DNA from: a virus
DNA: 64,000 nt
Reading direction: 5' to 3' (one strand)
IMG/VR virus record: IMGVR_UViG_3300045988_175328
Location: 1-64,000 of that record
Shown: positions 1-64,000 of the stretch, piece after piece
How the letters are laid out: every line of letters begins with the position of its first letter
How positions within the stretch are numbered: position 1 is the stretch's first letter
Notes under the pieces: generated by a model
Seen by the model: the letters and a program-made list of their open reading frames with translations, nothing else
The model's database searches: none
What the model was told of the DNA's origin: nothing
Position numbers and translations under genes: made by a program

Positions 1-16
1 CTTTTTTTTTTATTAT

Positions 17-499
17 ATGGAGGATATTATGGTTGATTTTAAAGCATATTTACTTAATTATATTGTAAATGCTGACGTAAGTTTCCTTGAGAAGATTAAG
101 TTGTATAATAATGCTGTTAAACTTCGAAATGAAACTTCATTTCTTTATTCGCAGGCTGATATTATCACGCCGATTTACGAAGATTTAGATTCTGTTTCTA
201 AAAGAATGAATCGTGAAGAATTATTGGAGCTTATCACAAAGCTTGTTAACGATAAGAAAACAGCTCCATACGCATGCATTAGCGACGCTAATAATAAAGT
301 TCGAACATTATCGAAAGATGAAACTTTAGAAATAATTAGGAATTCTGTCGATAATATGTTAGAATATTATTTAATAGGAGATGAAACTCTAAATATATTA
401 AAACGATTAGAACTTGTTAAGCTTACTGTTAAGGAATTTGAAGAAGGCAAATTTGAGCCAGTTGATGCAATTAGACGCATTAAATTATTAATTCCATAA
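17..499 (+). CDS. hypothetical protein
   Basis: 160-aa ORF, first of a long co-directional + strand gene series. No recognisable motif. Confidence 0.55.
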   Translation: MEDIMVDFKAYLLNYIVNADVSFLEKIKLYNNAVKLRNETSFLYSQADIITPIYEDLDSVSKRMNREELLELITKLVNDKKTAPYACISDANNKVRTLSKDETLEIIRNSVDNMLEYYLIGDETLNILKRLELVKLTVKEFEEGKFEPVDAIRRIKLLIP

Positions 500-542
500 G
501 TAAAATTTTATTATTTATAAGAAAAGAGGAGATTTCTATCAC

Positions 543-1490
543 ATGGTCCAAAAAGATTTGATTGAACAGATTAAAGTAATCTTGTTCGATTATCGAGAGA
601 ATTTTTTCTATTTCGAGGACAGACTCGAAGATCTAATGAATCTCGATTTAACGAGATTGACATTTGCTGATTTCAGATTAGCATTTATGGAAGGCGTATC
701 AGTTAAAAATAGTCGTACCGAGAAATTGTCACGACTTAATATGATTACACTCGCACGTATTTGGCATTTCATTAACGACCCTCGAAATAAGGGCGTTGTA
801 ATGGCTAATTTTTATCCTTACATCAACATTAATAAGGCTAATGAAATGTACTATGCGCCAGATGGAATTATTAAAACATTGGAGGATTCGGGATTGTTCT
901 CGAAAGCAGAGATGACAAATATTAAGAATTTAAACGAAAGAATTAAAACTATCCGTAAGGATTCACAACGTAAACATATTTCTAAGTCAGAATTTTTTAC
1001 TCGATTCTTCGAGTCTGATGACAATTTACATGTTAAAATTGTAACAATTCCTGTTGTATCTTTTAGTTTTAGTGATTTCTTAGTTATGTTTGAAGAAGCT
1101 AAAAAACTTCCAGTACAACGAGAATATTTTGATATTCCATTATATAATAAAGCTAAGTTATATACAATGCTTCGTACTGAAGGAATTAATATTCGTGAAA
1201 AATCTTCGATTCTATCCGATAGTAAAATTATTCTTCGCAAACAAATCATTGAAGGCGTCGGAATCCCGCACTCTAAAACGTTAAATCGTTTAAAAGAAAG
1301 TGGATTCTTTACAGCTAAAGAGATTGCTTTAATCGAAGGATATAAAGATCATGTAAAAATCGAAGTCTTTGACGATGAAATAGAAGAAAAAGTAGAACCT
1401 GTTACTCCTAAGAAACGAGCTCCTCGTAAACCTAAAGAGAAAGAAACTTTCTTCTCTAAGTTGAAAAAGAAATTGTTAGAATGGTTATAA
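543..1490 (+). CDS. hypothetical protein with basic Lys/Pro-rich C-terminus
   Basis: 315-aa ORF with an AAAGAGGAG RBS upstream (523-531), followed by an intrinsic terminator. Confidence 0.65.
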   Translation: MVQKDLIEQIKVILFDYRENFFYFEDRLEDLMNLDLTRLTFADFRLAFMEGVSVKNSRTEKLSRLNMITLARIWHFINDPRNKGVVMANFYPYININKANEMYYAPDGIIKTLEDSGLFSKAEMTNIKNLNERIKTIRKDSQRKHISKSEFFTRFFESDDNLHVKIVTIPVVSFSFSDFLVMFEEAKKLPVQREYFDIPLYNKAKLYTMLRTEGINIREKSSILSDSKIILRKQIIEGVGIPHSKTLNRLKESGFFTAKEIALIEGYKDHVKIEVFDDEIEEKVEPVTPKKRAPRKPKEKETFFSKLKKKLLEWL

Positions 1491-1495
1491 TAGAT

Positions 1496-1524
1496 ACCCC
1501 GCTAAGTGCGGGGTTATTTTTTTT
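1496..1524 (+). terminator. rho-independent terminator
   Basis: ACCCCGC / GCGGGGT stem with a 5-nt loop, followed by a T-run (TATTTTTTTT). Confidence 0.8.
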
Positions 1525-1533
1525 GAGGTATTT

Positions 1534-2082
1534 ATGATATATGATAAAAATGGTAACAAGATTACGATTCTAGATAAGATGTTCGAAGAGCGAACATTAT
1601 TTATTATCGGCTCTATTACTGATGAAACAGCTAACTATATCGTTCCATCATTATTATTATTTGCAAAACAAAGTAATGATCCTATTAAGTTGTTTATCAA
1701 CAGTCCTGGCGGCGAAATCAATGCTGGTCTTGCTATTTGTAATACAATGGATTTAATTAAAGCACCTATTCATACTTATGGTTATGGAATGTGTGCTAGT
1801 ATGGCAAGCTTTCTTCTTGCTAAAGGAGAGAAAGGTCATCGACATATCTTACAAGATACTGTCGTTATGATTCATCAGCCGTTAGGCGGAGCTCAAGGTC
1901 AGCAAACAGAGATCGAGATTGCTTACCAGCGAATTACGTCGCTTCGCGAACGTCTCGAGAAAGAATATGCTGAGATTACAGGTAAAACTGTCAAAGAGAT
2001 TCATAAAGCATGTGATCGTGACAATTATTTAGTCGGCGAAGATGCTGTTAAGTTTGGTCTTGTCGATACAGTATTAAAATAA
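1534..2082 (+). CDS. clpP: ATP-dependent Clp protease proteolytic subunit ClpP
   Basis: 182 aa. INSPGGEINAGLAI, catalytic Ser context GMCASMASFLL, His context VMIHQPLGG, Asp context CDRDNYL. Confidence 0.9.
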   Translation: MIYDKNGNKITILDKMFEERTLFIIGSITDETANYIVPSLLLFAKQSNDPIKLFINSPGGEINAGLAICNTMDLIKAPIHTYGYGMCASMASFLLAKGEKGHRHILQDTVVMIHQPLGGAQGQQTEIEIAYQRITSLRERLEKEYAEITGKTVKEIHKACDRDNYLVGEDAVKFGLVDTVLK

Positions 2083-2091
2083 GGGGCTTAA

Positions 2092-3120
2092 ATGAAAGAA
2101 AATTTAGAAGACTTACTCGGAGCTATATTTGAGAGCGTTGAAGAATCTGGAATTGAAGCTCCGAAAAAAGAAACGAAACCAAAGAAATCTAAAAAGCTTT
2201 GGATGCCTAAAGATATTAAAACATATCTTGATAAATCTGTTGTTAGTCAAGATTTAGCGAAGAAGCTTCTGTCGGTTGGTGTATGTAACCATGAACGAAT
2301 GCTTCAATTTAATGAATCTCGACAAGAAGATGATCCGATTATCGAGAAAGCAAATATCTTAATGGTTGGAACGACTGGTAGCGGTAAAAGTTTCTTACTT
2401 AAAGAGATCGCTAAAATTCTTGATAAACCAATCGTTATCGTATCTGCATCTGGATTAACTAAAACTGGCTATGTTGGTGAAGACGCAACTTCTATCGTTA
2501 ATCGATTATATGAAGTGGCTGGTCGAGACAAAGAACGTGCAGAACAAGGTATTATTTTTATCGATGAGTTCGATAAAATTTCGGCACAAAAGAATAGCAA
2601 TGGTTATCAAGGACAAGATATTGGCGGCCGCGATGTTCAATATGAATTATTAAAAATCATTGAAGGCACACAAGTACCAATTAAATCTAGTTTCGATATG
2701 CTAACGCCTATGGGTATTCAACCAGCCGAGATGATTGATACAAAAAATATTTTATTTATTTGCGGCGGAGCCTTTACTGGTATCGAGAAAAAAATCGAAA
2801 GTCGTATCCGCGGCACTAATGATATGATTTCCTTTAAACAATCGACAAATCTTGTCGAAGAAAAAGAAATCTATTCATATAATAATGTGATTGAACATAT
2901 TTCGACCGATGATTTTAAAGAATTTGGTATTATACCAGAACTTCTTGGTCGATTACCGATTATTTGTCCGTTACGTAATTTAACGATCGAAGATTTAAAA
3001 GATATTCTAACAAAACCTCAACATGCAACCATGAAACAAATTGAAAAATTGGCGTCGATGTACAATGTTAAGTTAGAATATGAAGACGAGTCAATTGAAT
3101 TAATTGCTAAGATAGCTTAT
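2092..3120 (+). CDS. clpX: ClpX-like AAA+ unfoldase, exon 1 (no zinc-binding N-domain)
   Basis: Walker A GTTGSGKS, Walker B IIFIDEFDKI, ELLGRLP motif. The frame hits TGA at 3121, just where ClpX proteins continue into the ...TGARGLRS sensor-2 region. That region is found at 4912 onward. Confidence 0.85.
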
Positions 3121-3611
3121 TGAAATGTCAAAATAATACTTACGATTTTAATCGCGAGATTTATTTTGGCAAACTAGTAAGGATGTTGGGAAACTAGCAT
3201 CTAGTGGCGGATTAAATCCGTCCAACGAAGACACTGAATTGCTGGAAACTCCTAAAGCTCAGAGTGCCAAGCCCCATAAAGGGTTAGGCTACGAAAGTAG
3301 AAACAAACTTTGAGATGGTATATGGTTAAATCCTAAGTACTCTAACAATGGACAATCAGCAGCGAAGCCGGTAGAACTATTTACTAGTACCGGAACGTTC
3401 AACGACTATTCCTCGTGAGGGAAGTACACTACAAGTAATTGGTAGTGGAAGTGGTGTCGCCTAAGTAGTATAGATTTATACTATATGGATAAGATATAGT
3501 CTGTGCCTTGGTGAAAGTCAAGGGTGCGGGTAGTGCCGCCGGTTAGAAAGTAGCGTTTCTAACTGAACGATCATCCTCTCGAATCGTCTTAAACGGTTCT
3601 ATATACTATAC
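3121..3611 (+). ncRNA. group I intron ribozyme core (5' part of the clpX element)
   Basis: P-like AATTGCTGGAAACT 3237-3250, Q-like CAATCAGCAGCG 3353-3364, R-like GTTCAACGACTAT 3397-3409, S-like AAGATATAGTC 3491-3501. These resemble the classical Tetrahymena and phage group I consensus elements. Confidence 0.8.
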
Positions 3612-3770
3612 AAAAACAGCCTACTTTGCTATAATAGTTTTATAAAAACTATTTAGGAAAGGAGGTTTGTCTCAATGATAAGAGCTATTAAACTAAGAGC
3701 TTATTTTACAAAGCATCAAGAAGAGCTAGTTGATAAAAATTTCAACTGTGTATGATTTATCTTTAACTAT

Positions 3771-4766
3771 ATGCTAGATTTAAAATCTAAGCTCTATAAA
3801 AGAACTGGTAAAAATCTTAGTTATAACGAAGCTTGTGCTATTTTAACTAAGCTTAAGTCTAGAAGACCTTGGCTAAAAGAAGATGATGCAGTTGCATTGC
3901 AACAAGTTATCAGAGATTTATTCAGTTCTTATGAAAGATTTTTTAATGGGGCTGGATACCCTAAGTTTAAAAGCTCTCGAGACAAACAATCCTATCGTAC
4001 TAATGTATATTCTTTAGATATTGAGAATAGTACAATTAAAATTCCTAAAGTAGGAGTTGTGAAATTTCGTGACAAATACAAATTTGAAGGTTTAATTCGA
4101 GTTCGAAATGTCACGATTTCAAGATCTAAATCTGGTAAATATTTTGCATCAGTCTGTATCGAAGTAGAAACCACACCTCTTGCGAAAACCAAGAAGAGTT
4201 GTGGTATCGATCTCGGGATAAAAGATTTATGCATATTATCAGATGGAACTAAGTTTGAGAATCCTAGATTTAGAACTTTGCCAGCTGCTAAACGTAGATT
4301 AAGATTTTTGCACAAAGCTTTGTCGCGTAAGGAGAAAGGATCTAAAAGCTGGGAAAGAGCTAGAATCAGACTCGCTAGAGAGTATGAACGTCTAGCTAAC
4401 ATACACTTAGATTATCTTCACAAGCTGACTACTTGGATCATTCAGAATTATGATTTTATATCAGTTGAAACCTTAAAGGTTAAGAACATGCTGAAGAATC
4501 GTAAATTAGCAAGAGCTATTAGCGATGCTGGTTGGTTTGAACTAGTTCGACAATTAGAGTATAAAGCAAATTGGTATGGCAAGCAGTTTGTTAAGATAAG
4601 TACATTTTACGCTTCTAGTCAAATCTGCTCTAGCTGTGGAGATAGAAATTCAGCCGTGAAAAAACTTTCTATTCGCGAATGGGAATGTCCTAGTTGCGGA
4701 GCTTATCATGATCGTGATTTGAACGCAGCGATTAACATTCTGAACGAAGGATTAAAACAAATATAA
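3771..4766 (+). CDS. tnpB: TnpB-like RNA-guided endonuclease (RuvC + zinc ribbon); N-terminus disturbed by an in-frame TGA
   Basis: Ruv[11 protein letters not shown], Ruv[14 protein letters not shown], zinc ribbon CSSCG...CPSCG, Ruv[16 protein letters not shown] stronger start (ATG 3675 behind AAAGGAGG) encodes MIRAIKLRAYFTKHQEELVDKNFNCV in the same frame, but is cut off by TGA at 3753-3755. Confidence 0.85.
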
Positions 4767-4911
4767 ATTTTGTACAGTATATAGAACCGCAGGACATGCG
4801 GGGATAGCCCATGGTATCTGATTTGTCAATGGAAATTGAAACTATGAAGGAGTAAATTCTAAACAATCTTGAATGGGAACCTCGTCACTTATTAGTGAGG
4901 GAGGATGTCAG
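4767..4911 (+). ncRNA. candidate TnpB omega RNA scaffold / right end; also the 3' terminal part of the intron
   Basis: Non-coding tail after tnpB with hairpins CCGCA-GGACA-TGCGG and CCTCgTCACT-TATT-AGTGAgGAGG, ending exactly at the 3' splice site. The 5' limit is uncertain and may lie inside the tnpB 3' end, as in known TnpB omega RNAs. Confidence 0.45.
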
Positions 4912-5082
4912 AATAGGGGTACCGGTGCTCGTGGATTACGAAGTATTGTAAGCTCTATTTTTGACCGAAAAGTCTTCGATATTAATAGCAGAACTAAAGT
5001 CGTTAAAATCACGAAACAGGATATTTTAGAATTATATGCGAAACAATTGGAGGACAGAGACAATGAAACAACAATCATTTGA
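4912..5082 (+). CDS. clpX: ClpX-like unfoldase, exon 2 (sensor-2 / C-terminal helices)
   Basis: NRGTGARGLRSIVSSIFDRKVFDI matches the conserved ClpX TGARGLRSI region. The frame is open only from 4873 and has no independent RBS. Confidence 0.8.
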   Translation, partial: NRGTGARGLRSIVSSIFDRKVFDINSRTKVVKITKQDILELYAKQLEDRDNETTII

Positions 5083-5869
5083 GTTAATCCACCGATATCT
5101 TAATCAATTAGAATCAGCTGAAACTATTACGCCAGAAGATATTGGCGCTATTTCAACGATTCTAGCAATTGAAAAAGAATACGGTGAGTTAACTGAATCT
5201 AAACCAAAACGGAAAACGAAAAAGAAAACTGAAACCGTAAAAGAAGTTGTCGAAGAAATTAAGGAAGAGCTTCCGAAAGAAGAAGAGAAAACTCAAGAAG
5301 TTCCTCAAGAAGAAATAACTCTAGAAGAAGTAAAAGAAGAGACTTCTGTTCAAGGACCAGAATCTATCGATACTCCTACTGAAGTTGAAGAATCTAAGGT
5401 TGAAGAGGTTCCGGCTGAAGAACCTACGAATTTCGATAACTTAACGAAAGATCCAGAAGAAACATTAACTCGTTTTAATGAAGATTATTTTGTTTCTAAA
5501 TACAAAAAAAATACGAAACGAGAAGATTTAACCGACGAGGAATTTGAAGAAGTTAAATTCTTAGCCGAAACCTTAAAACGTTATGCGAGCGAAGGCTCAG
5601 ATAACGTTAAAGAAATCAAGCAAGCTTTCGAAGAAATCCTCGAAGATGAAGATAAAGGTAAAGTAACTTTAAAAGAGATTACTCCATACTATCTTGAACA
5701 TCTTGTTAAGTACATTACAGTTAAGCAAAGTCTTAATAAATTTAAAGAAGAAGACATTGTTGCCACTTTAAAAGATATTTCTGGCGGCATGTTAAATTCT
5801 ATTACTGACCTTAATAGATATAATATTGAGGCAGTATCTAATATCTTAGAAGGAACTCTTAAAAATTAA
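5063..5869 (+). CDS. hypothetical acidic (Glu-rich) protein
   Basis: ORF with TTGGAGGA RBS before ATG 5063 (the track start 5036 is less likely). Long E/K/T-rich low-complexity centre. Confidence 0.6.
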   Translation: MKQQSFELIHRYLNQLESAETITPEDIGAISTILAIEKEYGELTESKPKRKTKKKTETVKEVVEEIKEELPKEEEKTQEVPQEEITLEEVKEETSVQGPESIDTPTEVEESKVEEVPAEEPTNFDNLTKDPEETLTRFNEDYFVSKYKKNTKREDLTDEEFEEVKFLAETLKRYASEGSDNVKEIKQAFEEILEDEDKGKVTLKEITPYYLEHLVKYITVKQSLNKFKEEDIVATLKDISGGMLNSITDLNRYNIEAVSNILEGTLKN

Positions 5870-5924
5870 GAGCCTTTTATACAATTATTAAATTTTTATT
5901 TTTTACAAAAAGGAGACATTTATT

Positions 5925-6341
5925 ATGTTAAACAAAGTTATTTTCCACGGCAAAATGCCATTATCTGAAAAATTCGTTATCGACTATCGCCCAGGCGAAG
6001 AAGGCGGCAAACGTTCTATGTTCCGCGCAGCTATCGACGTACAACGCGATTATAAAGCGAAAGACGAAAAATATTATCCATCCGATATTTTTAATTTTAC
6101 AGCTTGGGGCCCAACAGCAGATTTCTTACATAAACATGCTGGTCCTGGTACTGAACTTGTATTATGTTGCCGAGCAACTAACGATACATATGAAAAAGAT
6201 GGCAAAATGGTTCGTTCTGTAGGATTTACAGTAGAAACTGCCGATATCGTATGGGCTACTGCTAAATCTGACGGTGAACAACCAGCAGCAGGAGCTAAAG
6301 CAACTGAAGCTACAGGCGATGATTTCGATTTAGGCATCTAA
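5925..6341 (+). CDS. ssb: single-stranded DNA-binding protein (OB fold, acidic C-terminal tip)
   Basis: MLNKVIFHGKM start, FNFTAWGPTADFL and VGFTVETADIVW resemble bacterial SSB strands. Gly/Ala-rich tail ends in DDFDLGI. AAAGGAGA RBS. Confidence 0.7.
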   Translation: MLNKVIFHGKMPLSEKFVIDYRPGEEGGKRSMFRAAIDVQRDYKAKDEKYYPSDIFNFTAWGPTADFLHKHAGPGTELVLCCRATNDTYEKDGKMVRSVGFTVETADIVWATAKSDGEQPAAGAKATEATGDDFDLGI

Positions 6342-6350
6342 ATAAGGATT

Positions 6351-6390
6351 TTGGTACCGGCAGAAATGTCGGTACCAAATTTACTTTTTG
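6351..6390 (+). terminator. rho-independent terminator
   Basis: TTGGTACCG / CGGTACCAA 9-bp stem followed by a T-rich tract. Confidence 0.75.
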
Positions 6391-6567
6391 CTGAAAAAAT
6401 GTTAAACTTAATATGACAGATTTTTTAAGAAAGGAGGAACTCCGATCGACTACGTTGAGAATATTGACTCACAGATAGCCGCCTTTGAAAAAGATTTCAA
6501 AGAAGAAGAAAGTCTTGAGTCTGATCTAAAAGATATAGCAGAATATACTGCTAAAAAGATTATTACA

Positions 6568-6837
6568 ATGAAACCCGACGAGATGTTTAAGCTCGATTAT
6601 GACGATAAAATCTTTGGATTTTTATTTAATAAACGAGACGCACATTCGTATCGAGTTATCATGGTAGTAGCTTCAAAAATTCTCATCGCTAAGCCGCGTC
6701 GGTTTTCTGCTATCGTAGAAACAGATCATAAATTAAGTTTAGAAGAAACAATTCGTTTTCAGATTAAAGCACTTCTATACAATTATTATGACTTATACGA
6801 TGAAGAAAACGGCGTTGCCTATGACGATGAGGAATAA
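6568..6837 (+). CDS. hypothetical protein (true start possibly upstream)
   Basis: 89-aa ORF. The frame is open from 6430 behind a strong AAAGGAGG, but no ATG/GTG/TTG lies in frame there. Confidence 0.5.
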   Translation: MKPDEMFKLDYDDKIFGFLFNKRDAHSYRVIMVVASKILIAKPRRFSAIVETDHKLSLEETIRFQIKALLYNYYDLYDEENGVAYDDEE

Positions 6838-6872
6838 GATTGTATTTAATAATTCAGAACTAGGTGTAACAA

Positions 6873-7769
6873 ATGGCCGTAAGAGAACAAAATCCAGACG
6901 AGAAATATTTAGCGCTTGTTAGTGCTGTATTAAATTTTGGCAACTTAACGCATAACCGTACAGGTATTGATACCTATAGCAAGAATCATCAAATTTTAAC
7001 ATTTGATTTAGAAGATAAGTTTCCAATTCTAACATCTAAATTTGTTGGATTTAAAACAGCTCTTAAAGAATTGTTTTGGATATGGCAAGAGCAATCAAAT
7101 AACGTAGAAGTTCTACGTAATAAGTATGGCGTAACGATATGGGATGAATGGGAACTTCCCGATCATACCATTGGAAAAGCCTATGGATATCAGCTAAGTA
7201 AACTATATAAATACAAAAATGTCGACTTAGATAAAGTAATTGAATTATATCGTCAAAATAAAATTAAAAGTTTTATCGATAATGGCGACACAGTTTCTAT
7301 GACACAAGTCGATAAATTAATTTACGACTTATCTTTTAATCAAGAAAGTCGTCGTATGGTAGTTTCTCTATGGAATGTTGAGGACTTACATGAAATGTCA
7401 CTTGAACCCTGTGCATTCCAAACGTTATGGTCTGTCAGAGAAAAACGACTAGACTGTATGTTAATCATTCGTAGTAATGATTTAGGACTTGGATGTCCAT
7501 ATAATATGTGCCAATATGCAGCATTAGTTCATATGCTGGCACATGTATCAAACTTACAACCTGGATTTCTAACTATTGCAATTAATAATGCACACGTGTA
7601 TGTAAATCATATCGATGCATTAAAACAACAACTTAGTAATGAAATCCATTATTCTCCTAGATTAATAATTGATCCAAATGTTAAATCTTTCTATGAGTTT
7701 AATACCGATAACATTCAACTTGAAGGATATAAGCATTCTGGTAAGATAGAAATGGAAGTAGCAATATAA
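6873..7769 (+). CDS. thyA: thymidylate synthase family protein (ThyA or related dNMP hydroxymethylase)
   Basis: HNRTGIDTYS, catalytic Cys context LEPCAFQTLW, RSNDLGLGCPYNMCQYAALVHMLA. All are ThyA-fold signatures. Confidence 0.75.
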   Translation: MAVREQNPDEKYLALVSAVLNFGNLTHNRTGIDTYSKNHQILTFDLEDKFPILTSKFVGFKTALKELFWIWQEQSNNVEVLRNKYGVTIWDEWELPDHTIGKAYGYQLSKLYKYKNVDLDKVIELYRQNKIKSFIDNGDTVSMTQVDKLIYDLSFNQESRRMVVSLWNVEDLHEMSLEPCAFQTLWSVREKRLDCMLIIRSNDLGLGCPYNMCQYAALVHMLAHVSNLQPGFLTIAINNAHVYVNHIDALKQQLSNEIHYSPRLIIDPNVKSFYEFNTDNIQLEGYKHSGKIEMEVAI

Positions 7770-8350
7770 TGAATAACGAATTTAATATTTCAGGCATTTT
7801 AAGAGATGTTAAAGTAAATCATGAACAACAAAATGGAGTAGTTATCTATTCTGGTGTTGTTGATTCTAAAATCAGAGGCAAGGAATATCATATTCCAGTG
7901 CGTTTCCAAGAGAACGTAAAAGAGATTTACAAACTTAAAGAAGGTTTAAAAGTAAATCTTACAGGAGAATTACGAACTCAAAAGAAAAAAGAAGATAAAC
8001 ATTTATCTTTAGTTCCGTATTTTTATGTAATGCAATCTCGTCCACATAAAACAGACTATAATTATGGTCGTTTAGTCGGTAAAGTATGTAAACGCTTCCC
8101 AGTCATCAAACGCAAAGACCATAATATCTGTTCTTTAATTGTGGCAGTACAGCGTCATAACTCAGAACAGTATGATTATATTCCAGTTGTAGGTCATAAC
8201 CTTACAGCTAATTTATTTTCGACATTAAGTATCGGTTCTACAATTGTAGTTAGCGGTACTTTTAAACAACGTAAGTATCACGAGAAAAAAACTGGTGATA
8301 CTAAATATACATACGAAGTTAATGTCGATAAGTTTAGTATTAAACTGTAA
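7769..8350 (+). CDS. hypothetical protein
   Basis: 193-aa ORF, start overlapping the upstream stop (ATAATG). Confidence 0.55.
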   Translation: MNNEFNISGILRDVKVNHEQQNGVVIYSGVVDSKIRGKEYHIPVRFQENVKEIYKLKEGLKVNLTGELRTQKKKEDKHLSLVPYFYVMQSRPHKTDYNYGRLVGKVCKRFPVIKRKDHNICSLIVAVQRHNSEQYDYIPVVGHNLTANLFSTLSIGSTIVVSGTFKQRKYHEKKTGDTKYTYEVNVDKFSIKL

Positions 8351-8356
8351 GTTAAT

Positions 8357-8385
8357 AGCCCTTCCTGATGGAGGGCTTTAATTTT
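8357..8385 (+). terminator. rho-independent terminator
   Basis: AGCCCTTCC / GGAGGGCT stem with a TGAT loop, then TTTAATTTT. Confidence 0.65.
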
Positions 8386-8389
8386 AACT

Positions 8390-9148
8390 ATGATTAATAT
8401 AAACAGACCATTGTATCAATTAAATGGTACAAAGATAAAACAAGTTGTATCGATAAGCCGACTCGATTTTAAAATGACTCAAGATAAAATGGTGTTTTAT
8501 ACCGAGACAGAGAATCTGTTTAATATTGAGCCCGATATTGACTATCTCTTTATGCAAAAAGATGGAAAATATACAGTATGGTCTGGCGTCGAACTTGTTA
8601 AATTTGAAACAAAAAAGATATCGAATGAAGAATCTATTCTTGTAATACCTTTACACAAACGAGACATCACTTTGTTTACCAATAAAGATCGATATCATCG
8701 ATTTGTTTTCGAAGAAGATTTCAAAAAGAAAAATACTTTGAAAGAAAAACGATCGAATATGCGATTAGACTGGGATGAATTTATTAGTTATGGTTTCTCG
8801 ACTTTTACAAAGAAAGGCGAGTATACTAACATAGTTGTCATTAATACGCGTAATCGTGTAAAAATAGTGAGTAATCTTCCTGAACAAGAAATCAAGCGTG
8901 TATCTGATACGTTTAAGTCGAGAAAATTCTTTAAGAATAGATTTACACATATTAATTATGTGTTTGCGTTCGATCAAAATAATATGGCAGTATTAACAGT
9001 CGATTACATCGATATTATTCTTGAAGCGAATAAACTTCCAGATTTGTATTTTAAGCCTAACTATATGGCCGACGGCAATATAATGAAAGAATTGAAATAT
9101 GCAAATCAAATATCGACCAAAGAAATTGTGAAAGGAGGCGTGTACTAA
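8390..9148 (+). CDS. hypothetical protein
   Basis: 252-aa ORF in the co-directional series. Confidence 0.55.
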   Translation: MININRPLYQLNGTKIKQVVSISRLDFKMTQDKMVFYTETENLFNIEPDIDYLFMQKDGKYTVWSGVELVKFETKKISNEESILVIPLHKRDITLFTNKDRYHRFVFEEDFKKKNTLKEKRSNMRLDWDEFISYGFSTFTKKGEYTNIVVINTRNRVKIVSNLPEQEIKRVSDTFKSRKFFKNRFTHINYVFAFDQNNMAVLTVDYIDIILEANKLPDLYFKPNYMADGNIMKELKYANQISTKEIVKGGVY

Positions 9149-9456
9149 TGACTGATGAAGAAATTATGCAAAGTTTAGTTTCATATATCGGAATGCTATC
9201 TTTACAATCTAAAGATACGCCGACGAATTTAAATAAAAGAATTATTGCAAATTTTATGTCTGTAATTCTTAATTTACTTGAAGCCGAAGGCGTTAATAAA
9301 GAAGAAGCTATCAAACCTTTGTATCCAGTAATCGTAAACTATTTAATCGAAAAGAATAATGTATTCAAAGAAGCTTCTGGTAAAGATAGTGAAACGTATA
9401 TCAATGCAATTAAGCTATTAAAGTCATTGGCAAAGAAAGAAGGTACGAATGGCTAG
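9148..9456 (+). CDS. hypothetical protein
   Basis: 102-aa ORF with an ATG overlapping the previous stop. Confidence 0.5.
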   Translation: MTDEEIMQSLVSYIGMLSLQSKDTPTNLNKRIIANFMSVILNLLEAEGVNKEEAIKPLYPVIVNYLIEKNNVFKEASGKDSETYINAIKLLKSLAKKEGTNG

Positions 9457-9709
9457 GAAGAAAGCTGTTGTTGTCGAAGAAGTATCGCATACGCTAACCG
9501 ACGAAGAAAAACGCAAACGAATCGATACGATTGCTTCGACAATCATGCAAAAGTCAAATATCGTCATCGGGCGATTAAGTGACGAAAAAGTCAAAGAAAA
9601 ACTTAAGATTGAATTCATCCCGACTCCGTCCGTTAATTTTAATGCAGCAACTGGAGGAGGGTTTCCAAAAGGAAAGATGACAATCTTATCAGGAACAGAA
9701 GATTCGGGT
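9449..9709 (+). CDS. recA: RecA-like recombinase, exon 1 (ends inside Walker A)
   Basis: ...GGGFPKGKMTILSGTEDSG then the frame dies. Joining to 9978 restores GTEDSGKTSL (Walker A GxxxxGKT). Confidence 0.8.
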
Positions 9710-9977
9710 AAGGTATTAAATTGCCCCTATAACTAGTAATAGTTAATAGAAAACTCTGTGATATGCTGGGAAACCGTCTAGGCAATCAGCAGGCAGCGTA
9801 CGTTTAATGTATTGCGCCCCAACGACTATCGAACACAGAATCTAATAAATGTTTTAGAGGATAAGTTAGTAGAGTACATTCGTTACGAATGGAAGCGCAG
9901 AGCATCTCATAACAAGGCTTGAGATGATGATATAGTCTAGTCCCCTAATAAATATCGGGAAACCGAGGGTGTTAACG
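9710..9977 (+). ncRNA. group I intron (ORF-less), recA intron 1
   Basis: Exon ends GGGU and pairs with GCCC at 9723-9726 (P1). P 9763-9775 ATGCTGGGAAACC, Q 9783-9793 CAATCAGCAGG, R 9817-9830 CCCCAACGACTATC, S 9929-9937 GATATAGTC. Last base is G (9977). Confidence 0.8.
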
Positions 9978-10288
9978 AAAACTTCATTAGTTCTTGAAAC
10001 AATTGGTAAATTGCATCGTGAAAATCCAGAAGGACATTTTGCCTTATGGATTGAAAGCGAAGCATCATTATCATTAGATTATTTAATTAACACATTCGGA
10101 ATTGATCCAGAGCGATTCTACTATATTCAGTACGATCGTGAACATGCAGCTGAAGATTGTTTAAATCAAGCCGAGGCTATTATTAATTCTGGTGTTATCG
10201 ATATCTTCTGTATTAATACTTTAAAAGCTCTTGTGCCTAAAAGCGAGATCCTTAAAAGTATGGAAGATGTTAGCGTGGCCTCCGGGTT
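9978..10288 (+). CDS. recA: RecA-like recombinase, exon 2 (3' limit uncertain, 10288-10304)
   Basis: KTSLVLETIGKL...ALWIESEASL...VIDIFCINTLKALVPKSEILKSMEDVSVASG is collinear with RecA GKTTLAL...IDAEHALD...[24 protein letters not shown]. Confidence 0.75.
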
Positions 10289-10656
10289 TTGGAAGGCATA
10301 TTGCGGTGACGCAGTGTGAAAACTTAGTAAATTGCTGGAATATCTTAATAATTTGTTAGCTACAACAGAATCTGTAAAGATAAATGTGAATGCAGTCGAA
10401 AGACAGAAAAAATAACAAATTTGTTGCAAGCTGAAAAAAAGCTTTTTTTAAAGTGCTAAACAACATTAACAATAGACAATCAGCAGCGAAGCCGACAAAG
10501 ATTTGTTGTCGGAACGTTCAGAGACTATCCTATAGCCACACGCTAAAATATAAATATGGCAACAGGAGTAGGGCCACTATGTGGTTGGTGAGATCCCATT
10601 AAATCGAAAAACTAAGCATCTTTTTTAAGATGATGATATAGTCCAAATCAGGCTTG
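10289..10656 (+). ncRNA. group I intron (ORF-less), recA intron 2 (boundaries +/- ~10 nt)
   Basis: P 10329-10341 AAATTGCTGGAAT, Q 10477-10488 CAATCAGCAGCG, R 10516-10530 GTTCAGAGACTATCC, S 10635-10644 GATATAGTCC. In-frame stops on both sides. Confidence 0.75.
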
Positions 10657-11266
10657 ATATTGCCAAGCCCGTCTTAATGCGACTTTTTGCCGGAAGTTCA
10701 TTCCATTAATCGATGAATTTAAAACAGCAATGATCTGCATCCAACATATGACAACCAATATTGGTTCTTTCAGTATGTATGGAGATAATTTAACATTAGC
10801 CGGTGGCAAAGCTATCCGAACAGCAGTAATGCTATGGGTAGACTTACGCAAAGGCTCGATTCTCGATACCGATCCAATTAAACGAGAAGAGGGTATTAAA
10901 GTAAACTGTACTGTACGGAAGAATCACTGTATTCCAGCTGAATTCCCATATCGTAAGTTTAGCTATTATGCCGTTTTCGGTCAAGGTATCGAACAAATTT
11001 TAAGTACTCTCGATGAGCTAGTAACTCAAGGAGTAATTAATAAAGCCGGTGCATGGCTTCAAGAAATTGATTACGAGACTGGTGAGATTCTCGACAAATG
11101 GAATGGTAAGAATGCCTTTCGTCAAGATATGCTAGATCATCCTGAAAAATTAAAACGATATATTGGTTTAATTCAAGGAACCTTTACTCAATTAACTAGC
11201 GAAGAAGTCGCTAAGTTAAAAGAAGAAGAGGCAAAAGGTGTAGAAGATGAACTCGAAGAAGAATAA
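10657..11266 (+). CDS. recA: RecA-like recombinase, exon 3
   Basis: (Y)CQARLNATFCRKF...ICIQHMTTNIGSFSMYGDNLTLAGGKAIRTAVMLWVDLRK is collinear with RecA LQARLMSQALRKL...IFINQ...[24 protein letters not shown]. Confidence 0.8.
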
Positions 11267-11849
11267 GATTGAAAAACTAGATAATGATTTTTATCTATCC
11301 ATTGAAAATCAATCTTTTAAATTAGATTATTTAAAAGAAAGCTTCGGAGAATCTTACCTTGTTATTACACACAAAGAAAGTCTCCCATTAAAATTGGGAG
11401 ATTCTTTGTATTTTGAACGTAATAAGGTAAACATAGATTACACTGTAGCATCAATTTATCAAGGGCAAGAACTTGGTCCTTGTCAATCAATCGAAACATA
11501 CTATAAGTATGAATTAATGCTTGGTACATCTAAATCTATGTGCTATCATACATTGTCATATTTGAAACATAAAGATTTCTCTTACTATGAAATTGCTAAT
11601 TTAGATCGCAGCATTATTAATTTTATCATTCATGGTCTCGAAGAATTTAGAAATAGAGGCGACTCTGTTTGGATTTACCATGGACAAGAGATTTATTCTA
11701 ATCTTGTCATCGGACAAATTCTTGAAGGGTTTTATTTAATGCGAGATAAGATGTTTGATTACGAAGACACATTAACTAAAGAAGAGCGAGTGACTATTCG
11801 TAGATCTATTATCTTACTTTGGCGTCATTTTGGACAGCTCTGGATTTAA
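11247..11849 (+). CDS. hypothetical protein
   Basis: 200-aa ORF. Confidence 0.5.
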   Translation: MNSKKNKIEKLDNDFYLSIENQSFKLDYLKESFGESYLVITHKESLPLKLGDSLYFERNKVNIDYTVASIYQGQELGPCQSIETYYKYELMLGTSKSMCYHTLSYLKHKDFSYYEIANLDRSIINFIIHGLEEFRNRGDSVWIYHGQEIYSNLVIGQILEGFYLMRDKMFDYEDTLTKEERVTIRRSIILLWRHFGQLWI

Positions 11850-12496
11850 TTATGTGCATCTATGGTGAAGAAGATTATACATGTCTTAAGGTCACTGGTA
11901 TTAAGTGTAATGAATGTATCAAATTAGACGCCGAAAAACAAAAAAGCAGCAAGCAAGTTAAAACATTCAAAGCACCTAAACCTAAATTTAAAACTCGTGC
12001 CGATAAGCGTACTGGTTCTGTTTTTGAGATGAAGAACCACAACAATAATGAGGCTCTTCTTAATGATGTCGTTAATCGTCAGACACCTAATAGCGGTGCT
12101 GGAAAGATTAAAGGTGATCAAGAAATAGAAGGCATCATTAGTGTTAGTGAGGAATTGAAAACAAAAGTGGTACGTCAGGCTAGAGGTAAAGAAACATTTA
12201 CAGTTCATAAGAGTTGGCTCGATAAACTCAAGCGAGAATCTGTTCACAAAGAATTTTATTATTTAAAGTTTTCTTTTCATGAAACAGAAAATGATATTTA
12301 CTGCATAACTGAGCAAGAAATTATCATGGCTATGATTAAAACGATGGTAGAAGATCGTCGAAAAGCAAATCAGGCCGACGAAAAAATAAAAAAAGCTATT
12401 CTTGAAAAAGACATGTATAAAAAAGAAAATGAATTTTTAAAAGCGCGTATTGCGTTTCTAGAATCAGGAGATGAAATTGATGAAGAAACTAAGTAA
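11819..12496 (+). CDS. hypothetical protein (alternative start ATG 11852)
   Basis: 225-aa ORF with a Cys-rich N-terminus and a coiled-coil-like C-terminus. Confidence 0.5.
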   Translation: MASFWTALDLIMCIYGEEDYTCLKVTGIKCNECIKLDAEKQKSSKQVKTFKAPKPKFKTRADKRTGSVFEMKNHNNNEALLNDVVNRQTPNSGAGKIKGDQEIEGIISVSEELKTKVVRQARGKETFTVHKSWLDKLKRESVHKEFYYLKFSFHETENDIYCITEQEIIMAMIKTMVEDRRKANQADEKIKKAILEKDMYKKENEFLKARIAFLESGDEIDEETK

Positions 12497-12947
12497 ACAA
12501 AAAATCCTAGAAATATTGGATCATGCTGATGGAGAGCATCCTTGGATTTTTCCAGGTTGTCATATTTTACATATTCAATCGTATGCAAAAATGCTAAGCT
12601 ATAAGCACCCTTCATACAAAAGCTTAGAGCTCTTAGCATCTGAACTTCAACGGATAAATTCTAATCATATGGAATTTCTTTTCGATTTAGAACTAGAGTT
12701 AAATAGTTTTAGAGAAAAAGAATTAACTGCAAAAGAAGTTGAAGAAAATCTAATGCGAGTTCATTGGTTTAATTTAATTTCTAAACATGAAGAAATCATT
12801 AAAGATCATATTGAAAAATTAACCCCAGAGCATTTCTTTTATGATTCCCTCTCTGAGGGATTAGAATATATTCATCAATATCGATCTATCATGGGAAGAA
12901 TTTATAAGTATATTAATGAACAGTTAAAAGAAATTGAGGAAGGATAA
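12471..12947 (+). CDS. hypothetical protein
   Basis: 158-aa ORF. Confidence 0.5.
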   Translation: MKLMKKLSKQKILEILDHADGEHPWIFPGCHILHIQSYAKMLSYKHPSYKSLELLASELQRINSNHMEFLFDLELELNSFREKELTAKEVEENLMRVHWFNLISKHEEIIKDHIEKLTPEHFFYDSLSEGLEYIHQYRSIMGRIYKYINEQLKEIEEG

Positions 12948-13573
12948 TGGATTTAATTGATTTGTTTCGAGAGAAATATCACGAAAAGCTCGCCGAGGAA
13001 AATCTCTCGTATTTTAATAAATATCAGCTACCGAATTACTCTACAGAAAAGATTATGCCTGTTGGCGATCTGAATTCAGAGATAATCATTGTTCGAGATG
13101 TAGCTCCATATCTTACCGATAAAGCACACAATGAAAGCCAAGAAGACACTTTAAATAATTTAATCAAAGTTCTTGAAGGCTATGGTATTCGTCATTACTA
13201 TATTTTACCGTCATCACCATTTTTACCGATGGCAGATTTCGGCAAAAAATTAGAATTCAGACCTCCTAATCTTAGAGAACAAGCTACTAGCAGAAACTTA
13301 CTGTGGAAATGTATAGAAAATACAAATATTAAACATATTTTACTATATGGTAATGTTTCAACGAATCTATTTACTGAATCCAATGTATTAGATGAACATG
13401 GAAAAAGTTTTAATTTCTTTAATCGATTCTTTTTTCCTGTTTACTCTTTAGATTATATTAAAGATCTTAAGGGCAGAAAGATAAATACAGATTACCAACA
13501 AGAAGAATTTAAAGCAGATATTAAAAACTTTGTTCAATCATTTTTTGGATATCAAGAATTAGAAAAATACTAA
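12947..13573 (+). CDS. uracil-DNA glycosylase superfamily-like protein (divergent)
   Basis: Layout resembles family-4 UDG: PVGDLNSEIIIVRDVAP (cf. GxxxIMxVGExPG), RPPNLREQATSRNLLWKCI, HILLYGNVS, FFPVYSLDYI (cf. HPSxLL). Catalytic motifs are not conserved. Confidence 0.35.
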   Translation: MDLIDLFREKYHEKLAEENLSYFNKYQLPNYSTEKIMPVGDLNSEIIIVRDVAPYLTDKAHNESQEDTLNNLIKVLEGYGIRHYYILPSSPFLPMADFGKKLEFRPPNLREQATSRNLLWKCIENTNIKHILLYGNVSTNLFTESNVLDEHGKSFNFFNRFFFPVYSLDYIKDLKGRKINTDYQQEEFKADIKNFVQSFFGYQELEKY

Positions 13574-13588
13574 CAAAGGACTTTAATA

Positions 13589-13756
13589 ATGAGAGATATT
13601 TTAGTAAAATTTTCAGATGATGGGAAGCCCGTTATTAAACTCAATGAAAGCTTTTCATCTAAAGAAATAAAGGTATTAGAAGATACAATTAAAGGACTTT
13701 CCTCATTATTAGAGAAAGATCCTAATGAATTTGAAAGATTAAAGAAAGGAAGATAA
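13589..13756 (+). CDS. small hypothetical protein (55 aa; below the ORF-track cut-off)
   Basis: ATG 13589 to TAA 13754-13756 fills the gap between neighbouring genes. MRDILVKFSDDGKPVIKLNES... Confidence 0.4.
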   Translation: MRDILVKFSDDGKPVIKLNESFSSKEIKVLEDTIKGLSSLLEKDPNEFERLKKGR

Positions 13757-13758
13757 TA

Positions 13759-14415
13759 ATGGAAGATTTAATTTTAGATATTTTTAGCGATGAAGACGCT
13801 ATTGAAATTCCTAACAAAAAAGAAGAGACTAAGAAAGAAAAACCAGCTGAAGAAGTAATTATTGAAGAAAAAGTTATCGAAGAAGAAATTCCAGAAACTT
13901 CAAAAGAAGATATGCAAGAAATTGAAAAATCAGATATTTCTAGTACTTACTATCAATCAGCTATCGAATATATTGAACGACCAATCGATGATAAAGACTG
14001 GTTAGATTTTAAAGATAATCTTAAAACTAAGATCGACAAAATTAAAATCAAATCCACTTTGACGCCAAACTTAATTTTACCGATCATTTCTGAACTAGAC
14101 GGATTATATAGCATTGCTTATGAAGAACATGTAAAAACAAAAACTGCTCTTCAAAACTTAACAAATAAAGAAGACGGTATGCTTACTGTATGTAAAACTA
14201 TTAATGCTAAAGGAAGCAATGAATCTGAACGTAAATCTAGCGGCATGAAAGCTGCTCAGAAATATAAATTAGGCAATAAAAGTGTTGATTTGTTTGAATT
14301 AGTAGCAGAAACACGTAGTCGCTACTATTTCTTAGAATCTATTCTAGAGCAAATCAAATTCAAAAAAGATTTACTAATTTTAGTAAGCTCTTCTTTCAAA
14401 ACTTTAAACGCTTAA
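13759..14415 (+). CDS. hypothetical protein (acidic N-terminus)
   Basis: 218-aa ORF. Confidence 0.55.
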   Translation: MEDLILDIFSDEDAIEIPNKKEETKKEKPAEEVIIEEKVIEEEIPETSKEDMQEIEKSDISSTYYQSAIEYIERPIDDKDWLDFKDNLKTKIDKIKIKSTLTPNLILPIISELDGLYSIAYEEHVKTKTALQNLTNKEDGMLTVCKTINAKGSNESERKSSGMKAAQKYKLGNKSVDLFELVAETRSRYYFLESILEQIKFKKDLLILVSSSFKTLNA

Positions 14416-14416
14416 T

Positions 14417-14445
14417 TTGCAAAAAGCCCATAACTATGGTATAAT
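14417..14445 (+). promoter_or_regulatory. sigma-70/sigma-A type promoter with extended -10
   Basis: TTGCAA (14417-14422), 17-nt spacer, TGgTATAAT (TATAAT 14440-14445). Confidence 0.6.
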
Positions 14446-14488
14446 CTTACTATAACAATAGAGTGATTGTACCATTAGGAGGGCAAAA

Positions 14489-15109
14489 ATGACACTTAAA
14501 GAATTGTTGCAAAGCGACATGGTTCATAGTTCTTTGCATAAAAGTAATTCATATTTAAATCAAGGCGCAGCTTATCTTGCAATCGATGATGTAACAGGAT
14601 TATTAAATGCATTATTTGATGGCGATTGGGATTTTACGATTCTCGATAAATGGAAAGAAGAGTATTTAGCTTTCGTTGATGGCGACAAAAAAGAAACTTA
14701 CTTCTATATTCACGGCAGATTAACTATTAGAACTAAAACAGAATCTGGCCATGACATATTGATTAAAGAAGATATTGGTTCTAATGTCGTCAAAAAGAAA
14801 GATAAAAGTGGTCGTATCGACTACTCTTCTGGATATAAATCAGCTGTAAGTAATGCGCTTAAAGGCTGTGCAGCTAATTTAAATATTGCAGTGTTAAAAG
14901 ACGAAGATGTTAAAAATATTCGTGCTTTTGTTGCCAAGAAAAAATATTTATTGCTAAAAGATACTCTTGGTGCAAGATTCCAAAAACTACTTGAAAAATT
15001 TTTAGAATCTCATTCTTTAACAAAAGAAGATTTAAAAGATATTAATAATATAATTTCATTAAATCTATATTTGGAGGAACATAGTAGATATGTTGTTTCC
15101 CAACAATGA
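14489..15109 (+). CDS. Rad52/Sak-like single-strand annealing protein (putative)
   Basis: NQGAAYLAIDDVTGLLNALFDGDWDF and SGYKSAVSNALKGCAANLNIA resemble the Rad52-family YV..LN..FG..W and K.A.TDALKR motifs. Confidence 0.45.
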   Translation: MTLKELLQSDMVHSSLHKSNSYLNQGAAYLAIDDVTGLLNALFDGDWDFTILDKWKEEYLAFVDGDKKETYFYIHGRLTIRTKTESGHDILIKEDIGSNVVKKKDKSGRIDYSSGYKSAVSNALKGCAANLNIAVLKDEDVKNIRAFVAKKKYLLLKDTLGARFQKLLEKFLESHSLTKEDLKDINNIISLNLYLEEHSRYVVSQQ

Positions 15110-15278
15110 AGAAAAATTACTCTTTAAATGCGATTGTGGTTCTATGGAGTTTACTGAACACATGACCTATAATTTTAAATATTCAAATCGCATTAAAGAG
15201 TATGAAAAAATCCAAGATGAACACTATTTTAAGTGTATTAAATGTGGAAAAATTTTTAAAAAAGATCAGATTAAATAG
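15090..15278 (+). CDS. small zinc-ribbon protein
   Basis: 62 aa with CDCG ... CIKCG cysteine pairs. Confidence 0.5.
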   Translation: MLFPNNEEKLLFKCDCGSMEFTEHMTYNFKYSNRIKEYEKIQDEHYFKCIKCGKIFKKDQIK

Positions 15279-15298
15279 TCTGGTCTTTTATTTTTTTT
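15263..15298 (+). terminator. rho-independent terminator
   Basis: AGATCAGA / TCTGGTCT stem (one G-U pair) followed by TTTTATTTTTTTT. Confidence 0.7.
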
Positions 15299-15317
15299 AG
15301 GAAGGTGGTGTTGTGTA

Positions 15318-15887
15318 TTGGCGATGATTTATGACTATCGCATTAATATTAAGACAGCCGGTCCATCTGAGTATGGAGTTCGTAGTGAAATATATTTCTC
15401 AGGCTGTCAACGTGCTCTCGATGGCAATCCATGTCCGGGTTGTTTTAATCGAGACCTTTGGAGTTTTAAGAATGGTACATATTTAACTCCAGAACAAATT
15501 ATCGATCGGCTCGAAGATCAAAATAGTGTTAAAGCTGTAACGATTGTTGGAGGAGAGCCTGGCGACCAACCATATGAACTTTATTTACTTGTTAAAGAGC
15601 TTAAAAAGCATGGATATCATATTGCGTTATTCACTCATAAGGAGTATTCTAATTACATAGAGGATGCTAATATTAGAGCAGCTTTAATGTTTGTTGACGT
15701 ATTAATTGATGGTTCTTATGACCCAGATCAGCGTCATTATGATGACACTCATGAAAATCAGTTACTATGTTTTATCGGTAGTAAAAATCAGCGAGTGTAT
15801 GATTTGCGTCAGTTTCCAATCGTTCGATACTATCGATATCCCGAAGATTTAGAAGAAATACGTGAGGTTATGTGTAGTGGCAAATGA
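15318..15887 (+). CDS. radical-SAM activating enzyme, NrdG-like
   Basis: YFSGCQRALDGNPCPGCFNRDLW (NrdG-type GC..C.GC.N..W cluster with an insertion) and VTIVGGEPGDQ. Confidence 0.55.
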   Translation: MAMIYDYRINIKTAGPSEYGVRSEIYFSGCQRALDGNPCPGCFNRDLWSFKNGTYLTPEQIIDRLEDQNSVKAVTIVGGEPGDQPYELYLLVKELKKHGYHIALFTHKEYSNYIEDANIRAALMFVDVLIDGSYDPDQRHYDDTHENQLLCFIGSKNQRVYDLRQFPIVRYYRYPEDLEEIREVMCSGK

Positions 15888-16281
15888 TATTAAATTTAGT
15901 GGTCAATGGTTTCAAGTCAGAGATCGCAATCTTACACCCAAATTTAGTGTAGGATATACTGTTCATATTTCAGAAAAGAAGGAAGTAATTAAATTCGTTG
16001 TCGCAAACGACAAAGAAACTATCGAAAGAATTTTTAATTTAGATTCTGTTAAAGTTAATTCAATTTTAACTAAGACTATCATAAGAAGAGAACATTTTCC
16101 AAATCATCTTAGCGATGAATTAATTAAAGAGTTTTTTGAAGAAAATTTAGTAGAAGAGTCTCTTCGTTTAATTAAAAATATTGAAGATAGAAAATGGATA
16201 TTTGGCGAAGATAAAAAATTGCTTGATCGTCTCGAAATTGAATATGAACTCACATTAGATGGAAAGAAAGGAGAAGCTTAG
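15862..16281 (+). CDS. hypothetical protein
   Basis: 139-aa ORF. Confidence 0.5.
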   Translation: MRLCVVANDIKFSGQWFQVRDRNLTPKFSVGYTVHISEKKEVIKFVVANDKETIERIFNLDSVKVNSILTKTIIRREHFPNHLSDELIKEFFEENLVEESLRLIKNIEDRKWIFGEDKKLLDRLEIEYELTLDGKKGEA

Positions 16282-17777
16282 TGCTCAACGAAAGATTGCT
16301 TAAATTAGGGACTGATGTGTTTGCATCAAAACGATTGCTTTGGTGTCAATCTGAAGACCCTATTTTGATGTTTAAACGAATTCAGAAATTAGCTTTAAAA
16401 TTAGATTCAGAAATTGAAACTCCGTCTATTTCTAAAGTGTTTACTCAGGTATCATATCCTGAAATTCTTGTGATGGATCACCGACAAAATGTATATAAAT
16501 ATCCATTGCAAGAAGAAATCATTTTAGATGGCGGCGATTTATTTTCTAGAAATAATTTAGTCGATATCGATGAAGACAATCCGTTCGATTTCTTAGAAAG
16601 ACAAAAAACATTAGTCGTTATGTTTAATCCGTTATTTTTAAACAACTTAACAATACTCGAAGATTTCGTTAAAATGCTTCATTGCAATACACAACGAAGT
16701 CCTTTTATAATTATCTCTCGAGAACCAATGCATAAAGATTTAAAAGGAATTGCTCATGAAATTAAATTCGATAGCTTATCTGTCGATGAAATTAAGAATA
16801 TTTTAGATGAGTATAAATTAGAAGATCCAAAAGATTTGTTTAAACTAATGGGTTTAAACGAAAGATTTTTAAAAGATTTAATTACTTACTCCAAAGAAGG
16901 TAATATCTTAAAGAAAGATCTTTATGAAGAATTTCTAATGTCTTTACGCGACACGTCTTTAATTGAAATTAAAGAATCCAGTATGACTGTTAAAGATTTA
17001 GTAGGATATGATTCCTTTAAAACATATTTAAATAATCTACCTAAATTCTTTACTAAAGAAGCCAAAGACGCTGGCATTGAACAGCCTAAAGGATTCTTAG
17101 CATTTGGTATCCCAGGATGTTCTAAAACTGTATCGGCTGAAATTACGGCGAGCATATTAAACGTTCCGTTCGTTGAATTTAAAATCGGTAAAGTATTATC
17201 TTCAACTGTAGGTTCTTCAGAACGTAATATGGCTGAAGCATTACGACAAATTAAATCAATTGGTAAATGTGTACTTTTGATCGACGAAATTGAAAAAGTA
17301 TTTGGCGGCATGCAAAGTTCTAATAGTTCTGATGCCGGTACTTTATCTCGAGTTGGCTCTCAACTTTTAACGTTCCTAAACGAAGATCATGAAGCATTTG
17401 CTGTATTTACATCAAATGATGTTATGGCATTACCAGCAGAGCTATTACGTTCAGGACGACTCGACTCTAAATGGTTTTTCAATGTACCAACGATTAAAGA
17501 ACGTATGTTAATTTTCAAACATTATTTAAATAAATATAATGTTAAATTGACTACCGAACAGATTCGTAGTATCATAGAATTAACCGATAACTATACTGGT
17601 GCCGAAATTAAAGAAATTTGTTCCAATCTTAAGAAAGAATTCTTCTTACATTCTGAAATTAATGAAGAATCTGTAAAACGTTCTGTTAGCTTAGTATCAT
17701 CTGTATATAAATCTAATAAAGTGCAATATACAGTACTTCAAGAAATGGCTAAAGAAATGTCAATTAGTGCATCTTAA
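16281..17777 (+). CDS. AAA+ ATPase (classic AAA clade)
   Basis: Walker A GIPGCSKT, Walker B VLLIDEIEKVF, SRH-like region PAELLRSGRLD. Confidence 0.8.
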   Translation: MLNERLLKLGTDVFASKRLLWCQSEDPILMFKRIQKLALKLDSEIETPSISKVFTQVSYPEILVMDHRQNVYKYPLQEEIILDGGDLFSRNNLVDIDEDNPFDFLERQKTLVVMFNPLFLNNLTILEDFVKMLHCNTQRSPFIIISREPMHKDLKGIAHEIKFDSLSVDEIKNILDEYKLEDPKDLFKLMGLNERFLKDLITYSKEGNILKKDLYEEFLMSLRDTSLIEIKESSMTVKDLVGYDSFKTYLNNLPKFFTKEAKDAGIEQPKGFLAFGIPGCSKTVSAEITASILNVPFVEFKIGKVLSSTVGSSERNMAEALRQIKSIGKCVLLIDEIEKVFGGMQSSNSSDAGTLSRVGSQLLTFLNEDHEAFAVFTSNDVMALPAELLRSGRLDSKWFFNVPTIKERMLIFKHYLNKYNVKLTTEQIRSIIELTDNYTGAEIKEICSNLKKEFFLHSEINEESVKRSVSLVSSVYKSNKVQYTVLQEMAKEMSISAS

Positions 17778-17792
17778 GAAAGGAATATAAGA

Positions 17793-18101
17793 TTGTCTAC
17801 ATTAGAGGAAAAAATAAAGTCTGCCAGTGAAGAACTAGACACTCTCATTTTTGATGAAATACAGTTGTCGTTAGATTCAATTAATGATTTCATTTTTTCA
17901 TTTCAAAATGCAGAGATATTAGACGTTTCTTTAATCGAAGGCAACTTAAGTATCGATCAGATTGTTGACCATCTTCAAAGGATCATATTCGAAGAAGATG
18001 GTGAATATAAAAAAATCCGGCAGGATTTAAAAGTTAAATATTTAAAAAAAAGGTTTCCAGAGCATTCTGAATTAATTAATAGAATGGCTCATTTATTTTA
18101 A
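17793..18101 (+). CDS. hypothetical protein
   Basis: 102-aa ORF (TTG start in the track). Confidence 0.45.
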   Translation: MSTLEEKIKSASEELDTLIFDEIQLSLDSINDFIFSFQNAEILDVSLIEGNLSIDQIVDHLQRIIFEEDGEYKKIRQDLKVKYLKKRFPEHSELINRMAHLF

Positions 18102-18120
18102 AAAAAAAGGAGTTTTTACT

Positions 18121-18534
18121 ATGTCCAAGTATATGAAACAACAAGTTCAAAATTTAAAAGATGTTAAAATGAACGAATTAGAAAAAACATTTAAATCTAA
18201 TAAGTTCAGCTTTGATTTCGATATCGATTTCAGCAAAAAACGTTTAGAACCAACTAATCGTATTTATGTTATTCCTGAATCTCAACGTAACGTTGATGCT
18301 GTTGTTACATTTAAAAATGGCAACAATGCTGTTGGTTTAATTCTTAAAGAAAATGGATCTTTAGAAGTAGCTGGCGATTTCTACGGCTCTGGTTATAATG
18401 AACAAACATTTGCACAAGCTTTAGGCATGAGTGTAAACGCACAACGCTTAATCACTAAAGCTAAATTAAATAACTATACAGCAAATGTCGTATCTCAAAC
18501 TAGAGAACAAATTAAATTAGAATTCACAATGTAA
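18121..18534 (+). CDS. hypothetical protein, DUF1257-like (tentative)
   Basis: AAAGGAG RBS. AVGLILKENGSLEVAGDFYGSGYNEQTFAQAL recalls the DUF1257 core pattern. Recognised from memory only. Confidence 0.4.
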   Translation: MSKYMKQQVQNLKDVKMNELEKTFKSNKFSFDFDIDFSKKRLEPTNRIYVIPESQRNVDAVVTFKNGNNAVGLILKENGSLEVAGDFYGSGYNEQTFAQALGMSVNAQRLITKAKLNNYTANVVSQTREQIKLEFTM

Positions 18535-18554
18535 TTAAAGCGAGGGAACAAGAT

Positions 18555-18734
18555 ATGAAAAAAATTGAAGTAACATTAAATGCAGATGGCACAGTTCAAT
18601 ATGAAACACAAGGTTTCACTGGTAAGGTTTGTCAAGAAGAGCTACAAAAAATCATGTTAAATGGTAAGGTAACTTCTGATGAGAATAAACCAGAGTTCTA
18701 TGACGAAGTGCCAAACTTCATTAAAAATATTTAA
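18555..18734 (+). CDS. small protein, DUF2997-like (59 aa; below the ORF-track cut-off)
   Basis: MKKIEVTLNADGTVQYETQGFTGKVCQEELQKIM fits the pattern I.V.I..DG.V..E..G..G..C. GAGGGAAC RBS. Confidence 0.45.
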   Translation: MKKIEVTLNADGTVQYETQGFTGKVCQEELQKIMLNGKVTSDENKPEFYDEVPNFIKNI

Positions 18735-18748
18735 TTAAAAAAAAGAAT

Positions 18749-18782
18749 ACCCGGCCACTTATGTGGTCGGGTTATTTATTTT
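18749..18782 (+). terminator. rho-independent terminator
   Basis: ACCCGGCCAC / GTGGTCGGGT 10-bp stem with a TTAT loop and a T-rich tail. Confidence 0.8.
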
Positions 18783-18799
18783 AAGAAAGGAATTGTCAA

Positions 18800-20701
18800 T
18801 TGAATTACCTGGAATCGCTAAATCCACAGCAATTTGAGGTTGCTAAAATAATTAAAGGTAAACGTATCGTTAATGCAGCTGCCGGTAGCGGAAAAACAAG
18901 TACTGTTGTGTCTAATGTAAGATATACAATAGATAGCGGAGTTGATCCTTCTAATATCTTAATGTTTACCTTTACACGAAAAGCAGCACTAGAAATGAAA
19001 GAACGGCTCAAAAAAGCAATTGGACCTTTAGCTAAGAAGGTAACAATTGGCACTTATCACTCTTTTGCCTGCACTGTCATTAGAAGATTCATCTCGCTTA
19101 CTCCATATGCTAGTAATTTTACTATCATTAGTCCTGACGATATGTTAACTATCGTTAAAGAAATTAGTGGAGTTAAAGATGATATTGCAAATTTAGATTT
19201 CTTACGATTCATCGAAGAAGTAAAATCTAATTTCTTATCGCCAGATGAATTACTTCGACATGAAGAGTATAAAAATAAAACTAAAAATATTATCATTTAT
19301 CGAGAATATCAACGGCGATTAGTTTCTGAAAATACAATGGATTTTAATGATCTTTTATTTCAGTTGCATATTTTAATGAAAGATCAAGGTGTTCTTGATT
19401 ATCTTCACAGTCAATATAAATATATTTGGGTAGATGAGATGCAGGACAGTTCTCGTAAAGATCTAGAATTAATTTTTAATTTAATGGGCAACAACGAAAA
19501 TGTTTGCGGAGTCATGGATAATAATCAGTCTATTTATAAATTCCGCGGCGCAGAAATCGATAAAGTTATCTTGATGCTTAAGAAAAATAACTTTAAAGAA
19601 TATCAGCTAGAACGTAATTATCGAAGCACACAAACTATTGTTAATGCAAGTAATAGCGTTATTGACAGAAACCCAATGCTCGTTAAAAAAAATGCATATA
19701 GTGCTGGTGAAATTGGCACAAAGGTACAGATTAAGCAACTCTTTGGTCAGCAAGAAGAATCAGAATTTATCTTAAAAACTATTTTATCCCTACAGCAAAA
19801 AAATGTAGCTTTACATGAAATAGCAATACTCGCAAGAACTAAAGGTGAACTTAGCCGTATCGAAAAACTGTTTTTAAGTAATTCTATTCCTCACACTCTA
19901 TATTCTGGATTAGCATTTATGGAGCGAGCTGAAATTAAAAATATTTTATCCTTTTTGAGATTTTTATATAATCCAAAAGATGAAACAGCATTCGCTAGAA
20001 TTGTTAATATTCCAAGATCTAGAATCGGAGAGAAGTCTGTTGCTAAAATATTAGCGCTAAAAGATAATGGAGATTATGTCGATATTGTCGATTGTGTTCG
20101 TAAGAATTTAAATTCTTTTAAAGGTGCGACTAAAAATGGACTACAAACTTTTTTAGAAAGATTTGATCTACTCAAATTGTATGCTGAAGAGAATGTGTTA
20201 CCAGCGGCTATTGTCGATAAATACATTGAGGTCTTTAAATATAAAGACTTTATTAAAACCGAATACAAGGAAATTGAAGATTGGTCTTTTAGACTTAATA
20301 ATGTTACAGTTTTTGAAAATATTGCTTCTAATTACTATACTTTAGAAGAATTCTTAACTGGTATTATTGAAGCTATTCCATCTTCTGAAAAACTTGAAGA
20401 TGCTGGCGTTACTTTGATGACAGTCCATGCATCTAAAGGGTTAGAATTTAGAGTAGTTCTTATTATGGGCGCTTCTGAAGGACTGTTTCCACATGCCATG
20501 TCGATGGATACTATTGAAGATATTCATGAAGAACGAAGACTTTGGTATGTAGCTATGACAAGAGCTAAGGAATTGCTTTTAATTACAAGCCCTAAAACAA
20601 GTATTTCAGCTGGTACAATTAAATTTCACAATGTAAGTCGTTTTGTTAATGAAATAGACGGTCAATATAAATTGTTCTATCCATATGCTAAAAAGTCGTA
20701 A
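18800..20701 (+). CDS. UvrD/PcrA/Rep-family SF1 DNA helicase
   Basis: NAAAGSGKTS (motif I), FTFTRKAALEM, VDEMQDS (II), RNYRST, MTVHASKGLEF, RRLWYVAMTRAK. Confidence 0.9.
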   Translation: MNYLESLNPQQFEVAKIIKGKRIVNAAAGSGKTSTVVSNVRYTIDSGVDPSNILMFTFTRKAALEMKERLKKAIGPLAKKVTIGTYHSFACTVIRRFISLTPYASNFTIISPDDMLTIVKEISGVKDDIANLDFLRFIEEVKSNFLSPDELLRHEEYKNKTKNIIIYREYQRRLVSENTMDFNDLLFQLHILMKDQGVLDYLHSQYKYIWVDEMQDSSRKDLELIFNLMGNNENVCGVMDNNQSIYKFRGAEIDKVILMLKKNNFKEYQLERNYRSTQTIVNASNSVIDRNPMLVKKNAYSAGEIGTKVQIKQLFGQQEESEFILKTILSLQQKNVALHEIAILARTKGELSRIEKLFLSNSIPHTLYSGLAFMERAEIKNILSFLRFLYNPKDETAFARIVNIPRSRIGEKSVAKILALKDNGDYVDIVDCVRKNLNSFKGATKNGLQTFLERFDLLKLYAEENVLPAAIVDKYIEVFKYKDFIKTEYKEIEDWSFRLNNVTVFENIASNYYTLEEFLTGIIEAIPSSEKLEDAGVTLMTVHASKGLEFRVVLIMGASEGLFPHAMSMDTIEDIHEERRLWYVAMTRAKELLLITSPKTSISAGTIKFHNVSRFVNEIDGQYKLFYPYAKKS

Positions 20702-20732
20702 TATAGCCCCGTACCCCACGAGGCATATATAA

Positions 20733-21278
20733 ATGGCTATATTAAAAGAACATTTTAAAATAATTTGTATCGGGATCTTGCTTCTTGCTCTAATGTTTGG
20801 TATAATACTAGGATTGAGTAAGAAAGATTCAGATAATTCGATTTACTCACTAGATGCTCAAAGTAAAATGTCTTCTCAAGATTACAGTCAGTTCTTTAAA
20901 CGGAAACTTGACCTCGAACAACATCGAGGCACTCCCATTATAAGAGAGGTTGTTTCTGTTCCTAAAGAGAGCACTGTAATACGAGAAGTAGAGCGTGTCG
21001 TAAAAGGAAAAGATTCAGAATATATTTCTGAATCAACCAAACAAAAAATAATAGAGCCTTCGGATAAAACAGTTGTCATCGAAGAGAAAAAAGAAGTCTC
21101 TGTGTACAAAATCAATAATAATAAATCTCATCAGATAAAAGCTGGAATGAGCATTATCGGTGAAAAACCATATGTGAATTTAGCTTACCAAGCTGGAAAT
21201 TTTGAAATCATTGCACATTCAGATTTAAAAGATAAAGTATCTGGTGTAACAGCAATGTATACTATTAAAAAATGGTAA
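20733..21278 (+). CDS. membrane-anchored hypothetical protein
   Basis: N-terminal hydrophobic helix IICIGILLLALMFGIILGL. Confidence 0.55.
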   Translation: MAILKEHFKIICIGILLLALMFGIILGLSKKDSDNSIYSLDAQSKMSSQDYSQFFKRKLDLEQHRGTPIIREVVSVPKESTVIREVERVVKGKDSEYISESTKQKIIEPSDKTVVIEEKKEVSVYKINNNKSHQIKAGMSIIGEKPYVNLAYQAGNFEIIAHSDLKDKVSGVTAMYTIKKW

Positions 21279-21298
21279 CATTAATTTAGGGTACGCAT

Positions 21299-21333
21299 AA
21301 CAGGTGGCAGTTAATGCTACCTGTTATTTTTTT
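21299..21333 (+). terminator. rho-independent terminator
   Basis: AACAGGTGGCA / TGCTACCTGTT 11-bp stem followed by ATTTTTTT. It overlaps the track's GTG start at 21304, which is therefore rejected. Confidence 0.75.
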
Positions 21334-21348
21334 AAAGAAAGGCAATAC

Positions 21349-22953
21349 ATGTTAATAAAAGACAATATATTGTCGACTGAAAGTGTAAAAAATAAAGATC
21401 TCTTAAATAAACTTGTATTTGGACTCGATAAGACTGGTTCTTATCTTGGCAACCAGAAATGGAATATATTTGATATCCATAAACTTTTAATTTATGCTCC
21501 AGAGTTAAATATAGATGGTATTGGTAAAACTAAATTGCCTCTCTATAATTATCAGCGGAGCTTAATTAAAGAAATACTAGATTGGGATGGCAGCGCTCTT
21601 ATTGTAGCAAGTTGTGGTGCCGGAAAAACACCAATCGCTATCGATCTTTTTTTAGAACTTAAAAGTCGAGGTAGAATAATGAAACAAGGACTCGTTGTCG
21701 TTAAGTCTTCACTTAAAGTGCAATGGTTCCATGAAGTTAAAAAGTTTAGTGACTTAACTCCATCTATTGTTGAAACAACGGCTAAAGCCGGCAAGAAAAA
21801 ATATGCGACTCAATTTGATGGAGATCTTCTAATTTGTAACTACGAAACTCTTAATGATGAAATCGTTAGAGCCGAACTTTTAGAAAGAGTTGACTTTGTA
21901 TTTGCGGACGAAGTACAATATGTTAAGAACTACCAAGCAAAGCGAAGTAAGTCTTTGTATCATTTTAATCATTTAAAATATATATACGGGGCTACTGCAA
22001 CTCCAATCCAAAATAATCCACGCGATATTTTTGGCATTTTTAGATTTATCGACAAGGACATGTTTCCTAATATTAGTACATTCGATAACCGATATGTAAA
22101 GAAGAATCACTTAGGATTTATTATTGGTTCTAAAAATGAAGATGAGTTAAAAGCCCGTATTAAAAATCATATTTTAATTCGAACTAAAGATGAAGTAAGT
22201 TCTTATTTACCTAAACTTGTTGTTACACAGAAATATTGTGAACTTGGTCCGAAAGTTAAAAAATCTCATGATCTTTTACTTGAAGAAATACAAACGCTAA
22301 AGAATCAACAAGAAGAATTAATGACTTCTTTCCGATCTCCAGAAGAGGCCAGAAAGAACGAAGAATTTGTTAAACTCGATAATCAGATTCTTATGAAGCA
22401 AACCTTTGCTCAAGAGATTACCATTACTGATGAGTTGTTGCTTCTTAGCGATTCCAAGCAAGCCAGTGATTATTATACTGGCGAGTCATCTAATAAGATA
22501 TCTTTATTCTTAGATCTTATTGAAAGCATCTTAGAAGAAGGAGAAAAGGTTTGTGTGTTCTCTAGATTTAGAAATCTTCAAGAAATACTGATCGAAAAGT
22601 TAACAGCTCGATTTAAAGATATTGGCATTAGACAGATTCATGGCTCCATGAATAGTGAACAACGTCATAAAAGTGCCACAGAATTTAATGATAATAAAGA
22701 CGTATCAGTGTTATTATTATCAGGCGCCGGTAATGAAGGTATCAATTTACAAGCTGCTAAATATCTAATCGAGATGGAGCCATCTGAAAGTTATCTCGTT
22801 CAGACACAACGGCATGGTCGTATTGAACGAGCTAGTAGTAATCACAAAACAGTATTTGTTTATCAATTAATTGCCGAAGAGTCTTACGATGAAGTAGGTC
22901 TTCGTATTATTAATAAGAAAGAGAAATACCATAATAATTTAATTATCAAATAA
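21349..22953 (+). CDS. SNF2-family (SF2) helicase/ATPase
   Basis: ASCGAGKTP (I), FADEVQYVKN (II), GATATPIQNNPRDIF (III), and a C-terminal helicase domain with QTQRHGRIER. Start moved to ATG 21349 after the terminator. Confidence 0.85.
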   Translation: MLIKDNILSTESVKNKDLLNKLVFGLDKTGSYLGNQKWNIFDIHKLLIYAPELNIDGIGKTKLPLYNYQRSLIKEILDWDGSALIVASCGAGKTPIAIDLFLELKSRGRIMKQGLVVVKSSLKVQWFHEVKKFSDLTPSIVETTAKAGKKKYATQFDGDLLICNYETLNDEIVRAELLERVDFVFADEVQYVKNYQAKRSKSLYHFNHLKYIYGATATPIQNNPRDIFGIFRFIDKDMFPNISTFDNRYVKKNHLGFIIGSKNEDELKARIKNHILIRTKDEVSSYLPKLVVTQKYCELGPKVKKSHDLLLEEIQTLKNQQEELMTSFRSPEEARKNEEFVKLDNQILMKQTFAQEITITDELLLLSDSKQASDYYTGESSNKISLFLDLIESILEEGEKVCVFSRFRNLQEILIEKLTARFKDIGIRQIHGSMNSEQRHKSATEFNDNKDVSVLLLSGAGNEGINLQAAKYLIEMEPSESYLVQTQRHGRIERASSNHKTVFVYQLIAEESYDEVGLRIINKKEKYHNNLIIK

Positions 22954-22969
22954 ACTGGAGGGTATTTAA

Positions 22970-23524
22970 ATGTTAGATCTAAATTTAATCGAAGAAAATG
23001 AAGTCGAATCTGCGATTCAACAAATCATGGAAAACGAATGTCAAGCTATTGCAGTAGCGACAACATTTGAGCAAGCAGATGCGATTGTTGAACAAATTAA
23101 ACGATTGCAAGAACGTAAAGAATTTTTAGCAGAGCAAACAAAAGAAGCTATTGCTAAATATAAAATTAAAGCAGAGGAATTTCTTAGCAAAGAAACAAAT
23201 ACTATCGATGGACAAATTGAACGATATAAAGAAATTATTGCTCCGTTCGTAATGTCTAATATCGAAGGTACTGGTAAAAAATCTATCAATTTCATTTCAG
23301 GCACAGCTGGTTTTAGAAAACAAAAACCATTAGTATCTGTAGACCCAGAAGAAATTGAATCATTGGCTGCTGATGATGATAGATATTATAAAATTACTCG
23401 TAAGTTTAGCGCCAGCACGTTCTTAAAAGATGTTGAAGTTAAGAACGGAAAGGCATTCTTCAAAGATAAACCTATCTTAAGCTATTCTACTGAAGATCAA
23501 GAAGATTCCTTCTACATTAAATAG
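22970..23524 (+). CDS. Mu Gam-like host-nuclease inhibitor (putative)
   Basis: N-terminal coiled coil plus INFISGTAGFRKQKPLVSVD, resembling Mu Gam SGTVSWRVRPPSVSI. Confidence 0.45.
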   Translation: MLDLNLIEENEVESAIQQIMENECQAIAVATTFEQADAIVEQIKRLQERKEFLAEQTKEAIAKYKIKAEEFLSKETNTIDGQIERYKEIIAPFVMSNIEGTGKKSINFISGTAGFRKQKPLVSVDPEEIESLAADDDRYYKITRKFSASTFLKDVEVKNGKAFFKDKPILSYSTEDQEDSFYIK

Positions 23525-23532
23525 AGTTTGCT

Positions 23533-24684
23533 ATGAATATATATAATGAGGATTTTATCCAATTATTAAATAGCAAACTTGATATTGTAAAAATTGCTTC
23601 TAAACATACCAAGCTAGAGAAGAAGGGCAACATCTGGGTTGGATGTTGTCCTCATCCAGATCATAACGACAGTACTCCATCGTTTCGAATATGGGATAAT
23701 GGTGGAGTACAAACTTGGTGTTGTTTTGGATGCCATGCAAACAAAGAGAACTCTTTTAATACATATTTTGGCCGAGATGCCGTATCTTTCGTCCGATGGA
23801 TGAAAAGTACTCCAAGCAAGATATGTAGTTACTCTCGTAACATAAAAGAGATTGCTTTAGCACTAAATATCGAGGTCGACGACCGAGAAAGTATACTGCA
23901 ATCTCGTAATCGTGATTTAGCAATGGGTCATTGTAAACGATTGCAAAATTCAGTTGGAATGCAATATCTAGAAGAACGAGGAATTAATCAAGAATCTATT
24001 ACTAAGTGGAACTTAGGTTTTGAAACTAATAGAATTACTGTTCCATTAATAGATAGTAATGAAAATTATCTAGGATTCATTAAGCGAAGTATTACAGACG
24101 ATGTTGTCGATAAATACTTCGTTGAACCAGATAATGAAATTTTCACCAAATCTACTTTTGTATATGGCATGAATAATTTAGACTATTCTTCAGATTACAT
24201 TTATGTTACCGAGGGGGTTTTTGATACAATACTCGCTACTCAGTATGGTTTAAAAAATGTAGTTAGTGTTCTTGGAACTAATTTTACTGAAGCTCAAGCT
24301 ATGAAAATAGCAAGAACAGGATTAAATCCAGTATTAATATATGATGGAGATAGTGCCGGAGAAAAAGGAACTAGACTAGCATTAAAAATAATGCTAGGAT
24401 TAAATATTTTTCCAGATGTTATTTCACTTCCATATAAAGTAGATTTAGCAGACTATTCTTTGAAGTACAAAGAATCTCTTAATGAACATATACTTGGTGT
24501 GCAGTTACCATATTGGCACCACATATTAAAAGATTTAAAACTTGAATATGACGCCAATACTAGTCGATTGTTTAAGAAGTATTCTGAAGAATTAAATCTT
24601 GCAATCAATAGCGTTTCTAACGATGAGAAACAATTAAAACTTTTAGAAATTTTTCTTAAAAGTGAATTCAATTTAAATATCTAA
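23533..24684 (+). CDS. dnaG: DnaG-type DNA primase (CHC2 zinc finger + Toprim)
   Basis: CCPHPDHNDSTPSFRI...CCFGCH zinc finger. Toprim motifs YVTEGVFD and YDGDSAGEKG. Confidence 0.85.
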   Translation: MNIYNEDFIQLLNSKLDIVKIASKHTKLEKKGNIWVGCCPHPDHNDSTPSFRIWDNGGVQTWCCFGCHANKENSFNTYFGRDAVSFVRWMKSTPSKICSYSRNIKEIALALNIEVDDRESILQSRNRDLAMGHCKRLQNSVGMQYLEERGINQESITKWNLGFETNRITVPLIDSNENYLGFIKRSITDDVVDKYFVEPDNEIFTKSTFVYGMNNLDYSSDYIYVTEGVFDTILATQYGLKNVVSVLGTNFTEAQAMKIARTGLNPVLIYDGDSAGEKGTRLALKIMLGLNIFPDVISLPYKVDLADYSLKYKESLNEHILGVQLPYWHHILKDLKLEYDANTSRLFKKYSEELNLAINSVSNDEKQLKLLEIFLKSEFNLNI

Positions 24685-24701
24685 CATGGTATACTATAAG
24701 T

Positions 24702-24742
24702 AAGGCTGACTGGCATAATGCCGGTTAGCCTTTTTTGTTTTT
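24702..24742 (+). terminator. rho-independent terminator
   Basis: AAGGCTGACTGGC / GCCGGTTAGCCTT 13-bp stem (two G-U pairs) followed by TTTTTTGTTTTT. Confidence 0.8.
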
Positions 24743-24751
24743 AAGAAAGGT

Positions 24752-26269
24752 GTGAGCATCATAAAGATATTCAAAGCTAAGACTTGTCGAGATAAAATTT
24801 TAAAACTTTGTTACGATGAAATTAAAAATCAGATGCTTGGATCTGAATATGTCTCACGTCTAGAAGAAGAAGATTTATTACTACAGGATAAATTAAAATA
24901 CTATCAGTATTTTTATATTGTTAATGATTATGTAAAACAAATTAATAAAAAGAAAATTCATATCGGAATTGGCCGAGGCAGTTGTGTAGCTAGTTTAATT
25001 TGTTATCTTCTAGGATTTACTAAAGTAGATCCAGTTAAACATAATTTAGACTGTCGTAGATTCTATCTAGGTCATGAACCAGATATAGATATCGATATCC
25101 AATCATCTAAAAGATCAATCATTTTGGAATATATTAAAAAGAAATTTGGCGATACTTTTTATCGTGCTGGTACAATGGGTGAGAATGGTACTTTTATTAA
25201 AAGTCCAACAAGTTTTTATATCGATTACGAACAAAAGTTTAAACCTACTGTTCGAGATGAAGAGCTGTATTATTTGAACAAACAGAATACTCCAGCTAAA
25301 TTCGATATCTTATCTTTAACTTGGCTTGATGAACTCGACTTCTTCTTAAAAAATGGTATTGAACCATGTTACGATGACATTTGGGATTATATTTGTTCAC
25401 CAAATAGTGGCTTAATGCAAATTGATACAGAGATGGGTCAACGGACATTAGAAATAATTAATCCGCGTTCTATCGAAGAATTGTCGTTTGTGTTAGCTTT
25501 TATGCGTGGCGGCGTATTCTCAGACAATAATGTATATTATTATTGTAAATGGAGAGATACTGGAGAAGTTAAGCCAGGATTATCGAAAGAGTTGTATGAA
25601 GCGACTAAAGACACTGGCGGGATACTTGTTTTTCAAGAGCAATTCTTGAAGTATGCCAGCAATTGGTTTAATGATAAAGATTGTTACTATCTAATGAAAG
25701 GGAAGTTAAGTGTTCCTGATCATATGAGTAATGAGTTCAAAGAGATTCAAAAGAATGTTGTTAAATATACTTTTAATAAAGCACATGCTATTGCATACGC
25801 TACAATGGTATATGAACAAGCAAGTTATTATAATGCAACAGATATCAGAATTGACGAGAAAGAAAAGAATATTGCAAAGAACATTAAAATGCTAGTTCCA
25901 TTAACACTTCAATCTGAATATGAAACTGTTGTAGAATCTGATCATATCATCGCTGGCTTTAAGAAGATTATTAATAAAAAAGAATTTGGAATTTTAAAAG
26001 GAATTACTATCGATAACTTCTGGAAAGAAGTTTCGAAACTTCCTGATAAAAAAGTTGTATCATTAATTACACTTGGTGTTTTTAATGAGTTGTTTAATTT
26101 AAATCGCCTCGATATATTAAATCGTTGGCGAGAGATTAATGGATTAAAAGGAGTGTTCACGATTACATCGATGGACACTGAGTATAGGAAACACTATGAA
26201 TATTTCAGATTACAACAAAATAGTAAAAGGATATCCATTAATGGAGATTCCAAGTTATGCGGAAAATAG
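24752..26269 (+). CDS. DnaE-like (Pol III alpha family C) polymerase core, short form without a PHP domain
   Basis: GIGRGSCVASLICYLLGFTKVDPVKHNL..RRFY...EPDIDIDI matches DnaE [23 protein letters not shown]...PDIDIDF. FNKAHAIAYA matches FNKSHSAAYA. Confidence 0.75.
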   Translation: MSIIKIFKAKTCRDKILKLCYDEIKNQMLGSEYVSRLEEEDLLLQDKLKYYQYFYIVNDYVKQINKKKIHIGIGRGSCVASLICYLLGFTKVDPVKHNLDCRRFYLGHEPDIDIDIQSSKRSIILEYIKKKFGDTFYRAGTMGENGTFIKSPTSFYIDYEQKFKPTVRDEELYYLNKQNTPAKFDILSLTWLDELDFFLKNGIEPCYDDIWDYICSPNSGLMQIDTEMGQRTLEIINPRSIEELSFVLAFMRGGVFSDNNVYYYCKWRDTGEVKPGLSKELYEATKDTGGILVFQEQFLKYASNWFNDKDCYYLMKGKLSVPDHMSNEFKEIQKNVVKYTFNKAHAIAYATMVYEQASYYNATDIRIDEKEKNIAKNIKMLVPLTLQSEYETVVESDHIIAGFKKIINKKEFGILKGITIDNFWKEVSKLPDKKVVSLITLGVFNELFNLNRLDILNRWREINGLKGVFTITSMDTEYRKHYEYFRLQQNSKRISINGDSKLCGK

Positions 26270-27347
26270 AGAAGAATGTTTACTCCCGATTATGCTCGGG
26301 AGTTTCTTATTATATCGAGATGAAATTAGCGAGACATTGCTTACTAAAATGAAAATGTTTTCAAATATGAGAATTTCATTTTCTGATTTGGTTCAAGATT
26401 ATTTATATAATATTGATCCAAGAATATTAACTAAAGCTATTCTGTATTATGAAAAAGAATATTTTGAGCTATCAGTTATTTATAAAAGTATTATTTATTT
26501 TTTGTATTCAAATTATGGAAAAGATTACTTCTCACAATATTCTGAAGAAAGATTCTTAAAAATTATCGATAATAATATTTTACCAATGGATCTTTCTTAT
26601 GTATTAGAACACACTATTAATATTAAAAGAGCCGGACATCGAGAAATATGTGTCGTACAACCTCATGGAAGACAGCAATATTATGATTTAAAAAGAAATG
26701 ATAGTTTGAAATCACATATTCAAATATTTGCTGGATCAATTAATAATCCACCGGAATTACTCGATCGAGATGATATATTCTACGATGTCGAATCAGGATT
26801 TATTAATTGTAATCATGGAGAAGAGATAGAAACAACTTTTCTAAATTTAACATGGTTTATGTTAAAAAATAAACTTTTTGGAGACAGAGTAAAAAGAGAT
26901 ACGATTTGTGATTATTCTGCTTATTTAATTTTACATTCTGATTTTGAAGTAAAATCTATCGAAAAATATATTTCAGATAATATTCATCGACAATATTATA
27001 CCGTCTATGAAATTAATGAAGTAAATCCAATTAAATTTAATGGGCCTAGATTAACCGACGAGAATGAGGGTCATGAATCTGATGAGGATTTGGTTATTAG
27101 TTTTCCTGAGCCTAAAATGCCAAAGAGAACTAATATGTTAACATCTATCATGCCTCTCGATAAGAAATATTTAGGATTACATATGTTAAGTACTGGTTTC
27201 TGTACTAAAATAGACAACAACTATTTTGTTGGCTCATTTAGAAAAATTAATACTAATTTTAAATATGAAAAAGGAAGAATTAAATTCCAAGAACAGATTG
27301 TTCCAGAATTTTGTAATTATTCTAACGATGGTGTTAGATCTATATAG
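26196..27347 (+). CDS. hypothetical protein
   Basis: 383-aa ORF overlapping the end of the polymerase gene. Confidence 0.5.
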   Translation: MNISDYNKIVKGYPLMEIPSYAENREECLLPIMLGSFLLYRDEISETLLTKMKMFSNMRISFSDLVQDYLYNIDPRILTKAILYYEKEYFELSVIYKSIIYFLYSNYGKDYFSQYSEERFLKIIDNNILPMDLSYVLEHTINIKRAGHREICVVQPHGRQQYYDLKRNDSLKSHIQIFAGSINNPPELLDRDDIFYDVESGFINCNHGEEIETTFLNLTWFMLKNKLFGDRVKRDTICDYSAYLILHSDFEVKSIEKYISDNIHRQYYTVYEINEVNPIKFNGPRLTDENEGHESDEDLVISFPEPKMPKRTNMLTSIMPLDKKYLGLHMLSTGFCTKIDNNYFVGSFRKINTNFKYEKGRIKFQEQIVPEFCNYSNDGVRSI

Positions 27348-27356
27348 GGGGACATT

Positions 27357-30287
27357 ATGAAGATTAATTTTAATGAAGTCACAAAAGGACTTATTCCATA
27401 CATTAAAAGAACTAAATCTTACGATAAAAAAAATTCTATTCATAGAAAAGATAGAATTACTGAAGTATATGTAATTTCTGAAGAAGCTATTCTAATTAAA
27501 GAAGAACTTCCTAAGTCAAGAAAAGAAAGAAATTATATTGCCGAAGGTAAATATATTAAAGATGTTATTAACGACGACAGTCTTGTTGAACAGCTTTTAT
27601 CGCATCGAAAAATTCAACAATATTCTTGGACAGTATTTTCGATGGGAGTATCTGGGTATCAATATAAATTATTGATTCATGGTGATCATGAACATTCACT
27701 TGTTCTTCAATCAGATTGCTTAATTGAAAAAGCTAATGCATTTGAACGAGAAAAAATTCAAGAATATTTCATTAGCTCTTATAACAATGCAATCCATAGA
27801 AGAGGAAATATGCGAGATTATTTATTTCGCCATCCAGATTTTTTCATTAATTCGTTCGATCAAATTGAATCCTTTTTAGATATAACTTATCACTCTAAAT
27901 TAAAATTAAAATTTGTAAACATTCGATGGAAAAAATTAGATCGATTCATTCAAAGCTCTATTGAAGAAGCTTTAACTAGAATGGGTGATCCAATTGTCGA
28001 TCGAAATACTACAAAACAAGAGTTCATCGATAAGTATCAATCAGAGTTAGCTAAATCTATCAATGAAAATTTAAATATAGAGTATGTTCCATTTGAAGGA
28101 AAGTACAATAAAGTCGATGAATACGCTAAGTATTTAACATACAGAAACGACTTTACGTTCCTTACCAATCAAAAGCATATGATTGCCGCTGGTATTACAC
28201 ACCTTAAGAAAAATCATTCATTATTCTTAATTTCTGAAATGGGTACTGGCAAAACTAGTATGGCACTTGCTATGGCAATGCTCCATAAAGGGACTAATAA
28301 AAATGTTGTTGTAATTTGTCCGACACATTTAAACGACAAATGGCGCTATGATATTCAAAAATTAGTTCCTAATTCTATTATCCATGAGCCTAATGATGTT
28401 AAAGATTTTATTGCTAATATTGAGCCTAGATTAAGAGAAGGTATCGGCAATAATTTTGTATTAGTTAATCCGAAACTTCTTCGTCATAAATATATTCAAT
28501 CTTGGATTAGTAAAAATCGAGAAGCTCAATGGTCAAGAGCTAAAATTGGAAATAATCTATTTGATTATACTGAAAAATACGGAGAAAAAGTTGTTGAAGA
28601 ATACACTAAAAAACTTTGGAGTAATACTCAGATGTATGAGAACACATATCCAAAATCTTTAACTAGAAAATATAAAGTTCCGATTACGCAAATAGATTCA
28701 GGCACTCCTGACTATTATGCTTTTCATAGCCAAAAAATTCTTGAAGATGTTTCTTATGAGAAAGATTTCGTATCTTTAGATTGGTATATCTCTAGAAAAT
28801 GTAAGAATCTTTTTGACTTCTGTATTATCGATGAGCTTCATCAATATTTAAGTGACAGCCTTCAATCTTCTGGCGCATCTCGAATTGCTAACTGTTCTAA
28901 AAAGGTAATTGGTTTAACTGGTACTTTATTTAATGGTAGCATTAAAAATATTTGGTATCTATACTATAATTTTAGACGCGGGCCTTTTGTCCAGCACTTA
29001 CGTTCTATTAATCGAAGAGAATCTGCATATAAAACAATTTTTGCAAAAGAATATGCCCTTCGAGAAATGGCAGCTGGATATAAACAGAACGATGAAGAGA
29101 ATATGACAGTTAGCGGTCGTGAAATTCAAGAGATAGCTGAAAAATATAAGATCATCAATGTCGATGATTATTATTTAAAATATGAAAAAGAAAATGGATC
29201 TATCGAATCATATTTACATGGAGTGTGCCTATCTTTAAAATCTGACCTCTTGAATCCAAGACTTTTTAGTGATTTATTAATTGGTGATTGTATCTTCATG
29301 AATATGTCTGACGTATCTGAAAATATGCCAGAAATTCGAGAGAATGTAATCTTATTGAATTTACGAGAAGAAGATCAAGCTATCTATGATAAGAATATTA
29401 GTATTCTATCTCAGCGCCAATATGGTCCACTTGAAAAACATGCATTAATTCGTCATATCTCAGGTTGGATTAATACAGGCTTATCTTGGAGATTGCGCGA
29501 TCATAATTTTGACCAGATTCCACTAATTAATAATAATAAGCTAGAAGAGCTTGTTAAGATCATTAATCATCATGCTAATGAACGTATCTTAGTGTATACA
29601 TATTTTGATGATAATAACTCGGTAAATCACTCGATTGCAAATCAGTTAGATAAACATGGAATTAAATATTCTATTTTAACAGATTCTGTCAAAGCTAAAG
29701 ATCGTATTAGTTGGTTCCAAAAACAAGTAGATGATGATGTACGTGTTGTTATCTGTAATCCACGTCAGATTGAAACTGGCGTCGACTTACTTGATTTTAC
29801 AACTATCGTGTTCTATGAACTTGATCAACGATATTATACGTTTAGACAAGCTAGTCGCCGAAGCTATCGATTAAATCAAAAGAATCCTGTTACTTTATAC
29901 TATTTAGTATATAAGGACACAGTTCAAGAAAATTTAATTAACTATATGGCTGAGAAAGTTCGTAGCGTTAAGCTGATGGAAGGTGAATTTGACGATGAAG
30001 GTCTTGCGGCCCTTGCATCTCCTGAGCGTGATCCATCTGAAGCTATCTTTGCCTCTATGACAAAGAAAGAAAAGATGGAACAAGATGATGATGTCTTTAG
30101 TTTTAATAAATATGCCGAAGCTATTACTAAAGAAATGAAGCGAGAAGACGTAGTCGTTAAGATTACTCCTGTTAAAAAAAAGCTTACTTTAAGTACTTCT
30201 GAACTAATGAAAGATCTTGAGAATATGTGCTTGACAAATAGAAAAGAGTATGATACTCTTATTCTAGAAAATTGTATTTCAATGTAG
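27357..30287 (+). CDS. large SF2 (SNF2/DEAH-like) helicase
   Basis: LISEMGTGKTSMA (I), IIDELHQY (II), GLTGTLFNG (III), and a C-terminal helicase domain with QASRRSYR. Confidence 0.75.
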   Translation: MKINFNEVTKGLIPYIKRTKSYDKKNSIHRKDRITEVYVISEEAILIKEELPKSRKERNYIAEGKYIKDVINDDSLVEQLLSHRKIQQYSWTVFSMGVSGYQYKLLIHGDHEHSLVLQSDCLIEKANAFEREKIQEYFISSYNNAIHRRGNMRDYLFRHPDFFINSFDQIESFLDITYHSKLKLKFVNIRWKKLDRFIQSSIEEALTRMGDPIVDRNTTKQEFIDKYQSELAKSINENLNIEYVPFEGKYNKVDEYAKYLTYRNDFTFLTNQKHMIAAGITHLKKNHSLFLISEMGTGKTSMALAMAMLHKGTNKNVVVICPTHLNDKWRYDIQKLVPNSIIHEPNDVKDFIANIEPRLREGIGNNFVLVNPKLLRHKYIQSWISKNREAQWSRAKIGNNLFDYTEKYGEKVVEEYTKKLWSNTQMYENTYPKSLTRKYKVPITQIDSGTPDYYAFHSQKILEDVSYEKDFVSLDWYISRKCKNLFDFCIIDELHQYLSDSLQSSGASRIANCSKKVIGLTGTLFNGSIKNIWYLYYNFRRGPFVQHLRSINRRESAYKTIFAKEYALREMAAGYKQNDEENMTVSGREIQEIAEKYKIINVDDYYLKYEKENGSIESYLHGVCLSLKSDLLNPRLFSDLLIGDCIFMNMSDVSENMPEIRENVILLNLREEDQAIYDKNISILSQRQYGPLEKHALIRHISGWINTGLSWRLRDHNFDQIPLINNNKLEELVKIINHHANERILVYTYFDDNNSVNHSIANQLDKHGIKYSILTDSVKAKDRISWFQKQVDDDVRVVICNPRQIETGVDLLDFTTIVFYELDQRYYTFRQASRRSYRLNQKNPVTLYYLVYKDTVQENLINYMAEKVRSVKLMEGEFDDEGLAALASPERDPSEAIFASMTKKEKMEQDDDVFSFNKYAEAITKEMKREDVVVKITPVKKKLTLSTSELMKDLENMCLTNRKEYDTLILENCISM

Positions 30288-30295
30288 CAATATAA

Positions 30296-30319
30296 GTAGG
30301 GGAAGTTGAATTCCCCTAC
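30296..30319 (+). terminator. stem-loop after the helicase gene (no U-tract)
   Basis: GTAGGGGAA / TTCCCCTAC perfect 9-bp stem with a 6-nt loop, not followed by T residues. Confidence 0.35.
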
Positions 30320-30796
30320 GAGATTGATACATAGAACTAAATATAACGTCAAAATAGGCACAAATAACTCAATATAGAAAAATCATATTCAAGCCAGATT
30401 CATAAACTGTAACGAATATGCGAGCTACAAGATGCAATGCTTGTAGTGACCTACGGGTTGGTGGTTAGCAAATGGAAGAACACCTTCGAAAAAAAACGTC
30501 CAGTTGATCTTCTGGAAAAAAAGGATTCAGGCGGAGACTGCCGTAATTACATCTTTTAAAAATTAGTAATTAAGCCGTAAGGCTTGTTTGCTGTGCCTAA
30601 AAAGATTAAGATTAGAAAGGTCTGGCTTTTTATTTGGAATTCGAACGTGAGTCATACTTAGAGATGAATGCGTTGTGGCCTTAAATACTTCTAGTAAGAG
30701 CATGGGGCGAATCATGCTTGAGATAAGTAGTCTATACTGACACCATAGAGAAGCTACTTTGAAATTACACTACATGCCTGATAGTCATGAACAGGT

Positions 30797-30932
30797 GTGC
30801 CACCCTCTACAATCTTTCCTGCTCTTTAGCAGGCTAAACAAAAAAATCAAAAAAATAATCGACTGTTTTAAGTAACAGAAAATTATTTTTTCTTTTTTTT
30901 TATTTGTTTTTTAAGATTGTAGGGTGGGTGAA
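30797..30932. repeat. long imperfect palindrome (~130 nt) with an A-run arm and a T-run arm
   Basis: CACCCTCTACAATCTT (30801-30816) versus AAGATTGTAGGGTGGGTG (30913-30930), with a 10-bp perfect core. An A-rich left interior faces a T-rich right interior around a CTGTT/AACAG hairpin. Confidence 0.7.
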
Positions 30933-30989
30933 GTGTAGCCTTAACTGTACTGTATCTTAGTATGAAACATATGCTTCGGCAATTAACTG

Positions 30990-31358
30990 AACTGATAGTT
31001 CTCTTTGAAATAGTTGAATACTCGCCGCATCTCTTCGTACGATTATATTTAATAGGATTATGGCGGCGAGTCTAGTATTCTCTAGTTCAGTAGAGATCAG
31101 TTGATTAGAACTGTATTGTTAAGTTAACTATAGATTCTATAGAATTTAATTACTGCTTCTTATGACTGAAACAATTGTTCGATGGCTACACTGAACCGAG
31201 GAGTACGGTATAACTGATTCTAGTACTGCTGAGTTAATACTAGTATCATTAGCACTGCTTATAGATCAGTTGGATATATGATCAGTACAGTATGAAATAT
31301 ATGTTCTATCTTATTATTAGCACTGCTTGGTTTACCAAATAGTATGGTTGAATCAGTT
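30990..31358. repeat. iteron-like short repeats (ATCAGTT/AACTGAT x6; ATTAGCACTGCTT x2)
   Basis: ATCAGTT at 31096, 31265 and 31352. ATCAGTa at 31281. AACTGAT at 30990 and 31212. 13-nt direct repeat ATTAGCACTGCTT at 31248-31260 and 31316-31328. Hairpin ACTCGCCGC / GCGGCGAGT at 31020-31072. Confidence 0.6.
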
Positions 31359-31410
31359 ATTCAATACAGTAATATATGGTAACTGAGTTTAGCTTGAAGG
31401 AGATAGTAGG

Positions 31411-31788
31411 ATGAAATTCGATATAGATACATACATAATCAAGAGGATAGTCTGGCCTAACGAAAGATATATCAGCAGCTTATCTCATACACTAATAACC
31501 TACCCCAACTATTATATGGAAGATACAGAAACAGGATGCATCTTATCAGTTGAAGAATACAACGAGATTAAGAAGAATCAAGTACACTCTGAGTTCTGTA
31601 ATCCCTATCCAGATGATAGTTGCTTCATGAATTATTACTATGGTGAAATACGAGATGCTATAGAAGATGAGTTTAGAGCTAAGGTAAATTGTATTAGATC
31701 AGAGAATATCTTTGGTAAACAGACAGTTCCAAATATAAAGTACAAAGTTCTTAATGGAGAGCTAGTAGTGATTGACGACGAGAAATAA
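31411..31788 (+). CDS. hypothetical protein
   Basis: 125-aa ORF with a GAAGGAGA RBS. Confidence 0.55.
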   Translation: MKFDIDTYIIKRIVWPNERYISSLSHTLITYPNYYMEDTETGCILSVEEYNEIKKNQVHSEFCNPYPDDSCFMNYYYGEIRDAIEDEFRAKVNCIRSENIFGKQTVPNIKYKVLNGELVVIDDEK

Positions 31789-31842
31789 ATATAGTACAAT
31801 TGTAATTGTAGTATAGTATTTTTCTAACTTTCAAATACTTAC

Positions 31843-31900
31843 AGCACTAGATATAAGTAGAACAAATAATAGCTACTTATATCTAGTGCTATTTCTCTTT
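31843..31900 (+). terminator. strong stem-loop terminator
   Basis: Perfect 18-bp inverted repeat AGCACTAGATATAAGTAG / CTACTTATATCTAGTGCT with a 12-nt loop, followed by ATTTCTCTTT. Confidence 0.7.
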
Positions 31901-31916
31901 ATAAGGAGGTTTTTAC

Positions 31917-32231
31917 ATGTTACAAGAGTTACGACAGAAACTTGACGAGATCTTTGAAACTACTTACGAAGTAATTTTAATTAGCAACAGTAGCTGTCTT
32001 TTAAAAGTATATCTTGGTAGAGCTCAATATGACATTATTATATATGAAGTCGATATCGATAAGTTCAGCGTTTCAATGAAATGTTTCGCCGGCAAATATG
32101 AACCTATGGATAGCGAAATCATATACTATCCACTTACACAGGAACTAGGCATTCTTTGCGATAAAAAAAGAATTATCCAGAGTATTCTACGGTTATTAGT
32201 TGAAGGAGTTCGTGCTAATGGCAACGTATAG
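31917..32231 (+). CDS. hypothetical protein
   Basis: 104-aa ORF with a TAAGGAGG RBS. Confidence 0.55.
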   Translation: MLQELRQKLDEIFETTYEVILISNSSCLLKVYLGRAQYDIIIYEVDIDKFSVSMKCFAGKYEPMDSEIIYYPLTQELGILCDKKRIIQSILRLLVEGVRANGNV

Positions 32232-35200
32232 AATGGTTGACGCCATGGCAACTGCTTGGGATTTTTTCGCTAAGAAAGAAGTTCGTCCTGTAGTTGCTGC
32301 TGGTATAATGGGAAATATATACGGAGAATCTGGATGGAATATTCATATTAAAAATGAAGGCGGCTATACTGGATTATGTCAGTGGGATCCAGAAACTAGA
32401 TGGCCTCGGTTTTTAAGCCAGGGAAGAAATCCAGATCGTGTATTAGATCAGTTAGAATATCTTTGGTGGGAACTTCAAACTGACTATAAAAGTATGATTC
32501 CTAGCACTGATGATGTATTAAATTCTGATACAATCGAAGCAGCAACTAAAAATTTTCATGATTGTTTCGAACGATCAGGCAATTGGACAGATAGTGGTCC
32601 GGAACGGATAAAAAGAGCTAAGGAAGCATATGAACATTTTGTTAATAAAGTTGAATTAAATGAAGTAGATTATCCTTCTATAACAGTTGATGCATATGAT
32701 CCTAATGGTGTCACTCAAATTGATCCTCAAAAATTAGGTAAAGGAGGAGCCGCTAGTTTTAGCTCAACTTCTGCAACTGGGACTCAATTATCGAAGATGG
32801 GCGTTAAACCTACGCCTAAACAATATACTATTTTTAAAGGACAGAAATTAGCTCCTAAAAGCACTCCTTGTGTTCCTGTATATCCCGATATTATATCGGT
32901 ATATAATCAGATTCCAGATTGGGCTATGAAAGATGTATTAGGAGATGAAGCTGGAAAGGTTCAACCACCATCTGGTCATGCTAATCATTATAAAAAAGTT
33001 AAATCTAAAGGAGGTACTAATGCAGGAACAACTGGGGGCAATACTAATAATTCTATTATTGGGACTAAGAATAATAATACCGCTATTAACAATAATAATT
33101 CTTCTTCTGATAGTAAGTCTAGTAATTCTGTTCCTAATTCTAATACAGTAAATTCTAACTCAGGAATTAGTACTAGATCTGCAGAGCCTGTTCCTATTAA
33201 TCCAGGAGCTCCTGCGCCAGGAGACAAGAAAATTCCTGAATCTGATCAAAATAAAGAAGCCACTACAACTAAACCTCAAGAACAAAAACAGAGTCCTACA
33301 ATTTTAACAAATAATGTTCCACAATCAGCTTATGAACAGGTAAACAATGATTATGGTTGTTTTAATGTTGTTCTTCCTGGTGGAGCCATTGCTAAATATG
33401 GTAATGCTAATGCTGCCGAGTCATTAAAATATGTCCAAACTCTTGCACAACGTCAAATTAGATTTAATCCTAAAGATCACAGCAATGCTATTAAAGCGCC
33501 ATTTCCTGGTAAAGTTCAGAACAATAATGATCCATTTCCTGTAGATTTACGAATACGTGATTTAGAAATGCATAATCCACGCATTGTAATCGACAGTATT
33601 AATGGATTAACTGAATTTGAAACCGCTACGGCTAAAGCGTTACTTGAGCTAGGTGGTGATACTGAAAAACGGGTTGTTCAACTTGAAAATCATTTAGCAA
33701 CAACTATGCGATATTTATTTAGATTGGCGTCTATTGTTCCAATTAATGATATTTACTATGGAGGCAATTCTCTTTATGAAAAATATCATGGGATTCGACA
33801 ACTTGACGATATGCTTATTAATGATGGATTTCAAACTCAACTCGATCAATACTTAACTTCAACTCGTGTTGAGCCTATTATTGGTCAAGTATATGAATTA
33901 TTAAATCAAGTCGGCGCCAATTTATCTGTAATCCTTGATGACAATCAAATGGCATATTCTAATATGGATCATTATGTAAAATTAAACGATATTACTCAAT
34001 ATCAGGAACCATTAAAAATGGCTGTTATTCATGAAGCGGCTTCATTAACAAAAAGCACTGAAGATCAAGTCTTAAATGAGATATGGCCTGATGGATTTGT
34101 AATGGATTGGAAATTAATTCCTGTTGAACAACAAACTCCATTAATTAATTGGCGCCAATCTATTATAGACGATGGCTCTGCATTAATGAACAGTGCTCCA
34201 TTATATGGAACTGGAGATGCCGCTGGTGCTGCTATGACCGGCAACGCTAAAAATAATATTTTTTATAAAACTGCTGTTGAGCTTTCTGGGTCTAGTCATC
34301 AAGATGTTGTAAAAATGATTAAAATTGCTGAAGATAAAATTAAACAATATCAAGATATAGCTGAGAATATAGCTAAGTCCAAAGAAGTTTACATGAGTTT
34401 AAATAAATCTTTGAAAGATTCTAATCTTGGTTCTGATTTCTCAACTCCAGTAATTGCAACATTAATGTGTATGAAAGATACGTCTGATTTTGCAGCTGTA
34501 GTTGAAGGGTTAAAAGGTGTTAAAGCTAAAATTAAAGAACAGTCTTCCATTACGAATCCATTATTAATTGCTCTTGCTTATCTAGAAGAAGATCTATATA
34601 TCATTGGCGATAACCCAACGAAAGATCCAACTGATAAAAAGACAGAGCATGAAGAATTAAGAACCCGTTTAGATTTTGTTTATAAAACTAAGAAAACTGA
34701 GTCTAGTTCTGAAAATGGCTCAGGCGGTGGTATACAAAAGATTTATTTCAATCTTACTCTTGGTGAAGAAGAAAAATGGACCTTTAGTCAATTTATGGAG
34801 CCATATTCTATTAACTGCCATAAGAAACGAGAAGAACCAGTAGAGCTTGATAACAAATTACAATCTCTTGTTACATTATGTATTTGTTATAGGGAACTTT
34901 CTAAAAAATTTAGAATGACTGAATTTGATAATGATCAATGGACATTCTTTATTAAACAAGAATTAATTGAAAAAATGTACATTGCTGGATTTCCTGGAGA
35001 AGAAAGAAGTAGTCATATTCATGAAGGATTTGATATCGATATTGAAGGAGCTGAAAGCGGTGAATTTAATGTTGAGGTATTATCTCCTTGTGAAGGATAC
35101 ATAATTGATTCTAGTCAAACATGGGGGACTGTGACCATTCAATCTTCAAATGGAACAAATAATGTAGTTAATTTCTTCCATTTAAAAGAACGTTTTGTTA

Positions 35201-35451
35201 ATACTGGAGATCAAGTTCAAAAAGGAACTCCTATTGGAATTATGGGAGGTATCGGAGGCTCTGGCTCTACAGAATATCCAGAACATATACATGTTGAGCT
35301 TTGGCCAACTGGATATAAATCCCATCCATTTGGAAGTATTGGTAGTTGTTATCCAGGAATTTTCCAAGACTACTGTCAAGATGCTATTGATCGAAGAGTT
35401 CGTGAACATGGAAGTGGGGAGTATTCTTATTTTAGAAACTTCGGCAAATAA
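32218..35451 (+). CDS. virion-associated peptidoglycan hydrolase: N-terminal phage tail-lysozyme-like domain + C-terminal M23 peptidase
   Basis: N-terminus AAGIMGNIYGESGWN...GLCQWD. C-terminus HIHEGFDIDI (HxxxD) and PEHIHVELW (HxH). Asn/Ser-rich linker around 33040-33180. Start moved to ATG 32218 behind GAAGGAG. Confidence 0.7.
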   Translation: MATYRMVDAMATAWDFFAKKEVRPVVAAGIMGNIYGESGWNIHIKNEGGYTGLCQWDPETRWPRFLSQGRNPDRVLDQLEYLWWELQTDYKSMIPSTDDVLNSDTIEAATKNFHDCFERSGNWTDSGPERIKRAKEAYEHFVNKVELNEVDYPSITVDAYDPNGVTQIDPQKLGKGGAASFSSTSATGTQLSKMGVKPTPKQYTIFKGQKLAPKSTPCVPVYPDIISVYNQIPDWAMKDVLGDEAGKVQPPSGHANHYKKVKSKGGTNAGTTGGNTNNSIIGTKNNNTAINNNNSSSDSKSSNSVPNSNTVNSNSGISTRSAEPVPINPGAPAPGDKKIPESDQNKEATTTKPQEQKQSPTILTNNVPQSAYEQVNNDYGCFNVVLPGGAIAKYGNANAAESLKYVQTLAQRQIRFNPKDHSNAIKAPFPGKVQNNNDPFPVDLRIRDLEMHNPRIVIDSINGLTEFETATAKALLELGGDTEKRVVQLENHLATTMRYLFRLASIVPINDIYYGGNSLYEKYHGIRQLDDMLINDGFQTQLDQYLTSTRVEPIIGQVYELLNQVGANLSVILDDNQMAYSNMDHYVKLNDITQYQEPLKMAVIHEAASLTKSTEDQVLNEIWPDGFVMDWKLIPVEQQTPLINWRQSIIDDGSALMNSAPLYGTGDAAGAAMTGNAKNNIFYKTAVELSGSSHQDVVKMIKIAEDKIKQYQDIAENIAKSKEVYMSLNKSLKDSNLGSDFSTPVIATLMCMKDTSDFAAVVEGLKGVKAKIKEQSSITNPLLIALAYLEEDLYIIGDNPTKDPTDKKTEHEELRTRLDFVYKTKKTESSSENGSGGGIQKIYFNLTLGEEEKWTFSQFMEPYSINCHKKREEPVELDNKLQSLVTLCICYRELSKKFRMTEFDNDQWTFFIKQELIEKMYIAGFPGEERSSHIHEGFDIDIEGAESGEFNVEVLSPCEGYIIDSSQTWGTVTIQSSNGTNNVVNFFHLKERFVNTGDQVQKGTPIGIMGGIGGSGSTEYPEHIHVELWPTGYKSHPFGSIGSCYPGIFQDYCQDAIDRRVREHGSGEYSYFRNFGK

Positions 35452-35452
35452 G

Positions 35453-35481
35453 TTGTTAAATTTTACTAATAGTAGTATAAT
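35453..35481 (+). promoter_or_regulatory. sigma-A type promoter
   Basis: TTGTTA (35453-35458), 17-nt spacer, TATAAT (35476-35481). Confidence 0.5.
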
Positions 35482-35516
35482 AATATTGTAATATAGTACA
35501 TTAAGGAGGTCTTACA

Positions 35517-36179
35517 ATGACTACAGAAACCATGACACTTCGAGAAGCTTTATCTGAAAAGAAGCTGATCGAAAAGAAAATTCAGTTTTCTCTCGATGAG
35601 AAGATCATTCATGTTACAACACACGGTTCTAAGATTATCGACGGGTTATCGACCGATGAATGGGCTGATAAAGTTAAATCTAACTATCAGTCTTTAACAG
35701 ATAATATGCGTCGATATAATGCTTTATCTAAAGCTATTTTAAATGCTAATGTAAATCATCGCATTACTGTTAAGAAATTTAAAGGCTTCGAGTCCACGAA
35801 TGAAACCGAAGAAATTTCTTTTGCTGAAGCAATTGCTCGCAAAAATTTCTTTAAAATCATTTTGATGCCTTACATCGAAACGCAATTAGTCGAGATTACT
35901 CGAGCATCTAGAAAGTATGAAACCGAGTGTCAAAAAGCAATTAGTTTAGTCGCTGAAGAGACAAATAAGGCTTGTGCTACAAAAGATACGATGAGCTCTC
36001 GCAATCGAGAGTCTATTGAAGATAACTTTAAAAAGATTTTTGAAGTTACGTATCACGATCCTTTAAAAGCAGCGAAACTAATGGCAGCAGCTAAAGATCA
36101 AGTTGAATCATATTTAAACTCTATCGATGCTTCTCTTGGTCATTTAACTGAAGTAACAGATGTGACAATCGAGTATTAA
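35517..36179 (+). CDS. hypothetical protein
   Basis: 220-aa ORF with a TAAGGAGG RBS. Confidence 0.6.
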   Translation: MTTETMTLREALSEKKLIEKKIQFSLDEKIIHVTTHGSKIIDGLSTDEWADKVKSNYQSLTDNMRRYNALSKAILNANVNHRITVKKFKGFESTNETEEISFAEAIARKNFFKIILMPYIETQLVEITRASRKYETECQKAISLVAEETNKACATKDTMSSRNRESIEDNFKKIFEVTYHDPLKAAKLMAAAKDQVESYLNSIDASLGHLTEVTDVTIEY

Positions 36180-36278
36180 TTAAAACATGTGTTAGTATAT
36201 AGAAAATTGTTTTTCTAACACGCGGCATTTTTTATAGTTGTTTTTTTGCTGCGTAATGCCAATCATAAAAACTACTAA

Positions 36279-36451
36279 ATCAAATTTGTAGAGATCAAAT
36301 AAACTCTAAATACAAGGAAATCAAATATCCTATAGAGATATTTAAAGTGGTGTGAATATATATAAATATCAAATGCCATATAGATATAAAAATAATGGCA
36401 TAAATATATTTTTAATTCACTTAAGAAATCTAGTAATCGATTTAATCAAAT
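36279..36451. repeat. five copies of ATCAAAT in an AT-rich non-coding block
   Basis: ATCAAAT at 36279, 36294, 36320, 36368 and 36445, within the 0.5-kb gap 36180-36680. Confidence 0.5.
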
Positions 36452-36611
36452 ATGTATCAATCTATCTAATCCATTAAATATATGACTTCAATCTATTACT
36501 TAATAATCCGCTTAATCTTGTAATCAATAATTTAATATAAAATCTTGGATTAAAGTTTTGAGTTTGTTAGACATTAACGATTTGTACCAAGCATATATAC
36601 TAACACTTAAT

Positions 36612-36679
36612 ATACCCCAAACGCACATAATACGTTGTATGTACAATGTATATACAACGTATTGGGGTATATTTTTTAT
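36612..36679 (+). terminator. long hairpin + T-run immediately upstream of the tRNA-like gene
   Basis: AATACGTTGTAT / ATACAACGTATT 12-bp stem, extended by ACCCCAA / TTGGGGT, then ATATTTTTTAT. Confidence 0.5.
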
Positions 36680-36753
36680 GCTTTCGTAGTTCAGTGGGAG
36701 AACAGCAGCATGTCACTGATCAGTCGCTGGTTCGAATCCAGCCGGAAGCACCA
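36680..36753 (+). tRNA. tRNA-like gene with encoded CCA; anticodon arm irregular (GUC/Asp or UGU/Thr reading)
   Basis: Acceptor GCTTTCG / CGGAAGC. D arm GTTC-AGTGGGA-GAAC. T arm GCTGG-TTCGAAT-CCAGC. 3' ACCA. The anticodon stem pairs poorly in the standard register. Confidence 0.6.
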
Positions 36754-36782
36754 TTGACAATTAAATATATTAATACTATAAT
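36754..36782 (+). promoter_or_regulatory. perfect consensus sigma-A promoter
   Basis: TTGACA (36754-36759), 17-nt spacer, TATAAT (36777-36782). Confidence 0.75.
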
Positions 36783-36788
36783 AAAGGG

Positions 36789-36880
36789 GCAAGGTTTCAT
36801 GTCTTGTAATTTAGAAAAGACATTTTCTAAGTACCCTCCTTGGTTGCCCACAGTAACGCATGCTGTGGGCATTTTATTTT
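36789..36880 (+). ncRNA. ~90-nt promoter-proximal structured RNA ending in an intrinsic terminator (sRNA or attenuating leader)
   Basis: Hairpin ATGTCTT / AAGACAT, single-stranded CCCTCCTTGG (anti-SD-like), and terminator GCCCACAG / CTGTGGGC + ATTTTATTTT (36846-36880). Confidence 0.45.
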
Positions 36881-36882
36881 AC

Positions 36883-37260
36883 ATGAAAGAGGTGTTTATT
36901 ATTATTTTATTTGGCGGTAACAACCAAATTATGTTAACGAATGGTCAACGTCTTATTGGAACTATCGGTGAAGACGAAGAACTTCTTGTCAAAGGATACG
37001 GAGATTCTGTATTTAAACTCGAAATAAAAGATCATGGTATGAAGCAAATGCTTCGAGTATCTCTACAGTCCCAAAATAATCAATATGGAACACAATTAGT
37101 CATTTCTGAGTTTAATCATAAAGTTGGCGACGAAGTTAAATTCGAAAATTCTAATACTGTTTGGACTGTAATTTCTATTGAAGAAACAGAGGAACCAGCA
37201 TACCAAATTTTATGTGAAGTCCCAGTAAAGATTAACAATTTTCAATTTGATTCCTTTTAA
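36883..37260 (+). CDS. hypothetical protein (start uncertain: ATG 36883 or 36931)
   Basis: The track ORF 36646-37260 runs through the tRNA, promoter and terminator. Only the part after the terminator is plausible coding sequence. Confidence 0.45.
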   Translation: MKEVFIIILFGGNNQIMLTNGQRLIGTIGEDEELLVKGYGDSVFKLEIKDHGMKQMLRVSLQSQNNQYGTQLVISEFNHKVGDEVKFENSNTVWTVISIEETEEPAYQILCEVPVKINNFQFDSF

Positions 37261-37310
37261 GGTTGCATGTTAAAATAGAGGTATACATGCAACTAGGAAA
37301 GGATTTTCAA

Positions 37311-39587
37311 ATGGATATTTTAATTAAAAAACGCAATGGTACAAGTGAACCATTAGACGTGGAAAAAACAAAACGTATGATTTCTTTTGCCTGTAAAGGA
37401 CTTGAAGATTGCAATCCACTTGATTTAGAAATGGATGCGAAACTTCAGTTTGTTGAGAACATGACAACAAAAGAAATTCAAAAGATTTTAATTCAGTCGG
37501 CTATCGAAAAAGTAATTCAAAAAGTAGATGATGGATTCGGCAATCGAGTGAATCGAATGACATCTAATTGGCAATATGTGGCGGCACGATTATACTTATT
37601 TGATCTATATAAAGAAGCTGCTATTGCACGAGAATATACTACTTTTGGATATGGATCTTATATAGAATTAATTAAAAAATTAATTGTATCTGGTAACTAT
37701 AATGAAGATATTTTTTGCAAATATTCTTATGCAAATCTTGTAGAATTAAGTTCTTATATCAAACCAGAACGAGATTATTTATTTAATTACGAAGGCGTTA
37801 AATTGCTTTCTGATCGCTATCTTGTTAAAGGATTTAATAAAGAAGTATATGAACTGCCACAAGAACGATTTATGACGATTGCAATTCATTTAGCATCAGT
37901 CGAAAAAGATAAAGTATATTGGGCTAAAAAGTTCTATGACATGCTATCTTTATTAAAGATGACAGTGGCAACACCAACACTTGCTAATGCCGGAACTAAT
38001 TTTCCACAATTAAGTTCTTGTTTTATCTCGGCAGTAGATGATAGCTTATCTTCTATTTACGATGTAAATACTAAGTTCTCTCGTGTTTCTAAAGAAGGCG
38101 GAGCTCTTGGTATTTATCTTGGAGATGTGAGAGCTATAAATTCTACAATTCGTGGCTATAAAAATTCTTCAGGCGGAGTTATTCCTTGGGTGCGTTTGTA
38201 TAACGATACGGCTGTAGCCGTCGACCAGTTAGGTAAACGTAAAGGTTCAACTTCTATCACGCTCGACATCTGGCATAAGGATTTATACGAGTTTATTGAA
38301 CTTCGTACAAACAATGGCGACGATCGTCGTAAGGCTCACGATATTTTTCCAGCGATTTCTATTCCTAATATTTTTATGGAGCGATTGATTGCTCGCGAAA
38401 ATTTCTCTTTGTTTGATCCATATGAAGTCAAAAAAGAAATGGGTTATACATTATCTGATTATTTTGACGATGTAAATTCTAAAGAATTTTCTAAACGATA
38501 TCAAGAGTGCGAAGCAAACAAAAAGATTTCTCGTATCGAAGTTCCAGCTATGGATATTATGAAGAAAATCATGAAGTCTGCTGTAGAAACAGGTACACCA
38601 TTTATTTTCTTCCGAGATACAGTAAATCAAGCAAATCCTAATAAACATCGAGGTATGATTAAATCATCTAATCTTTGTCATGAGATTACTCAGAATATGA
38701 GTCCTTCAATTCTCAAAGAAAGCATTGAAGAAAATGGATACGTAGTCGAACGATTTATTCCCGGTGACATGGTTACATGTAATCTTAATTCTATTAATTT
38801 AGGGCGTTATAATAAAGAAACGGCAGCTGAAGATATTTCAACACAAATTCGCATGCTTGACAATGTAATTAGCGTTAACATGTTCCCGACAGTAGAAGCT
38901 GGTATTACATCCAATAAATATCGCGCGATCGGTCTTGGCACTAGTGGATATCATCATTACCTCGTTAACAATAATATTAAATGGGAATCTGACGAGCATT
39001 TAAAAGAAGCTAATTCTTTGTTCGAAGATATTGCTTACTACGCTATTAAAGCTTCGATGGAACTTGCTAAAGAGCTTGGTCCGTATCCAGAATTCTATGG
39101 TTCTGAATGGCAAAATGGTATATATTTTGAACGCCGCGGATACATTTCTCCACGATGGCAAGAATTAAAACAAGAAGTAATGAAATATGGTATTCGTAAT
39201 GGATATTTAATTGCAATTGCTCCAACAGGAAGCACTTCTAATATTGCTAACACAACTGCTGGTATTGACCCTATCTTTAAAAAATTCTTTATCGAAGAAA
39301 AGAAAGGCAGCTTTACACCTAAAACGGCGCCAGATTTAAATAGTAAAAATATGTGGCTATATAAAGAAGCCCATACAATTGACCAACAATGGTCTATTAA
39401 AGCTTGCGGTATTCGTCAACGTCATGTTGACCAGGCCCAATCTTTTAATCTTTACATTACTCCAGAAATTTCAGCAAAAGAAATTTTTGATATGTATGTG
39501 TCTTGCTGGAAAAACGGAGTAAAAACTATTTATTATATTCGTAATCAATCTTTAGAAATGGACGAGTGTACAAGTTGTTCATCTTAA
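37311..39587 (+). CDS. nrdE: ribonucleotide reductase class Ib alpha subunit NrdE
   Basis: ATPTLANAGT, SSCFI, NLCHEI, PTGSTS and a C-terminal CTSCSS tail. Start at ATG 37311 behind AGGAAAGGA. Confidence 0.9.
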   Translation: MDILIKKRNGTSEPLDVEKTKRMISFACKGLEDCNPLDLEMDAKLQFVENMTTKEIQKILIQSAIEKVIQKVDDGFGNRVNRMTSNWQYVAARLYLFDLYKEAAIAREYTTFGYGSYIELIKKLIVSGNYNEDIFCKYSYANLVELSSYIKPERDYLFNYEGVKLLSDRYLVKGFNKEVYELPQERFMTIAIHLASVEKDKVYWAKKFYDMLSLLKMTVATPTLANAGTNFPQLSSCFISAVDDSLSSIYDVNTKFSRVSKEGGALGIYLGDVRAINSTIRGYKNSSGGVIPWVRLYNDTAVAVDQLGKRKGSTSITLDIWHKDLYEFIELRTNNGDDRRKAHDIFPAISIPNIFMERLIARENFSLFDPYEVKKEMGYTLSDYFDDVNSKEFSKRYQECEANKKISRIEVPAMDIMKKIMKSAVETGTPFIFFRDTVNQANPNKHRGMIKSSNLCHEITQNMSPSILKESIEENGYVVERFIPGDMVTCNLNSINLGRYNKETAAEDISTQIRMLDNVISVNMFPTVEAGITSNKYRAIGLGTSGYHHYLVNNNIKWESDEHLKEANSLFEDIAYYAIKASMELAKELGPYPEFYGSEWQNGIYFERRGYISPRWQELKQEVMKYGIRNGYLIAIAPTGSTSNIANTTAGIDPIFKKFFIEEKKGSFTPKTAPDLNSKNMWLYKEAHTIDQQWSIKACGIRQRHVDQAQSFNLYITPEISAKEIFDMYVSCWKNGVKTIYYIRNQSLEMDECTSCSS

Positions 39588-39601
39588 AACGGAGGCCTAA
39601 A

Positions 39602-39940
39602 ATGAACGTATTCATTTCACAACCGATGAAGGGGTTAACAATCCAAGAAATTAATGCTGAACGTATTTATGTTCTTGAGGCGTTAGAAAAATATTATAAT
39701 GAAGAAATTGTTCTTATTGAGCAATTCTTCGACAAAGATTTACATTATACTCCAGTCACTTGTTTAGCTGAGTCTTTAAAAATGATGGAACATGCTGATG
39801 TGATTGTATTCACTGGTAAGTGGGAAGCAGCTCGTGGCTGTCAGATCGAGCATAAAGTTGCTCGAGAGTATGGAGTAGCTAAAATTGCATATGCTATTAA
39901 AACACCAGAAGGTGTTCAAATTTTAGAAGAACAAATTTAA
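39602..39940 (+). CDS. DUF4406 / nucleoside 2-deoxyribosyltransferase-like protein
   Basis: MNVFISQPMKGLTIQEI... and WEAARGCQIEHKVA fit that small Rossmann-like family (from memory). ACGGAGG RBS. Confidence 0.4.
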   Translation: MNVFISQPMKGLTIQEINAERIYVLEALEKYYNEEIVLIEQFFDKDLHYTPVTCLAESLKMMEHADVIVFTGKWEAARGCQIEHKVAREYGVAKIAYAIKTPEGVQILEEQI

Positions 39941-39964
39941 ACTAACTAACCAAGGAGGACTATC

Positions 39965-40993
39965 ATGCAAAAGAAATTAATTTTTAACGAAAATGGCGAC
40001 CGCGGAACTCAATCTATGATTTTAGGGAACACAACTAATTTACGTGAATGGAATCGTATTAAATATGATTGGGCCAATCAGTTATATCGTACAATGCTTA
40101 ATAACTTCTGGATTCCAGAAGAAATCTCGTTAGGAGAAGATGTTAAGCAGTTCCCGTATTTAACAGATAGCGAACGCCGTGCTTTCGATAAAGTAATTGC
40201 TTTTCTAAACTTCTTAGATTCAATTCAAAGTGAAAACTTGCCAAACTTAAGTCGCTACATTACAGCACCTGAAGTGGCATCTTTATTAAATATTCAGGCT
40301 TTTCAAGAAGAAATTCATGCTCAATCTTATTCTTATATCTTGGATACTGTAACAAATCCAATCACTCGTGATGCAATTTATGATGAGTGGCGTACCGATG
40401 AAAATCTTTTAAAACGTAATCGTTTCATTGCAGACATCTATCAACGCTTTAATGAAAATCCTTCGATTACTAATTTAATTGAATGTATCATGGCCAACTA
40501 TATTTTAGAAGGCATTTATTTCTATTCTGGATTTAGTTTCTTCTATACATTAGCTCGCCAAGGTAAAATGAGCGCAACAGCAACTATCTTTAAATATATA
40601 AATCGTGACGAAGTAACACACTTAATTATCTTTCAAAATATTATTAAAGAGTTGCGCCAAGAAAATCCAGATATGTTCACCGAAGAATTACAAGAACAAC
40701 TTCTCGATATGTTAAAAACAGGAGTTGAACATGAAATTGAATGGGGCGCCTATGTTACCGACAATAAAATTTTAGGATTAAACAATGAGCTAATCGCTAA
40801 ATACATTAAATATTTAGGTAATAAACGTGCCGATGCAATTGGTCTTCGAATTCCTTATCCTGAGATCAAAGATAATCCAATGGAATGGATTGAAAGCTTC
40901 TCTAATCTAAATGATACTAAAACAGATTTCTTTGAAGCTAAAGTAACTAATTATACTAAAGCAGCTGCTTTTGATTTTGATGAGTTAGAGTAG
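39965..40993 (+). CDS. nrdF: ribonucleotide reductase class Ib beta subunit NrdF
   Basis: Di-metal ligand motifs FQEEIHAQSYSY, LEGIYFYSGF, INRDEVTHL. Acidic C-terminal tail FDFDELE. Confidence 0.9.
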   Translation: MQKKLIFNENGDRGTQSMILGNTTNLREWNRIKYDWANQLYRTMLNNFWIPEEISLGEDVKQFPYLTDSERRAFDKVIAFLNFLDSIQSENLPNLSRYITAPEVASLLNIQAFQEEIHAQSYSYILDTVTNPITRDAIYDEWRTDENLLKRNRFIADIYQRFNENPSITNLIECIMANYILEGIYFYSGFSFFYTLARQGKMSATATIFKYINRDEVTHLIIFQNIIKELRQENPDMFTEELQEQLLDMLKTGVEHEIEWGAYVTDNKILGLNNELIAKYIKYLGNKRADAIGLRIPYPEIKDNPMEWIESFSNLNDTKTDFFEAKVTNYTKAAAFDFDELE

Positions 40994-41001
40994 GTGATAT
41001 T

Positions 41002-41379
41002 ATGATTGCAAAAGTAGTTAATAGATTCGAAGCTCATATTAATGGTATTGCTTTTGATGATGAAGAATGGTTCCAATTTATTGGGCGTTTAATTGAACTT
41101 ATTGAAGATATGACAAATACAGAAGTTCCATTCACTTTTGTATTAGATATTAAAGAAGCATTTCAAGATTATTTTGGAAAAAATGCAAATTTTGAAGAAC
41201 TTCATAAAATAATCAATCGTTGCTTTTTCCTTTCAACAGATAACTTCAAAGAAATTTATCTTCCGACAAATAATATTAAAGATCTAAATTTTATTTTTGA
41301 TTACTCTGATAAGTTTGATGAAATTAATCGAAAAATAAAAGATTGGGATAATACTTACGGAAAGGAACCTGAACAATGA
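41002..41379 (+). CDS. hypothetical protein
   Basis: 125-aa ORF. Confidence 0.5.
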   Translation: MIAKVVNRFEAHINGIAFDDEEWFQFIGRLIELIEDMTNTEVPFTFVLDIKEAFQDYFGKNANFEELHKIINRCFFLSTDNFKEIYLPTNNIKDLNFIFDYSDKFDEINRKIKDWDNTYGKEPEQ

Positions 41380-43589
41380 GAGATTTAATTATTCTACGTG
41401 GATGTCCTGGTTCAGGTAAAACTACTGCATTAAAAGAATCAGGATTAGAGAATTATTCCATCAGTTCTGATAAAATCCGATTAATGCTTCGAGCTCCTGA
41501 ATCAATGATCGATGGCAAAATGCAAATTAGCCAAATGGATAATCAATATGTATTTAAAGTCTTAAATGAAATACTCGAGTCTCGTATGAAAAATGGTTCT
41601 CCAACAATTATCGATGCAACTCATTGTGGTTCGCAAAAATGGCACTCTAAACAAATGAATCACTATCGTAATCTTGCTAAGCAATATAAATATCGATTGT
41701 TCTATTGGGAACCGGAAATTGAAAAATGTTCAGTCTATATCGATCGTAACAAAGAACGAGAAGAATTGTATCAAGTACCAGATTCAGTAATTGAAAAAAT
41801 GTATCAAAATTGGAAATCTGTTCCAATGCATCGAGACTTTACTAAAATTAATTCTATTAAATTTAGAAATGATCTTGAAGGATTCGATACTGATATTTCT
41901 GAACGATATAAAAATATAATCGTCGTTGGCGATATTCATGGATGCTATGAGCCACTAAAAGAATTAGTAGTTAAATATGATATTCATGATGAATCTAATT
42001 TATTTATTTTTGTCGGCGATTATTTCGATCGAGGTATTCAGAATCTAGAAGTTTTAGATTTCTTTTTTGATGTTTATGAGCAAAAGAACGTCATCCTTCT
42101 TGAAGGTAATCATGAAGCTCATTGGATTGACTGGGCTTTTGAAGAAAAACGTGAAGATAGTGGTATGTTTAGATTTATTAATACTACTTTAAAAGAGTGG
42201 AGAATTAAATATAAAAACGAAAACGAATTAAAGAAAAATTTAAGACTTCTTCATCGTAAATTAATTCCAGCTTGTTATTTTAATTTTAATGGCCAAAAAT
42301 ATTTAGTAACACATGCTGGGCTTACTTGTGCTCCTAAAGAAAATATGGCAGCTTGGCAATATATTGCTGGTCACGGTAAATATGAACACAATATATCACA
42401 AGAGTTTGAGAATTATATTAAAGAATCTGGCAATAATATTATTCAAATTTTCGGTCATAGATCTGGATTAATTTCTGAACATTCTAAGCCACTTGAAGGT
42501 CAAGTTGAATTTGGTGGCCATTTGAAATATTTTGTAATAAATAAAGATGGCTCTGAATTATGTAGAATTAAAAATGATATGTATGACAAAAATTCTTTAG
42601 AAAATGATCAAAAATTAAAAAAAATATTTAGTGGCAAATTAATTCAAACAGATGATGATAGAATTAATGTTATTGCGAATAGCCGCCATGTAATTGCAAA
42701 AAAATTACCTGATAATTTAATGAGTCTGAATTTTACTAAAGATGCATTTTATAATGCTATTTGGAATGACATTACTATTAAAGCCAGAGGTTTATTTGTT
42801 GATCAAACTACTGGAGAAGTAATAGCGAGAAGTTACAATAAATTTTTTAATTTTGGAGAACGTTCTGAAAAAGATATTGAAGTTCAAAATTTAATTTATC
42901 CATTACGTATTGCTCGAAAAGAAAATGGGTTCCTTGGAATTATTTCTTGGGACCATCGTAACAATAAAATGATTGTTGCCTCTAAAAGTACAACAAAAGC
43001 TGAATACGTGGGATATTTTAAAGATGTTCTTGATCAAGTTAATAAACAAAATCTAGATTTAATATTAGATATTTGTAAGAAAAATAATGTAAGCGCTATC
43101 TTTGAAGTGTGTCATCCAGAAGATATTCATATTGTAGACTACAATAAAGAAAAGAAACTTTTCTTACTCGATTTTGTAAAGAACTCTTTAGATATTGAAG
43201 GACATGATATTATGTTCTCTCAAAGACTGCTTAATAGATGTCATGATCTTTTAGATAAAAACGATCAATATTTAAAAATAGTTGAATATCAATATGTAAA
43301 CTCTGAAGAAGAATATAAATATATTGCCGAAAAATATTTGACTGACGATAATATCGAAGGATATGTTTGTACTGACCGTTCTGGTAAAATGTATAAACAA
43401 AAATCAGCTTCATATTTACTTTGGAAACGGCGCCGAAGAATTCTTGAGAGTATTTACTCTAATTATAATATCCCAGAGGAAATAGAAGAAGAAGAAAGAG
43501 AATTCATAGAATTCTTAAAAAGAAACGAAACTAAATTTGATTCAATTATTGAAGCGAAAAAGGCTTTTGAACTTGACAACAATAAATAG
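41376..43589 (+). CDS. trifunctional RNA repair enzyme: P-loop polynucleotide kinase + metallophosphatase + RNA-ligase-like nucleotidyltransferase
   Basis: N-terminus LRGCPGSGKTT. Centre VVGDIHGC...VGDYFDRG...LEGNHE (calcineurin-like phosphoesterase). C-terminus ARKENGFLGII (ligase motif I KxxG lysine). Confidence 0.7.
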   Translation: MRDLIILRGCPGSGKTTALKESGLENYSISSDKIRLMLRAPESMIDGKMQISQMDNQYVFKVLNEILESRMKNGSPTIIDATHCGSQKWHSKQMNHYRNLAKQYKYRLFYWEPEIEKCSVYIDRNKEREELYQVPDSVIEKMYQNWKSVPMHRDFTKINSIKFRNDLEGFDTDISERYKNIIVVGDIHGCYEPLKELVVKYDIHDESNLFIFVGDYFDRGIQNLEVLDFFFDVYEQKNVILLEGNHEAHWIDWAFEEKREDSGMFRFINTTLKEWRIKYKNENELKKNLRLLHRKLIPACYFNFNGQKYLVTHAGLTCAPKENMAAWQYIAGHGKYEHNISQEFENYIKESGNNIIQIFGHRSGLISEHSKPLEGQVEFGGHLKYFVINKDGSELCRIKNDMYDKNSLENDQKLKKIFSGKLIQTDDDRINVIANSRHVIAKKLPDNLMSLNFTKDAFYNAIWNDITIKARGLFVDQTTGEVIARSYNKFFNFGERSEKDIEVQNLIYPLRIARKENGFLGIISWDHRNNKMIVASKSTTKAEYVGYFKDVLDQVNKQNLDLILDICKKNNVSAIFEVCHPEDIHIVDYNKEKKLFLLDFVKNSLDIEGHDIMFSQRLLNRCHDLLDKNDQYLKIVEYQYVNSEEEYKYIAEKYLTDDNIEGYVCTDRSGKMYKQKSASYLLWKRRRRILESIYSNYNIPEEIEEEEREFIEFLKRNETKFDSIIEAKKAFELDNNK

Positions 43590-43601
43590 TTAAGGTACAA
43601 T
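43573..43601 (+). promoter_or_regulatory. near-consensus sigma-A promoter
   Basis: TTGACA (43573-43578), 17-nt spacer, TACAAT (43596-43601). Confidence 0.65.
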
Positions 43602-43608
43602 TAGTATG

Positions 43609-43779
43609 TAATCAGGCTAAGCCTGTATATACGCTCCTGCCATAAGGCGGCGAGATGGCAAAACTTCTTTTTAATTTCTCGGAACACCAACCGAGACATT
43701 TTTCCAACTGGAATAATCTTACGCTCCAAAAGATTAAACCGAAAAGACGCCCTGTGCTTAGCGCAGGGCATTCTTTTTG
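43609..43779 (+). ncRNA. ~170-nt structured RNA (sRNA or regulatory leader) ending in an intrinsic terminator
   Basis: Hairpins CAGGC-TAA-GCCTG, TGCCAT...ATGGCA and CTCGG...CCGAG. Terminator GCCCTGTGC-TTA-GCGCAGGGC + ATTCTTTTT (43749-43779). No plausible + strand ORF. Confidence 0.5.
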
Positions 43780-43792
43780 AGAAAGGAAAGGC

Positions 43793-44002
43793 ATGCAAGA
43801 AACAGTTGAACTAATTGTAAAAATGTTTCCAGAGATTCTTGTTAATTCTCATAAGACGCATGAAGAAATTGTCGTAACTAAAAATAATCGACAAATTTTC
43901 TTTAAAGTCTATCCTGAGTACACATTAATCTTCGACGGAATCAATGAGCCTATCAGGACTAAATCAATTCAAGAACTTGAACAATATATTTGTTCATGTT
44001 AG
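43793..44002 (+). CDS. hypothetical protein
   Basis: 69-aa ORF with a GAAAGGAAAGG RBS. Confidence 0.5.
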   Translation: MQETVELIVKMFPEILVNSHKTHEEIVVTKNNRQIFFKVYPEYTLIFDGINEPIRTKSIQELEQYICSC

Positions 44003-44179
44003 CTTCAGACAAAAAGCCGCCTGACGGCGACTATTTGTCTCTTCTCTTTTTAATTCATGTTACACGGTACAAAAAAATGGAACTAAACACACATTTAATG
44101 TCGTTAGTACTAATGGCAAATTTAATTATCTTCATTTTAATTTTCTTGTATGCGGGAAGAGAATCTGAAAGGAATCAAT

Positions 44180-44632
44180 ATGGAAAAACAAATTTCAAAA
44201 ATAATTACAAATAACATTTTTGAAAACCTTATCGACATCTTTGCTTCAAAAGGATATCGATATATTGTTAAATTAAATAATGGAAGATATTATTTAACGA
44301 CAATTAAGCCTTCTCATACCAAAGATGAAACTGGCCTCGATCAAAAAGATTATCTTACAAAACCAATTACTGCTCTAAAAGAATTAGGATTAATTACTGA
44401 TTTTAAACAATCCGTATTCGATATTTATGATTACCTTGGGATTGCAGAATTGTTTGATCTTAAGAAAGGCGATAAAGTTTTAGTATCTCATGATGGATTT
44501 AATTGGAAAAAAGCATATTATTCCTATTACGATGATTTCATGGATAGATACTATGTTTTCATTAACGGCAGAACAGAGTGGTCTTCTAATGGCAAAACAG
44601 AATTTTTTGAGTTCATTAAGGTTGAGAAATAA
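44180..44632 (+). CDS. hypothetical protein
   Basis: ORF, with start moved to ATG 44180 (MEKQISK...). Confidence 0.5.
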   Translation: MEKQISKIITNNIFENLIDIFASKGYRYIVKLNNGRYYLTTIKPSHTKDETGLDQKDYLTKPITALKELGLITDFKQSVFDIYDYLGIAELFDLKKGDKVLVSHDGFNWKKAYYSYYDDFMDRYYVFINGRTEWSSNGKTEFFEFIKVEK

Positions 44633-45045
44633 TGGCTAAAGAAAGAAAAAACGAACAAGAATTAAATTTTAAAGGATATCCTATCATTCGAATGATTACC
44701 AAAGAAGGCAAATTATATTTTTCTTTTAGAGATATCCTAAATGCATTGAATCCTAATTTTGTTTCTAAATCTCACAAAAGTGCTACTGATTATGGAATGC
44801 AGAAACATTGTATTCTCGTTGAAAACTCTAAAAAACGATTGGCATATTATATCTCTTCTAAAGGTATTGAAGAATTTTTTAAATTGCCTCAAGTTAAAGC
44901 ACTTGGTGCTCGTTCTGAAGTGCTCAATTTAAATCTTTTAAAAATAATCAATCCAGTTCGAACAAGAAAAAAAGTAGTTCGTCCTAAAAAACGAATCAAA
45001 AAAACTTGGTGGCAACGTTTTAAAGAATTTTTTGGAGTAAGTTAG
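44632..45045 (+). CDS. Bro-N / KilA-N-like DNA-binding protein with a basic tail
   Basis: ELNFKGYPIIRMITKEGKLYFSFRDILNALN fits the Bro-N pattern F..G..vR.i..dG..wF...Di..aLg. Confidence 0.45.
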   Translation: MAKERKNEQELNFKGYPIIRMITKEGKLYFSFRDILNALNPNFVSKSHKSATDYGMQKHCILVENSKKRLAYYISSKGIEEFFKLPQVKALGARSEVLNLNLLKIINPVRTRKKVVRPKKRIKKTWWQRFKEFFGVS

Positions 45046-45504
45046 ATGGCTAAAAACTTTAGAGGATTTGAAGTAATTAAGGAATATAAAGATAAACCTA
45101 TTGTAATGCCAGAACGAAAAACATTAAAAAGTGCAGGCTATGATATTTCTTCAGCTGAAACATATATATTAGAGCCTAAAACTTGTTACTTGATTCCGAC
45201 AGGATTAAAAGCATATATGTTAGATAATGAATTTTTATCATTATACATTCGTTCCAGTATGGCTATTAAACATAATTTGTCTTTAACAAATTCCGTAGCG
45301 ATTATCGATTCTGACTATTACAATAATCCAAATAATGAAGGCCACATTATGATTGGTATTCGAAATAATTCTGAAGAGCCATTTTTACTTGAAAAAGGTA
45401 CTCGTATTGCTCAGGGTGTATTCATGAGCTATGGTATTATTGATGGCGATAAAGCATATCGAACTAGAGTCGGTGGAATTGGTAGTACAGGTCTAGGTAA
45501 ATGA
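45046..45504 (+). CDS. dut: dUTP diphosphatase (trimeric dUTPase)
   Basis: KSAGYDI, AIIDSDYYNNPNNEGHI, RIAQGV, RVGGIGSTG. Confidence 0.9.
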   Translation: MAKNFRGFEVIKEYKDKPIVMPERKTLKSAGYDISSAETYILEPKTCYLIPTGLKAYMLDNEFLSLYIRSSMAIKHNLSLTNSVAIIDSDYYNNPNNEGHIMIGIRNNSEEPFLLEKGTRIAQGVFMSYGIIDGDKAYRTRVGGIGSTGLGK

Positions 45505-45674
45505 GGTACGATCCATTTACCGAAGTAATTTTGTTCACTATCTGTGCTTTAATTTTACTTCTCGGCCATGCTATTATAATGAAATTTCAATATATAAGAA
45601 CAGCATTCGCAGTCATATTTTTTCAGACTGCGATTTGTTTTTATTTAATATTTAATTATTTTAAGAAAGGATAA
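45501..45674 (+). CDS. small two-helix membrane protein (57 aa; below the ORF-track cut-off)
   Basis: ATG overlaps the dut stop (ATGA). Two hydrophobic segments, VILFTICALILLLG and FAVIFFQTAICFYLIF. Confidence 0.4.
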   Translation: MRYDPFTEVILFTICALILLLGHAIIMKFQYIRTAFAVIFFQTAICFYLIFNYFKKG

Positions 45675-45677
45675 TAA

Positions 45678-45860
45678 ATGACAGAGCTTTTATTAATTAA
45701 AATTTTAGTTCTTATCTCATTTGCATTTTTAGCATATAAGATTACGTATCGTATCATTAAATATGTGACAAATATAAAAGAACACCCTAAATTAGATGCG
45801 GCTGTTGTCTCCGGCATCTTATCTTTATTTTTCTATGATTTGTTTTTGAGATTTATTTAG
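45678..45860 (+). CDS. small membrane protein
   Basis: 60 aa with hydrophobic segments LLLIKILVLISFAFLAY and VVSGILSLFFYDLF. Confidence 0.5.
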   Translation: MTELLLIKILVLISFAFLAYKITYRIIKYVTNIKEHPKLDAAVVSGILSLFFYDLFLRFI

Positions 45861-46496
45861 ATGGTTACTAAACTACAAACATTCTGTAAAATTGCAGTAG
45901 AGGACTATCAAGATTTAAATATGTATAAATTAAATCTTGTCCTCTATTTCGCAGATAAACTCTATCGATTTAAATATAGCGAGCCATTTTTTGACGAAGA
46001 ATTTTTAATTGACGAAGAAATGGGTCCGTATCTAGAATCTGTAAAAGATGCATACGAAACATATTCTTTATTTAATATCCCACTATTCGGAGCTTTAAAT
46101 ATTTTTGATGAATCTGATCTTGCAATGGTCGATAAAGATAATAAGTTTGTCGACGATGAGAAAGATCGAGATCATGATGTCGTTGTCGATGAATATGGGA
46201 CTATTCTCGATATTAAGTTTGAAAATAAAAAAGAGCAAGATATTTATGACTTTATTAAGGCTACACTTGAGCCATTAGATTTTACTGGTGTTCTGTATCT
46301 TTATGAATCCTCCAAAGATAAAGAAGAAGAGTTTAATCTATTTTTAGCATCTAAATTTGCAGCATATCAAAAATGGGTTAAAGACGGTAAACCTGAACCA
46401 GATAAAACGAAACCTATTAAAGAAAACGTAATGCATGAAGCTGAGATTTCAGTCGATGATATCGCAGAACGAATATCTCGCCGTAAAAAAATGTAA
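45861..46496 (+). CDS. DUF4065 (Panacea/SocA-like) domain protein (tentative)
   Basis: MYKLNLVLYFADKLYRFKYSEPFFDEEF...GPYLESV resembles the family pattern KL.KLLYFA......G.P.F.E.F.AW..GPV. Confidence 0.35.
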   Translation: MVTKLQTFCKIAVEDYQDLNMYKLNLVLYFADKLYRFKYSEPFFDEEFLIDEEMGPYLESVKDAYETYSLFNIPLFGALNIFDESDLAMVDKDNKFVDDEKDRDHDVVVDEYGTILDIKFENKKEQDIYDFIKATLEPLDFTGVLYLYESSKDKEEEFNLFLASKFAAYQKWVKDGKPEPDKTKPIKENVMHEAEISVDDIAERISRRKKM

Positions 46497-46520
46497 TATA
46501 GTGCCTCAGGAGGCTTGATA

Positions 46521-47198
46521 ATGAATGAATTAAAAACAGAATCTTACGACAAAGATTTAGCTGAACAATTAGACTCATTCGTTGAACAATACAACTCTTG
46601 GGGCTATACAGACCGCGGCAAACAAATATACAATAAAGCAATGCATATGCTAAATACAGATCATGCTATGTATGCTAGACTGCCAATTATTTGCAAGGGC
46701 GAAAATTGTATTTATAAAAACGATCCGCTTCATAAACATAGTGTTGTCCAAGTAGGAGAACCGTGTATTTGTGAAACGACAATGATCGCACAGAAATATG
46801 CCCAGTATAAAGAAGAATTTGACCTTGATAACGCTTCTTATACTGATAAAGTATTAGTTCATGAATTAATTACGCTAGATCTTTTGATTTCTCGTTCGCT
46901 TCAATATATTAATAATAAAGATTACTTACCAGTAATCGATGTTGTTACTAATGTAACAGAAACGGGCGAAGAAATTGTACAACCAATGGTTTCAAAAGGT
47001 ATCGAATTATATTCATCTCTCGTTAAAAAGCGAGATGATGTATTTAGCTTGCTTGTTTCGACACGTAAAGATAAACTTAAAAATAATATTGATACAAATG
47101 ACCATGACGTATATTTAATTAATCAGTTAAGTAACGATGATTTCTTTGTTACAGAAGCTGATATTCAAAAAGAGAAAGAGAGCGTGCTTAGTCGATGA
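46521..47198 (+). CDS. hypothetical protein (position compatible with a small terminase; unproven)
   Basis: AGGAGG RBS 7 nt before ATG 46521. First gene of the late cluster. No motif recognised. Confidence 0.5.
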   Translation: MNELKTESYDKDLAEQLDSFVEQYNSWGYTDRGKQIYNKAMHMLNTDHAMYARLPIICKGENCIYKNDPLHKHSVVQVGEPCICETTMIAQKYAQYKEEFDLDNASYTDKVLVHELITLDLLISRSLQYINNKDYLPVIDVVTNVTETGEEIVQPMVSKGIELYSSLVKKRDDVFSLLVSTRKDKLKNNIDTNDHDVYLINQLSNDDFFVTEADIQKEKESVLSR

Positions 47199-47713
47199 TA
47201 CAAAATTTTTTTAAAGGTTTTGCAAAAGGCATTGACAACATTAATAAAGTAGTTAGTGCTACTAGTGTAATGAATAAAGGATTCAGAACAGCTTCTGAGA
47301 GCATTGCAAAAAAAATTAAAAGCCAAGGAATGATTGAAGGCGCTTTGAATCCATTACACAATATTGCCCAAGGTGGTTTTGGTTATCGTGCTACCGGCAA
47401 ATATGCTGATGCATATAAATTAGCATATGCAGATCAACAAACAGTTGGCAAGGTAATGGATTTAATGCAAGACACAGGCGCCTATAAAGGTAAAGGTTAT
47501 CATGCCGCATTACAAGCTGGTGAAGGACATGCTGGTTATGAAGAAGCTAGAGCAGCTTATGATGCCATCATGAAAGATGCCAAACTTGATAGGACCAGAA
47601 TGATCACGCATGGTGTCATTGGTGCCGGAACAGGATATCGATTGCTTTCTGGTGGAGGCGTATATCGAGATCATAATGGCCAAGTAAATATTCCAGTAGT
47701 TCCGGGTATTTAA
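47195..47713 (+). CDS. hypothetical protein (Gly/Ala-rich)
   Basis: 172-aa ORF. Confidence 0.5.
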   Translation: MIQNFFKGFAKGIDNINKVVSATSVMNKGFRTASESIAKKIKSQGMIEGALNPLHNIAQGGFGYRATGKYADAYKLAYADQQTVGKVMDLMQDTGAYKGKGYHAALQAGEGHAGYEEARAAYDAIMKDAKLDRTRMITHGVIGAGTGYRLLSGGGVYRDHNGQVNIPVVPGI

Positions 47714-47716
47714 TCA

Positions 47717-48940
47717 ATGGCTAAAAAAAATAAAAAGAATAAAGAAAGATATATTCCAAAAGAAGAAAGAAGACTAGCTCAAGAAGCTGTAGAAAATAAC
47801 TTCAGAGAAAGTCTGTCAAAAGGATTTAAACCTAATTTTGAAGAAATTCCTAAACCTAAAATTGCAGATAATTTTAAAGAATTAGCTGATTATGCAAAAA
47901 CTCCGTCTCCTTATTATGCATATAAGAAAGATGGAGGGATAATTAAAGCCAGAAAAGAAAACTCTTTAAATTTAGGCAGTGTTCGTGTTAATAAAAACTC
48001 AGAAACTTATCTTCGTAACGAAAAAGGCAATTTTAAATTTAAATTTGGCAAACAACATATTCCATCGGAAGAAGAAGTTTCTTCTAAAATATCTTTAATT
48101 GCAGATAAGCCAGTAATTGACTATGATGATATAGGCCATCATAAAAAAGATTTACAATCTAATCAAAAAGAGCCGTTAAGTAAAGTAAAAAATGATACTA
48201 TGCCAAAAGGCATGCCTTCTCGTGAAGAATATACTTACAATAGAGGGAGTCATGCTCCGGAGTATGTAAATAAATCTGTAAAAACATCAAATACAGTTTA
48301 TCCAGATCCAAACTTTCCTCCGATGGGGCCAAATCCTGCACCAGAAATTTCTCAATTAGAAAGTAATATTTCTAATACAAAAAAATCTTCAAGTCCTCAA
48401 AAATCTAGACGAGAAAGAATAAGAGATAATATTCATTCAACAGTTGATACTGTTAAAGATAAAACTGGCGCAGCTATTGATACAGTAAGAAATAAAACTA
48501 ACACAGCTGTTGATGCAGTAAAAGATAAAGCAGATATAGCCATTAGTGCTGTAAAAGAAAAATCTGAAGTTGCTGTTAATGCTACAAAAAAAGGTATTAA
48601 TGCTACCGATAAATTTTTATCAAAAAGTCCAGACTTAATTAAAATAAACAAAGAAAGTCCTGATATTTTTGGCGGGAAATTTAGATTAACTAAAGCTGGC
48701 GCTTTAGGAGCAGTTGTGGCTGGTTCATTATTTGCTGTCAAAGATTTTGCAGAATCTTATCAAAGAGAGCCTGCATCTGCAGGTTCAGCTACACCTTTAA
48801 TTTCATCTCCTGTTGTTAATGCTATTCAGTCATCATCTTCGGGATTGACTCCTAAAAATGCATTAGATAATATGAGCGCTAGTGGTGATTTAAATTTTGC
48901 ATTACGAGAACGCAACCGAATAGCTCCTGGTCAGCTTTAA
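47717..48940 (+). CDS. hypothetical protein with five tandem 11-residue repeats
   Basis: 407-aa ORF. Repeats TVDTVKDKTGA / AIDTVRNKTNT / AVDAVKDKADI / AISAVKEKSEV / AVNATKKGINA are encoded at 48440-48604. Confidence 0.55.
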   Translation: MAKKNKKNKERYIPKEERRLAQEAVENNFRESLSKGFKPNFEEIPKPKIADNFKELADYAKTPSPYYAYKKDGGIIKARKENSLNLGSVRVNKNSETYLRNEKGNFKFKFGKQHIPSEEEVSSKISLIADKPVIDYDDIGHHKKDLQSNQKEPLSKVKNDTMPKGMPSREEYTYNRGSHAPEYVNKSVKTSNTVYPDPNFPPMGPNPAPEISQLESNISNTKKSSSPQKSRRERIRDNIHSTVDTVKDKTGAAIDTVRNKTNTAVDAVKDKADIAISAVKEKSEVAVNATKKGINATDKFLSKSPDLIKINKESPDIFGGKFRLTKAGALGAVVAGSLFAVKDFAESYQREPASAGSATPLISSPVVNAIQSSSSGLTPKNALDNMSASGDLNFALRERNRIAPGQL

Positions 48941-48955
48941 AAAAGGATTTAAATA

Positions 48956-49444
48956 ATGGGAATTTTTACAGGCGCAGCCAATATAGCTAAAAAAGCATTT
49001 GCAAAAGGGTCTGGCTTAAAAGACAAGGCCTTTGCTCCAGGTCAAAACATTTTCACCAAAAGTAATCTTCTTGGTGCCGGTGTTTCTGGATATTTTGCTA
49101 AAGATGCTTACGATACAGCTATTGAATCTGGAGAAGGACAAGCTAAAGGATTAAGAGATGCGACTTTTCAATTAGGAACTGATTTATTTTTAGGTCCAGC
49201 TTTAGGTACTGCTGTTTACATGGCAGCAGGATTACCTTCGGCACTTGCATCAGCATCTTCAGAGCTTGCACAACAAGGTCGATTTTTATCGCAACAATCC
49301 TATCGGCCATTTCAATTTAGTCGTCCAGTTAATTCTGGACAATATGCAACGATGCGACAAGCCGGAATGGCGCTCGCAAAACAATCACAATATTCTATGC
49401 AACAAGCCTTAATGGGATCTGAGGCAAAGAATTTTCATAGGTAA
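48956..49444 (+). CDS. hypothetical Gly/Ala-rich (possibly membrane) protein
   Basis: 162-aa ORF. Confidence 0.5.
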   Translation: MGIFTGAANIAKKAFAKGSGLKDKAFAPGQNIFTKSNLLGAGVSGYFAKDAYDTAIESGEGQAKGLRDATFQLGTDLFLGPALGTAVYMAAGLPSALASASSELAQQGRFLSQQSYRPFQFSRPVNSGQYATMRQAGMALAKQSQYSMQQALMGSEAKNFHR

Positions 49445-49453
49445 TAATGATTA

Positions 49454-50575
49454 ATGAATTACAATAATATAACTCCAGAAATGGTTATGTCTATGGATTT
49501 ACAAGAGCTCGTAAAACTTGATTACGCTAAGCTTCCTGAAAAGTCAAAGCTTGCGGTAATTAAAAAAGACCCAGTTATGTGGGCTAAAGCTTTTATTTCT
49601 TCTTATTCAATTGAGCAAGAAGAATATGTTCCATGGACAGCCAGATGGTATCAAGCTGAAATGCTTAGAGATAGGAGTTTACGTAAAGTATATCGATGTG
49701 GTCGTCGGTGTATTGCCGGCGATACATTAATATATGATCCTGAAACTAATAGCTCTATTTCAGCTAAAGAATTGTTCGATACCCGACAGGATGATTTCTT
49801 TACAGTGGCTTGCTTGGATCATGATTTCAAAACAGAGCAGATGCCTCTAGCTAAAATATATGAAAATGGTGTAAAACAAGTATATACAATAACGACAGAA
49901 TACGATAAACAAATTACTGTTACAGAAAATCATCCATTCTTAACACAAGTAGGATGGAAAGAATTAAAACATCTTCGTGTTGGAAATTTAATTGCAGTCA
50001 TTCAAGACGAAGGTATTTTATCAAAGTATGTCGATATCGACAAACAAACAATTGAATTAATACAAAAAGAATTAAATAAAGAAGTAAGTATCGAAAGTTA
50101 TTCAGATCTAATGCTTTATGCAGAAGAGGCTGGACTTGAAACAGTTTACGATATTCTTGATGGCGATTTGGCATGGGAACGAATTAAATCAATTCGATTA
50201 CGTGGCACAGAAATGACATATGATGTGTCCGTACCAGAATATCATAATTTTATTGCGAATGGATTTATCACTCACAATACTGGTAAAACAGAAACAATGG
50301 TTATCGAAGCATTGTACAATTGTTTCACTCGAGATAACTTTGTTCATATGTTTGTAACGCCATACGAAAACCAAGTTCGATTAATTTTCGATAATTTAAA
50401 ATCTAAGATCGATTCCTCGCCAAGGATTCGAACAGCACTCACTCGGTCGACACGGTCGCCGTACGTGATGGAATTTAACAATAAATCAAAAATTGTTGGA
50501 TTTACAACGGGCGCAAGTTCTGGTAGTAGTGCTGCCTCTATCCGCGGATGGCGTAGTGACTGGATCTCACTCGAT
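49454..50575 (+). CDS. terL: terminase large subunit, exon 1 (contains the intein)
   Basis: After intein removal, YRCGRR|TGKTE gives Walker A GRRTGKT. Ends in the Walker B strand IRGWRSDWISLD. Confidence 0.85.
49709..50278 (+). mobile_element. mini-intein (190 aa) inserted in the TerL P-loop
   Basis: Starts CIAGDTLI (block A), TENH (block B-like TxxH), ends FITHN followed by +1 Thr. Too short for a LAGLIDADG or HNH endonuclease domain. Confidence 0.85.
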
Positions 50576-51250
50576 TAAATAATACTATTGTAATAGTTTA
50601 AATAGTCCATTTATTTGGTAACAAGTAAATGTTGAGTTAAATCTCAAGAGTCTATCTAATTGCTGGGAACCCCTAAAGCTTAAAGTGCCTTTGGGCTGCG
50701 AAAGCAGAAATAAATCTTTAAGATGATATATGGTTAAATCCTAAGTATTGTAAACAATGGGCAATCAGCAGCCAAGTTAGTATTATAATTAATATTAAAA
50801 GGTTCAACGACTATCCTGAGAAGGAGTACTATGTAAGCGCATAGGAAATGGTAGAAATCCTACAAAGGATTAAGATATAGTCTATGCTTTATCGAAAGAT
50901 AAAGGTGCGAGTAATGTCGCCGGCTAGAATTAGCGAATCTAGTTGAATTAATATCAGGAAATGGATAATTAAATAATAGTTCATTTAAAACGCCGTTAAA
51001 CAACGAAACTCCTAAGAAGGACAACGATGTACCAAGCTCATTAGTTAATAATGAGTAGTGTTCAACGACTAGGGATGAAATAAGCTCCCCACGAAAGCGG
51101 TGAAACCTACTACAGTCTTATCGTCAAGTTTTATTCTGTAGTACGGAAGACATAGTCTAAACTGGACCAGAACTGACTGGTCGATGAAAATGAAGGTAAC
51201 TTCCAGAGCGCAAGATAAAGAGCTTGCGGTTAATAACAAATTGTATCTAG
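50576..51250 (+). ncRNA. group I intron, terL intron A (boundaries +/- 3 nt), with a second degenerate core in its 3' half
   Basis: P 50658-50670, Q 50761-50773, R 50802-50816, S 50872-50882. The core aligns closely with the clpX intron. A second R-like GTTCAACGACTAG lies at 51060-51072 and a second S-like AAGACATAGTC at 51147-51157. Confidence 0.75.
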
Positions 51251-51379
51251 GTGAAGGTGATTTCGACACAGTATATGCTCTTTGTATGGAACGTGCTAGT
51301 ATCGGAATGACATGTTCATCGACACCAACCGGTAGACGATCTAAGTTTTATGACATTTGTACTCAGAAGAGCCTCGGGT
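51251..51379 (+). CDS. terL: terminase large subunit, exon 2
   Basis: (E)GDFDTVYALCMERASIGMTCSSTPTGRRSKFYDICTQKSLG is collinear with the T4 gp17 region ...ISSGRRSKIIITTTPNGLNHFYDIW. Confidence 0.75.
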
Positions 51380-51622
51380 TAAAAATGGCCCCAATATTAA
51401 GCAATTAATGATTGAAAACCTTTTGAAATGCTGGGACTTCCTTTAAGGAAAATCAGCAGCGAAGCTTCTTAAATTTAAGAAGAACGTTCAACGACTATCC
51501 CATTTGGGAGTAGGGTCAAGCGACTCGAAGCAGAAGGCGTCCTATTGGGACGAAGATATAGTCTGAGCTACATAGAGATATGTAGAAGGTTGCAAGTAGC
51601 GAATGCAATCGTAACAATACTG
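51380..51622 (+). ncRNA. group I intron (ORF-less), terL intron B
   Basis: Exon ends CGGGU and pairs with GCCC at 51388-51391. P 51425-51436, Q 51448-51460, R 51485-51499, S 51553-51563. Last base is G (51622). The splice gives KSLG-F-KEHY, cf. T4 GKSGFEPY. Confidence 0.8.
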
Positions 51623-52119
51623 TTAAAGAGCATTACCATCCCGCACAGCATAGTCCTCTATATTCTCCAGAAATGGAGAAAGAATTCAGGGCGACATTCG
51701 ATAAAAATGCGTATGTACATGAAGTACTTGCAGAATTTGGTATCGAAGAAGCTGGCGTGTTTGATAAAGAAGCTCTCGAAAGAGCGACTCGCATGGACAA
51801 TTATGTCTATAATGACGAGATCAAACCGGTACATAATGAATTTAATTTGCGCTCAGCAAAGAAAATTCACCTTCTTCCAGAAGGACAAACTACATATAAG
51901 TATAACATGTATAGAACTATGGCAGTTGACTGGGATAAATCGCAGGCGCCAACTTCTATACTCGTCTTAGATTATGACCACGAATGGAATAAATTCCGGG
52001 TCATTAATCGAACTATGATCGAGCCATCAGATTTTCATTATGACTTGGCGGTAAAAAAGATCATTAATTTAAATGCTATATATAATCCTACTCATATCTA
52101 TATTGATAGGGGCGCAGGT
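51623..52119 (+). CDS. terL: terminase large subunit, exon 3
   Basis: KEHYHPAQHSPLYSPEMEKEFRATFDKNAYVHEVLAEF...IYIDRGAG. The frame is open only from 51586 and ends at TAA 52123. Confidence 0.75.
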
Positions 52120-52382
52120 AAGTAACTTGCCTCAATATAAAGAAAGCACATATATTTATATTGGATAATGCGGAATTAAGCGAGAACTCTAAGTTAAATA
52201 ATATGAGAACTCGAACCGAAGGCATTGCTAAGTAATGTCAGGGGCAGAGCATAGAAGTTGAAAAGATATAATACTTCCACGAGTCCGCATCACAGTTGTG
52301 CTATTATACTGTGAAAAAATATGCCGAACTTACAGGAAACTATAAGAACTACAAGATAAAAAACTTGTAGGATAACAAATTG
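52120..52382 (+). ncRNA. 263-nt intervening sequence of unclear class, terL intron C
   Basis: Joining 52119 (U) to 52383 (after a G) gives IYIDRGAG|EYQIEAL. It lacks the AATCAGCAG / GTTCAACGACTAT / GATATAGTC set of the other introns. It has ATGCGGA (52168-52174) / TCCGCAT (52284-52290) pairing and several hairpins. Confidence 0.5.
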
Positions 52383-52961
52383 GAGTATCAGATAGAAGCT
52401 CTTAAAATATATGGGAAAGAGCATCCATCTTCCGGCCTCGACAAAAAAATAAAAGGATTTATGTTCTCCGAGAAAATTCCAGTACAAGATCCAATTACTG
52501 GGATGATGGTGAAGAAGCATTTAAAACCATATATGGTAACTCAGCTTTCGATACTTATCGAAAGAAATAATTTAATATTAAGTCCGTATGATAGTCATAT
52601 ATTTAAACAACTTATTGACTATCGTATTGAAAAAATAACACAGTCTGGTGTTCCTGTGTATACTAGCGTTAATGAGCATTTTGTCGATGCACTTGGTCTT
52701 GCTTATCTTGCTTTTGTTCAAAACTTTCCAGAGTTAACGAATCTTGTTAAAGAAGCAGAACATAGACCATGTATTAAAATATTCGACAAATCTCCATTAG
52801 CTTCATATGCAAAAAAAGATTTAGACAATCCATGGGATTCTCGTGGATCTTTTGAATCACCAGACGAAGCATGGCAAAAGGTTCCGATGAACGAACCTTT
52901 AATTTCAACTAAGAAAAAAGCATTTTCAAAAAGTAATTGGTTTAAGAGGTCTATGTTTTAA
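52383..52961 (+). CDS. terL: terminase large subunit, exon 4 (nuclease domain C-terminal part)
   Basis: EYQIEALKIYGKEH...NEHFVDALGLAYLAF (conserved terminase nuclease Asp region). No RBS or ATG of its own. Confidence 0.75.
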   Translation, partial: EYQIEALKIYGKEHPSSGLDKKIKGFMFSEKIPVQDPITGMMVKKHLKPYMVTQLSILIERNNLILSPYDSHIFKQLIDYRIEKITQSGVPVYTSVNEHFVDALGLAYLAFVQNFPELTNLVKEAEHRPCIKIFDKSPLASYAKKDLDNPWDSRGSFESPDEAWQKVPMNEPLISTKKKAFSKSNWFKRSMF

Positions 52962-52963
52962 TT

Positions 52964-54634
52964 ATGGATGAAAATAAAAGAATACTTTTTGAACCGAAGA
53001 TAGAACCATATAGGCATTACGAATCAGATGCCAATTTCTTTCATGACTTAACAATTAATCCTATTGTAGGGGACCCTTTATCGATACCTTTAGGTGAAGA
53101 TACAGAAAAAGAAGTAGATCTTTTATTGGGCGAGTTACAAGAAATATATCAGTTAATTGATTTTATGCCGATTCCGATTCGGCCGATTATCGAAAATATT
53201 CTTGTGACAATAACAACTGAAACCATAATTAAAGAGATTCCTCCTCCGCCACACGAGACTCCGCCTGAAATACATATTCCAGAGGAACCTATTCCGGAGA
53301 AGAAGCCTCCAAAACTTACTCCTCATTTTCCTTCAGATCCTGAAGAGAAAAAAATTGTAACGCCTAAACCTGCGCCTAAAGATGATCCGTTTGGATTCGA
53401 CGAAGGACCCAAGAAAGACGTTAAGATCGGAAAATCTCTTCCGATTTCTGAAGTCGTTAATAAAATAGATTATCGTAATAATGTAAGAATTAAACGTGGT
53501 TGGGTCGCCCAACTATCGTCAGCACTTAGTCGATATATGCATAAAATGATGCACGCTGTAAGGCTGACTGGAGCGGAAGATATAACAGCATTTCTTCTTT
53601 TGTTTGACGGGTGGTTTGTTAAAACCGATAAAAATAAAAAAGAAAAAGCAGCACATGATACAATTGTGCGTAACGATGCTGAAATACGAGAAAAAAGTAA
53701 ATTACTCGCAAAGGTAATTTCGCCAGAAGAACTTCTTAAAAGCATGAGAGCATTAGAAGTTACTTCTCAGACTAGATCTAAATACTATTCATACAAATAT
53801 TCTACAGAAGGAAAGACATTCCTAGAGCAGATGGAAAATGATTTACTGTTCCATAAAAGAAGAAAGTATGATCTTAAGTATATAGATGCGGCGAATAATT
53901 ATTATAAATTATTAACTTCTTCTGTTAAATTAACCGATGATATATTTAATTTAACAGCTGAATCAGCTATGGCAAAAGCTGTACTATTAAATAAAGGGAT
54001 CGATATATTTGCACAACGCCCTATTCCTGATCCTATCTATTATTTAAATACATTAAATCCGTCTCTTGGAGATGTCGATGCCAATGGTCGATCTAGAACA
54101 GGGACATATGCTAAGCAAGCAAATCCAAATGATCCGACATGGAATCATACTGTATATAATCTCGAAGGAGTTGAGATTACTGCTGTCGGCGATTCTTTGC
54201 TTGCAGGGTCTCAAGAAATACTTAGAAGCAAACTTCCTAAATTTGAATCTGACGCTAAAGTAGGTCGACAAGCATCTGAGGCAATCGAGATATTTAAAAA
54301 TTTAGCAGGATCTACTCGTTTAGGAAAATTAGTAATTGTTTCACTCGGTACTAATGGTGATATGGTATCTGATGGTTCTGCCGATAAGATCATGGAAATT
54401 ATTGGTACAGATCGAGATGTTCTATGGTATAATAACTATGCAACGGCATCCAATGTTACTTGGGCCGAAACGAATAATAATTATCTCAATGAATTAAGAT
54501 CCAAATATCCTAAATTAAGAATTTTAGATTGGAAAGGAACTGCATCTAGCAAAAATCTTCTTTCTGGAGATGGAGTGCATCCATCAAGTTATGAAGAGTT
54601 TGCCCAGTTAGCATTAAGTGCATTAGGTAAATAA
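52964..54634 (+). CDS. structural-module protein with a Pro-rich region and a C-terminal SGNH/GDSL hydrolase domain
   Basis: Block I ITAVGDSLLAGS, block III VSLGTNGD, block V GDGVHPS. Confidence 0.65.
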   Translation: MDENKRILFEPKIEPYRHYESDANFFHDLTINPIVGDPLSIPLGEDTEKEVDLLLGELQEIYQLIDFMPIPIRPIIENILVTITTETIIKEIPPPPHETPPEIHIPEEPIPEKKPPKLTPHFPSDPEEKKIVTPKPAPKDDPFGFDEGPKKDVKIGKSLPISEVVNKIDYRNNVRIKRGWVAQLSSALSRYMHKMMHAVRLTGAEDITAFLLLFDGWFVKTDKNKKEKAAHDTIVRNDAEIREKSKLLAKVISPEELLKSMRALEVTSQTRSKYYSYKYSTEGKTFLEQMENDLLFHKRRKYDLKYIDAANNYYKLLTSSVKLTDDIFNLTAESAMAKAVLLNKGIDIFAQRPIPDPIYYLNTLNPSLGDVDANGRSRTGTYAKQANPNDPTWNHTVYNLEGVEITAVGDSLLAGSQEILRSKLPKFESDAKVGRQASEAIEIFKNLAGSTRLGKLVIVSLGTNGDMVSDGSADKIMEIIGTDRDVLWYNNYATASNVTWAETNNNYLNELRSKYPKLRILDWKGTASSKNLLSGDGVHPSSYEEFAQLALSALGK

Positions 54635-56694
54635 TGAATATTTTAAAAATATTAGAGGCCGATACTAGCAAAAAAAAGAAAGACAATTCTAGTATTCGAT
54701 CTGTAATTAAAAGTACTAAAGCTGCAGTGGTTGGGATTATGAATCGATTCTCTTCTAATGGAGGATCAGATCCAGGATCTAGAAATTACGATCTTGCTAA
54801 AATAAAAAATGCTATAGTAACTGATAGTTATTTAGCAGTAAGTATTCGTAAGTTCTCCCAATTAATTGCAAAGGGCGGCTATCAGTTAAAATCAAAAAAT
54901 GAAGATGCCGCCGATTATTTAAAAAAACGAATTCATATTATCGAGTATCGATCTAAAATTCCGTTCGATACTTTGATAACTTCTATAGCGAGAGACTTGT
55001 GTTCTTTCTCGAATTCGTATATAATTAAAACGAGAGATAATAATCTTTCTAAATTTGAATTAGAAGGTGAGCCTATTTTCTCTGGAGGAACGATATCTGG
55101 ATTATTCTTATCCGATCCATGCAACACAAAAATAGTACGAGATGATGATGGTTATATCTCACATTATGAAGTTGGGAATAAAGAATATCCGGCGCAAGAT
55201 GTTGTTCATATCTATATCGATAAAAATAATAACTCAGACTATGGCACTTCAAGAATTTATCCTATTCTTGAAGATTTAACTATGCTCAGAAAAGCTGAAG
55301 GATTAGTTATGTCTATATTGTATCGTTTTGCGATGCCAATCCTCCAGATTAAAGTTGGTAATGTTGCTGAAGGGCAATATGCTACAGACAAAGAAATTAA
55401 TGAAGCAAAAGAAGCGTTTGAAAATCTTTCAAATGATGGATTTATTGTTACAAATGAACGTACCGAAATTAAATCTATCACTCCAGATATGCAAGCAAAT
55501 CAATTGCTTAATTTTTTGCAGTATGCAGAAAATCGTGTATTTACAGGACTTAATACTTCTATTAGTATTATGGGTCGTGGCGGCACACAAAAAAGTGCTG
55601 ACAACACGGATGTTCAAATGCACGATGAAATTAAATTTTTGCAAAAGACAATTTCTTCATTCTTAGAGAAATATTTATTCTCTGAAATATTAATGGAAGG
55701 CGGATTCAATCCATTAATTGAAACAGATGATTATGTTCATTTTGCATTCAATGAAATTAATGTCGATACAAAAATTAAATCAGAATCTCATACAATTCAA
55801 AAATATCAAGGCAATGTTATTTCTTTAGCTGAAGCAAGACGAGAACTTGGATTCGATAATGAAGTAAAAGAAGAAGATATGTATGCTTTCACTGTTACTC
55901 ACAAATCGAAAGAAGAACTTATCGATGCACAAGCTGATGCGACTATTAAAGTTGCTAAATACCAAAATTCAGTTCAATCAGATACTTCATCAGAAGATAA
56001 AACAAATCTAGACGAACGGAAATTTAATGGTAAGAAAAAAGATATAAAGCCAAATAAATTCTTTAAAAATGATGCTCAACCTGAAAATCAAAACACGAAA
56101 AATGTTAAACTCTCAGAATCGTTAGAAGATAATTTAGCCTCTTTTGAGGAAAATTTTCCAACGATATATGGTAGCTATAAAAATCTAAGTAATATACTGC
56201 CAGAATTTTCGCCCAGCGTATTCGTCGACGCAGAAACAGATTTAGTTAATGCTCTTTTAAAAGACCTAACTCCATTTGCAGAAAATGGGATTGAAAATTA
56301 TATAGCGAACAACATCACTAATACTAACCAAATGGCTGAAATTGATTTCGGCGAGATTGAAGCTCATGCTTCAGAAACAATACATAAGATATTAAGTGAT
56401 TTACAAGATCGCTTATCCAATAATCAAGATACGGTGTATATCGAATCTTTGTTGTCAAAGATGGAATATAGAATCCGTTTCATGGCAGACATGATGGGCA
56501 AAAAAGCCTATTGGTTTCACTACATTTCCCAAGCAAAATTAGATGGTGTAAAAACTATTAATATTGACTTTGGAGAGAGTGAACACCAAAATGGACGATA
56601 TACACATCTTGCAACTGACAATATAAAATTCGAAGATATTCCAGCTTACTCCCCGTACTGTAAGTGCGGGATTAAACATATTTTGAAAGGCTAG
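54634..56694 (+). CDS. portal protein (putative)
   Basis: 686 aa, located between terminase and prohead protease. Assignment rests on size and position only. Confidence 0.5.
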   Translation: MNILKILEADTSKKKKDNSSIRSVIKSTKAAVVGIMNRFSSNGGSDPGSRNYDLAKIKNAIVTDSYLAVSIRKFSQLIAKGGYQLKSKNEDAADYLKKRIHIIEYRSKIPFDTLITSIARDLCSFSNSYIIKTRDNNLSKFELEGEPIFSGGTISGLFLSDPCNTKIVRDDDGYISHYEVGNKEYPAQDVVHIYIDKNNNSDYGTSRIYPILEDLTMLRKAEGLVMSILYRFAMPILQIKVGNVAEGQYATDKEINEAKEAFENLSNDGFIVTNERTEIKSITPDMQANQLLNFLQYAENRVFTGLNTSISIMGRGGTQKSADNTDVQMHDEIKFLQKTISSFLEKYLFSEILMEGGFNPLIETDDYVHFAFNEINVDTKIKSESHTIQKYQGNVISLAEARRELGFDNEVKEEDMYAFTVTHKSKEELIDAQADATIKVAKYQNSVQSDTSSEDKTNLDERKFNGKKKDIKPNKFFKNDAQPENQNTKNVKLSESLEDNLASFEENFPTIYGSYKNLSNILPEFSPSVFVDAETDLVNALLKDLTPFAENGIENYIANNITNTNQMAEIDFGEIEAHASETIHKILSDLQDRLSNNQDTVYIESLLSKMEYRIRFMADMMGKKAYWFHYISQAKLDGVKTINIDFGESEHQNGRYTHLATDNIKFEDIPAYSPYCKCGIKHILKG

Positions 56695-56705
56695 ATAGAC
56701 CAAGA

Positions 56706-57914
56706 ATGCAAATCAAAGAAATACTTGGCTTTAAACCTTCTCAAGAGGAATCATCGAATGAACCGAATGAAACTGTTGAAAAGAAGACTCACGGCATAGT
56801 TGTTGAGATTGAAGCTATTCATTCTGAACCATATGTAACTGGCAACTCTACTATCTATACAGTAAAAGGCATTCAGGAGTCTATTCCTAAATGGACAAAG
56901 CCATATAACATCCCGGTCATCAAACATCATAATGATAGCGATGGCGATATTATTGGTCGCGTTATTGATGCAAAAATTAAAGATAGTGTACTGGTGCCAG
57001 GAACAAAAGCTTTAGTATTAACAGCCGATATTATCGAATCTGAAGCTAAAGAAGGTGTCAGAACAGGTCTACTACAAACAGTAAGCATAGGCGGAAGAAC
57101 TAATGACGTTAGATGTTCTATCTGCGGCGCAGATATGAAAAACGATCCATGCAATCATGTGCGTGGTCAAGTCTATGAAGGTCAAGTTTGTACTTGGATG
57201 ATCAATGATGTAACACCTGATGAGGTTAGTTATGTTATTGTACCATCGGATAAAAACGCTAAGAATATTAAAATACATTACGATGACAGCATTGATGCGA
57301 AAGTATCAGAAAATGCTGGAAATGTGAGGGAAGCTCAAACTGAGCTTCCTGATTTCATTAAAGGAGAAGAAGAAGTTTCAATTTCTGAATCTCAGAAAGA
57401 AGAAACTGAAGCTAATATGGAAAAAGAAACTCAAACACCAGAAGATGTTAAAACAGTTCCAGAAAAAGCAGATGATGTTCAAGTAAAAGAATCTGAACAA
57501 GAACCTGCTATTCAGGAGCCAGGTGTTGCGGGCGAAGAAATTAAATTAAAAGAATCCATTGAAGATTTACTTCAAAAAGTAAATGCTATTTCTATGGAAG
57601 TAATTTCTTTACGTCAAAGCTTAACTCAAGAAGTCTCTGCTGTTAAAGAACAAGCTGAAACTTTAAAAGAAAGCTTAGCGACAACTGATAAAAAAATCGA
57701 AGATTTTAAAACTTCTAGCAAAGCTGAATTAGAAGAAGCAGTAACAACTGTTAAAGAATCTTTGACACAAAAAATTAAAAATACAGAACTCACTAAACAA
57801 GATGTTCCAAATCCAGTTGTTGAAAAACAATCTGAACCGCAAAAACAAGAAGATGTTAAATTACAAGAACAATTGAAGCCTTTATCTGACTTCAGTCGTT
57901 ACTTTCAAAAATAA
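56706..57914 (+). CDS. prohead serine protease (HK97/S78-like) fused to a scaffold-like acidic coiled-coil C-terminus
   Basis: PVIKHHNDSDGDIIGRVI (His) and GLLQTVSIGG (Ser) fit the prohead protease pattern. The C-terminal half is E/K/Q-rich and helical. Confidence 0.55.
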   Translation: MQIKEILGFKPSQEESSNEPNETVEKKTHGIVVEIEAIHSEPYVTGNSTIYTVKGIQESIPKWTKPYNIPVIKHHNDSDGDIIGRVIDAKIKDSVLVPGTKALVLTADIIESEAKEGVRTGLLQTVSIGGRTNDVRCSICGADMKNDPCNHVRGQVYEGQVCTWMINDVTPDEVSYVIVPSDKNAKNIKIHYDDSIDAKVSENAGNVREAQTELPDFIKGEEEVSISESQKEETEANMEKETQTPEDVKTVPEKADDVQVKESEQEPAIQEPGVAGEEIKLKESIEDLLQKVNAISMEVISLRQSLTQEVSAVKEQAETLKESLATTDKKIEDFKTSSKAELEEAVTTVKESLTQKIKNTELTKQDVPNPVVEKQSEPQKQEDVKLQEQLKPLSDFSRYFQK

Positions 57915-58004
57915 GGACTAATTATTAAGTAATTTATTTTATAAATAAAAGCGCAAATAAGTGGACAAATATATATTATATTTCTTGTTTACACTTGCTT
58001 AATA

Positions 58005-58231
58005 ATAGGTTTCGAGCCTTAGTGACTGCTACTATCGAAAGATATGTTGCAGATATGAACTACGTTATGGAAAAGGTTAAAGACACACCTTTAGATGTGC
58101 TCGTCAGTCTGAAGCTCTGTGAATGCCAATCAAGAAACTATGCTAATGTCCTGCATAGATAACAGAGAAACATACATACCCTCCACGACATTGGCAAGAC
58201 GAAAAATGCTCCGAAAGGAAGGTCTCCAGAG
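58005..58231 (+). ncRNA. candidate IscB omega RNA (HEARO-like) scaffold; 5' limit uncertain
   Basis: ~230-nt structured non-coding region directly abutting the iscB start. CTGC..TATC-GAAA-GATA..GCAG, AAGGT/ACCTT, CTATGC/GCATAG nested in the long-range pair TGCCAAT/ATTGGCA, and a terminal CTCC-GAAA-GGAAGG. Confidence 0.55.
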
Positions 58232-59470
58232 ATGGAAAATAAAATTGAATATTGCTTTGTAATTGATAAAGATAACCAACCATTAGCGCCAACAAAAGTG
58301 AATAAGGGATGGTATTTAATTAGAAAAGACAGAGCAAAATTAAAGTCTAAATACCCTATGGTAATTCAATTAAAAAAAAGAGTTAAATTTGATAAAAATG
58401 ACAAAAGTTGCATAGTTTGTGGTATAGATGATGGTTCTGTACATGTTGGATTAGCTATTGTACAAAAATGTTCTACTAAAAATAAGGTAGTATTTAAGGG
58501 AACTATCGAACAACGTCAAGATGTAAAACATAAAATAGATTCTAGACGTGGATATAGACGTTATCATCGTTATCACAAAAGACATAGACAAGCTAGATTT
58601 GATAATCGTTCTTCTTCTAAAAGAATTGGTAGATTGGCTCCAAGTATTAAACAAAAGAAAGATGCTATTTTAAGAGTACTGTATCAATTAAATAAATGGA
58701 TAAACATTAAAGAATATTATCTTGAAGATGTTTGTATAGACATTCGTGCAATGACAGATGGATATAAACCTTATAAATGGCAGTATCAAAAATCTAATCG
58801 TTTGGACGAAAATCTTAGAAAAGCTGCTATTATTCGTGACAATTCCAAATGTCAAGAATGTGGAAAATCTAATTGCATATTAGAAGTACATCATATACGC
58901 GCAAGAAGATATGGTGGAGCAAATACTATTGGAAACTTAATCACGCTTTGTCCTAAATGTCATCAAAAAACAGAAGGTAAGGAACGAGATTTTGAAGATA
59001 AATACTTCAAAATTATTGGTTTTAAACCTAAGCGATTTGATTATGCAATGCATGTTATGCAAGGCAAGAATTATCTCAGAAAGAAAATATCCGAATTAGG
59101 ATTGTTGCATTTAACTAATGGCGGCAAAACTGCGAATAAAAGAATTGAATGGAATATAGAAAAATCTCATAGTAATGATGCGATATGTATTACAAATAAT
59201 ATTCCAGATTCTTGTAATCTAAAAGAATGGATTATTAAGCCAATGCGAAGAAAATCAAAAGCAAAAACTAATAATGTATTAGGAATTAAGCATAGGGATT
59301 TAGTTTCTTATATATATAGAAATGGAGAAGTACATACAGGCTATGTTACGGCTTTATATCCAGAACAGTTAGCTTTAAATTTTCAATCAAAAACTAAACA
59401 TTGCAAAAAAGTAAATGCACGAAAATGTAGATTGCTTTGGCAGTTTAGTAAAATTTATTGGCTAGAATAA
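58232..59470 (+). CDS. iscB: IscB RNA-guided nuclease (PLMP-like N-terminus, split RuvC, bridge helix, HNH)
   Basis: [13 protein letters not shown] (PLMP-type), Ruv[15 protein letters not shown], Arg-rich bridge [22 protein letters not shown], Ruv[39 protein letters not shown], Ruv[13 protein letters not shown]. Confidence 0.85.
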
Positions 59471-59517
59471 TATTATATATATTTAAGAGTATTTTTTTTA
59501 AGGAGATATTGTAAACA

Positions 59518-61113
59518 ATGGCAAATCGTCCATGGGGTTATGGCCCTACAAAATTATCATTAGGTAGTGACGGAAAAGTCTTTAAATCTAATGGCTTCGA
59601 AAGCTTAAATGGCACAGAACGTCGTGTAACTCGTACTGGCGTTCGTTTAAATACTGCTAACCATGATACTTCCAATATTCAATATTGGACAGATTCTCGT
59701 TTGCCAGTATTGTTCCGTTACAACTATGCAGAAATGTACAACCAAATCGTTATTCCAAAAGGACGTATGGTTGCAGTAGATGCTGATGTTAAATCTAAAG
59801 CTGAAAATCCTGAAATTTTCTTAAACGTTTTAACTTTAGCAAATGGTGGATCTCCAGTTCGTTTGCGTAAAATGACTGACGTATATCCAGCAGCCGCTCC
59901 TGATGGTATCGTTTCTGCAGATGGCGCAGCTAAACCTTTAGCTAATACAGACACAGAATGGACTCCAGTAGCTGCTGATGCATATACTGAAAAATATTAT
60001 AAACCATTTGCTAATGGTGGCAATGAAGCTATCATGAAAGCTAATGCATTAGAAAAAGATGAATTCACTGGTTTAGTTAAAAAAGATGGTAAACCAGTTC
60101 TTGATCATCGTGCAGGTAACGTACCAGTAGGTATGTTAGTTCGCAATGAATATACTCGTGATGAAGATGCATTCAATGGCATGATGCCAGGTGCAATTAA
60201 AACTGATATCTTAGTTGAACTTCCTCACTTCTTACATAAAGATAAAGCTGAACTTAACCCATGGGGTTCTGTTTATGGTAAATTAGTTCCTGGCGACTTA
60301 GTAAAATCTGATGAAAATGGTCGTATTGTACGTTCTCCATTATCTGACGAAGCAGAAGTTGCTAAAATGAATATGGTAGAATACCATAATGAATTACGCC
60401 AAGTAATTGGTCAAGTACATGAAGTATCTCCTAACTTAGTTCCAGCTGGTTCTACTAAATGGGCTAAATGGGCTGTTTCTGATATGGAAAACTTTGTAGA
60501 ATATGACAATGGCCAAGGCTATGGTTTCACTAACCGTCGTGGCGAAGATATCTATGATGTTCCAGCTTACTATCGTAGCATGGATGGTTATGAATATAAC
60601 GAATTATATAACGAACATGATTTAAACATGACAGCTGGTAATTCTAAATTAGATGTTTATGATTCTCGTTTTGGTGCTAAATATGAATATCCTGGCATCA
60701 TTGGTTTAACTGATGGTCGCAACGTAGCTAAATCTGAACGCAAAGATGTTGTTTTAGGATTCATGCAAGCAGCAGCTCCTAATCAAGAATATGTTGACTT
60801 TAACTTCCGTGTTCCAGATCGTTTCGTAGAACCTAATACAACTCAAATTTCCTTGGGTGGCGGCGCTTATACTCCATTAACTGTTGGTGCTGTTCTTAAT
60901 AACGCTTTCCAAGTAGTTTACTACAATCATCAAAATGGCTTAATTCGTTTACGTGTTACTGATAAAGCAGCAGCTACTGCAGCTATCGCAGCAGGTAAAG
61001 AAGGTCGTTTAGAAGTTAAAGTATCTTATATGAAAGCAGGTTTAGCTGGCGTTCCTACATTTATGGATTGGGACGGTTGCGTTGGTTCTGCTAAAATTTT
61101 GTTACAAAAATAG
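59518..61113 (+). CDS. abundant virion structural protein (second capsid/decoration candidate)
   Basis: 531-aa ORF with a TAAGGAGA RBS. Codon usage is visibly shifted (CGT, GGT, GCT, TTC, TCC), like the adjacent capsid gene. Confidence 0.4.
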   Translation: MANRPWGYGPTKLSLGSDGKVFKSNGFESLNGTERRVTRTGVRLNTANHDTSNIQYWTDSRLPVLFRYNYAEMYNQIVIPKGRMVAVDADVKSKAENPEIFLNVLTLANGGSPVRLRKMTDVYPAAAPDGIVSADGAAKPLANTDTEWTPVAADAYTEKYYKPFANGGNEAIMKANALEKDEFTGLVKKDGKPVLDHRAGNVPVGMLVRNEYTRDEDAFNGMMPGAIKTDILVELPHFLHKDKAELNPWGSVYGKLVPGDLVKSDENGRIVRSPLSDEAEVAKMNMVEYHNELRQVIGQVHEVSPNLVPAGSTKWAKWAVSDMENFVEYDNGQGYGFTNRRGEDIYDVPAYYRSMDGYEYNELYNEHDLNMTAGNSKLDVYDSRFGAKYEYPGIIGLTDGRNVAKSERKDVVLGFMQAAAPNQEYVDFNFRVPDRFVEPNTTQISLGGGAYTPLTVGAVLNNAFQVVYYNHQNGLIRLRVTDKAAATAAIAAGKEGRLEVKVSYMKAGLAGVPTFMDWDGCVGSAKILLQK

Positions 61114-61128
61114 GAGCTATTTGAGCAA

Positions 61129-62346
61129 GTGAAACTACAAGAATTTATCCAAGACAATTTGGCACAACGAGAAATTGCTCGTAAAGCCGGTTTAGAACAA
61201 AATCTTTCTCCTGAAAAAATCACGGAGTCTTTGAAAAAATATGATATGTTATCTGATGTTGTTGGTAAATTAAACAACATGAGCTTAACAGATAAAAAAT
61301 TTACAATCCGCGAAACTATTAATACAACTGATGTTGTAGATTTAGTACCTCGCATTATCGAAACTAAAATGATGGAAGCTGAAGATGAAGCTTCTATTAT
61401 TTCTCCATTCTTCACAAAAATCCAAGCAGGTAACTCTAATGGTACAGTAGTTGTTCCAATCATCGGCGAATTGCAAGCACATGAAGTTGGTGAAGGTACT
61501 ACATACAATGAAGAGAATGTAGAAATTACAACAATGCAATATACCAACTTGGAAATCCGTCCTAAAAAAATCGGCTTAAAAGTATCTATTACTGAAGAAG
61601 CGATTATGGATTCCTATTGGGATATCTTTGCAGCTAACATTAATAAAATTGGTTCCGCGATGGCTCGTTATAAAGACGAATGGTGTGCTCGTGAATTCTC
61701 TACTCATGGTCATACAGTATTTGATAACAGCTTAGCAGTTCAACAACCTGGTGCAGCTACAAATGGTTTAGGCGAAGACAGCTTACCAAATGGCACATTG
61801 TCTGTTGAAGACTTTATGTCTATGTGCTTATCCTTAATGACTAACGACAAAACTCCAACTGATGTAATCATGCATCCATTGTGTTGGTTAGTATTTGCTC
61901 GTAATGCTATGGTAGGCCAAGGTATGACATTCGGCGCAGCTGGTGCTATGAATGTACATCCATTTGGCGGTACTCAAGGTACTCCAGGTTTTGCTGGTTT
62001 ACAAAATAATATGGGTCCACAAAAATTTGTATTGACTCCAGATCAAGTTAGATTTAACTTGCCAATGCCTATCAATGTATTGTTGAGCCCTCGTGTTAAA
62101 TTCGATAAGAAAAACAAAACATTTGATATGTATGTAATCGATCGCAACAACATTGGTGCTATCGTTCAACGTGAAGATTTGTCCATTGAAAAATGGTCTA
62201 ATCCAGAAACTGACGTTCGTTTCATCAAAGCAAAAGAACGTTATGGTATCGGCATCATGGATAACGGTCGTGGTATTGCAGTAGCTAAAAATATTGCAGC
62301 TCTTCCAAGCTATCCACGCCCAGCAGTTGTTCGTGTTACAGAATAA
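61129..62346 (+). CDS. major capsid protein (HK97-fold type, putative)
   Basis: 405 aa with a helical N-terminal delta-like region. Highly expressed-type codon usage, position after the protease/scaffold gene, strong terminator downstream. Confidence 0.55.
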   Translation: MKLQEFIQDNLAQREIARKAGLEQNLSPEKITESLKKYDMLSDVVGKLNNMSLTDKKFTIRETINTTDVVDLVPRIIETKMMEAEDEASIISPFFTKIQAGNSNGTVVVPIIGELQAHEVGEGTTYNEENVEITTMQYTNLEIRPKKIGLKVSITEEAIMDSYWDIFAANINKIGSAMARYKDEWCAREFSTHGHTVFDNSLAVQQPGAATNGLGEDSLPNGTLSVEDFMSMCLSLMTNDKTPTDVIMHPLCWLVFARNAMVGQGMTFGAAGAMNVHPFGGTQGTPGFAGLQNNMGPQKFVLTPDQVRFNLPMPINVLLSPRVKFDKKNKTFDMYVIDRNNIGAIVQREDLSIEKWSNPETDVRFIKAKERYGIGIMDNGRGIAVAKNIAALPSYPRPAVVRVTE

Positions 62347-62370
62347 CAATAACTTAAAATAAAATATTAA

Positions 62371-62400
62371 GGGGGAGCACATGCTCTCCCTTTTTTCTTT
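62371..62400 (+). terminator. rho-independent terminator
   Basis: GGGGGAGC / GCTCTCCC stem followed by TTTTTTCTTT. Confidence 0.8.
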
Positions 62401-62418
62401 ACATAGAAAGGAAACACA

Positions 62419-62946
62419 ATGGCAGCAATTGCAGTAATTAAACTTGCCGATGGCGAGGTTACTTATTATGATCCTAAAACAGGAATTCGTTTAACGCAAG
62501 GATCTCCATATGCGACAATTGATGAAACTATGGACATCACAAATATTCGTAAATCTGTTCGTTTAGGTCGATTATCTTTGGTGCAAGGATTACTTCCAGC
62601 AGCAAATCAAGGATATGATAAAATTGTAGATCGTATTATTAAATCCACAAAAGAAGAAATTGATTCTGGCGTGCCTTTGAAAGATTTTGATGAAGAAGCA
62701 GCCTTGCGCGAAGCTGATGCTCAATTGGCAGAAGTTCAAAAAGAAATCGAATTAAAAGAAAAAGAAACATCTGTGCTAATTGAAGATGAGCTTATGAAAG
62801 TCGAAGCTGAGATTACAGAAGAAGATCCGATTACATTACAACCTGTTCATCAAGATGGACTTAGCTTAGACATTATTGACGAAGTAGAAGAAGAAAAAGA
62901 AGAAACTAAACCTTCTAAAAAAGGTCGTCCTTCTAAAAAGAAATAG
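62419..62946 (+). CDS. hypothetical structural-module protein with an acidic centre and a basic tail
   Basis: 175-aa ORF with a GAAAGGAAA RBS. Confidence 0.55.
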   Translation: MAAIAVIKLADGEVTYYDPKTGIRLTQGSPYATIDETMDITNIRKSVRLGRLSLVQGLLPAANQGYDKIVDRIIKSTKEEIDSGVPLKDFDEEAALREADAQLAEVQKEIELKEKETSVLIEDELMKVEAEITEEDPITLQPVHQDGLSLDIIDEVEEEKEETKPSKKGRPSKKK

Positions 62947-62954
62947 GTAAGTAA

Positions 62955-64000
62955 ATGTATAAAGAATTTGCCTTAGTAGATTTAGAAGTTAACCCTACAG
63001 AAAAAACAGTTAAATTCTTTTTTACTTCCAATGTTGATCCTGATTCTATCAATACTAAAACATTAAATATGGTTCACGGCGAGTCTCAAGAGATTTACCG
63101 ATTAAAATATACAGTATCTAAAAAAGTAGTTATCGTAAGAGTACTCGATGATATTGTCCCGAATGAAGAATATCGTTTTAATATTAATAAATTAATTAAA
63201 GATATTGCCGGAATTTCATTACAATCTTCTTTAATTAGAAACGTATTTTTTAATACTAAGATATATTCGAATACAAAAATTCTTTCGCCGGCAAATCATG
63301 AACTTGTAACTGGACCTATTACTATTGAATGGCAAGAGATTCTTAAGGATAAACGTAGAAAACCAATTCTACAATATCGATTGCAAATTAGTACTGATAT
63401 TGTCTTTAATAAGATAGTTGTAGATACAACGGTTTCTAATAAACAGACTTTAACGATTCCTTCGTTCGAGAAGCCATTGCAATATTTTGCACGTATTCGT
63501 GTAGAATCAGATGGCGAGTTTGGCAAATGGTCAGAAACAGTGACATTTACTTACGATACTTCTGATCGAATTAAAAGCGAAGCCGAAAAGGCTGAAGAGA
63601 ATCCTCATAAGATTACGCCTGTAAGTATCTATGCGCCATACAATTACAAGCGAGATATGCACAACAATAAGAGCAATTTAGATCATAATCCAAGTTCTTC
63701 TTGTGGCATGTCTCGAGATGAAATTAATAGTGCAACTCATACATTAACTCCTGTTGACCCAAATGCAGCAGCATCTTCTGCAGTTATGACACCGGAACTT
63801 TTAAAAGATGTATTAAAAGATACAGGGCGAAGATCTGCAACAACAGTTAGACTTGCTGACGGTACAACTATCTCGAAGGCAACTGAAGGAGAAGCAGGTG
63901 TTATTGTCGATGAGTCAGAAGAAGGATCGATTAAACCAATTGTCATCCAAGAACTAAAAGTATTAAAGCGTCCTCAACAAGGAACGTCCGATGCTTTTGT
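62955..64000 (+). CDS. hypothetical protein with an FN3/Ig-like segment, 3'-truncated by the window edge
   Basis: Read by hand from ATG 62955 to the window end with no stop (absent from the track because it is open-ended). ITIEWQEI...YRLQISTD...ARIRVESDGEFGKWSETVTFTY resembles an FN3-type repeat. Confidence 0.6.
   Translation, partial: MYKEFALVDLEVNPTEKTVKFFFTSNVDPDSINTKTLNMVHGESQEIYRLKYTVSKKVVIVRVLDDIVPNEEYRFNINKLIKDIAGISLQSSLIRNVFFNTKIYSNTKILSPANHELVTGPITIEWQEILKDKRRKPILQYRLQISTDIVFNKIVVDTTVSNKQTLTIPSFEKPLQYFARIRVESDGEFGKWSETVTFTYDTSDRIKSEAEKAEENPHKITPVSIYAPYNYKRDMHNNKSNLDHNPSSSCGMSRDEINSATHTLTPVDPNAAASSAVMTPELLKDVLKDTGRRSATTVRLADGTTISKATEGEAGVIVDESEEGSIKPIVIQELKVLKRPQQGTSDAF

What the first reader, a model, noticed from the sequence alone, without database searches (positions are those of the whole stretch)
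49454..52961. Large terminase gene carrying four independent insertions: one intein and three intervening RNAs
The TerL coding sequence can only be rebuilt by removing a protein-level intein (49709-50278) and three RNA-level insertions: ~50576-51250, 51380-51622 and 52120-52382. The rebuilt protein has GRR|TGKT Walker A, WISLD(E) Walker B, SSTPTGRRSKFYDI, KSLGFKEHY and IYIDRGAG|EYQ. Every insertion sits in or next to a catalytic motif (P-loop, Walker B, the coupling region, the first nuclease Asp strand). That is the classic signature of homing elements targeting conserved DNA. Multi-intron phage genes are known (for example in Staphylococcus phage Twort), but intein + three introns in one terminase is extreme.
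Basis: partly seen in the sequence, partly recalled or inferred. Interest (0 to 1): 0.75.

Follow-up and report, generated by a model that had tools for sequence, protein, structure and literature searches.

The report
Terminase gene: four introns, one intein
The DNA-packaging enzyme gene of a 227-kb uncultured phage is interrupted by one protein-level intein and four (not three) self-splicing group I introns, two of them separated by a 9-base exon that encodes the catalytic glutamate; this is an extreme example of a phenomenon already described in other phages.

Summary
The finding is real, but one detail is wrong. The terL gene (49454-52961, + strand) carries a 190-aa mini-intein in the P-loop (49709-50278). 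Intron A is 50576-50957 and intron B is 50967-51243. Between them sits a 9-nt micro-exon, GAAATGGAT (50958-50966, Glu-Met-Asp).

With the micro-exon included, the rebuilt 590-aa TerL aligns without gaps to uninterrupted homologs (~50% identity) at all five junctions. Every intron follows an exon U, ends in G, and forms a P1 helix with a U·G pair, a P3 helix and a P7 helix. Relatives carry an intron at site A only or at site B only, often with a LAGLIDADG endonuclease gene. One relative has a 15-nt micro-exon.

None of the window's five elements encodes an endonuclease. Splicing is inferred, not shown. Multi-intron and intein-bearing terL genes, small exons and exon skipping are already published for Bastillevirinae, Jug and crAss-like phages. 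This is therefore a new, extreme member of a known kind. Interest is moderate (0.48).

The parts
49454..49708 (+). terL exon 1, N-extein part (aa 1-85, ends ...YRCGRR of the Walker A / P-loop)
   Evidence: ORF. Gapless alignment to homologs across GRR|TGKT.
49709..50278 (+). Mini-intein, 190 aa, in frame. Cys1, TENH (block B, aa 72-75), YDVSV (block F), terminal His-Asn, +1 Thr. No endonuclease domain.
   Evidence: Pfam PF14890 Intein_splicing E 3.6e-23 and no endonuclease family hit. Relatives L014/L016 have a 331-aa intein at the same GRR|T site. DNA similarity to those covers only the N- and C-terminal splicing parts.
50279..50575 (+). terL exon 1, C-extein part (aa 86-184: TGKTE ... WISLD, Walker B Asp). 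Ends in U.
   Evidence: The PDB TerL 4ZNI alignment places GRRTGKTE on Walker A and ildE on Walker B.
50576..50957 (+). Group I intron A (382 nt, ORF-less, phase 0, between Asp184 and Glu185). Stop codon TAA is at its first three bases. Best internal guide is GUUGAGU 50631-50637, pairing exon ACUCGAU 50569-50575 (U50575·G50631). P3 50651-56/50850-55, P7 50809-13/50878-82, P9 50887-93/50898-904. Ends in G50957.
   Evidence: Rfam RF00028 86 bits, E 1.7e-20. Helices checked, P1 candidates. Relatives L040/L044/L045/L052 have an intron at exactly this site and none at site B.
50958..50966 (+). 9-nt micro-exon GAAATGGAT = Glu185-Met186-Asp187 (Walker B catalytic Glu and an invariant Asp). Ends in U.
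   Evidence: Restores DEMDY, which is DE[MVIC]D[YF] in all 14 homologs. The same exon sequence, gaaatggat, is contiguous with one neighbouring exon in L014 and L044. Eight of its nine bases pair with intron B's guide.
50967..51243 (+). Group I intron B (277 nt, ORF-less, phase 0, between Asp187 and Tyr188). P1: exon AAAUGGAU 50959-66 / guide GUUCAUUU 50979-86 (U50966·G50979). P3 50991-95/51098-102, P7 51067-71/51153-57, P8 51108-15/51136-43, 3' hairpin 51209-14/51223-28. Ends in G51243.
   Evidence: Rfam 46.2 bits (below the gathering score of 50), E 1.4e-8 over the whole window. 91.5% identical to the last 270 nt of the site-B intron of L014, which carries a LAGLIDADG ORF. The site-B intron of L058 reaches 53.6 bits. 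Helices. Covariation of the 3' hairpins.
51244..51379 (+). terL exon 3 (aa 188-232 plus the first base of codon 233: YLGEGDFD...SSTPTGRR...KSLG). Ends in U.
51380..51622 (+). Group I intron C (243 nt, ORF-less, phase 1). P1 GGGUUA 51376-81 / UGGCCC 51386-91 (U51379·G51388). P7 51493-97/51559-63. Ends in G51622.
   Evidence: Rfam 91.4 bits, E 4e-22. 75-82% identical introns at the same site in more than 10 relatives, Rfam 105-110 bits there. Helices.
51623..52119 (+). terL exon 4 (aa 233-398: FKEHYHP ... IYIDRGAG, first nuclease Asp motif). Ends in U.
52120..52382 (+). Group I intron D (263 nt, ORF-less, phase 0, between Gly398 and Glu399), with a divergent core. P1 AGGUAAG 52116-22 / CUUGCCU 52126-32 (U52119·G52129). 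P3 52168-73/52285-90. P7 GCAUA 52249-53 / UAUGC 52320-24. P8 52291-96/52308-13. 3' hairpin 52349-55/52364-70. Ends in G52382.
   Evidence: Rfam 25.8 bits, E 8.8e-5 in a 321-nt scan of all 4227 families and E 1e-3 in 3.8 kb. Not listed at E<=0.01 over the whole window. Helices. Fold z-score -3.2. L029 and L065 have LAGLIDADG-encoding introns at exactly this junction. The shared 3' domain covaries.
52383..52961 (+). terL exon 5 (aa 399-590, EYQIEALK ... stop)

Best explanation
This is the large terminase gene of a ~227-kb uncultured phage, colonised by five self-splicing elements. The primary transcript contains four ORF-less group I introns (A 50576-50957, B 50967-51243, C 51380-51622, D 52120-52382). 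Each is expected to fold into the P1-P9 ribozyme, bind its own 5' exon through an internal guide sequence with a U·G pair at the splice site, and excise itself by two guanosine-initiated transesterifications ending at its terminal G. Introns A and B are tandem. They are separated by a 9-nt exon (GAAATGGAT) that encodes the Walker B catalytic Glu. This exon is the 3' exon of intron A, and almost all of it is also the P1 substrate of intron B. The spliced 2343-nt mRNA encodes a 780-aa (90 kDa) precursor that still has a 190-aa class-1 mini-intein inside the P-loop (GRR|C...HN|TGKT). Protein splicing then gives the 590-aa (68.6 kDa) TerL. All five elements have lost their homing endonucleases, which relatives at the same sites still carry. 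They are therefore immobile remnants that persist because precise deletion is rare and splicing keeps them nearly harmless. Shown here: the anatomy, the homology, the structure signals and the site occupancy in relatives. Inferred: that RNA and protein splicing actually occur, and in what order.
For: Rfam group I hits cover all four introns. All four have exon-U / intron-terminal-G boundaries, a P1 with U·G, and P3 and P7 helices, plus P8 and/or P9-region hairpins where checked. The six-exon rebuild is in frame (1773 nt) and gapless against 14 uninterrupted homologs at every junction, restoring invariant D184, E185, D187, G398 and E399. Sites A and B are occupied separately in relatives by Rfam-validated introns: L044 at 84 bits and L058 at 53.6 bits. 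Intron B is 91% identical to a LAGLIDADG-bearing site-B intron in L014. Site-D introns with LAGLIDADG ORFs occur in L029 and L065. In the shared 3' hairpins, 9 of 11 pairs covary and 0 of 500 shuffles reach that. The guide sequence matches the exon codon: window exon ACUCGAU with guide GUUGAGU, versus relatives' exon CUGGAU with guide GUCCAG. L039 has two Rfam-validated introns flanking a 15-nt exon, so micro-exons recur in this family. In-frame stops follow each 5' splice site within 0-10 codons. The intein has all splicing blocks, with Pfam E 3.6e-23. The locus is identical in three assemblies. Splicing of comparable phage terL introns has been shown by cDNA or metatranscriptomes elsewhere (PMC11878797, PMC12880540).
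Against: There are no RNA or protein data for this phage. Introns B (46.2 bits) and D (25.8 bits) fall below Rfam's gathering score of 50, and D's core deviates from consensus in J6/7, P7 and J8/7. Intron A's P1 is ambiguous: a 7-bp long-range guide with a 55-nt L1, or a weak 5-bp local helix. I found no convincing P10 for A. A 9-nt exon shared by two ribozymes could splice inefficiently or be skipped. Some phage introns fail to self-splice in vitro (PMC11878797).
Confidence: 0.85

Rival explanations
1. The stretch 50576 to ~51250 is a single intervening RNA (one large intron or a nested twintron) with no exon inside it, joining WISLD directly to EGDFD.
For: That join is also in frame. The two ribozyme cores are only about 35 nt apart.
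Against: The product lacks six residues that all 14 homologs have, including invariant D187. The proposed 3' end (51252) is a U, not G. Two complete cores each have their own P1, U·G pair and terminal G. Relatives carry one or the other intron alone at sites exactly 9 nt apart. The 9-mer is identical to the contiguous exon sequence of relatives.
Confidence: 0.03
2. Splicing of the A / micro-exon / B region is order-dependent or partly skips the micro-exon. This would give a mixture of active TerL and an in-frame ΔEMD product that lacks the catalytic Glu. In other words, the tandem introns act as a throttle or switch on packaging rather than being neutral passengers.
For: Skipping (50575|51244) stays in frame because the exon is 9 nt. 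Exon skipping between adjacent group I introns was observed in Twort orf142, and is reported as a major splicing product in phage SIOphi (PMC11878797). Intron A's L1 holds GUCCAUUU (50605-12), which pairs with the micro-exon better than B's own guide GUUCAUUU does and could compete with it.
Against: TerL is essential and the micro-exon residues are invariant, so at least a fraction must be correctly spliced. There is no evidence of regulation. The complementarity could be a relic or chance, at roughly a few percent for an 8-mer in a 382-nt AU-rich intron (my estimate).
Confidence: 0.1
3. The gene is a decaying pseudogene of a defective or misassembled phage, and the fragments are not rejoined.
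For: All homing endonucleases are gone. Introns B and D score below the Rfam threshold.
Against: There are no frameshifts or stops in 1773 nt of exon, and all invariant catalytic residues are kept. Splice boundaries are exact. The locus is identical in three independent assemblies, one of them a 227-kb contig with neighbouring portal and other genes intact. No second terL was seen in the window (not searched exhaustively across the contig).
Confidence: 0.03
4. The fragments are translated separately and assemble non-covalently (a split terminase), possibly with trans-acting factors.
For: Gene callers annotate separate ORFs of 374, 150 and 193 aa.
Against: Exons 2 (9 nt) and 3 (136 nt, phase-1 end) have no start codon of their own in frame with the conserved sequence. 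The breaks fall inside the Walker B strand and the nuclease Asp strand. Ribozyme cores fill the gaps.
Confidence: 0.02

Closest known systems
Multi-intron terL and other core genes of Bacillus Bastillevirinae and Staphylococcus Twort-like phages (PMC11878797; Twort orf142 with three group I introns, the latter from my own knowledge and as cited in that paper)
   Same: Several compact group I introns with P7.1/P7.2-like insertions (my reading: subgroup IA2-like) sit in one essential phage gene. TerL is split by 2-3 introns. A small exon lies between two introns, and exon skipping occurs. LAGLIDADG/HNH endonuclease ORFs are present in some copies.
   Different: Here there are four introns plus an intein in one terL. 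The inter-intron exon is only 9 nt and encodes the Walker B catalytic Glu. All copies are ORF-less. The phage is an unrelated ~227-kb uncultured lineage (TerL at most 40% identical to any named phage).
Jug (jumbo gut) phages and crAss-like Delta/Zeta phages (PMC12880540, PMC7886860)
   Same: These are large uncultured human-associated phages whose genomes are densely infested with group I introns and inteins. Published cases include terL in 2-3 fragments, TerL with two inteins, and MCP in five fragments. Metatranscriptomes confirm splicing of many such introns.
   Different: This is a different phage lineage and TerL clade. The published cases combine fewer elements in terL (introns or inteins), and no 9-nt micro-exon is described in the passages I read.
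Phage T4 td / nrdB / sunY (nrdD) group I introns (my own knowledge; reviewed in PMC3984707)
   Same: The expected mechanism is the same: guanosine-initiated self-splicing, P1 with U·G, a terminal G, and in-frame stop codons early in the intron.
   Different: T4 genes have one intron each, and two of the three encode endonucleases.
Inteins in ATPase P-loops and in Terminase_6 large subunits (PMC4760082); SPbeta bnrdE with intron plus intein in one gene (my own knowledge)
   Same: A class-1 HINT intein is inserted in the Walker A loop of a P-loop ATPase. RNA-level and protein-level splicing elements coexist in one phage gene.
   Different: This is a mini-intein (190 aa) that has lost the endonuclease part present in relatives (331 aa at the same site; LAGLIDADG-bearing intein at a second site, GK|T, in P0107/L020).
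Fungal mitochondrial cox1 micro-exons between group I introns (mentioned in PMC12308204; otherwise my own knowledge)
   Same: Exons of a few nucleotides are flanked by two group I introns, created by independent invasions of neighbouring sites.
   Different: Those are organellar and often depend on maturases. This one is in a phage.

Membership tests
Group I intron (Rfam RF00028) | 5' splice site after an exon U that forms a U·G wobble with an internal guide sequence in P1 | tested here: met
   All four introns: A U50575·G50631 (7 bp; alternative G50605, 5 bp), B U50966·G50979 (8 bp), C U51379·G51388, D U52119·G52129.
Group I intron (Rfam RF00028) | Intron ends in a guanosine (omega-G) directly before the 3' exon | tested here: met
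   G50957, G51243, G51622, G52382. These boundaries give gapless junctions with homologs.
Group I intron (Rfam RF00028) | Conserved core (P3-P8 with P7 guanosine-binding helix, J6/7, J8/7) scoring at or above the family's curated threshold | tested here: inconclusive
   A at 86 bits and C at 91.4 bits pass the gathering score of 50. B at 46.2 bits and D at 25.8 bits do not, although their E-values are 1.4e-8 (whole window) and 8.8e-5 (local). P3 and P7 are perfectly complementary in all four, and D has compensated P7 (GCAUA/UAUGC versus consensus GACUA/UAGUC). Same-site relatives of B reach 53.6 bits.
Group I intron (Rfam RF00028) | Structure conserved through compensatory changes among homologs | tested here: met
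   Tested only for the 3' terminal hairpins of the B/D type: 9 of 11 pairs change on both sides, 87.9% of cells are paired, and 0 of 500 shuffles reach the score. Slid controls give 21-57% paired. Not tested for the cores.
Group I intron (Rfam RF00028) | Self-splicing with exogenous guanosine and Mg2+ | not testable with these tools
   Needs in vitro transcription and splicing, or cDNA.
Mobile (homing) group I intron | Intron-encoded homing endonuclease ORF | tested here: not met
   No ORF of 60 aa or more on the + strand lies inside any of the four introns. Relatives at sites B, D and others encode LAGLIDADG proteins of 262-366 aa.
Nested twintron | One intron lies inside another, so the inner one must be removed before the outer can fold | tested here: not met
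   A and B are side by side with a coding 9-nt exon between them. Each has its own P1 and terminal G, and each site is occupied alone in relatives.
Class 1 intein (HINT, Pfam PF14890) | In-frame insertion with N-terminal Cys/Ser, block B TxxH, C-terminal His-Asn, and +1 Cys/Ser/Thr | tested here: met
   Cys1, TENH at aa 72-75...ITHN at 187-190, +1 Thr. PF14890 E 3.6e-23, 82.5 bits versus a cut-off of 35.8. Removal restores CGRRTGKTE, which is invariant in homologs.
Class 1 intein (HINT, Pfam PF14890) | Homing endonuclease domain (full-size inteins only) | tested here: not met
   Length 190 aa with no endonuclease family hit. It therefore files as a mini-intein. The same-site inteins in L014/L016 are 331 aa.
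Class 1 intein (HINT, Pfam PF14890) | Protein splicing activity | not testable with these tools
   Needs expression and western blot or mass spectrometry.
Large terminase subunit (Terminase_6 / T4-like; PHROG 2) | N-terminal ATPase with Walker A (GRRxGKT), Walker B (hhhhDE) and coupling motif, plus a C-terminal RNase-H-like nuclease with conserved Asp | tested here: met
   PF03237 E 3.7e-5 (23.9 bits versus cut-off 22), phrog_2 E 1.2e-26 over aa 42-550. Profile hit to PDB TerL 4ZNI aligning Walker A and Walker B. 40.5% identity over 88% of the query to an annotated TerL. Invariant G83-R84-R85-G87-K88, D184-E185, S212-S213-T214, D394.

The most novel reading that the evidence does not exclude
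The 9-nt micro-exon is more than an accident of two invasions. It is simultaneously intron A's 3' exon and intron B's P1 substrate, and a better-matching decoy guide (GUCCAUUU) sits in intron A. Inclusion of the catalytic Glu-Met-Asp codons might therefore depend on folding kinetics or splicing order. The phage would then make a tunable mix of active TerL and ATPase-dead ΔEMD TerL, which would be a ribozyme-based control of DNA packaging.
Probability: 0.08. Interest if true: 0.8.

Novelty: new member of a known kind. Interest (0 to 1): 0.48.

Why it matters
This gene shows how far selfish-element load can go in a single essential phage gene: five self-splicing elements in a 1.77-kb coding sequence, and at least nine distinct insertion sites across the TerL clade.

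It is also a practical warning for annotation. Gene callers report three unrelated ORFs here, and even a careful manual rebuild missed a 9-nt exon that carries the catalytic glutamate.

The tandem A / micro-exon / B arrangement is a compact natural system for two questions. One is how two group I ribozymes share one 9-nt substrate. The other is whether exon skipping occurs, as reported for other phages.

The relatives provide a ready-made series for studying the invasion-degeneration cycle of homing elements: empty sites, endonuclease-bearing copies, and ORF-less copies at the same positions.

Tried and rejected
- **Near-identity DNA search of phage genomes.** No match. The distant search hit only generic group I cores in unrelated phages, so no named close relative exists.
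- **Exact/degenerate pattern search for the micro-exon / intron B junction in IMG/VR.** No match.
- **Metagenome-contig scan with the single spliced protein.** No confirmed relative. I did not use the second scan because IMG/VR already gave 80 loci.
Rejected: six-residue gap and no terminal G.
- **Alternative 3' splice site at G51180 (50575|51181).** I worked this out by reading the sequence, not with a tool. It is in frame but would insert 24 unrelated residues and replace the Walker B Glu with Ser. Rejected in favour of the micro-exon model, which matches all homologs.
- **Shifting intron D boundaries by ±1.** Also done by reading. +1 changes invariant Glu399 to Lys. -1 loses both the exon U and the terminal G. 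Rejected.
- **P10 for intron A.** I looked for it with either guide and found none convincing.
- **A further 12-nt micro-exon (WRAD) in L039.** I suspected one upstream of its 15-nt micro-exon but could not find boundaries with a terminal G. Left open.
- **Covariance model for the B/D intron type.** Not built. Endonuclease ORF insertions in the relatives made a clean alignment of the cores impractical, so I tested only the 3' domain.


Full report
**1. What is there**

The + strand between 49454 and 52961 holds five pieces of open reading frame. Joined together, they form a large terminase subunit. Rfam finds group I intron cores at four places inside it:
- 50605-50904, 86 bits
- 50939-51180, 46.2 bits
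- 51370-51585, 91.4 bits
- 52110-52346, 25.8 bits

The first and third pass the curated threshold of 50. The second has E 1.4e-8 over the whole 64-kb window. The fourth has E 8.8e-5 in a local scan against all 4227 families.

The first ORF contains an in-frame 190-aa insertion at 49709-50278. It starts with Cys, ends in His-Asn and is followed by Thr. It matches Pfam Intein_splicing at E 3.6e-23.

**2. Correcting the anatomy**

These are 580-600 aa, about 50% identical, with E down to 1e-180. That rebuild has a six-residue gap immediately after the Walker B "LDE". All homologs read DE[MVIC]D[YF][ML]xxxx[DC][FY][DE] there.

Between them is GAAATGGAT (50958-50966, Glu-Met-Asp). It is preceded by a G and ends in a U. 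Downstream, TATCTAGGTGAAGGT (from 51244) encodes YLGEG.

Using the exons 49454-49708, 50279-50575, 50958-50966, 51244-51379, 51623-52119 and 52383-52961 gives 1773 nt in frame and a 590-aa protein. This protein aligns without any gap at all five junctions. It restores the invariant residues D184, E185, D187, G398 and E399.

The gene therefore carries one intein and four introns:

| Element | Coordinates | Length |
|---|---|---|
| Intein | 49709-50278 | 190 aa |
| Intron A | 50576-50957 | 382 nt |
| Micro-exon | 50958-50966 | 9 nt |
| Intron B | 50967-51243 | 277 nt |
| Intron C | 51380-51622 | 243 nt |
| Intron D | 52120-52382 | 263 nt |

**3. RNA-level evidence for each intron**

A script check shows the following for all four introns:
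- the last exon base is U and the last intron base is G;
- a P1 helix places that U opposite a G;
- P3 and P7 are perfectly complementary;
- P8 and/or P9-region hairpins were checked in each intron and are also perfectly complementary (P9 and a 3' hairpin in A; P8 and a 3' hairpin in B and D; a 3' hairpin in C).

Intron B's guide, GUUCAUUU (50979-86), pairs with eight of the nine micro-exon bases.

Intron D is the most divergent. Its P7 (GCAUA/UAUGC) differs from the consensus (GACUA/UAGUC) on both strands and still pairs. Its fold is more stable than shuffles (z = -3.2).

Intron A has two possible guides. One is a 7-bp pairing of GUUGAGU (50631-37) with exon ACUCGAU. The other is a 5-bp local helix using G50605. 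I favour the first. Relatives whose site-A exon reads CUGGAU have the guide GUCCAG. The window's exon reads CUCGAU and is matched perfectly by GUUGAGU. In other words, guide and exon vary together across different introns at the same site.

Introns A, B and C show P7.1/P7.2-like insertions in the Rfam alignments, as in subgroup IA2 phage introns. That subgroup assignment is my own reading, not a tool result.

Each intron has an in-frame stop 0-10 codons after its 5' splice site. This is the usual arrangement in phage introns (my own knowledge).

**4. Evidence from relatives**

A scan of IMG/VR with the TerL alignment returned 80 loci. A tblastn map of those loci shows that this TerL clade is a hotspot for insertions. 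Sites, in the window protein's numbering:

| Site (aa) | Element | Occupied in window? |
|---|---|---|
| 85/86 (P-loop, GRR\|T) | intein | yes |
| 88/89 (P-loop, GK\|T) | intein | no |
| ~175/176 | insertion, kind not established | no |
| 179/180 | intron | no |
| 184/185 (site A) | intron | yes |
| 187/188 (site B) | intron | yes |
| 232/233 (site C) | intron | yes |
| ~337/338 | intron | no |
| 398/399 (site D) | intron | yes |

- **Sites A and B.** L040, L042, L044, L045, L047 and L052 have an intron only at site A: 234-240 nt between ...CTGGAT and GAAATGGATTAT... L044's copy scores 84 bits in Rfam. L014, L038 and L058 have one only at site B, and L058's copy scores 53.6 bits.
- **Intron B.** L014's site-B intron is 1100 nt. 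Its last 270 nt are 91.5% identical to window intron B. It carries a 277-aa LAGLIDADG ORF in the P1 loop.
- **Intron D.** The site-D introns of L029 and L065 sit at exactly the same junction (GCAGGT|...G|GAATA) and encode LAGLIDADG proteins.
- **Shared 3' domain.** Site-B and site-D introns share a 3' terminal domain whose two hairpins covary. Nine of 11 pairs change on both sides, 0 of 500 shuffles reach that, and slid controls are far lower. This ties the weakly scoring intron D to a structured RNA family.
- **Intron C.** It has 75-82% identical counterparts at the same site in more than ten relatives, scoring 105-110 bits.
- **Another micro-exon.** L039 has two Rfam-validated introns (79 and 81 bits) separated by a 15-nt exon, TGGATATCACTGGAT (WISLD). 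Micro-exons therefore recur where neighbouring sites are both occupied.
- **Intein.** The intein at GRR|T is 331 aa in L014 and L016. DNA similarity to the window's copy covers only the two splicing ends, so the window has a deletion derivative. Other relatives (L020, P0107) carry a LAGLIDADG intein three residues downstream, at GK|T.

**5. Is it real and expressed?**

The 3508-nt locus is identical in a 227-kb contig (ERZ27276323) and a 12-kb contig from another sample. It differs by one exon base in a third. The exons contain no stop or frameshift, and all catalytic residues are kept.

A profile of the family aligns Walker A and Walker B to the solved TerL ATPase 4ZNI. Pfam Terminase_6N and PHROG 2 match. 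The nearest named phage TerL is Moorella phage MTATph1 at 40.5% identity, followed by Bacillus jumbo phages at 30-34%.

Splicing itself is inferred. There are no transcript or protein data here.

**6. Mechanism**

The pre-mRNA should undergo four guanosine-initiated self-splicing reactions. The resulting 2343-nt mRNA would encode a 780-aa, 90.4-kDa precursor. Intein excision would yield the 590-aa, 68.6-kDa TerL.

The micro-exon creates an unusual dependency. The same 9 nt are intron A's 3' exon and intron B's P1 substrate. Joining A's 5' splice site directly to B's 3' splice site would delete Glu-Met-Asp in frame and give an ATPase-dead protein. Exon skipping of this type has been seen in Twort orf142, and is reported as a major splicing product in phage SIOphi (PMC11878797).

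Intron A's L1 also contains GUCCAUUU (50605-12), which pairs with the micro-exon better than B's own guide does. This may be a relic, chance, or a competitor. I cannot tell which.

**7. Position relative to motifs**

- The intein splits Walker A.
- Intron A splits the Walker B Asp from the catalytic Glu.
- Intron B lies three codons later.
- Intron D lies four residues after the first nuclease Asp (D394).
- Intron C lies about 20 residues after the SSTPTG coupling motif, just before the invariant EHxHP.

**8. Comparison with the literature**

- Terminases are a common intein target, and P-loops a common site (PMC4760082).
- Bastillevirinae terL genes hold two or three introns. A small exon between two introns and exon skipping were found there by cDNA sequencing (PMC11878797).
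- Jug phages average 18.5 group I introns per genome and have terL in two to three fragments, with splicing confirmed by metatranscriptomes (PMC12880540).
- crAss-like Zeta/Delta phages have an MCP in five fragments and a TerL with two inteins (PMC7886860).

The kind is therefore known. What is new here is the degree (five elements in one terL), the 9-nt exon encoding the catalytic Glu, and the lineage.

**9. Verdict**

The finding is real and largely correct, with a significant correction: four introns, and a micro-exon. It is a new and extreme member of a known kind, of moderate interest.

The window as a whole is intron-rich, with at least seven group I introns. These include an IStron-like element in a clpX-like gene and two introns in a recA-like gene.

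Noticed in passing
window 2092-~5060 (+): A ClpX-like AAA+ ATPase gene (2092-3123) is interrupted by about 1.8 kb. The insertion holds a group I ribozyme (3139-3523, Rfam 74 bits) followed by a 331-aa TnpB (3771-4766; Pfam OrfB_IS605 E 2e-24 and Cas12f1-like_TNB E 2e-25). The ClpX C-terminal exon (...GTGARGLRSIV...) resumes at about 4905. This is the architecture of an IStron (group I intron fused to an IS200/605 element), here inside a phage gene.
   Followed up: partly
window 9449-11266 (+): A RecA/UvsX-like gene is in three pieces (9449-~9730 ending in the P-loop ...GTEDSGK, 9969-~10300, 10730-11266), separated by two group I introns (9700-9959 at 60.5 bits; 10272-10666 at 55.5 bits). Together with the four introns in terL and the clpX one, that makes at least seven group I introns in 64 kb.
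   Followed up: partly
L039 3865-4440: A relative's terL has two Rfam-validated group I introns (79 and 81 bits) flanking a 15-nt micro-exon, TGGATATCACTGGAT (WISLD, 4179-4193). A further upstream insertion may create a second micro-exon (TGGCGTGCCGAT, WRAD, near 3879), but I could not find clean boundaries for it.
   Followed up: partly
L005-L084 (terL loci of relatives): Across the clade, terL has at least nine insertion sites: inteins at aa 85/86 and 88/89, and introns or unclassified insertions at ~175/176, 179/180, 184/185, 187/188, 232/233, ~337/338 and 398/399. Four of these lie within 13 codons around Walker B. Many copies carry LAGLIDADG ORFs with N-terminal HTH domains.
   Followed up: partly
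window 50605-50612 versus 50959-50966 and 50979-50986: Intron A's P1 loop contains GUCCAUUU, a perfect 8-bp complement (with terminal U·G) of the micro-exon AAAUGGAU. It is a near copy of intron B's guide, GUUCAUUU, and the flanking UAAAUA(AUA) is shared too. It could be a relic of a common origin, a decoy, or chance.
   Followed up: partly
window 50570-50575 versus L044/L045/L040 exon ends: The Leu183 codon is CTG in relatives whose site-A intron has the guide GUCCAG. It is CTC in relatives without a site-A intron (L014, L051). It is also CTC in the window, whose different site-A intron has the guide GUUGAGU, matching CTC. This suggests guide-exon co-adaptation, or synonymous 'immunising' changes.
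   Followed up: partly
window ~58232-59470 (+) (= L001 11269-12507): A free-standing 412-aa gene with RRXRR and HNH domains (precomputed Pfam) lies about 5 kb downstream of terL. It is a possible trans-acting homing endonuclease in a region where every intron and the intein have lost their own.
   Followed up: no
window 20501-20596 (+): A sub-threshold Rfam hit to RF03531 (C. difficile sRNA n00280 'included into helicase gene'): 41.9 bits against a gathering score of 65.2, E 0.0018.
   Followed up: no
window 52964-54634 and 54634 onward: Directly after terL come a 556-aa protein with a C-terminal SGNH/GDSL-like sequence (my reading of the translation, not tested) and a 686-aa protein with a weak Portal_Mu hit. 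The window matches a 227-kb ENA contig (ERZ27276323 k141_26322).
   Followed up: no

Follow-up and report, generated by a model that had tools for sequence, protein, structure and literature searches.

The iscB gene and its place among the head genes

The window, that is, the whole 64,000-nucleotide stretch that was analysed, belongs to a 227-kb phage and carries at 57914-59499 an element of ~1,586 bp, made up of an omega RNA scaffold and then an intact iscB gene (Table 1). The element is co-oriented with the head genes, and its neighbourhood holds portal, protease/scaffold-like and capsid genes. Its insertion point lies precisely where the stop codon of the upstream gene, which encodes a 402-aa protease/scaffold-like protein, gives way to the ribosome-binding site of the directly downstream gene, which encodes an unassigned 531-aa protein and is itself followed by the major capsid gene. 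An earlier reading (hereafter the sequence-only reading) had placed the unit between the prohead protease and capsid genes; the head-gene block stands, but the label 'prohead protease' comes from weak matches only and the 531-aa gene intervenes before the capsid gene.

Table 1. Features of the IscB element and its flanks in the window, with IscB motifs given by residue
Feature	Position	Strand	Remarks
Putative guide segment of the omega RNA	~57898..57913	+	GTTACTTTCAAAAATA; last ~16 nt of the flank, at the 3' end of the upstream 402-aa gene, whose stop codon it overlaps
Stop codon of the upstream gene	57912..57914
Element-encoded AGGAC, left boundary	57914..57918	+	One base off the target-site AGGAG; behaves as a transposon-encoded motif
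Omega RNA scaffold (HEARO-type), ~300 nt	57915..58231	+	Rfam match and covariation
AT-rich palindrome near the left end	57967..57982		Holds the first ATATTATAT copy; hairpin in the omega RNA 5' extension
Rfam HEARO (RF02033) match	57984..58209	+	Full model covered
Long-range pair in the omega RNA	58016-18 with 58193-95		GCC with GGC
Terminal hairpin of the omega RNA	~58210-58219		Carries the iscB ribosome-binding site
iscB gene	58232..59470	+	412 aa; intact ORF; Pfam, NCBIfam, PDB match, motif check
PLMP-type N-terminus	IscB residues 17-21		PLAPT
RuvC-I	IscB residues 64-68		GIDDG
Arg-rich bridge helix	IscB residues 105-123
RuvC-II	IscB residues 164-167		LEDV
HNH	IscB residues 207-210, 220-221, 240-243		CxxC pairs at 207-210 and 240-243; HH at 220-221
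RuvC-III	IscB residues 312-317		SHSNDA
RuvC catalytic residues	D66, E165, H313, D316		Align to OgeuIscB positions
HNH catalytic residues	H220/H221, N235		Align to OgeuIscB positions
Zinc-binding Cys	207, 210, 240, 243
Right end of the element	59471..59499	+	TATTATATATATTTAAGAGTATTTTTTTT; downstream alignment and context table; boundary from empty/occupied pairs in relatives
AAGGAG flank	59500..59505	+	Ribosome-binding site of the downstream 531-aa gene (ATG at 59518); putative TAM of the element clade
Major capsid gene	61129-62346

The 412-aa ORF scored 280.6 bits against the NCBIfam equivalog model NF040563 guided_IscB ('RNA-guided endonuclease IscB'; cut-off 175), and its Pfam matches were RRXRR (E=6e-46) and HNH (E=4e-11). 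PDB entry 9k2z ('HfmIscB'), of the compact IscB clade, is ~87% identical to the ORF over residues 4-412 (E=3.5e-242) and has the same length and domain order, and the two presumably share the same type of omega RNA. The 9k2z construct differs in that its N-terminus carries a fusion and an HNH His is replaced by Ala, and the literature search found no paper under the name 'HfmIscB'. The IscB hallmarks follow one another in the order listed by the sequence-only reading, and the RuvC and HNH catalytic residues, which that reading had named as a point on which its identification could fail, are all present in the alignment with OgeuIscB. A conservation check across 17 clade members, which took in D66, H220, N235, H313 and D316 and left out E165, found these residues conserved except for D66G in one member (L017). 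The dN/dS values of the window IscB were 0.07-0.14 against twelve copies of at least 73% amino-acid identity, and 0.26 and 0.33 against two more distant copies; the protein is under purifying selection. Judged from its sequence, the ORF is an intact IscB and a predicted RNA-guided nuclease. Type II CRISPR-Cas9 was rejected as an identity, the protein having only 412 aa, aligning end to end with IscB and lacking an array: no CRISPR arrays were found in 52-64 kb, and no adaptation genes among the portal, protease/scaffold-like and capsid neighbours.

The omega RNA and the proposed placement of its guide

A 317-nt gap separates the upstream stop codon from iscB. The Rfam HEARO scan proposed by the sequence-only reading gave a match at the expected place and on the expected strand, but at only 27.7 bits, short of the gathering threshold of 83 (E-value 0.0049 when 3.5 kb was searched and 0.09 for the window as a whole); the RNA is best treated as a divergent HEARO relative and not as a member by the Rfam criterion. 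In an RNAalifold consensus of 34 sequences, compensatory changes occurred at 39 of the 61 pairs. In the covariation analysis, 15 helices with 72 pairs were paired in 97.2% of cells and both sides changed in 46 of the 72 pairs, whereas none of 500 shuffles was as high and slid controls gave 9-15. The helices are intact in the window's own row of the alignment. The RNA further contains a clade-specific multi-hairpin 5' extension of ~95 nt, a long-range pair, and a terminal hairpin that bears the ribosome-binding site of iscB. No close phage relative was found among GenBank phages, where a megablast of the 4.5-kb region matched the omega RNA segment only (86% identical to phage record MT835474.1). 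In a promoter/terminator scan, no signal that could mark a promoter for the omega RNA exceeded the shuffles, and the + strand downstream of iscB showed no terminator.

These data bear on whether the gene could be an ordinary protein-guided HNH homing endonuclease whose upstream gap is a mere leader. The name 'HNH endonuclease', which GenBank gives to the Staphylococcus-phage homologues and which the PHROG families repeat, would fit such an enzyme, as would the HEARO score below gathering. Yet the protein has a split RuvC and a bridge helix, and the upstream RNA covaries over 15 helices. With the match to a structure deposited as IscB and the equivalog score added to the omega RNA covariation, we regard this reading as refuted and give it hardly any probability.

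Among ~32 independent insertion contexts, homology sets in sharply at AGGACTAAT, starting at 57914/57915, while the flanks differ between contexts, and the first covarying helix of the scaffold starts at 57915. In the established IscB architecture, the guide is placed in the flank adjoining the scaffold (Meers et al., bioRxiv 10.1101/2023.03.14.532601). On these grounds the guide would be ~16 nt of flank inside the upstream ORF, outside the 317-nt gap; this putative guide, GTTACTTTCAAAAATA, has its own site as its sole perfect match in the window. The gap does hold the structured omega RNA expected by the sequence-only reading, as covariation and the HEARO match indicate, but the guide that had been put at its 5' end would lie farther upstream, the whole gap being scaffold.

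Element ends, insertion sites and relatives

The flanking genes are adjacent in 78 of 78 relatives, whose junction reads TAA and then TAAGGAG, which bears out the earlier view of the unit as an insertion in the head-gene block. Two empty/occupied site pairs were found in near-identical ~230-kb phages, the sites being occupied in 2/29 and 2/31, and the empty sites read TAAGGAGG and TAGGAGA. The proposed comparison with relatives lacking the insert was possible, and the 78 relatives and the two pairs define the empty site; the boundaries of the element and its status as an insertion are established. The right flank [ACT]AGG[AG][GA] abuts the element in 31 of 32 independent contexts, and copies in bacterial MAGs follow the same AGGAG-like rule. 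At the left end, N-AGGA-CTAAT is conserved in most contexts; the variants AGAAC, AAAAC, AAGAC and GTGAC are not mirrored at the right junction, so the left motif is not a target-site duplication. Throughout the clade, one end of the element abuts an AGGAG ribosome-binding site, and the element itself supplies an AGGAC at the opposite end. It goes in precisely, duplicates no target sequence, and has a TAM-like motif outside one end and a TEM-like motif inside the other, features by which the IS200/IS605 family is recognised. The term 'free-standing', used at first for the unit, is misleading: the unit has defined ends and inserts in the manner of a non-autonomous IS200/IS605-type (ISC) element.

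AT-rich palindromes near both ends are conserved in relatives. The left one forms a hairpin that covaries (alignment columns 57-61/66-70) and is possibly a transposase-recognition hairpin, and inverted repeat I6 joins it with 59469-59484 at 94% complementarity. In the window copy the right palindrome is shortened: the right end falls ~17 nt short of that in the closest relatives, with loss of part of the subterminal palindrome. The 9-nt repeat ATATTATAT that had been seen as flanking the unit is present at 57973-57981 and 59470-59478, but its copies lie in the AT-rich palindromes and are not a flanking duplication. With 7 occurrences in the window, 4.07 being expected, and at least as many in 14 of 100 shuffles, the 9-mer is not above chance by itself; this count and the comparison with the relatives' junctions ruled it out as a target duplication.

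No TnpA is present in the window, as the sequence-only reading had stated: no Y1_Tnp was found among the 53 window ORFs of 100-260 aa, and tblastn with IS608 TnpA gave no match. A cognate TnpA was likewise not found within 4-6 kb of ~88 related copies. The TnpA at locus L077 was rejected as the cognate transposase, because the IS605 to which it belongs is unrelated: its TAM is TTGAC and its hairpins are GC-rich. The unit is at most a non-autonomous member of the IS200/IS605 family (ISC).

IMG/VR contains 75 related loci, the full-length copies being 62-88% identical, and the related copies occupy more than 30 different insertion sites; copies also occur in bacterial chromosomes and MAGs. MAG binning, and nothing else, points to Gemella as a possible host. 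Some relatives have decayed, to the RNA and 45 codons (L001) or to the last 84 codons only (L077/L078). The identical protein was found on 8 contigs, with six separate samples listed (ENA and Logan assemblies). Contig k141_26322 of ENA ERZ27276323 represents the phage and extends 163 kb beyond the window. An empty site of the exact window phage was not found in the ENA/Logan assemblies, where every sample already has the element, and a search of JGI metagenome contigs and GTDB genomes for the 23-mer common to the empty and occupied left junction gave no match, so the window copy has no documented current target.

A decaying relic with no current activity would account for the shortened right end and for the guide target being absent from the collections searched, and related copies do decay. 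We consider it improbable, given the full-length ORF with all catalytic residues, a dN/dS of ~0.1, the intact omega RNA helices, and the same protein recurring on 8 contigs and in the six separate samples listed. The presence of the element in all samples of the window phage, its place in a late operon that is highly expressed, the purifying selection on the protein and a right-end shortening that could immobilise the element would also suit a domesticated weapon, no longer a selfish mobile element, with a fixed guide against competing phages or the host, as in super-infection exclusion. That reading appears very improbable to us: the guide is plain local flank, as in every other context, and matches nothing else in the window, the relatives' junctions differ from it, and sister phages carry the element at many other sites at low frequency (2/29, 2/31), which is typical of a selfish element. 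The super-infection exclusion proposed by the sequence-only reading was without specific support.

Proposed RNA-guided cleavage and the mobility of the element

Taken together, the unit is probably a non-autonomous ISC-type OMEGA element that persists by RNA-guided cleavage of the empty junction and subsequent copying-in (homing/retention), and the homing role suggested earlier is plausible on this account. With no promoter signal of its own in the scan, the omega RNA would be processed from late mRNA reading through the element, and the ~16 nt of upstream-gene sequence directly before the scaffold would serve as the guide. IscB with this RNA would cut the uninterrupted junction (GTTACTTTCAAAAATA then AGGAG; predicted cleavable empty-site target GTTACTTTCAAAAATAAGGAGATATTG) in co-infecting siblings or in copies that have lost the element, and recombinational repair from an element-bearing genome would copy the element in. 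The phage encodes RecA, SSB, Gam-like and Rad52-like proteins, a repair capacity that supports the copying-in step. The reconstructed empty site of the window locus is TTTCAAAAATAAGGAGATATTG and the occupied junction reads ...AAATAAGGACTAATT; the occupied allele would be spared from cleavage because AGGAG is replaced by AGGAC. Self-protection would then depend on a single base unless the TAM is longer, and a one-base TAM/TEM difference is illustrated by the IS605 in L077 (TTGAC vs TTCAC). Jumps to new sites would require a Y1 transposase in trans. Donor-joint cleavage by IscB and the TAM/TEM logic have been published (10.1101/2023.03.14.532601). The putative TAM AGGAG is read from insertion sites, where the stop-codon/RBS pattern could in part reflect selection against insertions that disrupt tightly packed operons. 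Against this explanation stand the colonisation of more than 30 sites with no cognate TnpA found, the right-end shortening, and the failure of the searches to turn up a current target for the window copy.

Mobility could instead rest on the host, the element being a passenger of cellular insertion-sequence type that is moved only by host IS200/IS605 TnpA through peel-and-paste, with IscB restoring it after excision and no homing from phage to phage. This is the published model (10.1101/2023.03.14.532601), and it agrees with insertion sites beyond what homing alone creates (more than 30), TAM/TEM-like junctions without a mirrored duplication, AT-rich palindromes near both ends, and related copies in bacterial chromosomes and MAGs. 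Because TnpA is absent from the window and from beside ~88 related copies, the only one seen (L077) belongs to an unrelated IS605, and the right-end palindrome of the window copy is shortened, we hold it to be rather unlikely as the sole account. It and RNA-guided homing are not exclusive, since lytic co-infection supplies a second template for the same cut-and-copy chemistry.

The OgeuIscB and GstIscB OMEGA systems, reportedly the subject of work by Altae-Tran in 2021, belong to IS200/IS605-family ISC elements and have the split RuvC, HNH and PLMP-type N-terminus in common with the window protein. As in the window, they are non-autonomous, without TnpA, and co-oriented with the upstream gene, and the omega RNA lies directly upstream; as proposed for the window, its guide comes from the flank, the TAM adjoins the far element end and a similar element-encoded motif adjoins the guide (10.1101/2023.03.14.532601). 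Identity between OgeuIscB and the window IscB is ~25-30%, judged by eye from the alignment, with low bit scores. Unlike these systems, the window IscB is without the beta-hairpin REC linker, its omega RNA has the extra ~95-nt 5' multi-hairpin module, its host replicon is a lytic-type jumbo phage, and its putative TAM AGGAG is a ribosome-binding site, in contrast to an AT-rich pentamer such as TTCAT.

Among phage-borne homologues, those of Staphylococcus Herelleviridae annotated 'HNH endonuclease' share 52-60% identity and are preceded by a gap of ~270 nt; the Staphylococcus-phage RNAs are without the large 5' extension of the window RNA, and Golestan101-M (L002) has the same junctions, TAA\|GGACT ... 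TTTTA\|AAAGGGG. In many GenBank phage records, these genes go under no other name than 'HNH endonuclease' or 'hypothetical protein'. The T-even Seg/Mob intronless homing systems (PMC13565253) likewise have a nuclease gene lodged between conserved phage genes, and the expected cut of the element-less allele in co-infection followed by recombinational copying-in is as we propose for the window. Target recognition there is by protein, whereas in the window it would be by RNA guide and a short motif, and the window element has transposon-like ends and a guide that would be reprogrammed automatically at each new site. TnpB of IStron and IS605 elements represents a sister family of OMEGA nucleases that follows the same TAM/TEM logic (TAM TTGAC and TEM TTCAC in L077). 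It differs from the window IscB in having RuvC only and a guide at the RNA 3' end with a 5' TAM, and IStrons sit inside a group I intron in coding sequence, whereas the window element sits at an intergenic ribosome-binding site. An IStron / IS605 TnpB example is also present in the same window, at 3139-4915.

Viral HEARO/IscB had already been reported, more than 16% of HEARO contigs being viral or prophage (Goltsman et al. 2022, PMC9755519); the available portion of that article gives occurrence and not insertion-site logic or a phage role. As virus-borne IscB is already published, the window element adds to a known kind; phages commonly carry this family, and the element is an unmistakable if unremarkable example of it. 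Its novelty had been overrated in the sequence-only reading, in view of the ~87% match to a solved structure, the equivalog score, the 75 IMG/VR loci and PMC9755519. We suggest, tentatively, that the clade may use the Shine-Dalgarno core AGGAG as TAM and take its guide from the final ~16 nt of the preceding gene, slotting between a stop codon and the next ribosome-binding site without breaking the operon, riding on late transcription, and spreading as an RNA-guided gene drive in co-infection. No description of such a Shine-Dalgarno-targeting life-style for OMEGA nucleases was found in the literature searched, and the search on IscB with Shine-Dalgarno or jumbo phage returned nothing relevant.

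The window element is a clean natural case of the Cas9 ancestor residing in the operon that a jumbo phage expresses most strongly. The low-frequency copies and the available empty sites make the idea of OMEGA nucleases as RNA-guided homing endonucleases directly testable. A ribosome-binding site as target motif, if true, would explain the harmless colonisation of tightly packed operons, and a TAM of this type would be a practical detail for using the compact 412-aa IscB clade as an editor.

The IscB protein and its upstream RNA

The 412-aa protein contained an RRXRR domain (E=6e-46, residues 9-187) and an HNH domain (E=4e-11) in Pfam searches, and scored 280.6 bits against the NCBIfam equivalog 'RNA-guided endonuclease IscB', whose cut-off is 175 bits. 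It matched 'HfmIscB' (PDB 9k2z) over residues 4-412 with ~87% identity (E=3.5e-242); E values for other IscBs of solved structure, OgeuIscB included, were ~1e-19 to 1e-20. The order of IscB hallmarks proposed in the sequence-only reading held from PLAPT to SHSNDA, and alignment placed these motifs at the catalytic positions of OgeuIscB. In IMG/VR, 75 related loci encoded IscB, with full-length copies 62-88% identical. The dN/dS of the window iscB was 0.07-0.14 against twelve copies at amino-acid identities of at least 73%, and 0.26 and 0.33 against two more distant copies, indicating that the protein is under purifying selection. Two otherwise intact copies carried a RuvC D66G (locus L017) or an HNH H221Y (locus L056) substitution; naturally inactivated or nickase-like forms are a possible reading of both. 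In two Staphylococcus Herelleviridae, Golestan101-M (L002, LC557520.1) and L003 (OP940114.1), IscB homologues with 52-60% identity, each behind a ~270-nt upstream gap, were annotated 'HNH endonuclease' or 'hypothetical protein'; in Golestan101-M a TnpB annotated 'transposase' lay 1.4 kb downstream.

The proposed HEARO-like RNA was recovered as a + strand match at 57984-58209 spanning the full Rfam model, but at only 27.7 bits (E=0.0049 in a 3.5-kb search, 0.09 over the whole window) against a gathering score of 83 bits, so that it is not a member by Rfam's criterion. RNAalifold on 34 distinct upstream regions of relatives gave 61 pairs, and compensatory changes occurred in 39 of these. In a 72-pair structure 97.2% of cells were paired across the 34 sequences, with both-side changes at 46 pairs; 0 of 500 shuffles attained the observed paired fraction and both-side changes, and slid-partner controls gave only 9-15 such pairs. 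This covariation settles the gap as an omega RNA despite the sub-threshold Rfam score, and agrees with the dense structure first noticed there. A conserved long-range GCC(58016-18)/GGC(58193-95) pair and a terminal hairpin containing the iscB ribosome-binding site (RBS) fit the HEARO/omega layout.

Homology across ~32 different insertion contexts began abruptly at AGGACTAAT (window 57914/57915), with unrelated sequences 5' of this point, and the first covarying helices joined 57915-57919 with 58008-58012 and 57922-57928 with 57999-58005. The whole 317-nt gap is therefore scaffold, and the guide would not lie inside its 5' end as had been suggested. Because the guide of characterised IscB elements is the flank immediately 5' of the scaffold (10.1101/2023.03.14.532601), we infer a guide at about 57898-57913, GTTACTTTCAAAAATA, in the 3' end of the upstream gene. 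The scaffold includes a clade-specific ~95-nt multi-hairpin 5' module, replaced by a shorter 5' stem in L002, which has a clear left end, and in the IMG/VR locus L069. No promoter-like signal stood out in a promoter scan for the omega RNA, which fits dependence on read-through transcription. In a human faecal phage record (MT835474.1, 5920-6370), only ~45 N-terminal IscB codons (MTNYAFVLDANNKQLTPTKV...) followed an omega RNA 86% identical to that of the window; the two readings of this locus are a decayed element and an orphan omega RNA.

Coordinates of the element and other features of the window, and junctions at sites in related phages
Feature	Position	Detail
Stop codon of 402-aa upstream ORF	57912-57914	
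Whole element	57914-59499	
Non-coding gap	57915-58231	317 nt, directly 3' of the 402-aa ORF stop codon
iscB ORF	58232-59470	+ strand, 412 aa, ORF call
AAGGAG flank	59500-59505	
AT-rich palindromes near element ends	57967-57982 and 59469-59484	hold the two ATATTATAT copies; mutually 94% complementary
PLAPT motif	IscB residues 17-21	
GIDDG motif	IscB D66	
Arg-rich helix	IscB residues 105-123	
LEDV motif	IscB E165	
First CxxC	IscB residues 207-210	
HH	IscB residues 220-221	
N235	IscB N235	
Second CxxC	IscB residues 240-243	
SHSNDA motif	IscB H313 and D316	
L013 empty site		GTATATTATTAAGGAGGCC
L013 occupied site		left ...TATTAAGGA/CTAATT; right ...TTTTTTA/AAGGAGGCC; occupied in 2/29 loci
L004/L056 empty site		TTATTCGATAGGAGAC
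L004/L056 occupied site		left CGATAG/AACTAAT or CGATAAAACTAAT; right TTTTATA/TAGGAGAC; occupied in 2/31 loci
Group I intron	3139-3523	Rfam 74.4 bits
TnpB ORF	3771-4766	OrfB_IS605 and Cas12f1-like TNB; follows the intron
Further group I introns	9700-9959, 10272-10666, 50605-50904, 50939-51180, 51370-51585, 52110-52346	4 above, 2 below Rfam gathering score

Insertion site, target rule and element ends

Insertion between the two flanking genes was borne out by 78 related loci, mostly of ~230-kb phages, retrieved by the downstream 531-aa protein (38-66% identity at full length; two truncated matches at 66-69%). In all 78, homologues of the 402-aa and 531-aa genes were directly adjacent with no IscB between them, at junctions of the ...AAATAA/TAAGGAGC... 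type. The 531-aa gene itself (59518-61113), which separates the element from the major capsid gene, is conserved and syntenic in these jumbo-phage loci; searches of Pfam, PHROGs, NCBIfam and PDB sequences gave no match to its product.

Comparison with insert-free relatives also yielded two sites (L013 and L004/L056) that are naturally empty in some and occupied in others of a set of near-identical phages, and these pairs define the junctions. Homology 3' of the iscB stop extended for 29-75 nt, ending a few bases before an AGGAG-type RBS. The right flank was [ACT]AGG[AG][GA] in 31 of 32 contexts, and the left end was N-AGGA-C across the 32, with occasional variants that had no mirror on the right; the junction is therefore a pair of target-adjacent (TAM) and transposon-encoded (TEM) motifs as in IS200/IS605, not a target-site duplication. 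Copies in bacterial MAGs obeyed the same AGGAG flank rule, and the window's reconstructed empty site, TTTCAAAAATAAGGAGATATTG, closely resembled the relatives' junctions. The TAM was derived from insertion sites, and selection against disruptive insertions could contribute partly to it.

The 9-nt repeat ATATTATAT occurs at both reported positions (7 copies in the window versus 4.07 expected), but these lie inside the end palindromes and are not a target duplication. The palindromes are conserved in relatives and may be transposase-recognition hairpins. The window element's right end (59471-59499) falls ~17 nt short of that in its closest relatives and has lost one palindrome arm, which may either immobilise the element or take away a hairpin otherwise impeding read-through into head genes.

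Other selfish elements in the window and its relatives

The intron and TnpB (3139-4915) interrupt a clpX-like AAA gene (2092-3123, the GTGARGLRSIV motif resuming at ~4916) just after clpP (1534-2082). This segment looks like an IStron, so that the phage would have both OMEGA nuclease families. RecA fragments (9936-10316 and 10658-11263) flank one group I intron, and recA is thus split. Immediately 5' of the head module there is a cluster of three or four introns, near another selfish element, an ORF (49454-50578) matching Pfam Intein_splicing (E=2e-22).

Two segments of L077, which is a sister phage to L007, are of note (1136-2858 and 5119-6154). One feature is a complete, unrelated IS605 that encodes TnpA and a 441-aa TnpB. 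It follows the same TAM/TEM logic as the IscB element, TTGAC versus TTCAC, with a matching empty site in L007. At the IscB site of L077 (also in L078), a LAGLIDADG ORF replaces all of iscB except the last 84 codons; one selfish nuclease has displaced another there.

Proposed mobility and relation to known systems

The lack of TnpA noted from the sequence was upheld in the window: no Y1 transposase was found among 53 ORFs of 100-260 aa, nor by tblastn with an IS608 TnpA query checked against PDB. Within 4-6 kb of ~88 related copies there was none except in the L077 IS605. Over a compared stretch of 9,239 bp, the window and ENA ERZ27276323 contig k141_26322 (227,241 bp) were identical, and several other assemblies contained the same IscB and downstream protein, the element being present each time. 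No empty site belonging to this exact phage came up in exact junction searches of JGI metagenome contigs and GTDB genomes. Contigs with this IscB clade (L229 and L231, one of 208 kb) were binned as 'uncultured Gemella sp.' MAGs, a hint, weak because it comes from binning of phage contigs, that the ~230-kb phage family infects Gemella or related bacteria.

The nuclease and the structured RNA of the element are both intact, its ends are precise and its insertion follows a rule. Sister phages are polymorphic for the element at other sites, and the phage encodes RecA, SSB, Gam-like and Rad52-like recombination proteins. IscB loaded with the flank-derived guide would cleave the uninterrupted stop-codon/RBS junction, and an element-bearing genome would serve as repair template, copying the element in. 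The occupied allele would be spared because AGGAG has become AGGAC, and self-protection may thus depend on a single base. New sites would require a transposase supplied in trans. The window copy appears fixed, without a documented target.

Prior work has established IscB/omega systems along with their flank-derived guides and donor-joint cleavage (10.1101/2023.03.14.532601; review PMC13565253). A viral or prophage origin had earlier been assigned to more than 16% of HEARO/IscB contigs (PMC9755519), and this clade already has a deposited structure (PDB 9k2z). The RBS target rule, the operon-embedded site in jumbo phages and the available natural empty/occupied pairs may be new, and none was described in the literature searched. 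The IscB observation of the sequence-only reading is confirmed and its interpretation partly supported. An IscB in a phage is no surprise to a specialist, but with this system RNA-guided homing between phages becomes tractable to test.
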